Below, piece after piece: positions 1-64,000 of a stretch of DNA of 64,000 nt. A program made the translations under genes and the position numbers. This DNA is from Thermoplasmata archaeon (GTDB lineage Archaea; Thermoplasmatota; Thermoplasmata; GCA-020350865), in NCBI GenBank assembly GCA_020348445.1, contig CP070751.1, positions 4,985,087-5,049,086 of the forward strand, read 5' to 3'. The notes beneath the pieces are model-generated. The model did no database searches. It worked only from the letters and a program-made list of their open reading frames with translations, and had not been told where the DNA came from. Numbering within the stretch: position 1 is the stretch's first letter; each line of letters starts with the position of its first letter.

Positions 1-75
1 AGCCGTCTTTTTCAATGTATACAAAACAATGTTCTTTGACCGTCTGGAATTGGTAATCGTCTTGGGCTTTGGCAT
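1..75 (-). CDS. Partial CDS (N-terminus only, runs off the window start), unknown product
   Basis: ATG at 75 opens MPKPKTITNSRRSKNIVLYTLKKTA..., with no stop before position 1; co-oriented with the following minus-strand genes. Confidence 0.35.
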   Translation of the reverse strand, partial: MPKPKTITNSRRSKNIVLYTLKKTA

Positions 76-168
76 TAATATTTTCTTGGGGGATGGGTGC
101 CGATTGTAAAATAATTAAGAAGAATACAAAGATACTTAATAAGGCAAATAATGTAACTTTGTTGTACT

Positions 169-546
169 TCACCATTTTGGTTTTTCCTCCAGCTCGTAAA
201 CTAAATCACAGTAACCACATTTTACTATCACCCCTCCCGAAATAATGCCAAGATCCCTTTCAGATAACTTTGCACCGCAACCTTTACATTTGAGGTTCTT
301 GATAACTTTTTCACCTGAGAGATCTACTTTGACTGTCTGACTTACGAGTTTTGGTTGCACGGCCTTTGCATAATCAATTCTATAGATTATCAGGAAGAAT
401 CCGCAGCCAATTATGATCATTATTATTCCGATTGCTATATTCATTACTTCTCCCGAGCTTCCCATAAGGAAAATTAAACCAAGAAGCAGTAAAATGATGC
501 CGAGAAAAACAAGTACAAATCTATAGGAAGAATTCATGATACACAA
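169..546 (-). CDS. Two-TM membrane protein with C-terminal zinc ribbon
   Basis: Two hydrophobic N-terminal segments followed by CKGCG...CGYCD. Confidence 0.8.
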   Translation of the reverse strand: MCIMNSSYRFVLVFLGIILLLLGLIFLMGSSGEVMNIAIGIIMIIIGCGFFLIIYRIDYAKAVQPKLVSQTVKVDLSGEKVIKNLKCKGCGAKLSERDLGIISGGVIVKCGYCDLVYELEEKPKW

Positions 547-594
547 AATAGCAAAGTCGTATTTATATATTTATACGACAAACACCCAAGATTT

Positions 595-933
595 TTATAG
601 ATAGAACTTTCGTACAAATACGAGATCAACTAATAGGATTATGCACAATATTCCACCAAGATAGCTTTCTATGTTTACATTTACCCAATCCAATATAAAG
701 ATTATTGTTCCAATAACTCCAATAATGAGAGCTGCAACCCATGCGACTCTTTTAAGAAGATACAGGCCCAAGGCTGTGACCATGGAAGCTAGGGCAAGAA
801 ACAATGGTAATAATGCGATCATGATACCGTCTTCGAGTACATACAGTATGCCCGGTATTGCAAACAAAACGCCTATTGCAATCATAAGAAGTGTAACGTA
901 TTTTACACCCTTTGCTCTCGGTCCGAGGCTCAA
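595..933 (-). CDS. Small multi-pass (about 4 TM) hypothetical membrane protein
   Basis: Hydrophobic throughout; GGTGA SD-like motif upstream of a TTG start. Confidence 0.75.
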   Translation of the reverse strand: MSLGPRAKGVKYVTLLMIAIGVLFAIPGILYVLEDGIMIALLPLFLALASMVTALGLYLLKRVAWVAALIIGVIGTIIFILDWVNVNIESYLGGILCIILLVDLVFVRKFYL

Positions 934-1044
934 GTTATGATCACCTTTAATTTCCTTTATCGAAGATATACGAATATAGGAATTACATTTAAGCTTAAAT
1001 TAATTTCCTTGAAGGTTTTTGCCTTACTGCATCCGAATCCGCGA

Positions 1045-1099
1045 AAGACCTAATTCTCTGTTACATCATAATATCCAAAGATGAAAAGATAGAGAAAAA
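1045..1099 (+). pseudogene. Displaced 5' fragment homologous to the start of the downstream Tsr3/DUF367-like gene
   Basis: 28-bp exact match 1045-1072 = 1864-1891; ungapped homology continues to ~1099/1918. Reads DLILCYIIISKDEKIEKK vs DLILCYIIISRDEKIEKK. No in-frame start codon. Confidence 0.8.
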
Positions 1100-1140
1100 G
1101 TTACAATTATTATTTTATAAATCATTATTGTATACATAAG

Positions 1141-1184
1141 TTATATAAACCTGTAAACATATATGTAAACATTGGTGTAAACAT
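1141..1184 (+). promoter_or_regulatory. TA operon promoter: TATA box plus three TGTAAACAT direct repeats (probable antitoxin operator)
   Basis: TTATATAAA at 1141-1149; TGTAAACAT at 1152, 1164 and 1176 (12-bp period), the last overlapping the antitoxin ATG. Confidence 0.7.
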
Positions 1185-1398
1185 GAGCGTAACCATTTCC
1201 ATAAGAGTCGATGAAAAAATTAAAGAAAGCATTGAAGAAATGGGATACAAACCTGGGGAATACCTCAAAGAAATCCTTATTAGGGAGTTGAAGAAGGAAC
1301 GCGCAAGAAACACACTATCTTGGCTTAAAACACATAGATTGAAAACAAAGGGAAAGTCCACTGAAAAACAGATTCGGGAGGATAGGGAGTCGCGATGA
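1183..1398 (+). CDS. vapB: Antitoxin, ribbon-helix-helix/CopG-like (VapB-type)
   Basis: 71 aa; N-terminal beta strand VTISIRVD followed by helices; ATGA overlap with the PIN gene. Confidence 0.8.
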   Translation: MSVTISIRVDEKIKESIEEMGYKPGEYLKEILIRELKKERARNTLSWLKTHRLKTKGKSTEKQIREDRESR

Positions 1399-1814
1399 AA
1401 TTAGTTCTGGATTCATCTGTGATCGCCAAACTCTTCTTTAAAGAGGCAGGATCAGATTCTGCAATAAAGCTCATGGAAATTGGCGATGAAAAGGATATCG
1501 AATTTTTGGCATCGGATTTGGTAATCTATGAGGTGGGCAATACCATCTGGAAAAATCTAAGAAGAAAGAATAAGGACGGAGGCAGATACATCAAATTGCT
1601 TTTTTTGTTGAACATCGATTTTATATCTATTGATGATAGTTTGGCTTCTGAAGCGCTAGATGTAGCACAAAGATATAATATCACATATTATGATGGAGTT
1701 CATATGGTAGTAGGTAAGAAAAACAAAGCTACTTTGGTGACGCAGGATAAAGTACTTTTAAAGAAATTTAAATCCACCTCATCTATTAAAGAAGTTTTAG
1801 AAAGAATTGAATAA
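1395..1814 (+). CDS. vapC: PIN-domain ribonuclease toxin (VapC-type)
   Basis: VLDSSV, YEVGN, ITYYD and LVTQDK motifs supply the acidic PIN tetrad. Confidence 0.9.
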   Translation: MKLVLDSSVIAKLFFKEAGSDSAIKLMEIGDEKDIEFLASDLVIYEVGNTIWKNLRRKNKDGGRYIKLLFLLNIDFISIDDSLASEALDVAQRYNITYYDGVHMVVGKKNKATLVTQDKVLLKKFKSTSSIKEVLERIE

Positions 1815-1826
1815 TCAGTACGATAT

Positions 1827-2351
1827 ATGTGCCCTCACATGTCCCACAACCACAGTCCGAAAGAAGACCTAATTCTCTGTTACATCATAATCTCGCGTGA
1901 TGAAAAGATCGAGAAAAAATGTACACTATATCCTCTACGCGGAAGGCCGGATTTCTCCTTTCGGACCAGGAAGAATCCAGGGGAGTTCACATCCAACGTT
2001 ATCCTGCTATTCCCCGATGGAGAGCCACTTACAAATGTGCTGGTAAATGAAATAAAAGAACAATTAAAAGCCGCTCCCTACGAGAGTGGTAAAATAGAAC
2101 TAGGTATCGTGCTTGTGGATTCACGCTGGAAGAAAACAAAAGGAATCCTTGAATCGCTCCCACCCCTGAGGATGGTATCCCTAAAGGGATTCATCACCGG
2201 GGCTAAAAGAAAGGACCCACCCCCACTCGGGGGACTTGCAAGTGTGGAGGCCCTCTATTTAACCTCACTTCTTTTTGGAAAAACAGATCCTACCTTACTT
2301 TCCAATTACCACTTTCGGGAGCGTTTTTTAAAGCTCAATGAGCTAATATAA
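1827..2351 (+). CDS. Tsr3/DUF367-like aminocarboxypropyltransferase-family protein (divergent)
   Basis: EKKCTLYPLR, LVDSRWKK and GLASVEAL motifs resemble Tsr3/DUF367. Confidence 0.55.
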   Translation: MCPHMSHNHSPKEDLILCYIIISRDEKIEKKCTLYPLRGRPDFSFRTRKNPGEFTSNVILLFPDGEPLTNVLVNEIKEQLKAAPYESGKIELGIVLVDSRWKKTKGILESLPPLRMVSLKGFITGAKRKDPPPLGGLASVEALYLTSLLFGKTDPTLLSNYHFRERFLKLNELI

Positions 2352-2356
2352 TCTGT

Positions 2357-3670
2357 TCACCTGAGCCATGCGAAATCAGTGCCATCCGAGGCGGCATGAA
2401 CAATCACCACTATCACCGTGAGAATAGTCAACAGCAGATGCAACCTTCTCCAATTATCTGCACCCCAACGAGCAATCAATGATTTCTGATACAATCCTAC
2501 AAAACCCAGTGCACCGAGAACAAAGAAGGCAAAAGAGCCGAAGGCCAAGCCTCTCAATGTGGTGGCATGGGGGCTGAAGGGTAGTAGCATTCCATGAACA
2601 AATGAGAGGAGTATAAGAACAAACGAGATTCTGCAGTGCCAACTGGTCCTATTCCCTGCACCTTTCAAAACACCCTCGATTCGAATGCGCATCGGTTTGT
2701 ACAATCCACTCAATACAATGGAAACAATAAGAACCACTGCCGAGATGATACCAGTTGTCCTCTCGATATCGATTATGGAGATGGCCTGCTCCCATTCACG
2801 TTCAGGTGGATTGTAAACATACCTATCACCAACCTCCAATTCTGAAGAGGCGTCATATGTGTACAGCTCACTGTCTGGATGAGAAGGGTCATCATGGTCA
2901 TGATGTGCAGTTCCACTGACGATCACCAAGACGGTGTTACCACCCTTAGCAATTGACCTAAGAGACCAGGAAAAGGTATGCTCATCCCCTGGCCCCAGAT
3001 CAGGACCGCTTTGCCTGCTTTTTTCTAGGTCGTATTGGACATCAATTGTGATTGAAAACGAAATGCTGGGGGTACCTACAATATAGTGCACCTCAGCCCT
3101 ATAGTCCCCATAACCTGCCTCTCTCAGATCATCTGCATCAAGAGTGAGCTCAGGATTGGCACCAGCACCTCCTACCGCCCAAGCAGTGTCGCCATCGGGA
3201 CTGTAAACATTGAGATCGATATTGTTAACTTCAAAGGGCCCTTCGTCGCCATCTACCTTTATAGTGGCCTCAGTGGCGTTGTCCTCAACAGGGAAAAGGA
3301 AGGTATCTGAGTTCGAAGAAAGGCTCACCGAACTGGATTCCTCCATATGGTATGGCTCAGTTGTTTCAGTTGTAAATTCCAAATTGGGAGCCTTTGAAAG
3401 ATCCAGTAGGGCAGAAAGACCCAAAACATCGTGCTTCCACTCGTCGCGAACAATGACCTTGTACTCGAATTCGTAATTATCAGGCACCTCAGAGGGGGCG
3501 TCAATTGTGAGGGTAAATGCTTCAAAATCCTCATGGCCCTCGTCACCTTCCTCGCATTCCTCCTCACCTTTTTCGCCTTCAGGGATAGCAAGGAGAATTC
3601 CCATTGCTATAACGTGAACCACTAAGACTGTGATGATAACTGTGTAGAACTTGTTTTGGTTCTTCTTCAT
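2357..3670 (-). CDS. Membrane protein: N-terminal TM, large acidic extracellular beta-rich region, C-terminal ferric-reductase/cytochrome b-like TM domain
   Basis: Two His pairs 14 residues apart in TM helices (WHCRISF...VH and RLHLLL...VH). Confidence 0.7.
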   Translation of the reverse strand: MKKNQNKFYTVIITVLVVHVIAMGILLAIPEGEKGEEECEEGDEGHEDFEAFTLTIDAPSEVPDNYEFEYKVIVRDEWKHDVLGLSALLDLSKAPNLEFTTETTEPYHMEESSSVSLSSNSDTFLFPVEDNATEATIKVDGDEGPFEVNNIDLNVYSPDGDTAWAVGGAGANPELTLDADDLREAGYGDYRAEVHYIVGTPSISFSITIDVQYDLEKSRQSGPDLGPGDEHTFSWSLRSIAKGGNTVLVIVSGTAHHDHDDPSHPDSELYTYDASSELEVGDRYVYNPPEREWEQAISIIDIERTTGIISAVVLIVSIVLSGLYKPMRIRIEGVLKGAGNRTSWHCRISFVLILLSFVHGMLLPFSPHATTLRGLAFGSFAFFVLGALGFVGLYQKSLIARWGADNWRRLHLLLTILTVIVVIVHAASDGTDFAWLR

Positions 3671-3812
3671 ATAGATTGTGAAGTTATTGGATTTATTTAA
3701 AGATATTCATTATTCTCAAGGTCTAAAACTCATGTATATGGCAGTCTGCTCACGAACCTTAAAACAACCCAATTCTTAAACTTCCAAAAAAGGAGACAGA
3801 TTTGTTAAAAGA

Positions 3813-4052
3813 TTAGCGATATTTTCTATTTTTATCAAGGAGTCTTAAGATATCCTCTGATGTTCTTTCCTCCATGACCCCTTGGTCAACAAGAGATCTA
3901 ACATAGTCTTTTGCTTCTGCAAGTGATCCCCGAGAACCTTTGGTGATGAGATTGGCGACAAATGCATTGGTGAAATCCTCATTCATAGAGGACTCTTCTA
4001 AAATCTGTCTAAGAAGATATTCGAAACTGATTCTGGACCTCAGATTCAGCAT
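3813..4052 (-). CDS. Small helical hypothetical protein
   Basis: ORF 3813..4136; GAGG SD-like motif before the ATG at 4052 (MLNLRSRISFEY...) suggests the shorter start. Confidence 0.7.
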   Translation of the reverse strand: MLNLRSRISFEYLLRQILEESSMNEDFTNAFVANLITKGSRGSLAEAKDYVRSLVDQGVMEERTSEDILRLLDKNRKYR

Positions 4053-4378
4053 TGCCTCTTTCTCATGATTCTGTCTGTACTTGTTCCTTCTTTGGGCCTT
4101 TGAAGGCCCAGATCGTCTGTTGGCCAAATCAAACACTCCGTTTTTGTCCTACCCAAATAGTAAAACAAGATACTATGTCTCATCATCTCAGGCAAGCAGG
4201 ATAAAGAACGGCAAAACATAAGGAGTCTGTCCTTCGATATCCATTATGATTGTTCTTTTATCTGGGAATGACAAAAACCCAAGCAGTTCATAATACTTAA
4301 GCCTTGTTATATAAAAATCCAGTTAAGTGAAAAAATCCAAGAAAGGAGGAATATATAGTCATGCATGAAAATCCTTTA

Positions 4379-7300
4379 TTATAAATTGATCTGTCCCGAC
4401 ACTCCGCAGGAAGGACATTTTATTGTGTTTGGTCCCTTTTTAAGGTTTATCTTGAAGGCATTTTTGCACTTAGGGCATCTGATGGTCTTGGTGAAAGTGG
4501 GCTCTGTCTCGGTTGGAACAGGAGGTGGTGGTGCAGGGGGAGGAGGTGGTGCTGCCACGGGGGGAGGAGGCTGACTGATAGGTTGCGGTTGTTCAACTTG
4601 CGGAGTCACAACAGGTGCAGCTACTTCTGCGGGAGGTACAGGCGGTGCTGCTGAGACTTCTTGTGCAACAGGTGCTACGGCTGGGATCACAGGTGGTATA
4701 ACCTCGGTTTTCTTCTTTTTCCTTGTTAGAAGCATCACCACAAGAAGCACAACAAGGACGATGATGATCACCAAAAGAAGAAGATACATCATCATTTTGT
4801 CGCCTTCATCTGCATCATTTGTTGTTGTTCCATTATCTTTCTCACCGTCATCTTCTTCATTGGGATCTGATCCTGCTTGCTGCTCCTGTAGATTTGTTAA
4901 ACCGTCATTATCGGGATCATCCTCAGGCCCGTAATTTAAATTGCCGAAATGCTCCTGCTCCCAGCTGTCGAGCAGTCCATCTGAATCGCTGTCTTCTTCA
5001 TCTACCTCGATTGTTATGTTGATCATATCCTGACCTGTGCCATCGTCTTTGTCGGTCACTGTCAAAGTCACGGGATAATCTCCTGGCTCATCGTATGTAT
5101 AAGTCGGGGATTCGGAAGAGGAGGTTTGACCGTCCCCGAAATCCCATAAAAAGGAGAGAGACGATGCTGAATCTTCGGAATCTGAAACAGTGGCTGAAAA
5201 CGATACTGTCAGATCATTCTGATTCTCTGATGTATCGATATTCACGGTGGGAATGTTGTTTTTGATGTCCAATGCATTGTATTTGTACATCAAATAACTT
5301 GAATCATCACCATCACTGAAGCTCACTCGGAAGCTGTAATCCCCTAAATCAGCATCTTTCGGAGGAGATAACTCAACCTGCCACTGCCCACTGATGTACA
5401 TTGGTGTGCCAAGATAGGAGGTATCCCAGAAAAATTCATCTAGGGAGTACTCGAACGTGGGAATGAGATCATCCTCATCCTTTTCGTCGTCCTGAGCATT
5501 GGCATAAAGGTATATCACATCTTCTCGAAAGACCTCAGTATCAGATAAGCTAAGATCCAATACACTTGGGATGTTGTTTTTTACCTCAAGGCTCTCGTTG
5601 AGATAATACCAGTTGCTGTAATCACTATCCGAATCCAGGAGCCTTACCCTGAAATCATAGTCCCCGATCGCAAAAGTGGTAGAAGGTGTAAAGCTCACCT
5701 CGAAGCGGTTGTTCGAATAACTGTAGCTTGCGCCTGAAAGATCGTTCCACGTGGAAGAACTGGAGGGTTTATACTGGAATGTAGACGTCATATCAGAAGG
5801 TAAGTTCTCTAAATCGGAACCCGTGGCATAGATAACAACTGACTCGGTTCTGTAGATCTGAGAGGATGTAACATCTATCGTGTCCACGGAGGGTAAGCTG
5901 TTTTGCACTGTTATTATTCCCGATAGAACAAGCCAATTAGAAAAACCACCGTTGGAATCATAAAATCCTACCCTGAACTCATAATCACCCAATGTCATAT
6001 CAAAGGGAGGGGAGAATTCGATTCTCCATTGCTCATTAATGTATGTCTTTCCCGAAAAAGAGGTGTTATACCAGGAGCCACTTCCTGCGATTCGATAGTA
6101 AAATTCTGTTTTTAAACTATTCTCGGGATCCTCGATGTCAGATCCATTTGCATAGATGTAAAGCGAGGAGCCTCGAACGACCTCAAAGCCAGAGGAGGAT
6201 ATGCTATCAGCCTGTGGAAGATTGTTGTTCACGACAACGCTTTGGTTTTCATAGATCCATTCACTAAAACTCAAGGCAGAATCGTTGAATCTAATCCTGA
6301 AATCGTAGGTGCTCAACAAAGCATTTGCCGAGGGAGTGAAATTTATTCTCCACTGGCCCCCTACATAGACGGGCTCAAAGAGATAGTTTGTGGTCCAGAT
6401 CGTACTTCCTGATTCCTTGCACTCAAAGTGCGGTGTAATACCAGCTTCGGAATCCTCAACATCATCCCCGTTTGCATATATGAATATCGTCTCTGTACGA
6501 AGCACATTTGAGGAGGATATGAGAATATTGGTAGTGGTTGGAGCGTTGTTTTTTACCTCAACACCATCATAGACATATATGAAGTCACTTAAATCTCCTG
6601 CAGTATCGTTGAACCTCACCCTGAAATCATAGGTGCCCAGGACAGCATCATAAGAAGGAGAGAAGGTAATTCTCCACCGCCCTCCAGTATACGTGGGGGC
6701 AGACAGATAATCGGTTGCCCAACCAGTGCCCTCAGGATCATTGTATTCGAATACCGCATCGAGCAGATCCTCAGAATCCTCGGTATCTGTTCCATTGGCA
6801 TAAATGTAAATGGATTGTGTTCTGAATACTGTATCGCTTTCCACTATCAGGTCCAAAACTTCTGGTGGATTATTTTTCACTTCAACATTATCATAAACAT
6901 ATAAAAAGTCACTTAAATCTCCTGTTGTATCGCTGAATCTCACCCTGAAATCGTAGGTGCCCAGGGCAGCATCATAAGAAGGAGAGAAGCTAACCATCCA
7001 CTGCCCTCCGGTATACGTGGGGGCAGACAGATAATCAGTTGCCCAACCAGTGCCCTCAGGATCATTGTATTCAAATATCGCATCGAGCATATCCTCAGAA
7101 TCCTCTGTATCCATTCCATTGGCATAGATGTAAATGGATTGCGTTCTGAAGACAGAGTTACTTTCCATTGTCAGATCCAAAACCACAGGGGGATTGTTTT
7201 CCACCAAAACGCTATCGTTGGCATATACGAAGCCACTAAATGCTTCTAGGGTATTTTTGAATCTCACCCTTAAGTCGTACCAGCCCAGAGGTGCAAGAAC

Positions 7301-9688
7301 AGACGGGGAAAAGGGTATGGTCCAGTAGCCTGAAGGGGGGGATCCAAAATAAGTTGCCGGGCCCGAAAAATAAGTGGTGTTCCATATGGAGACATTGGGG
7401 TCCTGGTACTCGAAAAATGGTGTGAGTTGATCTTCTAAGTCTTGGGAATCACTGCAATTTGCGTGTATGAAGATGGTGTTGTTTCTCAGAAGGCTTTGGG
7501 GGCTTCCGCCATGGGGTGAAATATCAATGGCCACAGGCTTGGATTTTATCACGACTGTAACATTGCGGCTCTTCCAAATCACTGGACGAGACATTCCAGA
7601 TTCAGCTCCTTTTTGGGCACTCACATTATGAGGTGTTGTGTTATTTTTACCAGCCGAGGTCTGGACATATTCTGTTGCAATGATCCATTTAATCCAACCG
7701 TTGTTGCCAAATCCTGTGTTTCCGCTCCATTCTGTGACTCCAAAGAGGTCATTTACCATGACATCTGCATCGTCCACTCCAAAACCTAAAAAATCTTCCA
7801 CCTTAACATCCAGGAACCATTTGACTTTGAGGTCCGATTCAGAATCCTCAACACGGACAGAGGAGTTGTCATGGGAAGTGTTGAGGGCTATAACATGGGA
7901 GTTGCTAGTCAAGTTGAAGTCATATGAGATGGAGGAAATGGAGGAGTTGGTGATGTTCAATATTGAGTCTATGCACGTTATGCCGTACAGGTTGTTGTTG
8001 AAAGTTGAGTTGATGATCTCAATATCCCTGCTCTCTATGGAAACGATTCCACTAGCCGCATTGTCAGATACTATGTTGTCCTCAAAAATACCAGATCCTT
8101 TGAAATAATCAAAATATACGCCATCCCAATTTTGGCTGCCTGAAAAATCGTTGTTCTTAACTGTAAAACTTCCGCCATTTAACGTGAATAGATAGAAATT
8201 ATAGTCCCAGTTGTTTTTGACTTCATTATTCGTCATGGTAAGAGATATGCTATCATAAGAATCAAATATCACGCCTGGTCCAAAGTTATCGTTGAAGTTA
8301 TTGTTGTGAATCGAGCAGGTTTGGTTTTTAAACGAAACAGCATAAAGTGCATAATCACCACTTAGCACCTCGTTTCTCTCCGAAGTAAGATATAAGTTCT
8401 CGGCAGACCAGATTTCTATGCCTGATCCGCTGGTGTCGACGATCCTGTTATCTGTGATTTCTGCATATACGGTCCTGTTTCCCGGGGTATTATAGAAATA
8501 ATCAATTAATATTCCTCCTATGTTATTCCACAACTCGTTATTTCCAACGCGGTATCGGCTCTCAGCATCCTCAGCATAGGAATACATAGCTCCCCAAGTG
8601 GTGTTGGTAATATTGTTGTTATACACCTCAGCATTGATAGGGCCCCAGTTTTCCACATAAATGCCGTCGTTATTGTCCTGTATTTTGTTATGGGAGATGT
8701 TGTAAGTGATATTTGTTCCAAGTCCCATCCAGTTATTGGTGAGCCAGATACCGTAATAATTACTTGTCAAGTTGTTGTTCAGAATTGTGGCGTTGAGTGT
8801 GGCTCTGTCTCCCTCAGCTATGATAAATATCCCTTCATAACCGTTTTTTTCTATGTTGTTGTCGTTTATCGTGGCTATGATATCCTCCAAACCCGAGAAT
8901 ATGAAGATACCGTTTTCTGTATTATTTATTATATCGTTACCAGATAAAGTGGCTGTGATTGAGCCGATATCTGAACTGATATCAATACCGCCGAATCCTC
9001 CACGGTTGTCCATGATAACATTATCTGTGACTGAAATGGTGAGGTCAGCAAGCACAGCCTCTATCTTGATTCCAGATTCGCTGTTATTTGAGACGTTGTT
9101 GTTTGTGAGGGTAATATCAGGATGTGTGCCATTTATACCCCAGACATTTTTCGTTATTATGTTATTGTCGATTGTGATGGGATTAACAGAATCGATATGG
9201 ATGCCTTCTTCTGCATATTCTATGTGGCAAAATTGAATTTCTCCTCCTCCGCCAGAGAAATCCAATGAGCTCCAATTCCCGGGACCAGGTGTACTGCTGT
9301 TTGAGGTGAATGTGATTCTAGAACCAAGCGTGCCCACGCAAGAAAGGGTCCCTTCAACTATTATGCTAAAGGATCCGTTGAAGTAAATGTTGCAGCCGGC
9401 TTCGATTGTCAAGGTATAACCAAAGTTCACAGTGTAATTTCCCTCGATATAATGATCTGGTACAGAGTTTGCCCATCTGACTTGAGAAAGGATTGGGTCC
9501 GCATCATTTGGCCCGTTATCCTCATCTGAGCAGCTGGCAGAACCAGTATTCCCGTGTGTGTTTCCAGATACCATAGGATATAAGGTTGGGATAACTAGCA
9601 CAACAATACTTGCAAGCAACGTAAAGGTTACGGTGAGTGTGAATATCCTCCTCAAAAGAGGCCCACTTTTTTTAGATTTAGGAGACAT
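4379..9688 (-). CDS. Large cell-surface protein: right-handed beta-helix (NosD/pectin-lyase-like), tandem Ig-like repeats, PKD domain, DxDxDG Ca-binding motifs, TM anchor, Pro-rich linker, cytoplasmic Zn ribbon
   Basis: Signal/TM N-terminus; Asn-rich parallel beta-helix repeats; WDFGDG PKD motif; DSDSDGLLD; C-terminal hydrophobic stretch; CPKC...CPSCG. Confidence 0.9.
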   Translation of the reverse strand: MSPKSKKSGPLLRRIFTLTVTFTLLASIVVLVIPTLYPMVSGNTHGNTGSASCSDEDNGPNDADPILSQVRWANSVPDHYIEGNYTVNFGYTLTIEAGCNIYFNGSFSIIVEGTLSCVGTLGSRITFTSNSSTPGPGNWSSLDFSGGGGEIQFCHIEYAEEGIHIDSVNPITIDNNIITKNVWGINGTHPDITLTNNNVSNNSESGIKIEAVLADLTISVTDNVIMDNRGGFGGIDISSDIGSITATLSGNDIINNTENGIFIFSGLEDIIATINDNNIEKNGYEGIFIIAEGDRATLNATILNNNLTSNYYGIWLTNNWMGLGTNITYNISHNKIQDNNDGIYVENWGPINAEVYNNNITNTTWGAMYSYAEDAESRYRVGNNELWNNIGGILIDYFYNTPGNRTVYAEITDNRIVDTSGSGIEIWSAENLYLTSERNEVLSGDYALYAVSFKNQTCSIHNNNFNDNFGPGVIFDSYDSISLTMTNNEVKNNWDYNFYLFTLNGGSFTVKNNDFSGSQNWDGVYFDYFKGSGIFEDNIVSDNAASGIVSIESRDIEIINSTFNNNLYGITCIDSILNITNSSISSISYDFNLTSNSHVIALNTSHDNSSVRVEDSESDLKVKWFLDVKVEDFLGFGVDDADVMVNDLFGVTEWSGNTGFGNNGWIKWIIATEYVQTSAGKNNTTPHNVSAQKGAESGMSRPVIWKSRNVTVVIKSKPVAIDISPHGGSPQSLLRNNTIFIHANCSDSQDLEDQLTPFFEYQDPNVSIWNTTYFSGPATYFGSPPSGYWTIPFSPSVLAPLGWYDLRVRFKNTLEAFSGFVYANDSVLVENNPPVVLDLTMESNSVFRTQSIYIYANGMDTEDSEDMLDAIFEYNDPEGTGWATDYLSAPTYTGGQWMVSFSPSYDAALGTYDFRVRFSDTTGDLSDFLYVYDNVEVKNNPPEVLDLIVESDTVFRTQSIYIYANGTDTEDSEDLLDAVFEYNDPEGTGWATDYLSAPTYTGGRWRITFSPSYDAVLGTYDFRVRFNDTAGDLSDFIYVYDGVEVKNNAPTTTNILISSSNVLRTETIFIYANGDDVEDSEAGITPHFECKESGSTIWTTNYLFEPVYVGGQWRINFTPSANALLSTYDFRIRFNDSALSFSEWIYENQSVVVNNNLPQADSISSSGFEVVRGSSLYIYANGSDIEDPENSLKTEFYYRIAGSGSWYNTSFSGKTYINEQWRIEFSPPFDMTLGDYEFRVGFYDSNGGFSNWLVLSGIITVQNSLPSVDTIDVTSSQIYRTESVVIYATGSDLENLPSDMTSTFQYKPSSSSTWNDLSGASYSYSNNRFEVSFTPSTTFAIGDYDFRVRLLDSDSDYSNWYYLNESLEVKNNIPSVLDLSLSDTEVFREDVIYLYANAQDDEKDEDDLIPTFEYSLDEFFWDTSYLGTPMYISGQWQVELSPPKDADLGDYSFRVSFSDGDDSSYLMYKYNALDIKNNIPTVNIDTSENQNDLTVSFSATVSDSEDSASSLSFLWDFGDGQTSSSESPTYTYDEPGDYPVTLTVTDKDDGTGQDMINITIEVDEEDSDSDGLLDSWEQEHFGNLNYGPEDDPDNDGLTNLQEQQAGSDPNEEDDGEKDNGTTTNDADEGDKMMMYLLLLVIIIVLVVLLVVMLLTRKKKKTEVIPPVIPAVAPVAQEVSAAPPVPPAEVAAPVVTPQVEQPQPISQPPPPVAAPPPPPAPPPPVPTETEPTFTKTIRCPKCKNAFKINLKKGPNTIKCPSCGVSGQINL
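6551..7198 (-). repeat. Intragenic tandem duplication, 2 x 324 bp (108 aa)
   Basis: Units 7198-6875 and 6874-6551 both start NNPP and share YNDPEGTGWATDYLSAPTYTGG, with long DNA identities at offset 324. Confidence 0.95.
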
Positions 9689-9964
9689 TTTTTTCCTCTT
9701 TATTATGATATTATTTTTTTATGTAAAGCATCACTCAATATATAAAGTGGTATTATGTATATATCAACTTTACGCCATGAGAATCTCGAGGCTAAAGCCA
9801 CCTTTTCCCAGGGAAATACAAAAAATCTGTTTATTTATAAACAAGCCATGGGAATGTAGAAATTAAAAAACTCTAGATAATATATCACAAAAAACAACCT
9901 AAAACTTCAATCCAATTAAAGTGGCTGGGTAACCTTAAAAAACCTATAAATCCATGCGGGTGCC

Positions 9965-10537
9965 ATGGATGAAGAGAATTATCTTTTAAAAGGCCAAGCC
10001 TTCTTGGGAATAATAAATTACGTCAAGGAAAGGCGGGGTCAGAGGGGAGTTGAGCAGATATTTTCCATTCTAAAGAAGGAAGCACCGGATATGTACGTGT
10101 CGCCTGATGAGTTCATAACAAAGGAGTCGTATCCCGACCTTCTGTTCATTAAACTTCTTGAGATCATGGACAGGCAGATTGGACAGGGGGACCTTTCAGA
10201 ATGTTACAACTTCGGTCTTTACGATTCCCACCATCTTGGGGTTGCGGGGTATTTTATCTCATTTTTGGGAAATCCCTCCACAGTGATCAAGAAGGCTCCC
10301 AAGTCTTGGAAGTACTACCACAACAAGGGGGAGCTGGTGGTCACTAAATTAGAACCTGGTATCGGGATACTTGAGCTTCGGGACTATATCAAATCCACCA
10401 CGATCTGCAAGCAGCTTGAGGGATTCTTCACAGGCGCTGCAAAGCAGACAAAGGGCAAGAATATACAGGTTAACAAGACAAAATGCAAAAGCCATGGGGA
10501 TTTGGTGTGCGAGTTCACAGTTACATGGGACGAGTAA
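9965..10537 (+). CDS. V4R (4-vinyl reductase)-domain protein
   Basis: C-terminal C...LEGFFTG...KCKSHGDLVCEFTVTW V4R signature. Confidence 0.8.
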   Translation: MDEENYLLKGQAFLGIINYVKERRGQRGVEQIFSILKKEAPDMYVSPDEFITKESYPDLLFIKLLEIMDRQIGQGDLSECYNFGLYDSHHLGVAGYFISFLGNPSTVIKKAPKSWKYYHNKGELVVTKLEPGIGILELRDYIKSTTICKQLEGFFTGAAKQTKGKNIQVNKTKCKSHGDLVCEFTVTWDE

Positions 10538-10680
10538 AAAAATGGGATATAGGTGGTCAGCATAAAACCTCTACTTTATTAAGCTCGAGCTTTCCCCTTC
10601 CATTGCGCAGGGTGGGATTTAGATCTTGGATATTCATCCCTGAAAACCTCAGTGACATATGAAATAAAACCTCAGAAAAA

Positions 10681-12135
10681 TCAGATGAAAATAAAGGATA
10701 AAACGGCGATTACCTCGCTGAATATGATGAACGCCATCACCCCAACCTGGGAAATAGAGCTACCCTTTGCCTCGTGAAGGCCGAACGAGATAACAGGAAG
10801 TCCGATAAATAGCTCCACCACACATTCCATGTACTTCTCTCTCTGCGCCAATACTATGCCCAGGAAAATGAACAGCATCCCAAGACATATGGGAAGTGTG
10901 TTTTTAAGGGCGCTTATCATATCCTCGCACCCTTTTTCTGAAAGGAACCTAATGGCCACCAAAAACAAACCTATAAGCAGCCATAAAAGCACGCTTGCGG
11001 TTTTCATAGAATTCAAGGTGAATTTATCCAGTGTCAAGATCATGAGGCAAAATACCGCGATGAAAGCTCCCGCCCCCACACACAAGGATCGCAATAAATA
11101 TGCTCCTTTCATCTTTTCTATCTCATTCGAAATCATTATCATTGCAGCGCCCGCGATTACCCAGAAAGGGGAAAACGAGGGAGATGAAGAGAAAAGTTTG
11201 GGGATAAAGAAGGAAAATGCACCAAAGAGCACGATGAATACTCCCAAAGAAAGGGCAAGTTCGCTTCTCGCACGTTTTGAAAGGGGTTTTACAAATATGA
11301 GCAAAACATAAATAGGCACAAGGACGGCAATCATTATCAAGGCCTGCTCCAAATCGTACTCGGCATCTAAAAAAAATCCAAATACAAACACTATACAACT
11401 TGCCAGGATAACTCCGGTCAGAATCAAAAGCCCCCTGGTTATGGGTTTTATGCCCCTCGTTTCACCAGGCCCTAAATAATCCTTTGCCAATAGTTCATGC
11501 GGTATACTCTGATCCTTGGTTGTTGTCTTTGCAGCGATAAAATCCTCGGCACAGTACATGCAGGTTATGGAAAAACCAGTTACCCCTTCATCAAGTGTAA
11601 TTGTTTTTATCTCGAAATCGTAATTTATCTTCCCGCAGAACGGGCAGGATATCGCCCTTTCTTCCTCCTTGTCCATCTTCTGTTCTTTTTGGGATTCAGG
11701 TGGTTTTTCTTGGAATTCCCCGTCATCCGAGAGGCGATTTAATATCTCTAAAAGGCCGAGTTTCTCCTCCAGGAACCTGTTAAGTTCAGATATTTTGACT
11801 TCCGAGGATTTACCATTTTTATCCACAAAAAAAATATTTTTATCTGATATGGCCACTTTGATTCTTAGCGCCTCAGCCTGGCCTATATGGGAAAGAAAGT
11901 AAGCGTTCTTGCGTCTCTCCTGTCCATGGAACCTTGCCTTGACCTCCTCGACATAATCCTTTTCCTTAAGATCCTTTAAAGCGGATGCGATGTGGCTTCT
12001 TCTTACACCCACGGCCTCTGCCATACCGTCTTGAGACACATGCTCAGGAACCTCAAAAGAATCCCTGTATTTTGTATACGCTAGAAGATGAATGAGGATT
12101 TTCTCCTTGACTGTTACTCGGACGCGGTCTGCCAT
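10681..12135 (-). CDS. Membrane-tethered transcription regulator: winged HTH, Zn ribbon and multi-TM domain
   Basis: SQDGMAEAVGVRRSHIASALKDLKEKDYV wHTH; CPFCG...CMYC; about 8-9 C-terminal hydrophobic segments. Confidence 0.75.
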   Translation of the reverse strand: MADRVRVTVKEKILIHLLAYTKYRDSFEVPEHVSQDGMAEAVGVRRSHIASALKDLKEKDYVEEVKARFHGQERRKNAYFLSHIGQAEALRIKVAISDKNIFFVDKNGKSSEVKISELNRFLEEKLGLLEILNRLSDDGEFQEKPPESQKEQKMDKEEERAISCPFCGKINYDFEIKTITLDEGVTGFSITCMYCAEDFIAAKTTTKDQSIPHELLAKDYLGPGETRGIKPITRGLLILTGVILASCIVFVFGFFLDAEYDLEQALIMIAVLVPIYVLLIFVKPLSKRARSELALSLGVFIVLFGAFSFFIPKLFSSSPSFSPFWVIAGAAMIMISNEIEKMKGAYLLRSLCVGAGAFIAVFCLMILTLDKFTLNSMKTASVLLWLLIGLFLVAIRFLSEKGCEDMISALKNTLPICLGMLFIFLGIVLAQREKYMECVVELFIGLPVISFGLHEAKGSSISQVGVMAFIIFSEVIAVLSFIFI

Positions 12136-12205
12136 CTGCCGTCACCATTGCTTGCGGGATATAAATTGGTTTTGTTTCACTGGGTAAATTGCGGAAATAT
12201 ATGTT

Positions 12206-12274
12206 GAAAGGAGGTTGCCTTTTTCTGAGGACTCAATCGAAGGCGAGGTTAAACTTCAAAGGCAACCTCCCTTC
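12206..12274. repeat. 17-bp imperfect inverted repeat with 35-nt loop
   Basis: GAAAGGAGGTTGCCTTT (12206-12222) vs AAAGGCAACCTCCCTTC (12258-12274), one mismatch. Confidence 0.8.
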
Positions 12275-12384
12275 TTTTTAGGCGCGTTTTGGCGGAGAAT
12301 GGCAGCATATCAGGAAGTAGAATCACGATTAGGCAAGGGGGCGTATGGGGATTTGATATCCTTCCTATTTTATCATCACTTCAA

Positions 12385-12725
12385 AGCGAATTTATCTTTT
12401 TGGATGAGAAAGTACCGACTCTAGGATTCAGATCAACCTCTTTAACATCCAAAGTGAAATTAACTCAACTGTAATCACTACCAAGAGTACCACGAATTCC
12501 ATCATGATCTCCCTCCCAGAGAGTCGATACTTTCTTTTTAGTTTCGATCTTATCATTCAAATCAGAATCGTAAAATTCGAATGCGAAAGTCCCTTTGCCT
12601 AAAAACACTGGGTTTTCGGTGGGTATAAAAGCGACCTTCGCATTCATGAACACACACATCCTTTGAATAATACTATTAATAATAGGTCTAATAAAAGTTA
12701 TTTTGACATGTAATTGACATGTCAC
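12385..12725 (-). pseudogene. Possible degraded gene fragment with an in-frame TGA
   Basis: ...FAFEFYDSDLND...GDHDGIRGTLGSDYS*VNFTLDVKEVDLNPRVGTF: protein-like beta-rich composition continues past the TGA at 12465-12467. Confidence 0.25.
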
Positions 12726-12771
12726 TTATAAGGTGGATTTCATGTTAATTTATGTACATGGGTAGAAAAAA

Positions 12772-13488
12772 CTAATCCGACTTTTTCCTTTGCTCTCTTT
12801 GGCGCCTTCTTGCCTCCCTTCGTCTCTTTTTCATCATCTCAGGGGAAACTGACTTGGGCATCAGTTCTCTAAGGACGTACCAGAACAGGCCGATTGCAAG
12901 CACTGTGGCAATGAAAAGTGGGCCGTACTTCAATCCTCCCTCTGAGGATATATAGATAAGGAAGAACAGGTTGTATATGGCATGTAAAATGTAGGCCCTG
13001 ATAAAGTAGTTTGCAACCTCGTTTTTTGCGCACCCGTAACCTATCATAACCCCCATTGCCCCGTTAAGAAGGGAGAAATTGAACGAGAGCACAACCAAAT
13101 CAAAATATGTCTGGGGATTTCCCAGAGTTTCGGGATGGGCAGAGAAAACCGAGAACGCTATTGCGATGATGGCCATGGAACCGATACCCAGCCCCAGACC
13201 TGCACCAAAATATACTGTTTCATGTTTGCCCTTCAATCTGGGATAGTTCAGTATGACGAGCTTGGCCAATTCTTCAAAAAACGGAAGTAGGATCACGAGG
13301 ATCACAAATGTGTACTCTATGAGCATGTGAAGCACAGTTATTATCATGCCAAGAACCATGCCCACTGCAAACGTTAAAAATATGTTCTTGCCCGCAAAGA
13401 ACTCTTCGTATCGCCTGAGCAGGATGTACAGCAGTAAAATAGCCGGTGCAAAGCCGATTACGCTCGCCACTGACATTTCAATGTTCAA
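12772..13488 (-). CDS. prsW: PrsW-family intramembrane glutamic/metalloprotease
   Basis: Multi-TM protein with EELAK (EExxK) and HAIYN (HxxxN) motifs. Confidence 0.8.
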   Translation of the reverse strand: MNIEMSVASVIGFAPAILLLYILLRRYEEFFAGKNIFLTFAVGMVLGMIITVLHMLIEYTFVILVILLPFFEELAKLVILNYPRLKGKHETVYFGAGLGLGIGSMAIIAIAFSVFSAHPETLGNPQTYFDLVVLSFNFSLLNGAMGVMIGYGCAKNEVANYFIRAYILHAIYNLFFLIYISSEGGLKYGPLFIATVLAIGLFWYVLRELMPKSVSPEMMKKRRREARRRQREQRKKSD

Positions 13489-13621
13489 TGTATCGGCGCA
13501 GAATGTTTTTTCGGGTAATTAGGGTTTAGGGTTAAATTAAATAAAATTTACAGATTTTATTGGAATAATAAAATGGCTGCGGTAACGTAATGAATAATCA
13601 AGGATGATAAATGAGGTGCAT

Positions 13622-14113
13622 TCAGGTAGAAGGTCTTGATGTGAGATTTGAAAAATTATGTAAGGACTTACCAACTCTTTTTCCAGCACACAAGGCTATC
13701 TTGTACATTTTTGACAGCTCTAATTGCGAAAGCCGCCATTTCATACACCTTAGGGCAAGCCTCCTTTTTTTCTCTTCTATATAAGATCCATCACATTCAG
13801 AGCAATGATAAATTTCCCTAACTTCGCAGAAACCATCGTCTTTTGATTTATATTCTGTGTAAATATCCAATGTATCTATCTTTCCATTTGTCTGTTGATG
13901 AATAAAAAGATGGAGGTAATATGGATATTCGTTGGCAGTTTTCAGTCTTTTTAAAAGGGCAGGATCCAGGGATTTAATTGTATTGTAGATTTCATTTACG
14001 TAGCACACTGCAAACGCTCGGGAAGCCTTCTTAGCCAACTCGATTTCACCCTTAGCCAGATTATTATAATCCTGATTAAAATTGATCTCTTCATCTCCAA
14101 GCAAAGAACTCAT
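13622..14113 (-). CDS. Hypothetical protein (AT-rich, Cys-containing)
   Basis: ORF 13622..14176; GGGGAGGT SD before the ATG at 14113; HCSEC motif. Confidence 0.65.
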   Translation of the reverse strand: MSSLLGDEEINFNQDYNNLAKGEIELAKKASRAFAVCYVNEIYNTIKSLDPALLKRLKTANEYPYYLHLFIHQQTNGKIDTLDIYTEYKSKDDGFCEVREIYHCSECDGSYIEEKKRRLALRCMKWRLSQLELSKMYKIALCAGKRVGKSLHNFSNLTSRPST

Positions 14114-14385
14114 ACTACCTCCCCAGGTCACGAGTTGCACTGTATAATACCGGTGAAGTTGTATAAACCGTTTCAAGTATATGAATGTTTTGAAAATTGT
14201 CTTATATATTTTTAAAATTTGGGACTTTTTCTTAGAAATTTATATAAATATAGTACAAAGTTTAAATAATATTAAATATTATGGGTTATATAAACCGCAT
14301 ACATATGAAATAATTGATATATTCGGTACACCATACTAATATCTCCTCTTGGAATATGTACAGTATATAAATATAATCACTAAAT

Positions 14386-14397
14386 ATATGTACATAT
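14386..14397. promoter_or_regulatory. Perfect 12-bp palindrome upstream of the Lrp/AsnC gene (candidate operator)
   Basis: ATATGTACATAT, with a related AATATGTACA at 14353-14362, in an AT-rich divergent promoter region. Confidence 0.4.
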
Positions 14398-14432
14398 TAA
14401 ATGACGGTTTAAAGAAGGGAGGGACCGGAAAT

Positions 14433-15056
14433 ATGACTAATAAAACCGAATACAGGCCCGATGAATTGGATATTAAAATCATGTCAAGGCTTCAGTCTGA
14501 TTGCAACGTCTCAATCAGGAAACTGGGGAAGATTCTTGGCATTCCCACCTCAACAGTACAGCGGAGGGTGGCTAACCTTCAAGAAAGGGGGATAATCAAG
14601 GGTTACTCTGCCATTCTCAACAAGGAACACCTTGGTTACTTCACGATTTTCTCGCTGATAAAGGTGGCAACCGGTTTTGTCAAGGACGAGGGAGGTTATC
14701 TTGAAAATTTTGCAGAGGATGAGGTAAGAGAGAGGTATAACGTTGAGCATGAACGCTATTTTATAGTGGACTCTGAAAACAATCTTAAAACCAATCCATG
14801 GGAGTTCGTATCAAATGTTCTCGCCTCCTTGACACCAAAGGTTTATGGAGATGATGTGGCAGCTGTTCAAATCATATATGCACTTCACGGAAGGTTCGAT
14901 ATTCTCATCAAGATAGTGGGAACTGATCAGAAGATATGCGGTAAGTACATAGAGGACAAGATCGCGATAATCCCAGGGATTGTGGATACCGAATCTTTTA
15001 CTGTTTTCGACATGAAAAAGGACGACGAAAAACTGCCTTTTTTGACGAAGATCTAG
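14433..15056 (+). CDS. Lrp/AsnC-family transcriptional regulator with an internal insertion
   Basis: DELDIKIMSRLQSDCNVSIRKLGKILGIPTSTVQRRVANLQERGIIKGY HTH; C-terminal RAM-like ALHGRFDILIKI...IPGIVDTES; GGAGGG SD before ATG 14433. Confidence 0.9.
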   Translation: MTNKTEYRPDELDIKIMSRLQSDCNVSIRKLGKILGIPTSTVQRRVANLQERGIIKGYSAILNKEHLGYFTIFSLIKVATGFVKDEGGYLENFAEDEVRERYNVEHERYFIVDSENNLKTNPWEFVSNVLASLTPKVYGDDVAAVQIIYALHGRFDILIKIVGTDQKICGKYIEDKIAIIPGIVDTESFTVFDMKKDDEKLPFLTKI

Positions 15057-15070
15057 AGCCGGCATTTTAC

Positions 15071-15583
15071 TTATTCATCCAATCTATGGTATTCTGGGTC
15101 AGGATGCATATGTAGGAACAGAATGAAATCGTTGGATGGGTTTATCGTTGATTTGGGAATATAGGTTCCCTCTTTGTTCTTCCCGTAAAAGGTTGTGCTC
15201 ATGTTGTACAGATTTATGATATTTCCATTTTCGTTCTCGATGTGAATGTGATTGAAGATAAAAAACGAGGGTTTGTAATTCAAGGATGTGGCATTTACTG
15301 GATCCTGATGTGCATAGTAAGAGCTAAAGCCCTCCTTTGTAAGTTCGTGATCTGTTAAAATCATCTCATTGCTGCAGTATTGGTTGTCCCCCTGATTCCA
15401 AAATATCTTATTGTGGGAATCCACTACATCAACAAGCCCATCATTGTTTACATCCTTTAAGGCAATAGCTGAGGGCGGAACATCTGATACTGTAAGAAGT
15501 GCGCAGGAGGCTACAATGGCCAGTGACACAACAAAGGTCACGCAAAGGGACAATAACTTCATATGCTTCATTTTTAACACCAT
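15071..15583 (-). CDS. Small secreted/membrane-anchored protein with a DxNxDG Ca-binding-like loop
   Basis: N-terminal hydrophobic signal; DVNNDGLVDVV motif. Confidence 0.65.
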   Translation of the reverse strand: MVLKMKHMKLLSLCVTFVVSLAIVASCALLTVSDVPPSAIALKDVNNDGLVDVVDSHNKIFWNQGDNQYCSNEMILTDHELTKEGFSSYYAHQDPVNATSLNYKPSFFIFNHIHIENENGNIINLYNMSTTFYGKNKEGTYIPKSTINPSNDFILFLHMHPDPEYHRLDE

Positions 15584-15616
15584 ATTATAGATGAAAAATA
15601 CGCTATAAATAAAGTC

Positions 15617-15637
15617 TGGTTTAATTTTTGACAGCTA
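15617..15637 (-). promoter_or_regulatory. Conserved 21-bp upstream motif, copy 1 (immediately 5' of a TATA box)
   Basis: Minus strand TAGCTGTCAAAAATTAAACCA followed by TTTATTTATA; 18/21 identical to copy 2. Confidence 0.6.
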
Positions 15638-15647
15638 AAGTAATCAA

Positions 15648-16277
15648 TTAATCAGCAATAAAATATCGACATCTGTTAATCTCTCGAACTTCTATTACTT
15701 CACCTTTTTTCACAAGGGGTTTTATGTTGTAGTTCACAACCTGCCTGCTTATCCCTAGAATAGATGCGATTTGGGTTTGGGAGAGGCCCTCTTTATCCTT
15801 GATGGCAAGTAAAATCTGTTCCTGGATTTTCGAAACCTCAGATGCCTTCTGCCCTGTTAGATAATAGCGGGTGTATTTCCCTGTTCTTTTTGATTTGATG
15901 TATCCTTCCCGCTCAAGGACCCTGACGTGATATTGGCATTCACCCGCAGCCAATCTAAGTTCCCGTGTGATTGTTCCGAAGGTTATTCCGGGATTTCTTG
16001 AGATGATATCGTAGATGTTTTCCCTGGTTTGGTTTAAGAAAAGGTTGGCTGGGGTTTTATGGTAAAGTGGTATTATAAGAAATGGTATGTCAACGATACC
16101 TTGATCATCTAAATTTATAAGATCATCATATTTTTCGACACTTGTTACAGAGCCAAAGTCCCGCTCATCTTCATCATCGATTTCACTTACTCCCGATAAA
16201 AAGGTTGAGAAGGTTATTAATATTACAAGGGCCAGTCCAATAATATGGGATAATTTTAAGTTCAGCATGATATTCAC
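15648..16277 (-). CDS. N-terminally membrane-anchored tandem winged-helix regulator
   Basis: One N-terminal TM, then RENIYDIISRNPGITFGTITREL...YHVRVLEREGYI and a second HTH LSQTQIASILGISRQVVNYNI. Confidence 0.85.
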   Translation of the reverse strand: MNIMLNLKLSHIIGLALVILITFSTFLSGVSEIDDEDERDFGSVTSVEKYDDLINLDDQGIVDIPFLIIPLYHKTPANLFLNQTRENIYDIISRNPGITFGTITRELRLAAGECQYHVRVLEREGYIKSKRTGKYTRYYLTGQKASEVSKIQEQILLAIKDKEGLSQTQIASILGISRQVVNYNIKPLVKKGEVIEVREINRCRYFIAD

Positions 16278-16314
16278 CCAATTATTTTAATAATGCAACT
16301 TTATTTAAACCTAT

Positions 16315-16335
16315 TGGTTGGATTTTTGACAGTTA
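16315..16335 (-). promoter_or_regulatory. Conserved 21-bp upstream motif, copy 2 (immediately 5' of a TATA box)
   Basis: Minus strand TAACTGTCAAAAATCCAACCA followed by TTTAAATAAA. Confidence 0.6.
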
Positions 16336-16356
16336 TTATTGGTATGATTTGATTTA

Positions 16357-17631
16357 CTAGACCTGTTTTCTAAAGATCAAAATGTTCTCCTTCTGAATCA
16401 CATTGTAGAGTCCGAAGATGATCTTGTCCATGTTTTTTTCAAGTTTAAGGCCTATCTTCTCACAGTACTTTATAGTCTTATCCACGGTCCTTAGCTCTTG
16501 GCCCGAAATTGTTGCGTTGCCTATCACGATAACGCAGTATTTCCCGTTCTTCAAAACACGGTACATCTCGTCATAGCTTTTCTCCATATCTTTTTCGTAG
16601 AGTTCAACCTTTGTTTTAGCGGTTCCGCGAACTCCTATGAAGTCATCCTTTACCTTTTTAAGATCATAGCCTAGGGCCTCCAATGCATGGGCATCGTTTT
16701 TGACATAATCAAGGGCAATAGAGTATGGTGGAGAGGTAATTATTCCGTCCACACTTTCATCTTTCAATTTCAGGTTTCGCGCGTCACCGAAATTTATATC
16801 CACATTCCCCAAAGGAAGTTTCAATTCTTCAACCACTTTCTTGAAATCAAGTGTGGAGGAAAGCATCTTTTCCACGTTATTTTTAAAGGAGCCAAAAAAA
16901 TCCTTTTTTCTTCTTCTGCTCCTGTCGCTGTGTGCGATCAGTTCTGCCACCTTGTAAAAGTTTCTTGCTTTTTTGTCTTTGATTTTGTTTATCATCTCGC
17001 CTAAGTTTCCAATCTTCGAGGGAGCGTCCTTATCGTAACTGTAGAGCGTGGGTTCTTTTCCTTCCTCAATTAAGGTATCCTTCATTTCCTCTATATTAGA
17101 AAGAGCATCAAGAGATTCGGTCTTTACTTTGGAGATCAGAACACAGACCTGGGAGACATCTATTCCAATGGAGTTTATTCCTAAGAGTTGGCACTCCAAA
17201 GCCGTTGTCCCACTCCCGATAAAGGGATCAAGTATCACGTCCCCTTTTTTTATATCTATAACATTTAAAAGAGCACGTATCATCTGCGGGTGGTACTTAC
17301 CCTTGTAGGGATAAATCCAGTGGGTCAGGTATTGATTGGGCGAACGGGTGCGGTTGTAGCCCACTATTTTGGCGTAATCTGTTGTTTCTCCGTTGACCTT
17401 CTGAAAATAGGCTAGCCTGTTTTTGAGATAGCTGGTATCCTCTAGGGCTTTGCATTCGAAGGTTCTGAGATTGTCTGCAACAGAAAAATCCACCCCGAGG
17501 ACTTGAAGCTCGTACTTTGCCAGGGCAAGCTCGTAGATGAATTGTACATTGTCGAATAGTGAAAGCTGCATAGGGTTTGATGAAGGGGAACTTTTAATAT
17601 GTGTGCCGGAATTTATTTTATGCATCTTCAT
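16357..17631 (-). CDS. DNA amino-methyltransferase, probably N4-cytosine, alpha-type motif order; orphan within this window
   Basis: Motif I DPFIGSGTT precedes motif IV ITSPPY; HWIYPYKGKYHPQM. Start reassigned from 17697 to the ATG at 17631 (GGAG SD). Confidence 0.85.
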   Translation of the reverse strand: MKMHKINSGTHIKSSPSSNPMQLSLFDNVQFIYELALAKYELQVLGVDFSVADNLRTFECKALEDTSYLKNRLAYFQKVNGETTDYAKIVGYNRTRSPNQYLTHWIYPYKGKYHPQMIRALLNVIDIKKGDVILDPFIGSGTTALECQLLGINSIGIDVSQVCVLISKVKTESLDALSNIEEMKDTLIEEGKEPTLYSYDKDAPSKIGNLGEMINKIKDKKARNFYKVAELIAHSDRSRRRKKDFFGSFKNNVEKMLSSTLDFKKVVEELKLPLGNVDINFGDARNLKLKDESVDGIITSPPYSIALDYVKNDAHALEALGYDLKKVKDDFIGVRGTAKTKVELYEKDMEKSYDEMYRVLKNGKYCVIVIGNATISGQELRTVDKTIKYCEKIGLKLEKNMDKIIFGLYNVIQKENILIFRKQV

Positions 17632-17742
17632 TCTCCAAAGGTAAACATCACCCAATGTATTTGAGGATATATTATGGTTCTGAGATGATAACCCCAACGT
17701 TTAAATCTCTGAAAGTGGTTTTAGAAGTTCCCTATTCAGATC

Positions 17743-17845
17743 GCCGGGGTGACAGAGAGGCTATGTGGCGGACTGCAGATCCGCAGACGGGAGTTCAAAT
17801 GTCTTGCCCCAATTTGGAGCGGACTTGAAAATCTCCCCCCCGGCT
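17743..17845 (+). tRNA. tRNA-Cys(GCA) with a 32-nt intron in the T-loop (about 17800-17831)
   Basis: Acceptor GCCGGGG/CCCCGGC; anticodon arm GCGGA-CTGCAGA-TCCGC; T-stem GGGAG/CTCCC separated by 39 nt instead of 7; U73 discriminator; CCA not encoded. Confidence 0.9.
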
Positions 17846-17876
17846 TCATACTGAGTTTGGATTTTGGGGATTTTGC

Positions 17877-19283
17877 ATGCTGAGAGTTTCCAACACCCTT
17901 TCGAAAACCAAGGAGGAGTTCATTCCCCTGGAAGGCAAAAAGGTCAAGATGTTTGTGTGCGGTCCAACAGTATACGACTACACGCACATAGGCCACGCCA
18001 AGTCCTACATAGGATTTGACGTCATTGCGAGGTACCTTCGATACCGGGGGTACGACCTGTTCTATCTCCAGAACATAACAGACATCGAGGACAGACTCAT
18101 TAAACGGGCAAATGAACAGGAAATTTCGGCCAAGGAACTTGCAGACGAATTTACAAAAAAATATTTTGATGATATGAATGACCTGAATGTCACGTCAGTG
18201 GACAAGTACGAGAACGCCACAGACTACATACCACAGATAATAGAGCAGATCCAGAAATTGGCTGAAAAGGGTTATGCGTACGAGATAGACGATGGAGTCT
18301 ACTTTGACGTATCCAGGTTCGAGGAGTACGGCAAGCTCATTCACAGGAGCTTTGAGGATATAATGAAAGACGAGAAAGTTTCCAGGATAGAGCCAAATCC
18401 GCAAAAGCAAAACGAGATAGATTTTTCCCTTTGGAAGAGGAAGAAACCAAATGAACCATCATGGGACTCTCCCTGGGGTGAAGGGAGACCTGGCTGGCAT
18501 ATTGAGGACACTGCCATTTCCATTACCAACTTTGGGGCCCAGTACGACATTCACGGCGGCGGCGAGGATCTCATATTTCCGCATCACGAGGCAGAGATCG
18601 CCCAGGCAGAGGCCTTCACAGGGAGGGTGCCTTTCGTGAAGTATTGGCTGCACAACAGGTTCCTTAGAATCGAAGGACAGAAGATGTCCAAATCATTGGG
18701 AAATTATATAACAGCCAGAGAGGCCATTGATAAACACGGTGCAGAGGTCATCAGGTTCTTTTTCTCTTTCAATCCATACTACAGATTGATAGATTTCTCA
18801 CATCATAAGATCGAGGAGGCGAAAGCCAAGCTTTCAAAGATAAGAAACACCACCGAGAACCTCCAGATACTTGCTGAGTCCGAAGGTGAAAAAGGTGTTG
18901 ATGTCAGTGAATTGATAAAAAAGACCAGGGAAAATATGATTTCTGCAATGGACGACAACTTCAATTCTGCAGATGCTCTGGCTGTGATCTTCGAGTTTAT
19001 ACGAAAAGTCAATGACGAGATAAGGAAGAACGAAATAGATTCCGAAGGTGCCCAAGAGCTTTTAAATTTATTTGGAGAGTTCGAGGAGATATTTGGTGTT
19101 GTATTAGTGGTGAAAAGAGAGGAAAAACTCACACCTGAGCATGAGCAATTGATCAAAGAAAGGGAGGAGGCAAGGGCAAATAAGGACTGGGCCAAAGCAG
19201 ACGAGATAAGAGATAAGCTCAAAGAACAAGGAATAGTCTTGGAGGATTCCCAGACAGGTTCTGTTTGGAAAAGAATCAAGTGA
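17877..19283 (+). CDS. cysS: Cysteine--tRNA ligase
   Basis: CGPTVYD, HIGH, GRPGWHIE, HGGGEDLIFPHHE and KMSKS motifs. Confidence 0.98.
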   Translation: MLRVSNTLSKTKEEFIPLEGKKVKMFVCGPTVYDYTHIGHAKSYIGFDVIARYLRYRGYDLFYLQNITDIEDRLIKRANEQEISAKELADEFTKKYFDDMNDLNVTSVDKYENATDYIPQIIEQIQKLAEKGYAYEIDDGVYFDVSRFEEYGKLIHRSFEDIMKDEKVSRIEPNPQKQNEIDFSLWKRKKPNEPSWDSPWGEGRPGWHIEDTAISITNFGAQYDIHGGGEDLIFPHHEAEIAQAEAFTGRVPFVKYWLHNRFLRIEGQKMSKSLGNYITAREAIDKHGAEVIRFFFSFNPYYRLIDFSHHKIEEAKAKLSKIRNTTENLQILAESEGEKGVDVSELIKKTRENMISAMDDNFNSADALAVIFEFIRKVNDEIRKNEIDSEGAQELLNLFGEFEEIFGVVLVVKREEKLTPEHEQLIKEREEARANKDWAKADEIRDKLKEQGIVLEDSQTGSVWKRIK

Positions 19284-19285
19284 TT

Positions 19286-19570
19286 TTATCTTTTTAGAAA
19301 AAACTCCTCCATCTGGGCAATATAAGAGGGTCTGAGCATGGACCGATCCACTCTATTTATGTATGAGGCCTGTACCCTGGATATATAGAGAGTGTTTTCA
19401 CCGACTTTGGTTGTAACATCCGATGGTTTGGGCTGCTTCATCCATATGGGCAGTATCTCGGAGCCAAAGCATGATGTGCAGACTCGGAAGTCCTGATTAT
19501 GTTCTTTTATGTATTCGATGATCTCGGGGTCTATCTCGATGCTTTTTTTGGAAGTGATCTGAATGAGCAT
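19286..19570 (-). CDS. Small conserved-looking hypothetical protein with CxxC motif
   Basis: DFRVCTSCFGSEILP...PKPSD; HesB-like size and pattern; downstream of the crotonase gene on the same strand. Confidence 0.7.
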   Translation of the reverse strand: MLIQITSKKSIEIDPEIIEYIKEHNQDFRVCTSCFGSEILPIWMKQPKPSDVTTKVGENTLYISRVQASYINRVDRSMLRPSYIAQMEEFFLKR

Positions 19571-19576
19571 GTGTCA

Positions 19577-20368
19577 TCACCTGTTGTTGAAGTTGGGTTT
19601 TCTCTTCTCTAAAAAGGCGTTAAGTCCTTCGTTTTTATCCTCTGTTGCAAAGGCGAGGCCCTGGGTTTCTGCCTCGTAGGCCAGGCCCTTTTCAAGGGGC
19701 ACGTTCAGGCCTGCGTTGATTGCCGATTTAACAAGGCGGATGGCGATCTGGCCGTTTTTAAGTATCTTTTGTGCCAGTCCTTTTGCCTCATCCATGAGGC
19801 TCTCTTGGGACACAACCTTGTTCACGAGGCCGATTCTCTCTGCCTCTTTTGCGTCTATCATCTGGCCCGTGAAAATCAGCTCCTTGGCCTTGGCCGAACC
19901 TATTAGTCTTGGCAGTCTCTGTGTTCCTCCGAATCCCGGGTGAATGCCCAGTGTGACTTCTGGGAGGCCGAATTTGGCAGATTCTGAAGCCAGGATCATG
20001 TCGCAGGACAGTGCAAGCTCGCATCCTCCGCCCAGTGCGAAGCCGTTCACTGCGGCGATGGTGGGTTTTGGCAGGTTGTCGATGTCGGAAAAGACGCTCT
20101 GGCCAAAGTGCATGAAGTGTCTTGCCTCCATTGGAGTCATGTCCTTCATTTCCTTGATATCGGCCCCTGCCACGAAGGCCTTCTCACCTGATCCAGTGAT
20201 TATTATAACACCCACATCAGGATCGTTTCCCAGGGTAAAAACCGCGGTTCTCAGTTCGGAGAGAGTCTCGGAGTTGAGGGCGTTTAGGGCCTTTGGCCTG
20301 TTCATGGAGATGATGCCTATGTTGTTCTCCTTTTCAACTAAAATGTTCTTGAGTTCTGTTGGTTCCAT
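19577..20368 (-). CDS. Enoyl-CoA hydratase / crotonase
   Basis: NRPKALNAL, AFVAGADI, NGFALGGGCELALSCD and PEVTLGIHPGFGGTQRL motifs; SD before ATG 20368. Confidence 0.95.
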   Translation of the reverse strand: MEPTELKNILVEKENNIGIISMNRPKALNALNSETLSELRTAVFTLGNDPDVGVIIITGSGEKAFVAGADIKEMKDMTPMEARHFMHFGQSVFSDIDNLPKPTIAAVNGFALGGGCELALSCDMILASESAKFGLPEVTLGIHPGFGGTQRLPRLIGSAKAKELIFTGQMIDAKEAERIGLVNKVVSQESLMDEAKGLAQKILKNGQIAIRLVKSAINAGLNVPLEKGLAYEAETQGLAFATEDKNEGLNAFLEKRKPNFNNR

Positions 20369-20466
20369 TTTCGTTCCTCCCCAATGCACAGAGTCATTAT
20401 GTATTAGGCGAATAGTATTTGGGGTATTTGGTCTTTTTTCTCATTTTGGGGGTTTTTTCGGGGATT

Positions 20467-22416
20467 TCACTCCTTTTTTTGATAAAACTCGTATTCCACT
20501 GAGAGATCCCAGGTGTTACCAGTATCGGGTTGGGTGAAAAAGCCGATTGGGCCTATAGAATGTTGATCCCCGCATTCACCGCAAATCACTGTAACTACGT
20601 ATGTTCCTGTTCCTTCCTCAAAGACGGGTTTATCAGGATTGAACGAAATTGGAATTGTAATAGTCCCTGAGCTACTTGTGTCTGGTTCACTTTCGAAAAG
20701 TGTACCGTTAGGAGTTTCCACCGACAAAGAGAACTCATCAGGGTCGTTTTCATAGCCAGTATCTGCCGGTTCATCATTCCAGGTCAATGTAAATGAAATT
20801 GACTTGACGTTTTCCTCTTCGATAATAATTGTTACCTCGTCCTGGGAATTCTCACTTGCGTCTCCATCAAGGGCTAAGGGCTCTCCATCCATCAGGTCAT
20901 AGCTATCAGCCCAATCGAAGGGGCCTCCGTCTTCTTCCTCCTCGATTTCGTAAAAAGTATCAGTTCCTCCAGCATATCCAACGCCGATCACGATTGGAAT
21001 GAACATAAATGCGATTACGGCAGTCACCATCTTAGACCACATACTGGTATCCTCTTTGAATGAGGGGTCCTCTTCCTTTGCGAGTTTGTTAATCCATCTA
21101 TTATATAGAATGAAGCTTGCAAAAGTTAAAACTCCCACAGCCACGATCAGTGTACCAAATAATTTTGGCATGTGGGCACTCTCGACAAAATTTGAGTACC
21201 ATACACCCATGATTGCTGGACCGACTACTATTCCCACTCCAGTTGCTACGAAAATCGCCCCCATGTAGATTGCAACCTTATCCTTAGGAGCGATCTTAGA
21301 AGTATATGCTATAAAGCCCGGGTGGACAATGAATTCACCAATAGAATATACTATTATTCCTGTTATAAATAATTCTACTGAATTACTTCCAAATGTCAGA
21401 AGAACCCCGATACAATAGATTATTATCCCAACCATCATCACATTCAATGATTTGTACTTCTCAAGGAACTTTCCCAAACTCGGACCAACGACAATGATGG
21501 TACCTGGATTTATTATTGCCAGCCATTGGACCGTAAACCAACCCGGCATTCGACGGAATTGAAGCATATAAATGGGAAGGAAACTGTGGTTCACAGCGTA
21601 CATGAACCAGAAACCTGAATATATGATCAGTAAAGTTCTGAATTTCTTATCCTGAAGAGCGGGCATTATTTTTCTGAATGCCTGGGGGACGCTTAGATCA
21701 CGCTGAGGTTCTATAGGATTTGAATACCAGACTAGGGTGATTCCCACATTAACACAGATCAATATCCCAGAGACAATGAATATGTAATAATAGCTATCCT
21801 CTGCTGGGAATGCAAATCCTAAAATCAGCGGGAAAATAAAGGCCCCGAAATTAATGAACCAGTAATAAAGAGAATATGCCAAATTACGCTGTGCATCCTT
21901 TGTAACATGAGCAATGGTTGCTGAAATCAGGGGTTTAAAAGTGCCTGCACCGAATCCCATTAGAAGCAATGCAACAATAAAAAGTCCCAAGCTTCCTGCT
22001 CTCAGGGTCGAGGTCATAAAATATCCTGATATCAACAGTACAAATGAAACCATTATCACCTGCCTGTAACCGAATTTCTCTGCAAGTGCTGAGGCAAATA
22101 AGGGCCAGAAGTACGAGAAAAATAACAGCATGGAGAATAAAAGGCCGATGGTAACAGCATCAATGCCTAGATTATGCGCCATGTGAACCGACATCACGGC
22201 AAGCATCCCATAGTAGGCCCCTCTCTCAAAAAGTTCTAATGCATCAGCCACCCAGTATAACTTAGGAAACTGACTAAAAAATCCCTTCTTCTCTTCCCCT
22301 TCCGGAGGCTCCAAAACTTCTGCTTCTACAGGTTCAGCTTCAACAGGTTCTGCCTCAACCACTTCCTCCAAAGCTGTGACTTCGTACTCTTCCCTGTCTT
22401 TGTCCTCGTTGTCCAT
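20467..22416 (-). CDS. MFS (POT/PTR-like) transporter with a C-terminal extracellular beta-sandwich extension
   Basis: ELFERGAYYG motif and GAGTFKP; about 12 TM plus an extra TM, then an acidic ~160-aa soluble tail. Confidence 0.85.
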   Translation of the reverse strand: MDNEDKDREEYEVTALEEVVEAEPVEAEPVEAEVLEPPEGEEKKGFFSQFPKLYWVADALELFERGAYYGMLAVMSVHMAHNLGIDAVTIGLLFSMLLFFSYFWPLFASALAEKFGYRQVIMVSFVLLISGYFMTSTLRAGSLGLFIVALLLMGFGAGTFKPLISATIAHVTKDAQRNLAYSLYYWFINFGAFIFPLILGFAFPAEDSYYYIFIVSGILICVNVGITLVWYSNPIEPQRDLSVPQAFRKIMPALQDKKFRTLLIIYSGFWFMYAVNHSFLPIYMLQFRRMPGWFTVQWLAIINPGTIIVVGPSLGKFLEKYKSLNVMMVGIIIYCIGVLLTFGSNSVELFITGIIVYSIGEFIVHPGFIAYTSKIAPKDKVAIYMGAIFVATGVGIVVGPAIMGVWYSNFVESAHMPKLFGTLIVAVGVLTFASFILYNRWINKLAKEEDPSFKEDTSMWSKMVTAVIAFMFIPIVIGVGYAGGTDTFYEIEEEEDGGPFDWADSYDLMDGEPLALDGDASENSQDEVTIIIEEENVKSISFTLTWNDEPADTGYENDPDEFSLSVETPNGTLFESEPDTSSSGTITIPISFNPDKPVFEEGTGTYVVTVICGECGDQHSIGPIGFFTQPDTGNTWDLSVEYEFYQKKE

Positions 22417-22494
22417 CTCTAGAACTCCTGTAGAACCTCGATTGCCCCATAAGTGTATTCTGGGTAATACAAACTACAATTTAGCTTTTCCCTC

Positions 22495-24489
22495 TCATTC
22501 CTGTGCTTCCCCAAGCACCTCAGCAACTGAGGGAAATAGTTTCATATCAGTATGCGGTAAAAACAATGCAGACGTGAACTCGTTGTAGAACATGTTATTC
22601 ACAGAAAGCTCGATGTAGGTCATCATCTTGTAAATTCTCTGTGCCTCCTCCCTTGCGTCACGGGAAAGCAAGGCCAGCCTGGCCCCTCCCAGGGAACCGT
22701 TTCCTATGAATTCGTACTTATCAAGAGGAACATCAGGGAACAAACCTAGCAAAATCGCCTTCTTCAAGTCGATATAATTTCCAAAACCTCCGGCTATGTA
22801 TATCTTTTTCAAATCATCGAATTTGTAGTTCATGCTCTTAAGAAGAACTGAGCAGCTCGCATAAACCGCGCCCTTGGTCCTTATGATGTTCTTGATGTCG
22901 GCCTCTGTGATTATAATGTCCTTTCCAGCCGCCTCCTTCATCTCGATCTCGCCATCATCTCTTCTTACTGCTATCATGTCCCTTCCTAAGGAGGTTTCCT
23001 CAGCCCATGCCACGACGAACTCCTTTCCCTCGTCCCCATGCCTTATTCTAGGCGAGGCAATATCATTTATGTTTCCACCCTTGTCTATTATGCCGTGCGT
23101 GAACAACTCGGCCAAAAGATCGATTAATCCCGAGCCGCAGATGCCCTTGGGTTTGATATCTCCTATGGTCTTGTAGAAGACCTTGATGTCCTTTCCTTCT
23201 CCACTCAATTCAGGAATAACTGTCAACGCCACCTTCTCTATGGCTCCGAAAGAGGCACGCATGCCGTGCTGAACCTCCCCCCCTTCGAACGCGGGCCCTG
23301 CTGAGCAGGAGCAGGAGGCAAGCCAATCCTTGTTGCCAATAACAGCTTCACCATTTGTCCCCACATCGATTAAAAGGGAAAGCTCCTCCTTTTTGCTCAT
23401 GCCGGATGCAAGGATATCAGCAGTGATATCCCCGCCCACATAGCTTGCCCTGCAGGGCATGCAGTATACCACAGCCTCGGGATTTATCTCAAGGTTCAGA
23501 TCCCTTGCTTTTATGGTGGGTATTAAACTGGCTGTTGGGATATACGGCTCCAGCCTGATGTGTTCGGGATCCAAAGATAAAAAGAGATGACTCATGGTGG
23601 TGTTCCCTGCGGTCACGATGCCAGTTATTTCATCCTTGCAGGTGCCGTACTCGATGCCCCTTCTACAGACCTCGTCATCGAGGGTCAGTTTCTCGATTAG
23701 AAAGTTGATGGTCTCCACGATGAGCTTGTTCAACCTGGCGAGTCCTCCTTCTTCCTCCTCTGCGTAGTTTATCCTGGCGAGGACATCCTCACCGCACACT
23801 ATTTGCTTGTTGTAATTGGATTGGGATGTTATGATCTCACCGCTGTTCAGATCTATAAGTGATACCACAACTGTCGTGGTTCCGATGTCTATAGCCAGTC
23901 CAAAATGCTTTTTCACGGCGTCCTTTGGGCCTATGTAGATGATCTCGTTTCTGCCGTCCTCCTCAGCCACGGTGGCACTAACATCCCATAGGTTATCGCG
24001 CAGGATCTTGGCGCAATTTCTCAGCAGTGTCAAAGATATCTTGGGATTTTCGATTTTTTCGTCAGCCAAACTTTTTTTAATGCGCTCCAGGTCGCTTAAG
24101 TTGTCCTCAAGGCTCGGAACTGGAAGTGCCAAGCGATATTTCCTGGTTAGGGGTGTGAGCATTTTCAAATCAATTTCCTTGGATTTTACCAGGATCTGAT
24201 GTTTCGCAGCCCTTGAGATCTCGGGGATAAAGACCTCTATATCCCCCATGACGGCACTTTCGCATGCAAGAACCAGGTTGTTTTCCTTATCTTCCTTTGA
24301 TAATAGTTCAGAATCCCGCGAAGACACATCCCCTTTTACCTGGACCTTACACTTTCCGCATTTACCCAGCCCCCCACAAACAGAATTGATGAACACATCG
24401 GCTTTTACTGCTGCATTTAAAATCGTTTCACCGATTTCAACGTTTACATTCTTATCATCAGGCTGGAATGTTACGAGACAGTCTGCCAT
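22495..24489 (-). CDS. ASKHA-domain ATP-dependent corrinoid reductive activator (RamA/RACo, DUF4445) with N-terminal 2Fe-2S ferredoxin
   Basis: CGGLGKCGKC...LAC; DIGTTTVV; DVGTNGE; GPAFEGG; GICGSG; AGGFGN. Confidence 0.92.
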   Translation of the reverse strand: MADCLVTFQPDDKNVNVEIGETILNAAVKADVFINSVCGGLGKCGKCKVQVKGDVSSRDSELLSKEDKENNLVLACESAVMGDIEVFIPEISRAAKHQILVKSKEIDLKMLTPLTRKYRLALPVPSLEDNLSDLERIKKSLADEKIENPKISLTLLRNCAKILRDNLWDVSATVAEEDGRNEIIYIGPKDAVKKHFGLAIDIGTTTVVVSLIDLNSGEIITSQSNYNKQIVCGEDVLARINYAEEEEGGLARLNKLIVETINFLIEKLTLDDEVCRRGIEYGTCKDEITGIVTAGNTTMSHLFLSLDPEHIRLEPYIPTASLIPTIKARDLNLEINPEAVVYCMPCRASYVGGDITADILASGMSKKEELSLLIDVGTNGEAVIGNKDWLASCSCSAGPAFEGGEVQHGMRASFGAIEKVALTVIPELSGEGKDIKVFYKTIGDIKPKGICGSGLIDLLAELFTHGIIDKGGNINDIASPRIRHGDEGKEFVVAWAEETSLGRDMIAVRRDDGEIEMKEAAGKDIIITEADIKNIIRTKGAVYASCSVLLKSMNYKFDDLKKIYIAGGFGNYIDLKKAILLGLFPDVPLDKYEFIGNGSLGGARLALLSRDAREEAQRIYKMMTYIELSVNNMFYNEFTSALFLPHTDMKLFPSVAEVLGEAQE

Positions 24490-24670
24490 CTACACTCCCT
24501 ACAAGTTACTATACGAATTGATAAGATAAAATGTTTTTGCATGTATCGATTTTTGTATACTATTTAACAAGCCCACGCCCCATATACGATCACAATTGAG
24601 ACTTCGCACTGAACTGCCGAGCCGCAGGATAAATTCTATCTTGGCAAATCAACATTTTTTTGAATCCCAG

Positions 24671-25543
24671 CTATCCTTTTGTGCCCCTGGCCCATTCCCT
24701 TCTTCTCTCTTTGTTGGTCATCACAATTTCTTCTTCCTTGAATTCAGATTCAGCCTCGGCCAGATACTCGATGGCCTTAAGCAGCCCCACTTTGGAAGGG
24801 CTTCTTACATCCAAACCTGCCCGCAAGAGCTCTTGGCGCAGCAATGTCATGGCCAGTCTATCGTCCTCGAATCCCTCACAGAAATCCACAATGATGGCGT
24901 CTGTTGCCCCAATCAGTGTTCCCCTGTCAGTATGCCTGTAGATTCCCTGGGCCACCAGATTTTCATACAACTCCGCAATCGGGTCCTTGGGTTTCTTTTC
25001 AGAAAGAACCATATATCCAAGACTCTGAAAAATATTTTCAACGTTATCTCCCGTTTTCGCGCTTGTTGAATACGTTGTTTTGAGATTTAGGGGCAGATCA
25101 TTTTCAACGCCAACATTATATTTTGACGCAATCTTCTCCATTTCTTCGGGCTGGAAGGCATATTCGCCCTCCAGATCCTTTTTATTGCATGCAAAGACCA
25201 ATGGAACATTATTAACGACATTGAACAAAACTGGGATCCAATATCGCTCAAGGCTGTCAAGGGTTTCGCGCCTTGTTAGGTCGGCAACAAGAAAAGCACC
25301 GTGAACCCCTGAAAATGTTCTTGAATGAAGTGCCGTATATCCCGCTCTACCCAGCACATCCCAGATCATGAGATTGAGGTCTACTTCCAGATCGCCTTTT
25401 GGAATGGTCAGGCTTTTTTTGGAAACTTTGGTACCGATGGTTGATATATATGAATCCTCGAACTTGTCGAAAACAAAACGCCGAATCATACTGGTCTTTC
25501 CTACGGCGCTGTCCCCCAAAAGGACAATTTTCTTTAAGACCAT
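24671..25543 (-). CDS. Ras/Rab-like small GTPase with a C-terminal helical extension
   Basis: G1 GDSAVGKT, G2 STIG, G3 WDVLG, G4 NKKD, G5 TSAKTG. Confidence 0.9.
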   Translation of the reverse strand: MVLKKIVLLGDSAVGKTSMIRRFVFDKFEDSYISTIGTKVSKKSLTIPKGDLEVDLNLMIWDVLGRAGYTALHSRTFSGVHGAFLVADLTRRETLDSLERYWIPVLFNVVNNVPLVFACNKKDLEGEYAFQPEEMEKIASKYNVGVENDLPLNLKTTYSTSAKTGDNVENIFQSLGYMVLSEKKPKDPIAELYENLVAQGIYRHTDRGTLIGATDAIIVDFCEGFEDDRLAMTLLRQELLRAGLDVRSPSKVGLLKAIEYLAEAESEFKEEEIVMTNKERRREWARGTKG

Positions 25544-25767
25544 AGTCTCTCCTCATCTCCGCTGATATATATTAGTAACACCGTATATAGATATTTCTTT
25601 ACTTTGGTGAGATTTTTTTACTTTTAGAAAGAATAATTAAATCCTCCGGAGGTTGAGGGGATATCAGATTCCCCTTCACTTTCTAAACTTGTTTTTTCAT
25701 CGTCCATAAAAAGTATAAATTAACTTTTTCATATAAAGCGTCGTAACTTGACTTGGGGACAGACCTT

Positions 25768-26583
25768 TCAAGTCTTCTTCTTTATAAGCATCTCGATCTT
25801 TTCTGAAAGATCATAGGCTCCTGAGATTGCCTTTCCCTCTGCAATGATCTCTCCGTCTTCTATCTTTACCCTTCCCTCTGCAAATTCTTTTATTGTTTGG
25901 ATGATCAAAGGGAGTTCCCTTTTGACTCCCTCGGCTCTGATTTCTGCAAATAGTGGTTGCCCTTCCCCTTCTTCATTCATGATATACTCGAGGCTTTTGT
26001 TCTTAAGTTTATTTTCCATATCCTGCCAGAGGCTGTCAAATTTTCCTCCTCGAATTGGAAATGTGCAGTATGTTATTGGGGGACCCCTATCCAGTATCTC
26101 TGTCACATGGTGCATCATGACACCGGTTCTGTTTGCTTTCTCAGAAATGAGTTTCCAGATGACCTCCTGCCAGGTTCCTGTAGGTCCACCAGGCTCAGCG
26201 GGGTGCAGGTTTATCATTGTATATTTATTACAAATCTCAGGGCCTGTAATGAGCATGTAGCCTGCAAGAACAGAGAGGTCCGGATTGTAATTCTCAAGGT
26301 TTTTTATTACTTCCCTGTCGTAAGCCAACCTCCAGTCCTCGATATTCCTCTTTCTAATTTCAGGCTCGAACTTCTTTGATGAGTAGCAAACCAGAGGGAT
26401 GCCGTACCTTTCCACTAGATCAAAGAATGCATCTGATTCAGAGTCCTGCCCCCTTTCCCTGTTGCTGAATACGAAGGCAAACTCAACTGAAATAAATCTG
26501 CTTTGAATGGAATCCCAGACAACAGAAAGAAGCTCCCTTGCCGCCTCGTCCCTGCCTGAGGAAAACCAACCTAATCTATACAA
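25768..26583 (-). CDS. purN: Phosphoribosylglycinamide formyltransferase (PurN-like, extended C-terminus)
   Basis: FSSGR, FVFSNR, VLAGYMLI, INLHPA, TGVMMHHV and LDRGP motifs. Confidence 0.85.
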   Translation of the reverse strand: MYRLGWFSSGRDEAARELLSVVWDSIQSRFISVEFAFVFSNRERGQDSESDAFFDLVERYGIPLVCYSSKKFEPEIRKRNIEDWRLAYDREVIKNLENYNPDLSVLAGYMLITGPEICNKYTMINLHPAEPGGPTGTWQEVIWKLISEKANRTGVMMHHVTEILDRGPPITYCTFPIRGGKFDSLWQDMENKLKNKSLEYIMNEEGEGQPLFAEIRAEGVKRELPLIIQTIKEFAEGRVKIEDGEIIAEGKAISGAYDLSEKIEMLIKKKT

Positions 26584-26669
26584 AATGTACGCCCCCTTGG
26601 ATTCCGGGTAGGTAAAAACCTTTAATAAACCTTTTTACCCTAAAAGGCCATTCTCCCTGGGCGAAGAAT

Positions 26670-27650
26670 ATGTCCAACGTGATATGTTTCGATTTGGAGG
26701 GACCATTGTCTCCCCAGGACAATGCATACGAGGTAATGGGCCTCTTCGAAAACGGCCACAGGATATTCGAGATCATAAGCAGATATGACGATCTTCTGGC
26801 CCTGGAGGGAAAGGAGGGATATGAGGCAGGGGACACCCTTGCGCTAATAGCTCCATTTCTGGTGTACCACAGGATAACAGAGAAGCACGTAACTGAGGTT
26901 AGCAAAAAGGCCATGCTCGTAGACGGTGCAAAAGAACTGATTTCTCAGTTGAAGGAGACTGGCTGGGAGGTGTACATCATATCCACAAGCTACCAGCAGC
27001 ATGCCTATAATATTGGTTCCCAGGTGAGCATATCACCAGAGAAAATACACTGCACCAGCTTTCCACTTGATAGTTACATCAGAGAGTTCGAGGGATTGGA
27101 CACTACGCTTATCGCAGAGGCCGAGCAGGAGATACTGGAGTTGTATCCTCCAATAAACGACATGAAGGTCAAGATGCGGCTTGATAGGTTCTTCTGGAAT
27201 GACATGCCCAAAAGCCCCATTGGAAGGGTGCTTTTTGATATGAGTGTGGTGGGAGGAGCACGAAAGGTTTCAGCTGCAGAGAGGGTGGCAAAGGAGCATG
27301 ATCTGGATCTGAAGGATATTGTTGTCGTGGGTGACAGCATCACAGATCTTAAGATGCTCAAGGCAGTAAATGATGAGGGAGGTCTTGCTGTGGCATTCAA
27401 TGGAAACCAGTACGCTATACCTGAAGCAACAATAGGTCTTGCCACCACGAACATGATGGATCTTATGAAGATACTGAAACCCTGGAAGGAGGGGGGCAGA
27501 GAGAAGGCGATTTCATCCTTATCCGAGTATAAGGAAAAGAAGGAGCCTTATATTCATGTACTTGTAGATAGGAATGATTTTCAAGATATAATCGATGTTC
27601 ACAAGAAGGTGAGGAACATGGTGAGGGGAAGGGCAGCTAAACTGGGGTAG
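26670..27650 (+). CDS. HAD-superfamily phosphohydrolase (EhaR/COG4030-like)
   Basis: FDLEGPLSPQDNAYE, IISTSY, VGDSITD and AFNGN motifs. Confidence 0.8.
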   Translation: MSNVICFDLEGPLSPQDNAYEVMGLFENGHRIFEIISRYDDLLALEGKEGYEAGDTLALIAPFLVYHRITEKHVTEVSKKAMLVDGAKELISQLKETGWEVYIISTSYQQHAYNIGSQVSISPEKIHCTSFPLDSYIREFEGLDTTLIAEAEQEILELYPPINDMKVKMRLDRFFWNDMPKSPIGRVLFDMSVVGGARKVSAAERVAKEHDLDLKDIVVVGDSITDLKMLKAVNDEGGLAVAFNGNQYAIPEATIGLATTNMMDLMKILKPWKEGGREKAISSLSEYKEKKEPYIHVLVDRNDFQDIIDVHKKVRNMVRGRAAKLG

Positions 27651-27655
27651 ACCAT

Positions 27656-28570
27656 ATGCATATCGTAGGCTTGGGAGCATTGAATCTGGATCGATTATAC
27701 AAGGTTCCTAGGATAACAAAGGGAGACGAGGAGATCGCAATCCTTGAAGCTGTTGAGGAGCCTGGAGGCTCAGCTGCCAACACGATTTATGCCCTTAGAA
27801 AACTTGGTATGTCGGCTGGTTTTATTGGTGCTGTGGGTAATGATCCAGAGGCCAAGAAGGTCCTGGGTTCACTTGACAAAGTGGGTGTCGATACATCCCA
27901 TATCAAGATCAAAGCAAATGCTCAAACAGGTCTTGTCATCGGAATTGTCGATCCCCAGGGAGAAAGGGCCCTATACATTGCCCCAAATGCAAACAATTTA
28001 CTGACGTATCGCGACCTGGACAGGGAGCATATTCTAGGGGCAGATATCCTTCATATGTCCTCCTTTGTTTCAGATAAGCAGCTTGAGGTTCAAAAGAAGG
28101 CAGTTCGGATGTTGAATCCCGTGACAAAATTGAGTTTTGCACCTGGATCATTGTATGTGAAAAAAGGACTTGATGCAATATCGCCTATAATCGAGAGAAG
28201 CCATGTCCTTTTTATCAACGAATCAGAGGCCAAGACGCTGATAGGAAAGGAATATGAAAGCGTATCAAATTTCTTAATTGATTCAGGCTGCAAGATCGTC
28301 GCGGTTACGCTCAAGGACAAGGGATGCTTTATTACAGACGGTAACGAGTCGTATCATGTAGAGGCAGTTAATAAAAATGTGATGGACACAACAGGTGCAG
28401 GAGATGCTTTCTGCGCTGGATTTTTATTTGGCCTCTCCCAAGAAAGAAAATTGAGGGACTGCGGACTTTTAGGCAATATAGTTGCAGGAAGATGCATCTC
28501 GAAGATAGGTGCAAGAAGCGGACTTCCCAAAATATCAGAGTTGGAGAACACTTTAGCCGAATTAATATGA
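27656..28570 (+). CDS. PfkB/ribokinase-family carbohydrate or nucleoside kinase
   Basis: PGGSAANT, FINESE and DTTGAGDAFCAGF signatures. Confidence 0.93.
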   Translation: MHIVGLGALNLDRLYKVPRITKGDEEIAILEAVEEPGGSAANTIYALRKLGMSAGFIGAVGNDPEAKKVLGSLDKVGVDTSHIKIKANAQTGLVIGIVDPQGERALYIAPNANNLLTYRDLDREHILGADILHMSSFVSDKQLEVQKKAVRMLNPVTKLSFAPGSLYVKKGLDAISPIIERSHVLFINESEAKTLIGKEYESVSNFLIDSGCKIVAVTLKDKGCFITDGNESYHVEAVNKNVMDTTGAGDAFCAGFLFGLSQERKLRDCGLLGNIVAGRCISKIGARSGLPKISELENTLAELI

Positions 28571-28694
28571 TTTTTAGACGGTCAAAGGGAATGAAGCTAT
28601 AAGAACCTTTATATAGAAGAACTGGTATAGGGGGATGCCTTTCCCTTGAAAGGCGCATAAAAAGTTAAGAATACCCTATATAAAAAAAGGGGAG

Positions 28695-30359
28695 ATGAAA
28701 AAAATGATGGGAGGACAAACTCCGATATTGGTATTAAAAGAAGGAACAACAAGAGAAAAAGGAAAAGGTGCACAGGGAAACAACATCGCGGCTGCAAAGG
28801 CAGTTGCAGATGCAGTTAGATCCACATTGGGCCCAAGAGGCATGGACAAGATGCTCGTTGACAGCATGGGCGACGCAGTGATCACAAACGACGGTGTCAC
28901 GATACTGAAAGAGATAGACATCGAGCACCCCGCGGCTAAGATGCTGGTTGAGGTTGCCAAGACACAAGATGAAGAATGCGGTGATGGCACCACAACAGCC
29001 GTTATTCTCGCAGGAGAGCTTCTAAAGAAATCAGAGGACCTTCTGGATCAGAACATCCATTCGACAATCATATCAAGCGGATACAGGATGGCAGCAGACA
29101 AGGCAAGGCAGATCATGGAAAAGGTTGCAGAGCCAGTTAGCATCAAGGACAAAAGGACCCTAAAGAACATCGCAAGCACAGCAATGATAAGCAAGAGTGT
29201 AAGTGCATCAAGAGCCCTTATGGCCGATGTTGCCGTGGATGCAGTAACCAGAATTGCAGAGGAAAGCGATGGCGAATGGTACGCAGACAAGGACAACATC
29301 CAGATAGTGAAAAAGCAGGGCGGCTCAATTTCCGACACCAAGATGATAGCAGGCATAATAGTAGACAAAGAGCCGGTACATCCTGGGATGCCAAAGAAGG
29401 TTGAGAAGGCAAAGATCGCTTTAATCGATTCAGCATTCGAGGTTAAGAAGACAGAGGTGGATGCAAAGATACAGATTACGGATCCAACACAGCTTCAGGC
29501 GTTTTTAGCAGAAGAGGAGAACATGCTCAAGGATATGGTACAGACAGTGAAGACTTCAGGGGCAACCGTTCTTTTCTGTCAGAAAGGAATCGATGACCTG
29601 GCACAGCACTACCTAGCAAAACAGGGCGTCTATGCTGTTCGAAGAGTGAAGAAATCAGACATGGAGAAGCTGGCCAAGGCAACAGGCGGAACAATAGTGA
29701 CAAAGCTTGCTGACCTTACAAAATCCGATCTGGGTTCTGCAGCACTTGTGGAACAGAAGAAGATCTCAGATGACCAGATGACCTTTGTGACAGGATGCAG
29801 GAATCCGAAAGCAGTATCGGTCCTCATAAGGGGCGGAACAGAGCATGTTGTGGATGAAATCGAACGCTCCCTTGAGGACGCTGTGGGTGTTGTCAGGGTT
29901 GCAATCGAGGATGGAAAGATCATCGCAGGCGGCGGCGCAACAGCAGCTGAGATCGCGCTCAGGCTTAGGGAGTATGCTTCCACCATTGGCGGAAGGGAGC
30001 AGATCGCAATCGAGGCCTTTGCAAATGCCATGGAAGTTGTACCGCGCACCCTAGCAGAGAACGCTGGTTTGGATCCAATAGACACCCTAATCGAACTCAG
30101 AAAGGCGCATGCCAAAGGTAAAAAGACTGCAGGCATCAATGTCTACACAGACAAAGTCGTTGACATGAGAAAGGAGAACGTGATCGAGCCTTTGAGAGTT
30201 GGAGTGCAGGCTGTATCCTCAGCAACAGACGCTGCCATAATGATCCTGAGAATCGACGATGTGATAGCATCCAGGAGCACAGGTGGACCACCTATGCCTC
30301 CAGGCGGACCTGGTGGAATGGGCGGCATGGGCGGCATGGGTGGAATGGACGAATACTAA
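28695..30359 (+). CDS. ths: Thermosome (group II chaperonin) subunit
   Basis: [16 protein letters not shown] and GDGTTT motifs; GGM-repeat tail. Confidence 0.98.
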
Positions 30360-30360
30360 A

Positions 30361-30400
30361 ACCCTTCTTTTTTTCTCTTTTTTTTATATTTTTTTTATTC
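30361..30400 (+). terminator. Archaeal oligo-T terminator region after the thermosome gene
   Basis: Several T6-T8 tracts between convergent genes. Confidence 0.6.
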
Positions 30401-30452
30401 AATTCAATGGTGTGAATTAAAAAATTGTTTGTGAGGCGGTTTATTTACTATT

Positions 30453-32663
30453 TCAGTTGGAAATTTCCCATACACAGTCAGCGGTGGCGTAAATCCAGTA
30501 ACCAAAACCAGGTTCCATAAAATCACCAGGTCCGAGCTTTACCTCTCTTTTTTCTTCGGTGTCAAAATACATGACCATATTGAAATTTCCGGCAATTGAA
30601 GATAATGCATCATCCCTGGTTCTGTTTGTAAGACAGGGATAACCTACCAGGTTCCACCCAATTTTTAGATTTATTTGGGTTACTGTAGGTACCTTTCCCG
30701 CAACGATAAGGTAGTCGCGATATATCATTAAGACATAATATCCATTCTTGTGATTTATCTCGATGACATCGTTGAAATATATTGGTTTACCTTTGTACCA
30801 GTGTAACCAAGGTTTGGATCTTCCAGCATGGTACGCCTGCACTCCAAAATAGCTACCGTTTATAGTTTGAAGAACATGTTCCATGGATGTATTGGTTTGA
30901 ATCAATGGAATGGATATTAGATTGCAGTCATCCATGAGAGAATTCACAAATTTACCCGCTTTATTAGTGTTCAGTTCCTCTTTATCTGAGGTATCATTGG
31001 CTCTTACGATATAGAAATAATCGTTGAGATCCCCGTCCCCTGCATCGATATCTGTCCAACTGTACGATGATGAACCATTTGCTGGGACCCAGGCTGCATA
31101 ATCGTAGCTTCCGTTAATACCCGTGTTTGACTTGTATACTGTATAACCTGCGACATCATCTTCACCCCCGCCGTCATCATGGGAGGCATCCCATGAAAGC
31201 AATACATCGACTCCATCGAACGTAAGATCAGCCTGAAATCCAGTAGGTGGCCTTGGAGCCATATTTGGTGGTAGCGGTGGGGAGGTGTAATTGGATGGGA
31301 CGATTACTAGGACATCCCTTGATTTTGTGATAGTAGAGTTTTCAAAATCTGCATATCCCCAAAGTGTGCCATTCTGAGCCGAGATATTATGCGGATTGAA
31401 GTCTTTTGTCGTATGTTGGTATTTGATCATCTCCGTGACCAGGAACCATCTTGCCCATCCATTGATATCTGTTATTCTTGTGGGTGGTGAACCAGGATCA
31501 CCGAACCTGTCCTTGACATACACGGGCACGTAAGGTATATGGGTGTGATTTTTATCCTTAACCTCTACATCGATCCACCATTGAAGAGTCACACTGGATC
31601 CACCCGTTGAATTTATTGTGGTATTATCCCATTCTCCAGAGAATTTCATTGGATTCCGAAGTATCGGGTGGGCGGGAAAACCCTGGGTATAATCATTTGC
31701 CTTCAACGTTAGAGCGCCGGCGGAGGCTCCTGCCTGGTAAAATGAGCAGTTATCCATAAAAATGGATGCCCCGTTGGTTCTTACATAATAATTACCAGGA
31801 ACACCACCTTGAAACTCGCAGGTGTCAAGCACTGTCCCGTTGGACTTTTCCTCCACCAAAAGACCGTGACCTGGAATATCAAAACTATTGAAGTTAATCC
31901 GATCAAGAATTACGTTCGCATTGGAAACATACATACTGGGCATACCAATGCCATGGCCTATGAAGCTTACACCGGCGGTCAAATTCAAAGTGCCATTGCG
32001 AACATCCAGACAAACCCCAGTTGGTGCAGCGCTGTCATCAATTACGGTGAAATCCATGTTCGTGTAATTCACTACTCTATCCATTTGTATACCATATGCG
32101 CCTATATTTGTAAACATGGATAGGGACACACCAGGTGCCATTAGGGATGCACTTTGGAAAACCACACCATCGTTTGCACCATCGAACTCGCAATCATATA
32201 TTCTACCTTCACTACCTGGAAGGAAATATATGCCATCCCAACCTCCAATTCCTGAGGCAGCAAATACCGTTCTAGAGAAGTCATCCTCGTTATCATGGGT
32301 TATCAATTTGGCGTCAACTGCCACATCTATCCTGGTTGCTCCCGATGCAAAAGTTACATCATTGGGAGGAGTTAATCCTTGTATAACCAGTGTATACCCG
32401 GGATTAACAAGATAATTATGTGTTTGAACTATATGACTGTCAGAATTATCCCATACAACGATTTGGTTAACCATACCATCGGCATCAGTGGGACCGCCAT
32501 CTTCTAGCATGGCTTGGCCCATGTCATGAATATAGGGTTGAGCCTTGGCTTTAGGTGTACTTAAAGGTAACAATAGGACTATGCTCGAAGCCACAATCAT
32601 CCATACTACAAGAACCGAGGCTAATCGATTCTTGTCTTTTACATTTGCCCACTCCGCTCGCAT
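30453..32663 (-). CDS. Secreted protein: beta-helix region, fibronectin type III domain, C-terminal duplicated NLISIP/GWNLVGYP module
   Basis: Signal peptide; PRPPTGFQA...LSWDAS...YFYIVRAND (FN3); MEPGFGYWI terminal motif. Confidence 0.85.
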   Translation of the reverse strand: MRAEWANVKDKNRLASVLVVWMIVASSIVLLLPLSTPKAKAQPYIHDMGQAMLEDGGPTDADGMVNQIVVWDNSDSHIVQTHNYLVNPGYTLVIQGLTPPNDVTFASGATRIDVAVDAKLITHDNEDDFSRTVFAASGIGGWDGIYFLPGSEGRIYDCEFDGANDGVVFQSASLMAPGVSLSMFTNIGAYGIQMDRVVNYTNMDFTVIDDSAAPTGVCLDVRNGTLNLTAGVSFIGHGIGMPSMYVSNANVILDRINFNSFDIPGHGLLVEEKSNGTVLDTCEFQGGVPGNYYVRTNGASIFMDNCSFYQAGASAGALTLKANDYTQGFPAHPILRNPMKFSGEWDNTTINSTGGSSVTLQWWIDVEVKDKNHTHIPYVPVYVKDRFGDPGSPPTRITDINGWARWFLVTEMIKYQHTTKDFNPHNISAQNGTLWGYADFENSTITKSRDVLVIVPSNYTSPPLPPNMAPRPPTGFQADLTFDGVDVLLSWDASHDDGGGEDDVAGYTVYKSNTGINGSYDYAAWVPANGSSSYSWTDIDAGDGDLNDYFYIVRANDTSDKEELNTNKAGKFVNSLMDDCNLISIPLIQTNTSMEHVLQTINGSYFGVQAYHAGRSKPWLHWYKGKPIYFNDVIEINHKNGYYVLMIYRDYLIVAGKVPTVTQINLKIGWNLVGYPCLTNRTRDDALSSIAGNFNMVMYFDTEEKREVKLGPGDFMEPGFGYWIYATADCVWEISN

Positions 32664-32820
32664 TTATATCCCCTCTTATTTTTAAGGTTTTAATTTTGCA
32701 GTTTATCAACTCAGTTCTCCTTAATAAATCTTTTAGAACGAAATTTGAATGATAAAATTCTCCTTGAAGAAAGGCCAGTTTTTTATATTCGAATGCGTAT
32801 AAATTTCTGGATATAGATAA

Positions 32821-33339
32821 TCACCAATTCTCATAATGTATCAGTTCATCAATCGGTATTCTTGAGGCATAGCCAGCCTTCCCTTCTGAGTATCCAATAG
32901 GAAGTAAGGCCACAGGTCGAACATGGGGAGGCAAACCTAAAACTCGGGAAGCCGCATGCTCATCAAAGGCTCCAACCCAGCAACAAGCCAGACCAAAATC
33001 CACAATAGCAAGGAGCATGTTCTCAATTGAAGCAGCAGAATCCTGGATGCAGTACAATTCCCTTCCTCGGCTCCCATAATGTGCGGTGCGTTTTAGATTG
33101 GCGCAGACAACCACCACAACCGGTGCCTGGGCCACGAATCTTTGATCCAATGCAGCATGGGCAAGTTGCTCTTTTATTTCCTGCTTTTTCACGATAATAA
33201 AATTCCTTGGCTGGAGATTTCCTGCAGATGGAGCCAGATTCCCAAGTTCGATGATCTCGTGAACTATCTTGTCATCCACAGGCCTTTTATCGAATCTTCT
33301 TACGCTTCTTCTGGTTTTTATGGCTTCGATTAGTTCCAT
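32821..33339 (-). CDS. Nitroreductase family protein
   Basis: RRSVRRF, APSAGNLQP and GLACCWVGAF motifs. Confidence 0.95.
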   Translation of the reverse strand: MELIEAIKTRRSVRRFDKRPVDDKIVHEIIELGNLAPSAGNLQPRNFIIVKKQEIKEQLAHAALDQRFVAQAPVVVVVCANLKRTAHYGSRGRELYCIQDSAASIENMLLAIVDFGLACCWVGAFDEHAASRVLGLPPHVRPVALLPIGYSEGKAGYASRIPIDELIHYENW

Positions 33340-33404
33340 GTTCCCATCTCCAAAATTTTATAGTTGGTAAATGTTCTCTTGTGCTATTATCTTTTATGTA
33401 AACA

Positions 33405-33492
33405 CAATTTCCCCTCCCTCCATAACCCCCTCCTCCCACCCTGAAAAATCATAAAAATAAACCCACCATCCAATTTCCCCCTCCACCCCCCC
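33405..33492 (-). repeat. G-rich (C-rich on +) intergenic tract containing G-quadruplex motif copy 1
   Basis: Minus strand GGGTGGGAGGAGGGGGTTATGGAGGGAGGGG (33441-33411); CAATTTCCCC(C)TCC occurs at 33405 and 33471. Confidence 0.7.
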
Positions 33493-33645
33493 AATAAACA
33501 CATAGAATGAATCCTTTCCTCCAAATCCTCCATACTCCCTTAGAATCCAACAGAAAAAGAGCACACCCGAAATACTTAAAAAAAACCTTCCCAAAACTAC
33601 CTATATTCATAAGGCTGTACCCCCTTTTGATAGGGGGATGAGTGA

Positions 33646-34641
33646 ATGGAACAACCACTAAAAAAACAGGTTCAGGATTTTAGAGAAGGAGACAGTATAC
33701 GAGGAAAATTTGCAGTGCGCACCAAGGAGACGCCTAGGGAGTACCGGAACAAACCGGGGAAGTACTTCTTTTTGGGTGTGGGTGACAAGACAGGAAACAT
33801 TTCGTTAAAATACTGGGGTGTAGCAGACGATCGGATGCTAATCGATCTTTACAATTCTCTTGAAGTGGGAGATGTCATAGAAATAGCGGGGGAGGTTGCT
33901 ATGGATAGATACGACAACGTGCTTACCATAACCATGGACGAGGGAGTGCATTCCCTTCGAAAATGCGGCGAGGGTGAGTACAAACCAGAGGATTTTCTTC
34001 CTGTGTCTGAAAGGAATATGGATGATATGATGGAGGAGCTGCACGCCGTAATGGGCTCTGTTTCAGATGAGAACTTGAAGGCATTGCTGGAGAGCTTTTT
34101 TTCCGATGAATTTTTTTCGTCTGCGTTTAAAGAATCCCCTGCTGCAATGAAGCATCATCACTGCTATATAGGGGGACTTCTGGAGCACACGCTAAACGTT
34201 GTAAAGCTGTGCGATTTGGTATCGTATACCTATCCCAAGCTGAACAGGGATCTGCTTGTTACAGGTGCCATACTCCATGACGTTGGGAAGATCGGATCAT
34301 ATAAAGCAGTAACCAGTATCGACATGACGGACCCGGGTAAGTTCCTTGGACACATAACCATGGGCTCTGCAATGCTGGAGGCGAAGTTATCTGGTATGGC
34401 AAATTTTCCTGATGTTCTGAAGATGAAGTTAAAGCATCTCATTTTGTCTCATCACGGAAACGTGGAATCTGGATTTCAGTCTCCCAAAGGATTGAAGATC
34501 CCCGAGGCAGCTGCATTGTATTACGCGGATCTTTTCGATGCCAATGTCAAGGATTACCTCCAGGAGATGGAGAACGAGAAGAACCTTGAGGATGACTGGG
34601 TTTATTTGAGAGGAGTGGGTAACGAGGTTTATATGAAGTGA
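33646..34641 (+). CDS. yhaM: YhaM/CBF1-like 3'-5' exoribonuclease (OB fold + HD domain)
   Basis: DKTGNI OB fold; PAAMKHHH...GGLLEHT; ILHDVGK; GHI; ILSHHG motifs. Confidence 0.9.
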   Translation: MEQPLKKQVQDFREGDSIRGKFAVRTKETPREYRNKPGKYFFLGVGDKTGNISLKYWGVADDRMLIDLYNSLEVGDVIEIAGEVAMDRYDNVLTITMDEGVHSLRKCGEGEYKPEDFLPVSERNMDDMMEELHAVMGSVSDENLKALLESFFSDEFFSSAFKESPAAMKHHHCYIGGLLEHTLNVVKLCDLVSYTYPKLNRDLLVTGAILHDVGKIGSYKAVTSIDMTDPGKFLGHITMGSAMLEAKLSGMANFPDVLKMKLKHLILSHHGNVESGFQSPKGLKIPEAAALYYADLFDANVKDYLQEMENEKNLEDDWVYLRGVGNEVYMK

Positions 34642-34662
34642 TAGAGAGACTTGGGGGAGGAC

Positions 34663-34887
34663 ATGAAGGTCACTTGTCGCTTGGAGTTCAACTACGAGAC
34701 CGAGGAGGAGGCCAAGGCAATTGTCAGGGCTGTGGAGGTGGACAATTACCAGTTCGTGAAGACCACCTTGGAGGGGAGAAAGATGATATCGGTTGCCGAG
34801 GCTGGCTCGATACCGAGTTTGATTCACACCTTGGATGATTTTTTAGCCTGTGTCGGGATTGCCGAGAAGGTTGTGAGGAAGGAGTAG
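34663..34887 (+). CDS. pcc1: KEOPS complex subunit Pcc1
   Basis: 74 aa; AIVRAVEVDN and SLIHTLDDFLAC pattern; GGGGAGG SD before ATG 34663. Confidence 0.8.
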   Translation: MKVTCRLEFNYETEEEAKAIVRAVEVDNYQFVKTTLEGRKMISVAEAGSIPSLIHTLDDFLACVGIAEKVVRKE

Positions 34888-34915
34888 ATATATTCGTTAA
34901 TATGAAATTCAATGA

Positions 34916-34945
34916 CCCGCCCTCCTTACCCCCTCCACCCACCCC
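34916..34945 (-). repeat. G-quadruplex motif copy 2, homologous to copy 1
   Basis: Minus strand GGGGTGGGTGGAGGGGGTAAGGAGGGCGGG; about 26/30 identical to 33412-33441. Confidence 0.7.
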
Positions 34946-35039
34946 AAAAAAATTACTAAAAAATAGAGTTCATGAAAACCTAATAAATTCCATCACACCC
35001 AAAACCTTATAATAATTCCTTTTTAATTCCCTATTCCAT

Positions 35040-36332
35040 ATGGCGAGTATACAAAGGCCGAGAGGCACGCGTGATTTTGGGCCAGAAGAAATGGGCAAAA
35101 GAAGGTACATCGAAGGCATTCTAAGAAAAACAGCCGAGACCTTCGGCTATCAGGAGATCACAACCCCCACCTTCGAGCACTCAGAACTTTACACAGAAAG
35201 ATCTGGCGAGGCAATAAAAAACGAGATGTACATGTTCAAGGACAAAGGAGGAAGGGAGCTCTCCCTAAGACCCGAACTTACTCTGCCAACAATGCGCTTT
35301 TACGCAAACGACATGAGGAACGTGCCCAAGCCAATCAAGGTTTACTACTTTGGAAACTGCTTTAGGTACGAAAGACCCCAGTCTGGGAGGTTCAGGGAGT
35401 TCTGGCAGTACGGTGCAGAGATAATAGGAGGCGGGGTTTACGAAAGCGATGCTGACATCATTGCATTGGCAGCAGTGAGCCTAGAAAATGCTGGCCTTAA
35501 AGGATTTGTTACAAGAATCGGCCACCTTGGTGTTCTTCGTGCCATGCTTTGGGAGATCGGAGTGGATGGCGAAAAACAAAGCAAGTGCATGCAGCTCATA
35601 GATAAGGGCGAGCACGACGAGCTTTTTACGCTGCTTTCTGAGCAATCACCAGGGAACCTAGGGATAGACAGAATCAGATCCCTTCTTGACCTTGAAAAAT
35701 CTCCTTCTGTTCTCGAAAAAGCTAAAAAGATACTGAGAGGAAACAGGAAAGCATTGAAAGCAATTGAGGATTTGGAAAAAATACTGATAGACTTAGAGGC
35801 CCTGGGAGTAAAGAATTACACTATCGATCTGGGGATAGCAAGGGGTCTGGACTACTACACTGGCATGGTATTTGAGATCGATTATCCAAAACTGGGAGCC
35901 GAGAAGCAGGTATGCGGAGGCGGCGCCTACACCCTGGCCGAGCTCTTTGGCTCAGAGCCCACAACCTCAACAGGATTTGCAATTGGATTTGATAGGGTGA
36001 TGATGGCCTTAGAAAGACAAGAAACAGATATTCCGATTCAGGGAGTTACCGCATATGTGATTCCCTTGGGTAGCGAAGCTAAAAATCAGGCATTTAAGAT
36101 CGCAGCAACCCTGAGAAAAAGCGGTATTTCTGCAAGCATCGCTTTGCTGGATAGGAACATCTCGAAACACATGAAATATGCAAATGCCATTGGTGCAAAA
36201 CAAGTCATCATAATAGGTGAGGATGAACTGGCCACAAAACAGGCTACAATAAAGGATATGAAATCTGGAGAACAGAAAAAGGTGGCATTTGAAAAGATAG
36301 CAGAGCACATTAAGACTGCATCCGGGGCTTAA
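35040..36332 (+). CDS. hisS: Histidine--tRNA ligase
   Basis: RPRGTRDF, LRPELT, FRYERPQSGRFREFWQ, RGLDYYTG and GFAIGFDR motifs. Confidence 0.98.
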   Translation: MASIQRPRGTRDFGPEEMGKRRYIEGILRKTAETFGYQEITTPTFEHSELYTERSGEAIKNEMYMFKDKGGRELSLRPELTLPTMRFYANDMRNVPKPIKVYYFGNCFRYERPQSGRFREFWQYGAEIIGGGVYESDADIIALAAVSLENAGLKGFVTRIGHLGVLRAMLWEIGVDGEKQSKCMQLIDKGEHDELFTLLSEQSPGNLGIDRIRSLLDLEKSPSVLEKAKKILRGNRKALKAIEDLEKILIDLEALGVKNYTIDLGIARGLDYYTGMVFEIDYPKLGAEKQVCGGGAYTLAELFGSEPTTSTGFAIGFDRVMMALERQETDIPIQGVTAYVIPLGSEAKNQAFKIAATLRKSGISASIALLDRNISKHMKYANAIGAKQVIIIGEDELATKQATIKDMKSGEQKKVAFEKIAEHIKTASGA

Positions 36333-36344
36333 TCGCCCAAGAGA

Positions 36345-36977
36345 GTGGACATAATGATCGGTGACCTTATCTACGATTTCACCGGGGGCAATCTCCTTTT
36401 ACTGCTAATAGGCGTGTTTCTCATATTCTATTTTGATGCAATGGTTCTTACGATCCTACCCGAGGTTCTGATTCTGTTTTTCTTTGCCTCCCATCCAGAG
36501 GATGTGAATCTGATTACTTGGGTTGTCCTTCTTTTGATTATGGCAATAGTAGGAGATGTGAGCGGAAACTACACTGTATACTTACTCTTCAAGAAGGTGA
36601 AAAGATACCATAACTGGGTACATGATAAGCTGAGAAAATACGTTGGTATGCTGGTTCTAAAGGACGAGAAGCTAATTCTGTTAAACCGTGTGGCCCCTGC
36701 ACTTCCCATGTGTGGTGCGTTCATGGCAGCCTGTGACTGGAGTGTCAAGCGATCCCTTTTTTATATCTTCCTTGGAGGCTTGATAAAATACTCGGTTATC
36801 CTGTTTTTGTTCGGATTTTTGGACTGGTTGTATCCCACAGATACAGCCTTTTGGATCACCTTCATATCTGTGGTGGTATTCTTGGCAATTAGCTTCTTTT
36901 TGGGCAGGTCAGAACGGAAAAAGCTCATGGCATCTGCCAAAGCAGATAAAAACACCAATAAAAATAATGAGCATTAG
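36345..36977 (+). CDS. DedA/VTT-like membrane protein
   Basis: LPEV motif; GDVSGNYTVY; LLNRVAPALP; several TM segments. Confidence 0.7.
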   Translation: MDIMIGDLIYDFTGGNLLLLLIGVFLIFYFDAMVLTILPEVLILFFFASHPEDVNLITWVVLLLIMAIVGDVSGNYTVYLLFKKVKRYHNWVHDKLRKYVGMLVLKDEKLILLNRVAPALPMCGAFMAACDWSVKRSLFYIFLGGLIKYSVILFLFGFLDWLYPTDTAFWITFISVVVFLAISFFLGRSERKKLMASAKADKNTNKNNEH

Positions 36978-38056
36978 GTATGGATGGCAGAAAGAAATTT
37001 CTCGGTGTTCTTGGCTACCTCGTATTTCTTATCAGGCCCGCTGTAATTTTTTGCCTTCATTAGGTTATTCGGCAGGTCAATTTCTTTCTGGTTCACGTAC
37101 AGAAAATTCCCCCTCTCCTCGTGATGCTTTGCAAGATATTCCTGCTCTGTCTGCTGGGGTGTGGGTATGAACATTGCCTTCTTTTCAAGGGCGTAGATGT
37201 CCATCAGGGTGGAGTATCCTGATCTCGATATTATGATCCTCGACCTGCTCATTAGAAGTTCGCGTTCTTCTGCAGGTAAGAAATCATAGAGCTTTATGTT
37301 ATCAGCAAGTTCGTCTTTTTTCTTCTTTATTGAAGAATCAAAGGTTCTTCCAAGGCTCATTATTATATTTCCGTCGATTTCGTTGACCTGCCTAAATACT
37401 AGATCCTCCATTACCTGTCTTTGCGGCTCAGGACCTGAGATTGAGAATAGGAAATCCACATCCTCAGAAACATCCCTCTTTTTAAAATCTGACATGATAC
37501 CGAAGTAAACGATATTCTTTGAATTTAGGTGGTTCAAGTTATGGGAAAGGTCTCCTGAGATTCCGTTTTCCTCGTAGTCTGGGACCATGATGTTTTTAAA
37601 ATATTTTGTAAAGTGGACATTGAACCTCTCCCAGCTGTTCTCTATCATTTTCAATCTTCCCGGAGCTATCACACGCAGCTGATGTGTTATCAAGAATGAG
37701 GGGATTTTCTTGTGAAAGATACCGTATCTGTTGTCCGAGATTATGATATCGAAATTGTTATTCTCGATATACTTTGACATCCTCCTGTGCTCCTCTATCA
37801 TGGATTTTATGAGCTTGGGTGCAAACCAGCAGAATTTGAGCAAAAACACCTTAGACTTGTCTGTGTAGGGAAGAGGGTAATCAGAGGAATCATAATAATT
37901 TGCACTGTCTTTCAGCTCCATTTTCAATAGATCAAGTGATCTGCCTGTTGTTGTTACGGTGACCTCATTGCCCTCATCTATGAGTTTTCGCATTATAGGA
38001 AGGGACCTTGTTGCGTGCCCCAGTCCCCAGGAGCATACTCCATAAAGTACCTTCAT
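36974..38056 (-). CDS. Glycosyltransferase, GT28/MJ1255-like
   Basis: GLGHATRS, ISDNRY, ISRSGYST and PTPQQTEQ motifs. Confidence 0.9.
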   Translation of the reverse strand: MKVLYGVCSWGLGHATRSLPIMRKLIDEGNEVTVTTTGRSLDLLKMELKDSANYYDSSDYPLPYTDKSKVFLLKFCWFAPKLIKSMIEEHRRMSKYIENNNFDIIISDNRYGIFHKKIPSFLITHQLRVIAPGRLKMIENSWERFNVHFTKYFKNIMVPDYEENGISGDLSHNLNHLNSKNIVYFGIMSDFKKRDVSEDVDFLFSISGPEPQRQVMEDLVFRQVNEIDGNIIMSLGRTFDSSIKKKKDELADNIKLYDFLPAEERELLMSRSRIIISRSGYSTLMDIYALEKKAMFIPTPQQTEQEYLAKHHEERGNFLYVNQKEIDLPNNLMKAKNYSGPDKKYEVAKNTEKFLSAIHT

Positions 38057-38218
38057 CTACATCCTACCATAGTATTAGACATCAGTTATTTACCGAATTT
38101 TCATGACCCAATAGCATTGCACACACTACACTCCCAAAAAGGAAGTGAGTTTCGGATACGTTAATCGCACAATCTGTCAAAGCAAATATAGATGGTATTT
38201 CTAGACAATTTAAAAAAG

Positions 38219-39409
38219 TTAATGTTCTCTTTTGCTTTTATAATTATCGATTGCCTCAGTGTAGAGATTCTCGAACTTGGAGATCGTGTTTTCAATGGAA
38301 TGTTGCTGTACGATATTCAGGCTCTTTTTGCCCATTTTCCTCTTCAATTTATCATCTGTAAGAATGGTTATCAGGTAATTGGACAGGGCCTTGCTGTCAC
38401 CAGGTTCGAACAAAAATCCGTTTTCGGGATTTTTCACTATTTCGGGCAGGGCATCCTTGTTTGCGGCAACAACAGGAAGCCCCGAGGCCAGGGCCTCCAG
38501 GGTGACTATACTCTGAAGCTCGGATTCTGAGGGGATGGCAAACACATCAGCCATGCAGTATATGTCCGGAAATTCTTCGTGGTCAAGAAATCCCGTGAAC
38601 GTCACATTTTCAGAGATTCCCATCCGGCGGGTCATTTTTTCTATATTCAGTCTCTCCCTTCCGGAGCCGCATATCACGAAATGGGCATCAACTGAATTAA
38701 GCACAGTGGGCATTGCGGATACCAACACATCCAATCGTTTTTCACCAGATATCCTTCCTGTGTACAGTATTATCGGTTTGTCGGGTATGGAGTGCCTTTC
38801 CCTAAGATAATCTGCATCATTGTCCGGTTTAAAGATACCCAAATCTATACCACTTGAAATAGGCCTTGCTGGGGCGGTAAAACCGTGGCTTTTCAGCATA
38901 TCTATGGCGGTCTGGGTTGGTGATGTGACGTAATCGCATCTGTTGAAGACGTTCCTTATGTAGTACCAAGCCAATCTCTCGAGGATTCCAAACAGAAATT
39001 TGGCCTTCTCCACAGTCATGAGCATGTTCTCGGGCTGGACATGGACCGTGCCTATGACAGGTATGCCTTCCTTCTTTCCCCAGGCCAATGCACACATCCC
39101 TATCTGATAGGGCGAGTTCATATCAATTACATCGGGTGCGAATTCCCTGATGATCCTCCTCACTTCCCACAGGGGGAATGGGCAAAACTTGTAATCAAAG
39201 TAGAGGGGTAAGGTTCTTCCTGAAACACGAAATACCTTGATTCCATCAACCTCTTCTTCGTAGTTCTTGGGATATAGACCCGGGGCCACAACAGCAACCT
39301 CATGGCCTTTTCTTTTAAGTCGGATGGCAAGATTCCGCCTGGCCTGAGCACCTCCGTCGACATTTGGATAATAGGACTCCGTAGCCAGTAATACCCTCAT
39401 TTGTGCCAT
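38219..39409 (-). CDS. GT4-family glycosyltransferase (MGDG-synthase-like)
   Basis: ESYYPNVDG, GRISGEKR and ELQSIVTLEALASGLPVV motifs; AGGAGG SD before ATG 39409. Confidence 0.92.
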   Translation of the reverse strand: MAQMRVLLATESYYPNVDGGAQARRNLAIRLKRKGHEVAVVAPGLYPKNYEEEVDGIKVFRVSGRTLPLYFDYKFCPFPLWEVRRIIREFAPDVIDMNSPYQIGMCALAWGKKEGIPVIGTVHVQPENMLMTVEKAKFLFGILERLAWYYIRNVFNRCDYVTSPTQTAIDMLKSHGFTAPARPISSGIDLGIFKPDNDADYLRERHSIPDKPIILYTGRISGEKRLDVLVSAMPTVLNSVDAHFVICGSGRERLNIEKMTRRMGISENVTFTGFLDHEEFPDIYCMADVFAIPSESELQSIVTLEALASGLPVVAANKDALPEIVKNPENGFLFEPGDSKALSNYLITILTDDKLKRKMGKKSLNIVQQHSIENTISKFENLYTEAIDNYKSKREH

Positions 39410-39573
39410 ACCTCCTAATATAAAATCCAATCTTTTGTTATTGGTTTTCAATCCTTACTCTCTTGAGGTTGTTTCTCCCAAGATACCCGTAAGCTCCATC
39501 CGTAATTTCAATACGTTGGGTTCATAATAAGGTCATATAATATAAATTTATCCTAAAAAAGTTATATAAGACC

Positions 39574-41010
39574 TCAGAAATCTGTTAGGTTTTTCTGGCG
39601 TTTATCAGGGATTTTCGCCTCCTTTTCCTCCATTTTCTTATCCTTCTTCTTGATATCCTTGGGAAAGGTCTCAATCTGTTTGGCATCTTCTTTCTTCTTT
39701 TCCTCAGCCTTCTTACCCTCCTCTATTCTCTGTTTTACAGCCTGTGAATCGCTATCTTCCTCAAGAATATAGGCGATTTCATCGGCATCCAGTTTCAATT
39801 TTAAAATTGCCCAGGAGGAAAAATCTTGGTCATTTTCGAAAAGGTACTTGAAATATGGGAATATAGAGGTTTGGGTCACGTATCTGGAGGTGTGGCAGGA
39901 GGAAGAGATTTTATCAAAAAGGGATTTTTGCACCGCCCGAATTCCCCTTGTCTTGCTCATGGTCTTAAGCCAGGATGGAAATTGATACCTTGTATAGCCA
40001 TAGTATGGATTCGTCTTGGAGAGGGCCACACCAGCTGTCATGAGGTCATTTGCATAACCCCATAGCTTGTAGTGCTGCCTTCTTCTGACCCTGCCTAGAT
40101 AGATACTGGCTTTTGATAGTGGCGAGTAAGCGTCAGCCAGATCCTCGGATCTTTTATATTCCAAGGGAAGATTCTCATCTATCCAGAGAATGAGATGCTC
40201 AGGGTCCTCATCGAGGTTATAGATGCTTTCTTTTGCCCTGCTGTAGCTCGTTGCCCTGAATATTCCGGTTAGGGCCTTGAAAATATTGATGCTGGAGTCC
40301 CTATAACCAAGCACTGTCACATCCTTTTCTGAAATCTTCTTTTTCCCAAGACACAGCGACTCGAGATCGTTTACAGCAGACCTCAGATCACCGTTCGCAT
40401 GTTCTGCTAAGGCATTCAAGGTCTCGTTTGTGACTGTTATGTCTTCCTTTTGGCATATGCTTCTTAGCACCTTGACAATGGATGATTTTTGGATCCTTGA
40501 AAACTTGATCTTAAGGCACATCTTATCCAGTGCTGGCGCTCTTCTTATCAAGGCATAATGGTCGTTTACGATGAGAACTATGGGTTGTTGGGTTTCCCGG
40601 ATGGTGGATACAATTGCCTGAACACCGCCGTAATCCTCCTTTCCAAAGATATTGTCAGCCTCGTCGAGAATGATGAGCTTTCTCCCGCCGTGTTTTACAG
40701 ATATGTACTCACCTGAGTCCGTGAATGTTTCGTGCAGGGCACCGGAAGTCGCAACACTTCGAATGGCATCTGCATTTCTTAGATCCGATGCGTTCATCTC
40801 GACAGCTCCCCACCCAAATTCCCTGGCAAGTGCCAGTGCGCTCGAGGTTTTTCCGCAACCAGGATCGCCTAAAAGCACGCATGCCTTCTTCTTTGGCTGC
40901 CCCCGCTCCCAGGATCCGGCCCAGGACTTGAGGGTATTTACGGCACTGGGATTACCCACCACGTCATCCAATGTTCTTGGCCTGTACTTCTCTGTCCAAT
41001 CTATGCTCAT
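39574..41010 (-). CDS. rfcL: Replication factor C large subunit
   Basis: WTEKYRP, GDPGCGKT, EMNASD, ILDEAD and GDLRSA motifs. Confidence 0.95.
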   Translation of the reverse strand: MSIDWTEKYRPRTLDDVVGNPSAVNTLKSWAGSWERGQPKKKACVLLGDPGCGKTSSALALAREFGWGAVEMNASDLRNADAIRSVATSGALHETFTDSGEYISVKHGGRKLIILDEADNIFGKEDYGGVQAIVSTIRETQQPIVLIVNDHYALIRRAPALDKMCLKIKFSRIQKSSIVKVLRSICQKEDITVTNETLNALAEHANGDLRSAVNDLESLCLGKKKISEKDVTVLGYRDSSINIFKALTGIFRATSYSRAKESIYNLDEDPEHLILWIDENLPLEYKRSEDLADAYSPLSKASIYLGRVRRRQHYKLWGYANDLMTAGVALSKTNPYYGYTRYQFPSWLKTMSKTRGIRAVQKSLFDKISSSCHTSRYVTQTSIFPYFKYLFENDQDFSSWAILKLKLDADEIAYILEEDSDSQAVKQRIEEGKKAEEKKKEDAKQIETFPKDIKKKDKKMEEKEAKIPDKRQKNLTDF

Positions 41011-41142
41011 CGATACCTAAAAGGCGTTGCTCGATTAATAATTTAGTGGTTTTGGGATTATTTAATATATATATATGACTGTGATTTATGAACAGGAGAA
41101 AACCTTTTATAAAAGTAGTCAAAATATATTCTATTACAGTTC

Positions 41143-41670
41143 TTGAACTTAAAGGAATTAGAATGCGAGGACATATTAATGGTCCCTAAAAATCATGCCC
41201 AGGATAATAAGATAATCATAATTGCTTTGCTCATAGCTATTGCTACTTCAGCAATAATATTGGTATACTCCATTAAAACTGGCCCTACCTCATCCCCTTT
41301 CCCAATAAAAGAAGACAAAGAAGATCCCGGTCTTTTGCCCTGCGGGGGAGATGAAGCGGTTATTATGCTTGAAAAAGTAGAATTTAATGATACTACTAAA
41401 ATTAGATATATAGATATAGGAAAGAGTGATTTAGAAAACTATACATTACTCGCCAATGCGTTAGATGCCTATAACAACACAGATAAATATCAAGATGCAT
41501 TCATGTATGAAAATACCACTCTTTTTTTTAACACAACTGGTTACTATGCTGAGCCATTAATGGATTATTTACATGGAAGATTCTTTAAAAAATATTTAGA
41601 GTACATTGATTCTCCTTATATTATTAAATATAATAAAATATATTATTCTCTTTCAATGGGAATAGCTTAG
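41143..41670 (+). CDS. Hypothetical membrane-anchored protein, markedly AT-rich
   Basis: 175-aa ORF with a single N-terminal TM; A/T-ending codons dominate. Confidence 0.6.
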   Translation: MNLKELECEDILMVPKNHAQDNKIIIIALLIAIATSAIILVYSIKTGPTSSPFPIKEDKEDPGLLPCGGDEAVIMLEKVEFNDTTKIRYIDIGKSDLENYTLLANALDAYNNTDKYQDAFMYENTTLFFNTTGYYAEPLMDYLHGRFFKKYLEYIDSPYIIKYNKIYYSLSMGIA

Positions 41671-41715
41671 ATATTATTTTTCGATGAAAATTATCGATAT
41701 CAAAAACCATTTGTA

Positions 41716-42198
41716 TTGACACTATCATACTCCTTCGGCGATAATATGACACATCGAGGTATGATCGAAAAACGAGTAATAGATAGCGAAGGCACCGAGC
41801 TTGGGGTGGTCTCAAAGGTTGAGGATGAATATATAGAGATCTCGGAAGGACTTTTTGACGAGCTGCTTTTAAAAAAATCCTTTATAGGTAAAGAGGAAGA
41901 GGAGGAGGTCATCCTCAAGGCTAAAATTCACACACTTTTAGAAGGCCTGGATGTTAAGGGATCAAATGAAGAGAGTATAGGCAAGGTCAAGGAAACTGTT
42001 TTAGCAGGGGATGTGCTGGACTCCTTGATATTGGAAACAAAGGATAATACCTTTTTATTTGTTACCTTGGAAGAGATATTCAAGATCGATGAAACAATAA
42101 CTCTGGACATAGATTTAGATGAGGTAAAATACAGGCAAAAGACGCACACCCTAAGGGATCATATCAGACATTATCTGCAAAAAAAACGGGCACTTTGA
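41716..42198 (+). CDS. Tandem PRC-barrel domain protein
   Basis: Two repeats: VIDSEGTELGVVSKV and VKGSNEESIGKVKET. The true start may be ATG 41746. Confidence 0.7.
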   Translation: MTLSYSFGDNMTHRGMIEKRVIDSEGTELGVVSKVEDEYIEISEGLFDELLLKKSFIGKEEEEEVILKAKIHTLLEGLDVKGSNEESIGKVKETVLAGDVLDSLILETKDNTFLFVTLEEIFKIDETITLDIDLDEVKYRQKTHTLRDHIRHYLQKKRAL

Positions 42199-42217
42199 AT
42201 CTGGCTCTTTTATGTCT

Positions 42218-42391
42218 TCAGGTCTCCCTCAAGACAGATATGGGTAGAACTCCATTTTCGAATTCCAACTCCGAAATTATAACAGGGTCTATGATATCCT
42301 TACCCAGTTTCAAAAGCACCGGGGCTCCCATAGTGATCTGAAGTGCTCTTGCGCCGATCATCCGGGCTTTTTCGAATCTTGTGTACTTCAT
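42218..42391 (-). CDS. rpoK: DNA-directed RNA polymerase subunit K (Rpo6)
   Basis: YTRFEKARMIGARALQITMGAP...ELENGVLPI. Confidence 0.97.
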   Translation of the reverse strand: MKYTRFEKARMIGARALQITMGAPVLLKLGKDIIDPVIISELEFENGVLPISVLRET

Positions 42392-42533
42392 AATTATAAA
42401 CACGTCTCCCGCTGTGCTTTTTGCCAAATCTTAAATGAACTTCTCCCCTTGATGCCATGGGGTATATCGTCCTGGTTTTTAAGACTGTCGCCTTTAATTG
42501 TCATCGGTTTTTCATCCCTTTCCCCTTGTTGTA

Positions 42534-43097
42534 CTACTCCATTATGAAAATCGCAGCTGTGATGACCGTGGTCCACAACCCCTTCCGGTCACATACCGCG
42601 GATTGAACGATGTTCCTGGTTTTAACTATCCGGCCATCGATTTTGAAGATCTCCTTTTTTTCGTCGTATGTGGCGTCAATATCAAAGGGTATACCAAGTG
42701 TGGAGGCAAGCATCTCTGCTGCCAGATCCTCGGCGTACTCTCCTGCCTCCTTCTCGTTCTGACCAAATGAATGATGCTCTGAAAGATAGCCGTACTGATT
42801 GACGTCAATAGGTATGGCGCATCCGATTGAGGAGGCCATGAGCCTGCCCGGCTCGTTGGAGCTGTTCTGGCTCATCACAGCATAGACGATCTGTCCAGGG
42901 ACCAAGAGCTCAAGACCTTTTTGTTTTGATATGATCATGCACCCTGGGGGTAGGATGGAGGATACAGTGACTATGTTGAACTTCTCGATTCCTGCACTTC
43001 TTAATGCAAGCTCAAAGCTGTTCAGTTTCTCCTTATGCACACCAATACCTTTTGTAAAAAATAGTTTCTTTGGAACATCCAAGGAGGGGTTACCCAT
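42534..43097 (-). CDS. pdaD: Pyruvoyl-dependent arginine decarboxylase
   Basis: [25 protein letters not shown] (Ser-Ser self-cleavage site); YGYLSEHH. Confidence 0.92.
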
Positions 43098-43264
43098 GTC
43101 AACGCAGATAAATCTTTGATTATTTAAAAATTATCATCATGATATCCCACCACTTAATGCCCCAAAATAGGCTTTTTACACCGCAAACAACAGAGAATTT
43201 ACAAACAAATTAAAAAACCTCAAACCAAATCATTTTTCTATAACTTCGATTATATGCGCATTCG

Positions 43265-44215
43265 GTGTTGCAAATGTCAGAATTTCTTGGACATCGGGTG
43301 GAAGATATCAGCCTGTCGAGGGAAACAAAAATAGATGAAATGGTCCTTCAAATGCTCAACTCGGGAGGCTTTTCTGCCAAGAAGGTCGGGGTTGCCGCCA
43401 ATGTGCTTGCGAACATGCAAAAGGAGGAGGAATGTTTAAGATTCCTTTCTTTTCCGGCATGCATCGTGGCCACAGGAGCAAGAGGAATAATCAAGGATCT
43501 TTTGAAAAAAAAGATGTTCGATTGCGTGATAACAACATGCGGCACCTTGGACCATGATATCGCAAGAACGAAAAAAGACTATTATCACGGGGAATTCAAT
43601 GTGGATGATATATCATTGCATAAACAGGGTATTAACCGCCTTGGTAACATATTCATACCAAACGAGAGCTACGGTGTTGTTTTGGAGGAGCTTGTGCAAC
43701 CCATTCTAAAGGAGCTCTGGGATACGGATAGAAAAAAATGGGCAACAAGCGAATTGATTGCGGAATTCGGCAGGAGGTTGGATGATGAGAATTCAATTAT
43801 CTACTGGGCACAGAAGAACGATATACCTGTATTCGTTCCTGGAATAACGGACGGTGCATTTGGAAGCCAGTTGTGGATGTTCTATCAGAATCAAAGGGAT
43901 TTCACAATCGATGTTTTTTCTGATGAGCAGAGAATATCTGATATGGTGTTTATTGCCAAAAAAACCGGTGGGCTGTTGATAGGGGGCGGAATATCAAAGC
44001 ATCATACCATCTGGTGGAATCAGTTTCGGGACGGTTTGGACTATGTCGTTTATATAACGACTGCCCAGGAGTACGACGGCAGCCTGTCCGGAGCCAAAAT
44101 CAATGAGGCCATCTCCTGGGGCAAGGTCAGAGAGGATGCCAAGCATGTAACGGTGGAGGGAGATGCCACAGTTATTTTACCGTTACTTTATGGCGCGATT
44201 TTGAACAGGGTTTAA
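43265..44215 (+). CDS. dys: Deoxyhypusine synthase
   Basis: TTCGTLDHD, GINRLGN, PGITDG, GGGISKHH and YDGSLSGA...EAISWGK motifs. Confidence 0.96.
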   Translation: MLQMSEFLGHRVEDISLSRETKIDEMVLQMLNSGGFSAKKVGVAANVLANMQKEEECLRFLSFPACIVATGARGIIKDLLKKKMFDCVITTCGTLDHDIARTKKDYYHGEFNVDDISLHKQGINRLGNIFIPNESYGVVLEELVQPILKELWDTDRKKWATSELIAEFGRRLDDENSIIYWAQKNDIPVFVPGITDGAFGSQLWMFYQNQRDFTIDVFSDEQRISDMVFIAKKTGGLLIGGGISKHHTIWWNQFRDGLDYVVYITTAQEYDGSLSGAKINEAISWGKVREDAKHVTVEGDATVILPLLYGAILNRV

Positions 44216-44220
44216 TATTT

Positions 44221-45000
44221 TTAAATCTCTATTTCCTCACCGAGATTTACCCTCATACCATCCTGGGCTGCCATGGTATCCACACCCGACTCTTCTTGTA
44301 TCCACTTGGCAATGGACTCAGGGCCCGCATCTATTGCACGAAGACCGAAATGGGTAAGCAGTGCCTTTTCAGGCCGAACCTCTTTTAGAATAATTACCGC
44401 ATCTTCGGGAGAAAGATGATGATGGAGTCTGATGCCAATGGGGGTGGTAAGAGCCAATATAAGAAGACGCGATTCATCATAGAATTTTATAACGTCCTCA
44501 TTTATCGAGGTATCTCCAGTATACGTTATTATACCGTTTTTGGTTTGTATCCTAAATCCAACACCCGATGGATCAGTGTGAATGGTGGAGGTGGCTGAAA
44601 TTTGAATATCATCTATTGAAAATGTCTCGGCCGATTTGGCAACATGGACGTTAGCAAGATGTGAAAGATGGTAGTCTGAGGCCTTTGGCTGAAAACCTTC
44701 GATTCCAGAAATCACGCTCTCGCTTGCTATTATGGTTCCGCATTTTTGTGTGCATCCAGATGTCATTGCCTCGATTAACACATCCACATCTGTATAATGG
44801 TCCGGATGGCAGTGGGACACCAGTAAAAGATCTATTTTAGTTGGATCGATTCCCTCCTGTCTCATCCTAAGGATTGCACCAGGGCCAGGGTCCAGGGAAA
44901 TATTTATGCTATCCTCGATAAAAATTCCTCCTGTGCTTCTGGTTTGATAGATGGTTGCGAATCTACCACCGCAGGTGCCAAGAAAGGTGATCAGTGTCAT
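44221..45000 (-). CDS. Metallo-beta-lactamase-fold hydrolase
   Basis: DPGPG, SHCHPDH (HxHxDH), YTGDT and LTHF motifs. Confidence 0.9.
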   Translation of the reverse strand: MTLITFLGTCGGRFATIYQTRSTGGIFIEDSINISLDPGPGAILRMRQEGIDPTKIDLLLVSHCHPDHYTDVDVLIEAMTSGCTQKCGTIIASESVISGIEGFQPKASDYHLSHLANVHVAKSAETFSIDDIQISATSTIHTDPSGVGFRIQTKNGIITYTGDTSINEDVIKFYDESRLLILALTTPIGIRLHHHLSPEDAVIILKEVRPEKALLTHFGLRAIDAGPESIAKWIQEESGVDTMAAQDGMRVNLGEEIEI

Positions 45001-45269
45001 GTAATTTCGGTTCAGGGTATAGTGGATGGATTATTAATGCTTGGTGATAGAGTGCCAAAAAATTAGTTATATCAAAATCGTTGCTAATTCAGCCAATCCA
45101 ATATTTTATTATCTAGATTGTCGAGTGTTTTTTTCTATTTACCGCCAGTAATTTTCCCTTAATAATGCAAAGTTTTATAATAATATATATAATTCCCCCT
45201 ATCCCCCACAAAACAAGGAAAAAAACCAAGGGTAAGTTAAAAAAAACATATTATGTTCATGGTGATAGA

Positions 45270-47588
45270 ATGAAGACAATAGTATGGGCCAATGAAGTGG
45301 ATAAAAAGAGCATTCCTCAGGTGGGAGGAAAAGGAGCAAACTTAGGAGAGATGTTGAATGTTGATTTACCAATTCCGCAGGCTTTTATTGTGACTGCGGA
45401 TGCGTTCGAGCATTTTATTACGACAGTTGGCATCAAAGACGAGATAATCAATATCCTTTCCAAGGTCAAGGTTGACGACGAAAAAAGCTTGACCTCTAGC
45501 TCCAAAGCCGTAAGAGAGGTTGTAAGAAGTGCGAAGATTCCTTGGAATCTGGAAGTAGACATAGTAGGAGCATACAAGAAATTAAGCGAGATAGCAGGGG
45601 ACAAGGAAACGTTCGTTGCTGTTCGGTCCAGCGCCACAGCAGAGGACCTACCTGAAGCCTCATTTGCAGGCCAGCAGGAGACATTCCTGAATGTGCATAC
45701 CAAAGAGGATCTGTTGGACAAGGTAAGAGAATGCTGGGGATCTCTTTACACACCAAGAGCAATATTTTACAGGGAGAAGCAGGGCTTTGCCCATGAGGAT
45801 GTCAAGTTGGCTGTCGTGGTTCAGAGAATGGTCCACTCAGAGGTCTCAGGTGTGATGTTCTCTTCTGATCCCAGTACAGGTGCTCCAGAGGTTTTAATAG
45901 AGGCCGGTTTCGGGCTTGGTGAGGCCATCGTGGGGGGACAGATCACCCCTGACACATACAAGGTTTCGCAGGACATCTTGGAGATACTGGCAAAGAAGGT
46001 CTCCAAACAGACCTGGATGTACGCAAAAAATGAGGCTGGCGACACCCAAAAGATCGAGATTCCCGAGGAGTACCAACAAGCACAGAAACTATCAGACGAG
46101 CAGATCATTGCCCTAGCAGAGGTCGGGGTACGCATAGAACGCCATTACAACGAACCAATGGACATAGAATGGTGTATAGAGGACAGCGACATATACATAG
46201 TTCAGGCTCGACCTGTTACAACCATCAGAGAATCTGCACCAGCCGAGGCAAAAGAAGAGGACCGTGCAGAGACCAAAGAGTTAAACGTTTTGACAAAGGG
46301 AATGCCCGCCTCCCCAGGAATCGCAAGTGGGTCTGTCAGGCTTATCGCAGACGAGACAGAGCTAGAAAAGATAAAGGAAGGAGACATACTCGTTACAGTG
46401 ATGACCACACCTGACATGGTACCTGCAATGAGAAGGGCTAACGCAATTGTTACTGACGAAGGAGGTATGACCTGTCACGCCGCTATTGTCTCAAGGGAGC
46501 TGCAGATCCCGTGCATAGTGGGAACCACGGATGCCACGCAGGTCCTTTCTGATGAGATGGAGATCACCGTGGACGCAGACAAAGGCAGGGTCTACGAGGG
46601 AATAATAAAGATGAAGGGCAAGGCAAAGGAAGAGGTTGCAGCAGCAGGTGTAGTGGCATCTTATGTTCCTATAACAGCCACGAAGGTCTATATGAACCTG
46701 GCGGTGCCCAGTCTCGGGGAGAAGTATTCGAAGCTCCCTGCGGACGGTGTGGGGCTCTTTCGAATTGAACTTGCACTTACCGACGATATTGGTGAACATC
46801 CCATGAACTTCGTTAAGGAGGGCAGGGAACAGGAGTTTATAGACAAACTGGCTGAGGCTATACAACAAGTTGCCCAACCCATGTTCCCAAGACCAGTTGT
46901 GGTAAGAACATCAGATTTCAGAACACATGAATTCAGGGGCCTTAAAGGGGGAGATGAAATCGAGCCTGTTGAGGAGAATCCGTTTATTGGCTGGCGCGGC
47001 TGTTCCAAGTACGTATCCACATACGAGCCCGCTTTCAGACTGGAGATTCGGGCACTGAAGAAGGTCCGAGAGGAATTTGGTCTAAAGAATGTATACATGA
47101 TGGTGCCCTTCGTCAGGTTGCCCAGTGAGCTTAAAAGGATCAACGAACTTCTGGAGGAGGAAGGACTGAAAAGAGACAACGATTTCAAATTCTGGATGAT
47201 GGCCGAAGTACCTTCCAACATATTAATGGTGAAGGAATTTGCACAGTACTGCGATGGTTTCTCCATCGGCTCCAACGATCTCACCATGCTGATTATGGGC
47301 GCCGACAGGGATTCTCAGATTCTAGGCAACTTGGGTTACTTCGACGAGCGAATACCTGCCGTGCAAAGGGCTATTGCCATGCTTGTAAAAGAGGCCCATG
47401 AAGAGGGAAAGACTGTGTCCATCTGCGGGCAGGGTCCTTCTGTATATCCGGAGTTCACTGAGTTTTTAGTGAAGTGTGGCATCGACAGCATCAGTGTGAA
47501 TCCAGACACAGTGGAGAACACAAAAAGACTGGTTGCAAGTGTGGAGCAGAAGATGCTGTTGCAGAGGGTCAGAAAACTAGAGGATTGA
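45270..47588 (+). CDS. ppsA: Phosphoenolpyruvate synthase (pyruvate, water dikinase)
   Basis: VGGKGANLGEM, AVRSSATAEDLPEASFAGQQET, TCHAAIVSRE and FSIGSNDLT motifs; GGTGA SD before ATG 45270. Confidence 0.97.
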   Translation: MKTIVWANEVDKKSIPQVGGKGANLGEMLNVDLPIPQAFIVTADAFEHFITTVGIKDEIINILSKVKVDDEKSLTSSSKAVREVVRSAKIPWNLEVDIVGAYKKLSEIAGDKETFVAVRSSATAEDLPEASFAGQQETFLNVHTKEDLLDKVRECWGSLYTPRAIFYREKQGFAHEDVKLAVVVQRMVHSEVSGVMFSSDPSTGAPEVLIEAGFGLGEAIVGGQITPDTYKVSQDILEILAKKVSKQTWMYAKNEAGDTQKIEIPEEYQQAQKLSDEQIIALAEVGVRIERHYNEPMDIEWCIEDSDIYIVQARPVTTIRESAPAEAKEEDRAETKELNVLTKGMPASPGIASGSVRLIADETELEKIKEGDILVTVMTTPDMVPAMRRANAIVTDEGGMTCHAAIVSRELQIPCIVGTTDATQVLSDEMEITVDADKGRVYEGIIKMKGKAKEEVAAAGVVASYVPITATKVYMNLAVPSLGEKYSKLPADGVGLFRIELALTDDIGEHPMNFVKEGREQEFIDKLAEAIQQVAQPMFPRPVVVRTSDFRTHEFRGLKGGDEIEPVEENPFIGWRGCSKYVSTYEPAFRLEIRALKKVREEFGLKNVYMMVPFVRLPSELKRINELLEEEGLKRDNDFKFWMMAEVPSNILMVKEFAQYCDGFSIGSNDLTMLIMGADRDSQILGNLGYFDERIPAVQRAIAMLVKEAHEEGKTVSICGQGPSVYPEFTEFLVKCGIDSISVNPDTVENTKRLVASVEQKMLLQRVRKLED

Positions 47589-47743
47589 GTTCTTACTAAC
47601 TCCTTAGAAAATCACTGGAACATAGACGATCGTCGAATTTAAAATAGCCATTGTGTGAAAAATGTTATATATGCTAGAGGCGATTTAAGCCTGAATATCT
47701 AAGGGGGAATTTACAGTTCTCTTATAATAAATAGGACGGAGGT

Positions 47744-49021
47744 ATGAATATGGAAAAATCATCTAAGATATCTGGGTTCTACAAGTTGAGCCCAAAGGAG
47801 AGATTGGAGAAGATTAAGGATTTTTGTGACTTAACTGAGGAGGAGATTGTTGCACTAGAAAAAACAGGTTCCCTTGACATGGAGCAGGCGGACAGGATGA
47901 TAGAGAACGTTGTTGGTACCTTTGAGTTGCCTGTGGGTATAGCCGTGAACTTCCAAATCAATGGCAAGGACTACCTGATCCCCATGGCCATCGAGGAACC
48001 TTCAGTTGTTGCAGCGGCCTCAAACGCCGCTAAGATGGCGCGGCCGAAGGGAGGATTTCAGACAAGCAATACAGGTCCTATAATGATCGGGCAGATCCAG
48101 CTTGTGAACATCAGGGATCCCTACGGCGCCAAGATGACGATTTTGGCTCACAAGGATGAGATTCTGAAATTGGCAAATGAGCAGGACCCAGTGCTCGTAA
48201 AATTCGGAGGAGGAGCCAAAGACCTTGAGGTCAGGGTCGTGGACACGATCAAGGGTCCAATGGTGGTAAACCATCTCCTTGTTGACTGCAGGGATGCCAT
48301 GGGTGCCAATGCCGTGAACACCATGGCTGAAGCGGTGGCACCCTTAATAGAGAAGATAACTGGAGGTAGAGTATATCTCAGGATAATATCTAACCTAGCA
48401 ATCTACAGACTCGCAAGGGCGAAAGCTGTATTTGAAAAGGAGGGCCTAGGGGGCGAGGATGTAGTGGATGGTGTTATTGAAGCGTACAGCCTGGCGGCGG
48501 CTGATCCCTATAGATGTGCCACCCACAACAAGGGAATAATGAACGGTGTTTCGGCTGTGGTCAGGGCAACTGGCAACGACACAAGGGCTGTTGAAGCGGG
48601 AGCTCATTCATACGCATCCATATCAGGTCATTATTCACCTCTGACGGTGTGGGAGAAAAACGCAGACGGTGATTTAGTCGGGACCATTGAGATTCCAACA
48701 GCGGTGGGTCTCATCGGTGGGGCAACGAAGACACATCCCACGGCAAAAGCGGCTGTTAAAATTCTTGGAGTGAAGACTGCACAGGAGCTTGGTGAGATTC
48801 TCGCTGCAGTTGGTCTTGCACAGAACCTGGGAGCATTAAGAGCCTTGGCGACCGAGGGAATTCAGAAGGGTCACATGGCATTGCATGCAAGGAATATAGC
48901 GATTATGGCGGGCGCTGGAAAAGATATCGTAGATGAGGTTGTCAAGAAGCTTGTTGAGAGGGGAAAGATAAGGGTGGACATCGCAAAGGAAATAATCGAT
49001 GAGATTACGAAGGGAAAATAG
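47744..49021 (+). CDS. mvaA: Class II (bacterial-type) HMG-CoA reductase
   Basis: [32 protein letters not shown] and [10 protein letters not shown] motifs. Confidence 0.95.
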
Positions 49022-49154
49022 TTACTACTCCAATTTTTTTTATATTTTTTTTTAGACAATCGAATATTGAAATAACGCTCACCTTCTTCCTCCACACGCT
49101 TTAGATTTTTCATATCGATATTTATTAGATTCTTAATTGACATAATGTCCTATG

Positions 49155-49218
49155 AAAAAAATAATGGAGCCGACGGGGAGATCTGAACCCGCCTTTTTCT
49201 TTGGGGCAAAAATCTCCG
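49155..49218 (-). repeat. Duplicate of the tRNA-Thr 3' end plus flank (att-like scar) preceded by a degenerate T-arm/intron-like sequence
   Basis: AAAAAAATAATGGAGCCGACGGGGAGAT is identical at 49155-49182 and 49456-49483 (28 bp, offset 301). Confidence 0.85.
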
Positions 49219-49465
49219 TTGTCGTGGAAAACATTGCTCTTGATACTAATTATGTTTTCCACTATACAGTGGAGGACAGTCATCGTTTGCTCTCAATATC
49301 TGTCCACCACGATGGCTCGGGCGCCCAAAGAAACCTTGGGAAATCAAAGATTTCCCGAGGCCTTGAAAAACATCAGTTTTTCATCGGAACATGGGGGAAA
49401 AAGAAACTCGCCCTCACCTACTCGATTTTTGCATTATCTTATTCGGTAATCTTTAAAAAAAATAA

Positions 49466-49630
49466 TGGAGCCGACGGGGAGATTCGAACTCTCGACCTGC
49501 TGATGTCTTTCCCTCGACCTTTCTTTCATGTGGAACTTTAAATTATATTTACATCTTTTTTTTCATTTACGTTTTCTTAAAGGGTCGAGGGTTACAAGTC
49601 AGCCGCTCAACCGGGCTAAGCTACGTCGGC
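49466..49630 (-). tRNA. tRNA-Thr(UGU) with an 88-nt intron at canonical position 37/38 (49505-49592); CCA encoded
   Basis: Acceptor GCCGACG/CGTCGGC; D-arm GCTT/GAGC; anticodon stem GCTGA/TCAGC with loop CT-TGT-AA; TTCGAAT T-loop; intron closed by CCCTCGACC/GGTCGAGGG forming a BHB-like junction. Confidence 0.93.
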
Positions 49631-49789
49631 TTATGTAATTGATGTTAGTAGATTAGCACTGGCAAGTGGGGACGGTAGGTCACCACGGAGTACCTGACTG
49701 GGTCATCCGGCATATTTTGATCAGACCAGGCAGGTGACTAGTTGGGGTCTGAAAGGCCACCACGAAGTACCAGGCTAAGCTACATCGGC
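49631..49789 (-). ncRNA. Two tandem ~80-nt units starting as tRNA 5' fragments with a shared non-tRNA trailer (candidate split-tRNA pieces or relics)
   Basis: Unit A (49789-49712) begins GCCGATGTAGCTTAGCCTGGT, 19/21 identical to the tRNA-Thr 5' end. Unit B (49711-49631) begins GCCGGATGACCCAGTCAGGT. Both continue GGTACTYCGTGGTGRCCT...CCCCA. Confidence 0.5.
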
Positions 49790-49987
49790 ATATTGTTGTA
49801 ATTTTTTTATTAACATAAAGCCAGATTTTATGTTTAAATATTTTTCCCTCTAATAATATACGTAGGAAATAAATCTTCCCCCCGCATTTTTTTATCATCG
49901 TAAAATAATCGTAAAACACCTGTTTAAAGCCAATAACGAAAGGTTTAAGAGGGAAAAGGGTATACGACGTCGATGAGGTGAATAAAT

Positions 49988-50152
49988 ATGGTAGTAAGGA
50001 AATCAAAGGTAAAGGAGTATGTAGGAGCAGACTTCCGTGTATCAGCAGATTTCTACGATGCCTTAAATAAACATGTAGAAGCCACCTTAAGAGAGGCAAA
50101 GAACAGGGCAAAATTGAACGACCGAAAAACTCTTAGACCTCATGATCTGTAA
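49988..50152 (+). CDS. Minimal histone-fold protein, 54 aa (lacks helix alpha3; face-to-face/Bd0055-like type); absent from the ORF track
   Basis: MVVRKSKVKEYVGADFRVSADFYDALNKHVEATLREAKNRAKLNDRKTLRPHDL; RV L1 loop, long alpha2, RKTxxxxD L2 signature; GAGGTGA SD; T-rich terminator after the stop. Confidence 0.9.
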   Translation: MVVRKSKVKEYVGADFRVSADFYDALNKHVEATLREAKNRAKLNDRKTLRPHDL

Positions 50153-50282
50153 ATGGGGGAGAAATGGGGGAGAATTTTTCTCCTATTTTCTTTTTTTATT
50201 TATTAACATCTCTTTTTTTAAAACTTTTATCTATTCAAATCAGCGTAATCTTATTAAGCCATTATAGTCTTATCAGCCAAAT

Positions 50283-50780
50283 ATGAAGATCGGCGACCTC
50301 GAGGGTAAAGGCAAGCTATACGACGAGGAAGGCGAAGCTATCCTTCAAAGTGATGAACACATTAAAAAAAGATTTTCGGGTTGGTGTATAAACTGGGCAA
50401 CCAGGAAGAAGGGCAAGATTCACGGTATCATGAACTTTGAAGGTGAAGGAGAGTTCATAATAACTGACAGACGTTTGATATTCCTGAGAAAGCCAAGGGA
50501 ATTTCCCCCCGGGTATTGGGCAGTGGGTAGAGAGGCAGGGGGCCTCGTGGGCGATGAGTTACCTGGAGGAGGTGACTGGCAGTATGCCCTGGCAAGATCC
50601 AATAGGGCAAAAGAAAAGGGCGGACTGGAATTTTTGGTGATTGATTTTAACGAGATAAAAAGGATAAACATAGGTAAGGATACAGCAAAAATCTTTATCG
50701 AGAATGATGATAAATTTCAATTGATAATCGACAACAATTCAGGGGAAATACTTGCAGAGTTCTTTGGTGAAGAATCTTAA
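50283..50780 (+). CDS. Hypothetical protein, possibly PH/GRAM-like fold
   Basis: GEFIITDRRLIFL and IDFNEIKRINI patterns typical of PH-like beta strands. Confidence 0.65.
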   Translation: MKIGDLEGKGKLYDEEGEAILQSDEHIKKRFSGWCINWATRKKGKIHGIMNFEGEGEFIITDRRLIFLRKPREFPPGYWAVGREAGGLVGDELPGGGDWQYALARSNRAKEKGGLEFLVIDFNEIKRINIGKDTAKIFIENDDKFQLIIDNNSGEILAEFFGEES

Positions 50781-50802
50781 GCCCACAAGCTACAAAACTC
50801 GA

Positions 50803-52569
50803 TTAATCCTCTTTCGTTTTCAAAACCTCGGGCAGCAATTTTAAAAGCTTGTACACTTTATCGCGCACCAAATTTGGATCTGGATTCTCTTTCGATGGAT
50901 GTGCCACAGTGTTTCTCATCTCCCTAACCTGGTGCATCAATGTTTCGACCTTATGCTTCCAAAGATCAGGATCTTTTAAAAAGAGATATCCATTGTGATT
51001 GATGATATGAATACAGCTGCCAAGGGAAAGAACATCCCAGCTCTTCTCCCAATCCTTCTTTCTGGTGTTGATGTGACCGTGATTTTCACCCAAAAGGATG
51101 GTCACTCCCTTTGGTAGGAGTTTTTTTAGCTTCTCTCTGATATAAACCTCAACAGCATTGAAGTAGACCAGTAGAATCGCCTTTTTTCCGGAATCGGGAA
51201 AATCCTTTCTTGATAGAACGCTGTCCGAGGTTTCTGCCTCACAGAGGAGGGCATAGGCCTCGGAAAATCGCTTTAACTCTTCGAGATTCTTTTTGTCCAA
51301 TCTCTTCTTTACGATCTCCTCGCCGGCTTCGATATCGACTATCTTGCGTTTTACCAGGTCTTCTGCCAGTATTTTGTAGAGTTCATCCAGTTCATAAAGA
51401 GATTTGAATTTGGAGTCCACCCCTATCTTATCCTTTTCTATTGTTTCGATTTGGTCCCTCAATCGATCATATTCAATGAAGATATCACGCTGTGTATCAA
51501 ACAATCCAAACGGTGATCCAGGCACAGGCCGCAGGGAGGTAGCCTTTAGCTTTTGTGCTGCCTTCCTTCTCTCCTCTTTCACTTTTTCCAGACCTAAATT
51601 TAACTCGTGAAAAACGAGGTGATACAGCCCAACGAGTGCCCCTTTATTTTCTGTGTAAACAATGAATTTAAGCTTAGAGGGAGCATCGTTTTTTCCTTTT
51701 GCCGTTACCACAAACTCTAAAGCGTACTTCATATTGTTTTTATCCAGGGAATAGAATCTTGTTATCGACTTATATGGCTTCTCATCTTTCACCTCACTTG
51801 AGACCATGTAAATTGCGATATCCTTGATGGCATCGAGAACGAGATCACTGCATTTCTCACCTGTTAGGGGAACGCTTGAGACTGTTTCCTCTGCAGATTC
51901 AAGTGTGCTGATTACGTTTTGCCATTCTCCTGCTTCGATCTCCTGCTCCTTCAATTGCGGCCATGCGATTTTTATTGTTTTAGGATTGAGAACTTTTTCC
52001 ACGTACTCATCGATACCGGGATTGTAATAGTTCACGGTTCCGAGCACATCTGCTTCACCAGATTCCCCTCTTCTCGACTTGAGCTTGAATTTTATGGTTG
52101 CACTATCATAGGGTCTGATTACAGAGATGCTCTTTTTCTCTTCGTCAATGGAAAATATGTCCTGTGACAGATAGGTTTTTGCCATAACATCGCTTAAAGG
52201 GAAGGCTGTTTTATTATCCACTGTAACCTTGAACAAGAAATTCACGTCATTGTACCCGAGGGCTGGGGTAATTTTCACATCTCCTTTTACCTGCTCCCCA
52301 AATTCTTCGAACCGAGAGGCCCTAGTCACCTTTTTACCCATGACAACATAGTAAAAAAACGAGGCAAAAATAATAATGCCTAAGATAATTTCCCCATACC
52401 ATATGTATGGGATCAAATCATGATCGATACCCTCGGTGGGTGATGGGGAATCGTAAATATAATACAGGAATATATTAAGTTGAATAATGTTGAGGATAAT
52501 TACGACTAATAATATCCAAATCGCAACCTTCTTTAAGGACATCAATCCGCCTCTTTTTTTACCGAACAT
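50803..52569 (-). CDS. Membrane-anchored protein: 2 TM, Ig-like sandwich, alpha/beta platform-like domain, coiled coil, C-terminal Swt1-like HEPN domain
   Basis: N-terminal hydrophobic pair; VEVYIREKL...LSLGSCIHII...MRNTVAHP (RxxxxH). Confidence 0.75.
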   Translation of the reverse strand: MFGKKRGGLMSLKKVAIWILLVVIILNIIQLNIFLYYIYDSPSPTEGIDHDLIPYIWYGEIILGIIIFASFFYYVVMGKKVTRASRFEEFGEQVKGDVKITPALGYNDVNFLFKVTVDNKTAFPLSDVMAKTYLSQDIFSIDEEKKSISVIRPYDSATIKFKLKSRRGESGEADVLGTVNYYNPGIDEYVEKVLNPKTIKIAWPQLKEQEIEAGEWQNVISTLESAEETVSSVPLTGEKCSDLVLDAIKDIAIYMVSSEVKDEKPYKSITRFYSLDKNNMKYALEFVVTAKGKNDAPSKLKFIVYTENKGALVGLYHLVFHELNLGLEKVKEERRKAAQKLKATSLRPVPGSPFGLFDTQRDIFIEYDRLRDQIETIEKDKIGVDSKFKSLYELDELYKILAEDLVKRKIVDIEAGEEIVKKRLDKKNLEELKRFSEAYALLCEAETSDSVLSRKDFPDSGKKAILLVYFNAVEVYIREKLKKLLPKGVTILLGENHGHINTRKKDWEKSWDVLSLGSCIHIINHNGYLFLKDPDLWKHKVETLMHQVREMRNTVAHPSKENPDPNLVRDKVYKLLKLLPEVLKTKED

Positions 52570-52701
52570 AGAATATAGGTAATAGGATAAGAAAGTTTCT
52601 TAGGATTAAATGGGGATTTTGAGATAGATTTTAACATAAATTATAAGTTATTTTCCGTCGGTTCTATCAATTTAATATTTCCATTGTTAATAAATGTACA
52701 A

Positions 52702-53877
52702 CTATGCGTACATTATACGGAATATCTCCGCCCCTGCAACAAAGGTTCCGATTACGCTGCCAATATTTGCCAAGGCTGCCACCATCAAAACTCTAATCAC
52801 TCTGTTATTTAAGAACTGCCTAGTTGTTTCGATTTCACTTAGATCCTGGAAGTCCTTTACCGTCGGCGTCCTGACCTTTGCCTCAACAGCACCTGCGAAC
52901 CAGCCAGCCGCAACTGCAGGGTTCAAGGAAGTGAAGGGTGCAGCAACAAATGCTGTCAAAATTGAATAAGGATGACCCCTGGCCAAAGCGGCTCCAACTG
53001 CCGAAAAAACACCGTTGATTAAAAACCATGTGAGCATCACCCTTGATAGGTTATCCCAATATTCGGGATCCTGGGTGGTAAGTCCGTTGTATACGAGCCA
53101 GAAGAGCAATGCAAAGAAGAGAATAGGTATCGCATAGGCTATTACCTTGCCCCATCTTATCCTCTTTTTCGGCACTGCATTCAACTCTTCAAAGGATGGA
53201 GTATCTTCAATATTAGCAAGATTTTCCTGAATGCCATTCAGATGTCCTGCACCCACAACTGCTACCACCTTTTTTTCCTCTGATAATTCTGATAGTTTCT
53301 TGGCTATGAATGCATCCCTTTCAAAAACGAGAATTCTTGTGACGCTAGGGGCGATTTTTGAAAGCTCCTCTATCATCATTGTTATGGCATCCTCATTCAT
53401 AATCTCCTCGAGGTCTATCTCCTCCTCGTCCGAGTATCCAACCATGGCCTTTGAGAACTCCCAGAAGAGACGGAACTTCTCCCTGATTCCCATGGTCCTC
53501 CAGGCCTTCCTCATTGTGATGGTGATGTCACGATCCACGAGTTCCACTTGTATTTTTCTTGTCTCTGCTGCTTTTATCGCGGCCAACATCTCCGAGCCTG
53601 GCTCTGCTCCGAACTCCTTGCCAAGTCTTCTTTGTATAGAGGCGAGGAAAACCTGGGCCAAGAAGAAGAAGGCCTTTCCCCCTCGGATCATGTCCGTGAC
53701 CGGAGTCTCCTCCCACTTTTTCTTGTTGGTTAGAACCTCGTACCTTTTATCGTCCAGCTCCACGGCCACGACATCTGGCTCGTGCTCTGCTATTGCCTGC
53801 TCCACCTCTTCCACGCTGGCCTTGGATACATGGGCAGTCCCCACGAGCACCAGATTATCGTTTACCACGACCTTCAT
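52702..53877 (-). CDS. TraB/PrgY family protein (archaeal TraB-domain)
   Basis: LVGTAHVS, VAVELD, PGSEM, LVDRDITIT, ERD and VVGAGH motifs; C-terminal TM region. Confidence 0.92.
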   Translation of the reverse strand: MKVVVNDNLVLVGTAHVSKASVEEVEQAIAEHEPDVVAVELDDKRYEVLTNKKKWEETPVTDMIRGGKAFFFLAQVFLASIQRRLGKEFGAEPGSEMLAAIKAAETRKIQVELVDRDITITMRKAWRTMGIREKFRLFWEFSKAMVGYSDEEEIDLEEIMNEDAITMMIEELSKIAPSVTRILVFERDAFIAKKLSELSEEKKVVAVVGAGHLNGIQENLANIEDTPSFEELNAVPKKRIRWGKVIAYAIPILFFALLFWLVYNGLTTQDPEYWDNLSRVMLTWFLINGVFSAVGAALARGHPYSILTAFVAAPFTSLNPAVAAGWFAGAVEAKVRTPTVKDFQDLSEIETTRQFLNNRVIRVLMVAALANIGSVIGTFVAGAEIFRIMYA

Positions 53878-54055
53878 TTGGTTTCTCACTGCTCCAGGTT
53901 TCTTGGTTGAAATGTGAACTTCACCAATGTCTTAATTTGATTTAAAAGTTGGGGGGTTGGTATTGAGAAACCATTAAGGAATTTCACCTGAAAGGCAAAG
54001 CCTTTATATTTAACTGAATATGTTTATCCACAAATATCTGAATTATAATAATAGG

Positions 54056-54769
54056 ATGGAGCAGATGAAGTTCAAGTGGATAATTTATTGGAGAGGTTTT
54101 GAAATTCCTGTGATCACCCTTATCATATTTCTTTTTGCATTGATATGGAGCCTGGGCATGATATTAGCGCCCCTGTCCCTGCCTGCAAACAGTGTGGACG
54201 ATTTAACTGGTACCGTGGGTCCTGTAGACAACGCCGATATCACCGAGGACATGAACCCATATGCAAGGTTCTACTACCAGGCAGGGGATGTAAACTGCCA
54301 CACAATCAAAGAAAGAAGCTTTTTTATAAATGGCAACCAGATGCCTTTTTGTGTAAGGGATGTTGCCATATTCTTTGGGATGGCCCTGGGTTTGGGGATA
54401 GCGCTTTTTAAGGTATTTCAAATCAAATTGTGGTGGCTCATAGGCGGATTGGTTCCAATGGGCGTGGACGGCACTGTACAATTGCTGACGACCTATGAGA
54501 GCAACAACGTTCTTAGGTTGATAACCGGAATACTGGCTGGCCTTGTTTGCACACTGGCCTTGGGTTTTGTTATGTGGGATGTTTCGAAGTCTGCCGAGAT
54601 GAGGAAAATGATGGTTCCACCTCCTGCAGTAGAAGAAGGGGATATTGATCCTCATGTTGAAGAGGGGCCCATACCTAAATCGACAGATCAAGAAGAAAAA
54701 CCTGTTGACCTGGATGAAATGGAGGGTGGAAAAGGGAAAGACGGGGAAGAGGAAAGTATAAAGGGGTAG
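54056..54769 (+). CDS. DUF2085-like membrane protein
   Basis: CH...ERSFFING.QMPFCVRD, PMGVDG and RLITGILAG motifs. Confidence 0.8.
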   Translation: MEQMKFKWIIYWRGFEIPVITLIIFLFALIWSLGMILAPLSLPANSVDDLTGTVGPVDNADITEDMNPYARFYYQAGDVNCHTIKERSFFINGNQMPFCVRDVAIFFGMALGLGIALFKVFQIKLWWLIGGLVPMGVDGTVQLLTTYESNNVLRLITGILAGLVCTLALGFVMWDVSKSAEMRKMMVPPPAVEEGDIDPHVEEGPIPKSTDQEEKPVDLDEMEGGKGKDGEEESIKG

Positions 54770-54801
54770 CCAAAGAAATAGGTTGTAAAGAATGATAAAT
54801 A

Positions 54802-55734
54802 TTAATTCTTTAATACAAAATAAAACATAGCCAAGCAAATGATATTTCCTATTAAGACAATAATTAAAATCAAACCGAAATCCAAGGATGGCAAGGGGCT
54901 TGTTCTAGGATATATTTTTGTAACGAAAGCTAAGGATGAAGTTGAGTTAGGATGTCCTTTGGAAGAAATAATAATTTTAAAAGAATATTTACCAACAGTT
55001 GCATTGGATGGAATGTACATCTCAATCATAAAGTTCTTGGTTTCTCCTGGGGTCAATGTAATATTTTCATTGCTCCCTGTGATTACCCATCCATGACCTT
55101 CTAATATCTTTTCATCTTGAATGTGGATACAAAAAATATCTGGCTCGGTTCCTATATTTGTTAATTCAAAGGAGTGATTTATTGTAAAATCTGGAAAAGC
55201 ATAATTCTCTACCTCATTGGTATCCAATTTGACCCGGTTTTGTATGACATTAATGGTTAAAGACGAATAGTCTCCATAAGATTGTTCAAATGGGGGGTCA
55301 AATGGGTCACCTTCCATTGCCCAGATGAAAATTTTATATTCTCCTTGAACTGCGGATGGATTTGGTATAATAGTACCATTAAATGGTACGACTTTTCCAC
55401 CAAATGTTATGTCTGTATGATCTGGAACAATATCGGCTTTCCATTTATTAGGGACAAGAATCCCAAATTCCACGAAAGTTGGATACAATGAATCCAATGA
55501 TAGGGTAAAATTACCTGATATCGTGATAGAAATAGTACTTGTAACTGTAAAATCCGCAATTTGAGGCCCCTGGTCAATCTCAATAGTAATTTCAATATCT
55601 TCTGCTGCAACCTGGAAAACAGGGACGAAAATAAATGCAGTCGGCCCAAGCAAGACTATGAATAATAAGCTTTTTAATACAGAATTACCCTTTTTTGGAT
55701 GAGTAAACATTATTTTCATCCTCATTTCACACAT
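54802..55734 (-). CDS. Secreted/membrane-anchored protein with Ig-like (CARDB/NEW3-like) domains; AT-rich
   Basis: Signal-like N-terminus; FELTNIGTEPD...LTPGETK; C-terminal TM. Confidence 0.7.
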   Translation of the reverse strand: MCEMRMKIMFTHPKKGNSVLKSLLFIVLLGPTAFIFVPVFQVAAEDIEITIEIDQGPQIADFTVTSTISITISGNFTLSLDSLYPTFVEFGILVPNKWKADIVPDHTDITFGGKVVPFNGTIIPNPSAVQGEYKIFIWAMEGDPFDPPFEQSYGDYSSLTINVIQNRVKLDTNEVENYAFPDFTINHSFELTNIGTEPDIFCIHIQDEKILEGHGWVITGSNENITLTPGETKNFMIEMYIPSNATVGKYSFKIIISSKGHPNSTSSLAFVTKIYPRTSPLPSLDFGLILIIVLIGNIICLAMFYFVLKN

Positions 55735-55830
55735 GTAAATTATTAATAATGAATAAATTGGTAAGAGATTTTGACTCTTAATTTACAAGACTCATAACAA
55801 CCTATTAATCTCTTCAAATCACTCACCCTT

Positions 55831-57129
55831 TTGATGAACGACACCCTGGAATTTCTCAAAAAACGTTTTTCTGACTACTACAAGGAGGCGAACCTCTACC
55901 TGCCTGACAGGTTCGGGAAAAGGGAGTGGGGTTTTATGTTTTTGGGGGAGGGGTTCATGAAGAGGCATATGGCCTTTCAGAATAGGGAGGGATTGAGAGA
56001 TTTTCTTGTTAATAAAATACCTGCCCATGTGTACCACTCAGCAGCATACTACGAGAAACCAAATGCATCTACAATGCAGGAGAAGAACTGGCTCGGTGCA
56101 GATCTCATATTTGATTTGGATGCTGATCACATCAAAGGTGCCGAGGGTATGACCTACGAGGAGACTTTGCAGAAAGTGAAGGAGGAGTTTATAAGACTTA
56201 TCGACGACTTTCTTTTGGATGATTTTGGATTTTCCCAGGATCAGCTGGAGATAATATTTTCAGGGGGCAGGGGATATCATATCCACATCAGGGATCCAAG
56301 GGTAATTCAGCTTTCAAGCCACGAGCGGAGAGAGATCGTGGATTATATCACTGGGAAGGAAGTAGATATGGAATTGATCTTCCCAGAGACCGCCTATGAT
56401 AAAAAAACCTACATTGATAAAAAAACCTCCACCGAGCATGTAACAATAAAGAAGAAAGTGATGATGCCCGAGGAGGATGCAGGTGGCTGGAAGAAAAAAA
56501 TGAGGGAGGGTATGAGAAGACTAACTGACGAGCTAGAGAATATCGGCAAGGCTGAAGCCATAAAAAGACTTTGTCTATTCGAGGGTATTGGAGAGAAGAC
56601 CGCGAAAGGAATCTACATTGACCTTTTTGAGGGACCCAAGGGGGAAAGAGGTGTCGACAGGATGTGGGGCGAAGAGAACCTGGAGATATTCTCAAGTGAC
56701 AAACATCAGAATTTCTTTCTCTTAATTGTCAAAGGCGAGATTGGTATTAAAATGGAGGGTGATGAAGGTCAGGCCAGCCAAGAATCTATTGAGAGCCTTA
56801 TAGTAAAAGAGAAGCTTGAAGGTGAGACAGATGAACCCGTTACCTCCGATATAAGGAGGCTAATTCGCCTTCCATCTTCACTTCATGGCAAAACTGGTTT
56901 TGTGGTGAAGCCATTGTCCCGTGATGAACTAAACGACTTTGAACCCCTCAGGGACGCTGTCTGCGGGATATTCTCGGACGATCCTATAAAGATCGAAGTT
57001 ACTAAACCTGTAAATATAAAACTAAAAAATGAAGTCTTCAATCTAAAGGAAGGAGAAGCAGAGGTTCCAGAGTTTGCAGCGATATTTCTTTTATGCAGAA
57101 AAAACGCGCAAATACCCCAAAAGACATAG
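55831..57129 (+). CDS. priS: DNA primase small (catalytic) subunit
   Basis: REWGF, YHSAAYY, LIFDLDAD, FSGGRGYH and D..VT.DI.RLIRLPSSLHGKTG motifs. Confidence 0.96.
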   Translation: MMNDTLEFLKKRFSDYYKEANLYLPDRFGKREWGFMFLGEGFMKRHMAFQNREGLRDFLVNKIPAHVYHSAAYYEKPNASTMQEKNWLGADLIFDLDADHIKGAEGMTYEETLQKVKEEFIRLIDDFLLDDFGFSQDQLEIIFSGGRGYHIHIRDPRVIQLSSHERREIVDYITGKEVDMELIFPETAYDKKTYIDKKTSTEHVTIKKKVMMPEEDAGGWKKKMREGMRRLTDELENIGKAEAIKRLCLFEGIGEKTAKGIYIDLFEGPKGERGVDRMWGEENLEIFSSDKHQNFFLLIVKGEIGIKMEGDEGQASQESIESLIVKEKLEGETDEPVTSDIRRLIRLPSSLHGKTGFVVKPLSRDELNDFEPLRDAVCGIFSDDPIKIEVTKPVNIKLKNEVFNLKEGEAEVPEFAAIFLLCRKNAQIPQKT

Positions 57130-57279
57130 ATTTCAAGGGATATTCCCCTATTTTTCCTTTTGCGTAATATTAAGTAAAACAATATAAACTATCATTTTAA
57201 TATAATTGTATAGAAATGCTTAATATGTTGGAAATATTTGAGAATTTGAAGGTAACTGTACTTATAAGTGTGATGCGAA

Positions 57280-58095
57280 ATGCCGACCTCCCGCGAGATT
57301 TTGGAGAGCACCTACAGGCTAGGAAGAATGAAAAATGTTAGAACAATGGTCTATATTTCTCATATTATGCTTACGACCATTTTACTAATTATTATGGCTT
57401 TCATGACGCCAGATGCGGGTTCATACGCACTGATCATTCGACTGGAATATGTTGTTTTTATAATTGCTATTATGATATTGATGGTGAACGTGGAAAGCTT
57501 CTTTTTCAAATCATTTGGTATTAAATGGGCAAAGACAGACAGTGAGAAATTTCTCATGTCCAAGGATTACATGAAAAAGGGCATCGCAATAATAATAATG
57601 GCGGTGGCCATCATAGCCTTTATGAATATCATGACCCCCACGACGGCAGAGAATATAAATACCAAAGAAGTGGTGATAGTAGACGATGAGTACAACACCA
57701 CATTCTGGCCAAGGGATGCCTTTGGAGCATCCAATTTGAAGAGAGTTAACCTTGAATCTGATGTGTCCAATTTGGATATTTTTATACTGGAGAAGGATGC
57801 ATTTGATTCCGGCTATTTCGGAAAGAGGCTGAATATGAAAGAAGAGCAGAGCAAGAACATTTCCTCGCTAAATTTCGAGGTCGAGGACACCATATCCCAG
57901 GAAGAATATGTATTGTTTATCGACGCCAAGGGCAACATAGCCCATGTAACCTATGAACTCGAACGGGAAGTATCAACGTCTCTAGTATGGTATCTGACGA
58001 TATTTCCAATACTTTTTATCGTGGCAAACGCAATATTTACAGTGTACCTCGTACCAATGAGGAAAAGGTACGAGAAGACCTCAATTTATGAGTAG
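57280..58095 (+). CDS. Hypothetical multi-pass membrane protein with an extracellular domain
   Basis: Three N-terminal TM, a soluble segment and a C-terminal TM. Confidence 0.8.
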   Translation: MPTSREILESTYRLGRMKNVRTMVYISHIMLTTILLIIMAFMTPDAGSYALIIRLEYVVFIIAIMILMVNVESFFFKSFGIKWAKTDSEKFLMSKDYMKKGIAIIIMAVAIIAFMNIMTPTTAENINTKEVVIVDDEYNTTFWPRDAFGASNLKRVNLESDVSNLDIFILEKDAFDSGYFGKRLNMKEEQSKNISSLNFEVEDTISQEEYVLFIDAKGNIAHVTYELEREVSTSLVWYLTIFPILFIVANAIFTVYLVPMRKRYEKTSIYE

Positions 58096-58100
58096 GGATT

Positions 58101-60515
58101 TTATTTTAGTTCGATTACGGGAGTAGTTGTACCACCATCATCATCTATTACAACAAGTGATAACGTCCCTGGCCCCTCATATGTCAATTTTGTGGTGTCA
58201 TATATATCCCTTGGATTTATTTCTGGCGAGGGATAGGGATCAGGATTTGGGGGATTGTTCAGGTATGTAACGTTTACGACCTGGGAACCGTACGTGTAGG
58301 TCAGAATCTCATCATCACTTCCCGGGTCTGTGATATGGGATGTAACCTCAAATGAACTACCTATTAAATGAACATTCAAATCCACTTCCCAGGGGTCTAT
58401 ATGATTCCAGTGGTCACTGTCTCTTTTTTTGGATTGCTGGACGTTGAACGTATGGTGTATCTTTTTTATACTTCCATTCTCTGATTTTATATATATCCAC
58501 ACTGGATTCGCCCCAACATTTGGAGGGTCCTCAGGTATGAATGTAATGATAGCAGAATAGGATTTTGTCATGTCCAGAGTGATGGGAATCCAGACCATCT
58601 GGGCATCAGGCGAGCCTGGTAAACGCTCGATTGAGATGTACCCCAGGCTACTTCCTTCTTCATACAATGTCATGCCCACGTCATTGAACTTCCTCCCCGC
58701 CACCCTCAATCCGATTTGCACATCCATTAGAACTGACTCGATAGTAGCATTAGGATCAACATTGTTCACAGTTACTATTAAAGTGCTGCTGCCAACTCCA
58801 CCATCGTCATCGGTAACTGTTAGAGTAACAGTGAATTCTCCATCATCTCCATACGTATGTGATGTGTTCAATGTTCCTGTGGCTGTTTCTCCATCTCCAA
58901 AGTCCCACTCGATTGTATGTGTATCGTTGAAACCTGGATCTGTAAAGGTTCCTCTCAAGTACACAATGTCCCCCTCGTTGATCGTCTGGTTTGCACTTAC
59001 AAATACAGTTGGAGCAACATTGTTGATTGTAACATTTGTTGTATCATTATCTGTGTACTCCCCGTCAAAAACTTCGAGTACAACCTCTCCAAAATAATCA
59101 TCACCCCAGGTATGTTCTGCATAGGGGCTTAAAGACCATCCAGTATCCCAATTTCCATCGCTATCAAAATCCCATCTGTATTGCAGAGTGTCGCCATCGG
59201 GGTCGTATGATGCCGAAGCATTGAAAGTAACTGGTGAGCCTTCGTAACCCAAGTAAGGACCGTCCGCATCTGCAACTGGTGGCTGAGCATCCAATTTATA
59301 GAACAGCTCGTAATTATCTGCTGAGACTCTGCTATCGCTCCATATTACATGGCGAGTGCCAAGGGAGTCCAATGCTATAACAGGGGTAACCGATGTCGCA
59401 GGATCATCTGTCAACCTCGTATCATCTATCAATGTGTTACCGCTGGAATCTGTTTTAGTGTAATATATCTCCCAGTTGCCATCTCTTATGTCGTACCAAA
59501 CTATATGTGCATTGTTGTCTGAATCCAAAGCAGTTGAGGGTTCTTGAACTGCATAGTTATCATGGGTCAACCTTATTCTTGAACCCCAGTTCTGAGCATA
59601 ATCGTCGCTGATTCTGATGTAAACCTCTCCCGGGTCATTCCAGTGATCTGTTCCCACCCCCAGATTATCTGTGTAGGTCAGAAAAACATGTCCATCGTCA
59701 GCTGCTGACAAATAAGCAAAATTAGCCCATCCGGATCCCCCGATCAGATTTATTTCGCTTCCCCAAGTATCGCCGTTGTCATTGCTTTTTACATAATGAA
59801 GATCCCCCACGGTCCCCCAGGCATGAAAGGCCACATACACATGTCCAATAGTATCTGCCGCGATCACCACAGGTCGTGCAGCATCCCTATCATCTCCAAT
59901 GACCTTTGCGGCGTTCCATGTAACTCCGCCATCAGTGCTTTTTCTGTGATATATTTGCGAGGGCGAGTATTTACTGTACGCCACATGAAGCATATCATCC
60001 TGGCCAACTGCTATATCCAGGCCAATACGCTGCATACGCCCGGTATTTGAGGTTATCTGAACCTCGCTTCCCCATGTGGTTCCGCCGTCTGCACTGTTTT
60101 TGTATAATATCTCTTTGTAATCGCTGTCGTAAGGCTGCCATTTATATTTGGTACTGGTCTCGTCCTCCTCCAACCACAAAAGATGCAGCACATCATTTGA
60201 ATCCAAAGCAATTTGGGGCCATACCGATTGCCAGGTGGTATCTGTTACTTTGATATCTGAGCTCCAGGTTTTTCCAAAGTCGCTGCTTTTTTTGAGATAG
60301 AGATTATAACTTCCGTCTCGATAGTCCTGCCAAACAACATATATGATATCTGCAGAATCGATGACCACTTCAGGCCATCTTGACTCGTCGGATGCATAGG
60401 TCAGCCTTGTATCCTCACCCCAACCCGCTGGGTAAGCACTCACAGATGTTGCAATCGAAAATGCTGTAGTAATCATCGCCATACACAAGATTGTGCTTGC
60501 TATTTTGGATTTCAT
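58101..60515 (-). CDS. Secreted BNR/Asp-box beta-propeller (sialidase-like) protein with PKD domains and a conserved C-terminal module
   Basis: Signal peptide; repeated SxDxGxTW; WDFDSDG and WDFGDG PKD motifs. Confidence 0.88.
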   Translation of the reverse strand: MKSKIASTILCMAMITTAFSIATSVSAYPAGWGEDTRLTYASDESRWPEVVIDSADIIYVVWQDYRDGSYNLYLKKSSDFGKTWSSDIKVTDTTWQSVWPQIALDSNDVLHLLWLEEDETSTKYKWQPYDSDYKEILYKNSADGGTTWGSEVQITSNTGRMQRIGLDIAVGQDDMLHVAYSKYSPSQIYHRKSTDGGVTWNAAKVIGDDRDAARPVVIAADTIGHVYVAFHAWGTVGDLHYVKSNDNGDTWGSEINLIGGSGWANFAYLSAADDGHVFLTYTDNLGVGTDHWNDPGEVYIRISDDYAQNWGSRIRLTHDNYAVQEPSTALDSDNNAHIVWYDIRDGNWEIYYTKTDSSGNTLIDDTRLTDDPATSVTPVIALDSLGTRHVIWSDSRVSADNYELFYKLDAQPPVADADGPYLGYEGSPVTFNASASYDPDGDTLQYRWDFDSDGNWDTGWSLSPYAEHTWGDDYFGEVVLEVFDGEYTDNDTTNVTINNVAPTVFVSANQTINEGDIVYLRGTFTDPGFNDTHTIEWDFGDGETATGTLNTSHTYGDDGEFTVTLTVTDDDGGVGSSTLIVTVNNVDPNATIESVLMDVQIGLRVAGRKFNDVGMTLYEEGSSLGYISIERLPGSPDAQMVWIPITLDMTKSYSAIITFIPEDPPNVGANPVWIYIKSENGSIKKIHHTFNVQQSKKRDSDHWNHIDPWEVDLNVHLIGSSFEVTSHITDPGSDDEILTYTYGSQVVNVTYLNNPPNPDPYPSPEINPRDIYDTTKLTYEGPGTLSLVVIDDDGGTTTPVIELK

Positions 60516-60635
60516 TTTAACCTCTCCTCTATCACTGGTTTTAACAGAAACACTCTTTTTGGTGTCTCCCTCCAGGCTCAGTAGGTAATAATGGTTTTTT
60601 GGGATATTTATAATTTCGGTTTATGGGAATTGAAG

Positions 60636-63600
60636 TTAGCCAGATAATATAATTAGCAGTGTCGTTGTAGAGAATCCACCGTCATCGTCAGTAACAACTA
60701 TTGTAATTGTGTATATGTTGGGGGAGGTGTAGGCATGGATACAAGTATCTATAGCGATCATGGGATTTATCTCGGGGCTCGGATATGGGTCTGGACTCAA
60801 TCCATTATTGTAGTAAATATTCGATCCTGAGGAATTACTGTCTCCGAAATCCCAAGTGAATTCCAGATCATCAGAGCCGGGATCAGAAGCCTCTGCTTCA
60901 AAGGTTATATTAAGCCCAACAAGCTTAGGATTTAGCTCCACTTCCCATGGATCAATATGATTCCAGTGGTCGCTATCCCAGTAAGACTGTCTAACATTGA
61001 ATGTATGATGTATGTGTGCTGTTGAACCGTAACGAGCTTCAATTTCTATCCATACCGGATTACCTCCCCAGACATTGCCGTTCACCCTGGGATCGTTTGG
61101 GAGGTAATCGACTTTGGCCGAATATCTCTTGGTCATATCCAGTTTAACATTAGTAATTGTGGCTTTTTGTTCATCAGGACTTCCAGGATATCTAGTCACC
61201 TTTCCCGTCCAAATCTTAGAATTTTCCTCGTAGAGGTAGATATCTACAGAGTGATATTTTTCTCCCGCCACTCTAAGGGAGATGTTCGCATACATGTAGG
61301 CTTCTATATTCTCGATGGCTGGCGCCATATTTTTTACTGTAATATTCGTGATAAAAGTAGTTGAGCCTCCATCATCATCCTCAACCATCAATATGACAAG
61401 GAACACACCATTATCTCCATAGGTATGTGTAACGTCATCTAAGACCGAGAACGGGTATGTCCCCCACGGACTCGGATATGGATCAGGTCCTGTGCCATCA
61501 TTGTAGTATGAACTCACATATGTTGGCCCGTAATCAAATTGCCAGGTGAAGGTCAGATCGTCACTTCCTGGGTCTGTGGAAGTTGCGGTAATATCAACAT
61601 GCTTTCCCTCATCCACTGTGAATGGCCCAAAAGGTTCTATCGTTGGAGCCAAATTGTAAACAATGATATTTGCAGTAAAGTAGGCAATCCCTTTATCGTC
61701 ATCCTCAACGGTCACTGTAACAGCATATACACCGTTGTCGCCGTATGTAAGTGATACCTGGTCTACAGCTGAAAATGGATATGTCCCCCATGGGCTTGGA
61801 TATGGGTCAAGATTTGTACCATCATTGTAGTAAATGTTGGTGATTGTTGGCCCGAGTTCAAATTCCCACGTGAATGTGAGGTCGTCGCTGCCTTGATCTG
61901 TGGAATTTGCAGAAAGAATAAAGGGTGTGCCTTCAAAAATTAATGCCATTGGCCAGATTGGATTGATAGTAGGTGCGACATTGTTCACTGTAATGTTTGT
62001 AGTGTATATCGCCAACCCATCATCATCATCAGTCACAGTAAGAGTGACTGTGAAAACACCGTTATCGCCGTAAGTATGGGTCACCGTATCAGTAACATTG
62101 AAAGGATAATTCCCTCCTGGGCTTGGGTAGGGGTCAGGATTCACACCATCATTGTAATGAGCATTCGTTATTGTTGGACCGTATTCGAATTCCCAGGTAA
62201 AAGTCAAATCGTCGCTGCCTAAATCAGTTGAAATTGCAGTAAGATCCAATGGCATGCCTTCGTCCACTGCAAACGGCCCGAAGGGCTCGATTGTTGGAGC
62301 AACGTTATTCACATACACAGTGGTCGTCAATGTGGTTACTCCCCCATCATCGTCAGTTACCTTGAAAGTCAATGTGTAATTATAATTGTCACCATAAGTA
62401 TGGTCTAATGTATCTTGGGCAATAAAGGGTAAGATTCCGTCGGGGCTCGGGTAAGGATCTGGAGTGGTTCCATTATTATAGAATGTTTTTTCGATGACTG
62501 GAGTTGAATCGCCAAAGTCCCATTCAAAAGTCAAGTCATCGCTTCCCAGGTCTTTTGCTGTTGCCCTGTAAGCTGCTGATGTTCCTTCGTAGGCCACATA
62601 TGGGATTGCGAGTTCGATAATGGACGGAGCCACATTGTCTATCGTAATGGTGGTTGTGTATACAGAAATTCCATCGTCATCGTCGTAAACTGTTAAAACC
62701 AGTGTATAATCATAATTGTCCCCATATGTGTGGGTCACCATGTCTGAGGCATTAAATGGATATGTGCCTTGTGGACTTTTAATCTCGTTTGTGATGGGAT
62801 CGTAAACAGGTTCAGGACTCACACCATTATTGTAATATGTGTTATCGATTGTAGGGCCATACTCGAACTCCCATGAGAATACTAAATCGTCGCTTCCGGC
62901 ATCTGTTGCATCTGCTTCAAATGTTAGAGTCGAACCCTCATTCCCTGATGGTGTAATAACTAATGTTATTGCTGGAGCAACATTGTTGACCACAACATCG
63001 GCTGTGATAACAGTTGTTTTTCCATCATCGTCTACAACGGTCAATGTGATCGTATAAACACCATTATCACCATAGGTATGACTCAATGTATCTGTAACAT
63101 CGAATGGAAAAGTCCCCTCAGGGCTTTTAATCTCATTTGTGGGTGGATCATAAATAGGCTCAGGGCCTATGCCATTGTTGTAATAAGTTGAGGTTATTGC
63201 AGGTGTCCCATCACCCCAATTCCATGTTAGTGTTAGGTCGTCACTACCGGGATCAGTAGCCATGGAAGTGAATGTTATCGGTGAGCCTTCGCTACCCGAA
63301 TAAGGGCCATTTAGATCAACTGTTGGAGCGACATTGAGGACCGTGATATTGCATGTGTCAGCGGCAGTAGCACCAGTCTCATCGGTGATTTTAAGAGTTA
63401 CTATGTAAACTCCGTTATCGCCATAGATATGGGTTGGGGTTGGACCAGTCGCATCGGCATCGTTTGTATTGTTACCATCACCATCAGAGTCTACATTTGC
63501 ATCAAAGTCCCAAGAATAAGAAATAATGTTTGGCATTTTCTTTCCTTTTGCCACCCAATATATGGCATTTACTAGAATTTGGCATTCTTTTAAGGAAGGT

Positions 63601-64000
63601 ATTCCAAGAAAGGTACCATCCTCAGCTGCCACTGTATGACCTATTACATCCAGGGCAACTCTCCCTTGACCATACTCTTCTGTTGTAAGATAAAAATTAA
63701 TTGATCCAGGTAACGTATCATGCTGTATTATAATATCAGCCGTGGTAACATAACTTTGGTCTGTGTGAGTATAATGAAACCAGGGAGGAGGATAAGGAGT
63801 CTTCGGTATCAAATCACCTATATTTCCTATTTCGAAAAGATTATGAAGAATCTCATGGTCCATGATAATCTCGGCATTTGGTATATTGAGCCCGGTCACA
63901 TTATAAGGATTTAAATCGCAATCGACTCCTGCAGGCACTTCTAAATCAGGTCCATAGTCCCAGATATATTCAAGAGAATCGTGGGTCCATACGATGCCCC
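60636..64000 (-). CDS. Large PKD-repeat surface protein (5' end lies beyond the window)
   Basis: About seven repeats of DxGSDDLTFxW...PDPYPSP...HTYGDNG...DDDGG. The frame stays open upstream of the GTG at 63938 to the window edge (...GIVWTHDSLEYIWDYGPDLEV). Confidence 0.9.
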   Translation of the reverse strand, partial: GIVWTHDSLEYIWDYGPDLEVPAGVDCDLNPYNVTGLNIPNAEIIMDHEILHNLFEIGNIGDLIPKTPYPPPWFHYTHTDQSYVTTADIIIQHDTLPGSINFYLTTEEYGQGRVALDVIGHTVAAEDGTFLGIPSLKECQILVNAIYWVAKGKKMPNIISYSWDFDANVDSDGDGNNTNDADATGPTPTHIYGDNGVYIVTLKITDETGATAADTCNITVLNVAPTVDLNGPYSGSEGSPITFTSMATDPGSDDLTLTWNWGDGTPAITSTYYNNGIGPEPIYDPPTNEIKSPEGTFPFDVTDTLSHTYGDNGVYTITLTVVDDDGKTTVITADVVVNNVAPAITLVITPSGNEGSTLTFEADATDAGSDDLVFSWEFEYGPTIDNTYYNNGVSPEPVYDPITNEIKSPQGTYPFNASDMVTHTYGDNYDYTLVLTVYDDDDGISVYTTTITIDNVAPSIIELAIPYVAYEGTSAAYRATAKDLGSDDLTFEWDFGDSTPVIEKTFYNNGTTPDPYPSPDGILPFIAQDTLDHTYGDNYNYTLTFKVTDDDGGVTTLTTTVYVNNVAPTIEPFGPFAVDEGMPLDLTAISTDLGSDDLTFTWEFEYGPTITNAHYNDGVNPDPYPSPGGNYPFNVTDTVTHTYGDNGVFTVTLTVTDDDDGLAIYTTNITVNNVAPTINPIWPMALIFEGTPFILSANSTDQGSDDLTFTWEFELGPTITNIYYNDGTNLDPYPSPWGTYPFSAVDQVSLTYGDNGVYAVTVTVEDDDKGIAYFTANIIVYNLAPTIEPFGPFTVDEGKHVDITATSTDPGSDDLTFTWQFDYGPTYVSSYYNDGTGPDPYPSPWGTYPFSVLDDVTHTYGDNGVFLVILMVEDDDGGSTTFITNITVKNMAPAIENIEAYMYANISLRVAGEKYHSVDIYLYEENSKIWTGKVTRYPGSPDEQKATITNVKLDMTKRYSAKVDYLPNDPRVNGNVWGGNPVWIEIEARYGSTAHIHHTFNVRQSYWDSDHWNHIDPWEVELNPKLVGLNITFEAEASDPGSDDLEFTWDFGDSNSSGSNIYYNNGLSPDPYPSPEINPMIAIDTCIHAYTSPNIYTITIVVTDDDGGFSTTTLLIILSG

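Follow-up and report, generated by a model that had tools for sequence, protein, structure and literature searches.

Fold-back repeats that copy tRNA-gene ends, found upstream of a tRNA-Thr(UGU) gene and in other tRNA-gene flanks of a Thermoplasmata archaeon

The DNA analyzed here, called the window below, is a stretch of 64,000 nucleotides from the single 5.16-Mb contig of a Thermoplasmata archaeon (genome G000). It was compared with the relatives G001 to G005, of which G001 is a sister genome also available as a single contig. At the tRNA-Thr(UGU) gene on the minus strand of the window, the following features are found.

49797–49825, minus strand: AT-rich, TATA-like promoter block, recognized by its AT content and by homologous blocks in relatives
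49712–49789, minus strand: unit A (78 nt), recognized by its match to the tRNA-Thr 5′ end and by the leave-out model described below
49769–49789, minus strand: head of unit A
49740–49764, minus strand: core hairpin of unit A
about 49721–49736, minus strand: Ser-type tail of unit A
49712–49720, minus strand: linker of unit A
49631–49711, minus strand: unit B (81 nt), recognized by the leave-out model and by its match to a unit in G001
49690–49711, minus strand: Ser-type head of unit B
49665–49687, minus strand: core hairpin of unit B
about 49648–49664, minus strand: Thr-type tail of unit B
49631–49647, minus strand: linker of unit B
49469–49630, minus strand: complete tRNA-Thr(UGU) gene, recognized by Rfam RF00005 and ARAGORN
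49155–49330, minus strand: downstream module (earlier called a 3′ scar) with two hairpins and copies of the tRNA 3′ end; G001 has an equivalent
49268–49311: CGTGG...CCACT hairpin of the downstream module
49223–49263: second such hairpin of the module, in the opposite orientation
49155–49188: direct copy, within the module, of the tRNA from the T-loop to the 3′ end, with a T-run

On the minus strand, unit A, unit B and the tRNA start at 49789, 49711 and 49630, and GCCG is found at each start. The spacings of 78 and 81 nt agree with the original prediction, which had placed two GCCG-starting units at intervals of about 80 nt between the promoter and tRNA-Thr. The head of unit A is identical with nucleotides 1–21 of tRNA-Thr at 19 of 21 sites, the figure that had been claimed. 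Both of its changes are harmless, since C6>U keeps pairing with G67 and the second change lies in the D-loop. The unit heads are in the sense orientation, 81 nt (B) and 159 nt (A) upstream of the adjacent Thr gene, and the tail of unit B is antisense to nucleotides 7–16 of the tRNA. It is also evident that neither unit has a 3′ acceptor strand, which had been noted before. Besides its direct 3′-end copy, the downstream module also contains part of the tRNA 3′ end in inverted orientation.

The tRNA-Thr(UGU) gene scores 44.7 bits against Rfam RF00005 (model positions 1–71) and is called Thr(tgt) with an intron by ARAGORN when introns are allowed. Its single intron of about 88–90 nt lies beside the anticodon (about 49504–49591), and its T-stem has one A·C mismatch. 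A default run of ARAGORN reports zero tRNAs in the whole window. In a search with Rfam at permissive thresholds over 49000–50400, the tRNA is the sole match, and no family is assigned to units A and B. Units and introns of this kind cause standard tRNA finders to miss or mislabel genes.

Units A and B belong to a lineage-specific family of small, non-coding fold-back repeats that flank tRNA genes. In its canonical form, a unit consists of a head, a hairpin, a tail and a linker, in that order. The head is a direct copy of the first 11–22 nucleotides of the neighboring tRNA, counted exactly from +1, the hairpin has an invariant foot (CGUGG/CCACU) and a covarying distal stem, the tail is reverse-complementary to the head, and the linker is 10–25 nt long. 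The 18-nt motif described earlier as shared by the two units is real, both units matching its degenerate pattern with 0 mismatches. The “trailer” that it was taken for is indeed common to A and B, but it is really the 5′ half of the conserved hairpin CGUGG...CCACU. This foot is invariant in 17 of 17 copies, and the 3′ foot of unit A carries one change (CAACU). In the alignment of the 17 units, 75.7% of the cells pair, compared with 35–55% when the partners are slid. Ten pairs change on both sides; these changes are found in the distal and outer stems, and the foot pairs are constant.

About 20 of the roughly 48 chromosomal tRNA genes have 1–3 copies of their own first 11 nucleotides upstream, 73–230 nt away, and about as many chromosomal genes have copies of their last 12 nucleotides downstream. 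A dense tRNA cluster at 4.64 Mb (17 tRNAs) has neither upstream nor downstream copies (0/17). Searching the 5.16-Mb genome with an nhmmer profile of the core yields 11 matches, at tRNA-upstream sites only. A covariance model (R1) yields 17 matches genome-wide, all in unit arrays, which precede Thr(UGU), Thr(CGU), three Ser genes, two Ala genes and Lys. We then built a second covariance model (R2) leaving out A and B. When both strands of the 64-kb window were searched with R2, B (23.5 bits, E = 9×10−6) and A (22.2 bits, E = 2.7×10−5) ranked first and second, well outside what chance would produce. The third match (18.4 bits, 46640–46694, minus strand) lies antisense within the gene of a PEP-utilising enzyme (45165–47588, plus strand) and probably resembles a unit by chance. 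Taken alone, a loose regular expression for the foot hairpin lacks specificity (61 matches, versus 52 in the reversed genome), but 20 of the 61 matches lie no more than 600 nt from a tRNA start, against an expected share of about 1%. No consistent C/D or ACA boxes are present across the units, and an identity as C/D-box or H/ACA guide RNAs was dropped. We found no description of such units in the literature searched, and a hairpin-repeat family that copies the ends of tRNA genes is apparently undescribed so far.

Both units at tRNA-Thr(UGU) are chimeric. Unit A joins a Thr head to a Ser-type core and tail. Its core and tail find their best match in a Ser(GGA) unit (36/53), and its tail matches a Ser-type tail that is common to two of the three Ser(GGA) units and complementary to the Ser D-loop. 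Unit B joins a Ser-type head to a core, tail and linker orthologous to those of the single unit in G001 (36/44 identical for core and tail, 12/17 for the linker); its linker also matches that of a Thr(CGU) unit (14/17). The head of B is no decayed Thr head; it is closest to Ser-type tRNA 5′ ends, matching a Ser(GGA) unit head at 16 of 21 sites and Thr heads at 13 of 21. Owing to this chimerism, head and tail are unpaired within each unit and pair crosswise. That is, in neither A nor B is the tail the reverse complement of its own head (fold energies of −16.5 and −15.6 kcal/mol, respectively), and pairing takes place between the head of A and the tail of B (Thr-type) and between the tail of A and the head of B (Ser-type). 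The compound structure of A and B reaches −46 kcal/mol (z = −1.92), which is only modestly better than shuffled sequence. The crosswise pairing would fit a nested or recombinant pair of units, and the simplest history would be that one period of a Ser-type array recombined into an older Thr unit. The head of the G001 unit resembles an A/B recombinant, and crossing-over between heads may thus have cost G001 one of its units.

A search of 151 class genomes found the foot type in this genus only (4 of 4 other genomes), plus two marginal matches. The R1 family counts 17 copies in G000, 5 in G001 and 1–2 in the draft genomes; it has expanded in the larger G000. At Thr(UGU), the number of units is two in G000, one in G001, one with a different core in G002 and zero in G004. 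As for the conservation of A and B in relatives, proposed earlier as a check, G001 keeps one unit orthologous to B in core, tail and linker, the core in G002 is different and G004 has no unit. G005, which belongs to another genus of the same order, has two 5′ units with other cores before Thr(GGU), so the architecture is distributed more widely than the foot type.

The units of Ala(UGC) and Ala(GGC) have one core within a species, and this core differs between species. Heads and 3′ copies also track species-specific changes of the tRNA, such as C13 in G002 or, in G004, A7 with its compensating partner U66. Judging from these comparisons, the dynamics of the units is one of concerted evolution and exchange between loci, for which reason compensatory-looking differences between species cannot be read as selection in place. 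Across four species the tails are near-identical and the linkers diverge freely. A scan of metagenomes gave 0 matches for the Thr-type unit and 14 for the Ala type; five contigs (four distinct) carry true units before tRNA-Ala, and the remaining Ala-type matches are chance matches in GC-rich coding DNA.

An octamer with 8 of 8 A+T lies about 24 nt upstream of the first base of unit A, and the best octamer before the tRNA itself has 6 of 8. By this crude composition test, an AT-rich box is present before A and none before B or tRNA-Thr(UGU). In other arrays as well, AT-rich boxes precede the first heads and not the unit-bearing tRNAs. In G004, where no unit is present, the homologous promoter block lies directly against the tRNA, and in G002 it lies directly against the unit. 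Before tRNA-Ala(UGC), the same promoter block is found ahead of the first of 1–3 units in four species and in metagenome contigs. The position of the block before the first unit would place the units inside the transcription unit, as a 5′ leader. One transcript, from a start whose position we infer, probably covers A, B and the tRNA. The resulting 160-nt leader would most likely be removed by RNase P, the RNA of which is present in the genome (184.8 bits), and would add nothing to the mature tRNA. The inverted repeat AACATAAA/TTTATGTT, which had been reported to overlap the promoter element, is absent as a conserved element from the sister genome G001 and so probably arose by chance.

The sequences show family membership, distribution, chimerism, copy-number differences and the lack of a split partner (see below), whereas spread by recombination, like co-transcription and removal by RNase P, is what we infer. 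We think it fairly probable that the units are selfish-like DNA repeats that recombine and ride passively in the 5′ leader. Unequal crossing-over between head copies would expand and contract the arrays, and the units would move between tRNA loci by ectopic recombination, with similar tRNA 5′ ends serving as the homology; alternatively, they might move by hairpin-dependent integration. The Ser-type repeat period that appears to sit within an older Thr-type unit at the Thr(UGU) locus would then be a record of exchange. A DNA repeat is further supported by the variation in copy number among close species, by the expansion in G000, by decayed and chimeric copies, and by the lack of units at over half of the tRNA genes and at Thr(UGU) of G004. 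In the stems, G·U pairs show no excess (8, versus 18 A·C), in a test weakened by the imperfect alignment of the outer stems, and the foot hairpin occurs in both orientations within the 3′ module. Taken together, these two observations seem to fit a DNA palindrome better than a sense-strand RNA. The view of the units as neutral tandem-duplication debris, foreseen as a possible outcome, comes close, but it misses that they form a structured family with an invariant foot and with parts exchanged between tRNA loci. What argues against passive repeats is that the foot is invariant and the tails are conserved while the linkers drift, a constraint-like pattern that points to a foot-binding factor or an RNA role. 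It suggests that something recognizes the foot.

No mobilizing enzyme for the units was identified in G000, a further point against passive repeats, as is the only modestly stable fold of A and B together. A reverse-transcriptase-mediated origin was discarded, the genome having no RVT_1 match. G000 has IS200-type genes and one Y1-HTH gene (1865749–1866774); no such Y1-HTH gene was found in G001, which has units, and a RAYT-like mobilizer was discarded on this ground. Like REP, BIME and REPIN sequences and MITE-like palindromes, the units are short, non-coding, multi-copy and often tandem, and their numbers vary among close relatives. Unlike REP- or MITE-like sequences, they occur at tRNA genes only, with arms that are locus-specific and copied from the adjacent tRNA, and, unlike REP/RAYT systems, they have no consistently co-occurring Y1/RAYT transposase. 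Small circles with a target-mimicking stem can integrate via folded single-strand sites, as in CTX phage attP and integron attC. By analogy, a process of this kind would yield a direct copy, a hairpin, an inverted copy, a linker and a direct copy, as well as tandem arrays. The units differ from the attP/attC systems in that no recombinase has been identified, the element would be only about 75–95 nt long and the targets differ between tRNAs.

Alternatively, the units could be a functional structured leader RNA, in which the sense head and antisense tail act as a device for the folding or processing of the pre-tRNA. The head might draw the antisense tail off the real 5′ end of the tRNA, the hairpin might guard the 5′ end of the transcript, or the units might be decoys for RNase P, with the foot as a protein site. 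We consider this possible but rather unlikely. In its favor, the units are always on the tRNA strand and within the presumed transcript, the invariant foot is combined with a covarying distal stem, the tails and not the linkers are kept across species, and a tail can pair with its own head, the next head or the tRNA. Units are, however, missing from over half of the tRNA genes and, in G004, from this same Thr(UGU) gene, and the copy number ranges from 0 to 3 among close species. In neither A nor B do head and tail match, and a Ser-type B head lies before a Thr gene. Moreover, G·U pairs are not in excess, the foot hairpin is also found reversed downstream, and the compensatory changes between species can be explained by the exchange of units among loci.

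It has long been asked how introns arise at unusual sites in archaeal tRNA genes and how such genes come to be split, and transposition has been proposed for their non-canonical introns. The genus studied here offers dozens of gene-less hairpin modules of 75–95 nt that copy tRNA ends and share a hairpin and a layout with real introns. tRNA-Thr(GGU) (G000 5066819–5066921, plus strand) has a 33-nt D-loop intron, as a result of which tRNA finders mislabel or only partly match the gene. Exon nucleotides 1–21, a hairpin and a tail antisense to the D-arm follow each other in the order of a unit, and the intron folds as a helix, a 3-nt bulge, a helix, a 3-nt bulge and a helix. A D-loop intron at Thr(GGU) is present in G000 and in G003 (45 nt, with a different hairpin) and absent from G002, and G005 has its two 5′ units instead. 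Downstream of Thr(GGU) are two modules, each of which starts with a copy of tRNA nucleotides 1–9.

T-loop introns show further likeness. tRNA-Glu(UUC) (G000 668241–668389, minus strand), missed by both ARAGORN and Rfam, has an anticodon-side intron and a T-loop insert of about 48 nt that holds a CGTGG...CCACT hairpin and a partial T-arm repeat; upstream of it are two foot hairpins with non-tRNA arms. tRNA-Arg(GCG) (G000 5061858–5061955, plus strand), also missed by the finders, has a T-loop intron of about 29 nt. Downstream of the gene lie two modules in tandem, both containing a foot hairpin, another hairpin and a copy of the final 15 nucleotides; these copies begin about where the T-loop intron ends. 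Thus, the units resemble non-canonical D- and T-loop introns of archaeal tRNAs in having a 5′ exon, a hairpin and an antisense tail, with the foot hairpin occurring in a T-loop intron. They are unlike introns in that a linker and a whole tRNA come after the unit, which lacks bulge-helix-bulge geometry. The sole splicing-endonuclease gene in G000 (548082–548867, minus strand) encodes 363 aa with two catalytic-type domains, which we take to be the alpha-prime-2 form. This form is usually held to be strict for canonical introns. G000 carries D-loop and T-loop introns despite its alpha-prime-2-like endonuclease.

These likenesses bear on whether the units derive from non-canonical tRNA introns or are another state of them. 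A 5′ unit might be a former 5′ exon and D-loop intron that stayed in place after an intron-free 5′ end had formed anew downstream, or, conversely, units might turn into introns upon loss of the duplicated end. Relics of introns, or leader RNAs mimicking tRNA, had been offered as fallbacks in the original prediction. They survive in modified form, in that the units are leaders bearing 5′ ends and have the layout of a D-loop intron. Support for an intron origin comes from the unit-like order of the Thr(GGU) intron and its distribution among the four genomes, from the hairpin inside the Glu(UUC) T-loop intron, from the coincidence of the Arg(GCG) copies with the intron end, and from the many heads that stop at nucleotides 17–22. 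We nevertheless find it quite improbable. The folds of the units show an asymmetric internal loop rather than two staggered 3-nt bulges, with no bulge-helix-bulge seen, and each unit continues into a linker and a new copy from +1, not into the rest of the exon as a D-loop bulge-helix-bulge intron would. The heads of Ala, Gln, Tyr and Leu stop at nucleotides 11–13, where no intron is seen. There is also no reverse transcriptase for a cDNA-mediated loss of introns, and we found no orthologs whose shared core serves as an intron in one genome but as a unit in the other.

A different connection, which we put forward tentatively and with a limited chance of being right, is that flank units and D- and T-loop introns represent one element in two states. 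A hairpin module, its arms copied from the end of a tRNA, would insert or recombine beside that end; loss of the original end would create a new intron, and its retention would leave a leader or trailer unit. If so, this would be a concrete route of intron gain in archaeal tRNA genes that needs no reverse transcriptase and can be tested on closely related genomes, and the chimeric A/B pair would capture modules in the course of exchange between tRNA loci. Should the link to introns be false, the family remains an unusual repeat that copies its target.

To our knowledge, the sole concrete model to date for odd introns and splitting invokes integrase-bearing plasmids (PMC3293823), and an upstream direct repeat of the tRNA 5′ end before a reconstituted tRNA is the footprint of archaeal integrative elements. 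The units could accordingly be classical scars, left when an integrase-bearing plasmid or virus entered the 5′ part of the tRNA, duplicated it as attL and attR, and was later deleted almost entirely. Like scars of the pNOB8 or SSV type, they place a 5′-end copy upstream of an intact, reconstituted tRNA, and their direct repeats match this footprint. In Caldiarchaeum subterraneum, a tRNA-Thr 5′ fragment lies 1.8 kb upstream of tRNA-Thr(GGU), which was explained by the integration of a recombinase-bearing element that also brought an intron (Sugahara et al. 2012, PMC3293823), a case that likewise involves Thr and intron gain; tRNA fragments from integrated elements are also treated in PMC9897764.

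For the units described here, we hold such an origin to be very unlikely. They have inserts of 55–60 nt with no recombinase gene, they are tandemly repeated, and they recur at about 20 tRNA genes. At the Thr(UGU) locus, only 57–60 nt of non-coding sequence lie between heads. In general, no integrase or other element gene is found between head and tRNA, the inserts measuring 55–100 nt at about 20 loci, and the scars would need about 20 independent near-total deletions with the same outcome. No distant copy of the Thr(UGU) head was found in the G000 genome, nor, for this gene, any large head-bounded element, and the inverted copy and the shared conserved hairpin are left unexplained.

The central claim of the original prediction, that A and/or B are D-loop-split 5′ pieces of a tRNA joined in trans to a separate 3′ piece, is rejected, on the sequence evidence, as scarcely credible, with no partner found, the Thr set complete and an intact gene adjoining. 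The likeness to the split tRNA genes of Nanoarchaeum equitans and Caldivirga maquilingensis is a superficial one, consisting of a tRNA-like 5′ portion followed by a GC-rich non-tRNA stretch. Unlike in those genes, this stretch pairs with itself as a self-contained hairpin, no isoacceptor is missing and a complete gene lies directly downstream. The pattern of the shared motif was searched on both strands of the 5.16-Mb genome with up to 3 mismatches, and no complementary partner near a tRNA 3′ piece was found; the matches are A, B, one more sense unit before another tRNA, and a chance-level rest equal to the control number. Similarly, blastn-short with both trailers against the whole genome gave no antisense GC-rich match near any tRNA 3′ piece.

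Nor is any Thr anticodon missing, a point that had been proposed for checking. Thr(UGU), Thr(CGU) (G000 4743739–4743810) and Thr(GGU) are all encoded as whole genes, with a second Thr(UGU) copy in the tRNA cluster of G000, and the complete set leaves no isoacceptor for the pieces to supply. The tRNA-Thr(UGU) gene adjoining unit B has its own 5′ end, unit B lacks an AT-rich box by the crude composition test above, and the identical architecture precedes about 20 complete tRNA genes.

We also made several observations beside the units. The tRNA cluster at 4640570–4643566 of G000 is a dense group of about 17–25 low-scoring tRNA genes, including Glu(UUC), Cys and Gly(UCC) besides the second Thr(UGU), and has the appearance of a tRNA array carried by a mobile element or virus. 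Within the window, a weak tRNA match (17746–17811, plus strand; 29.4 bits, at the Rfam threshold) has a GCA (Cys) anticodon loop and a poor T-arm, and could be a degenerate or intron-bearing tRNA-Cys. A 54-aa ORF with a faint histone-fold match (49988–50152, plus strand) diverges from the tRNA promoter, and its start region is kept in G001, G002 and G004. About 1 kb from the tRNA locus, a 588-aa ORF (50803–52569, minus strand) has a C-terminal Swt1-like HEPN domain (E = 1.4×10−6) and is possibly an RNase or a defense protein. Elsewhere in G000, a copy of the last 18 nucleotides of tRNA-Lys is found at 2798338, on the same strand and 2.4 kb downstream of tRNA-Lys (2800753–2800906), where it possibly marks a small integrated element with att-like repeats.
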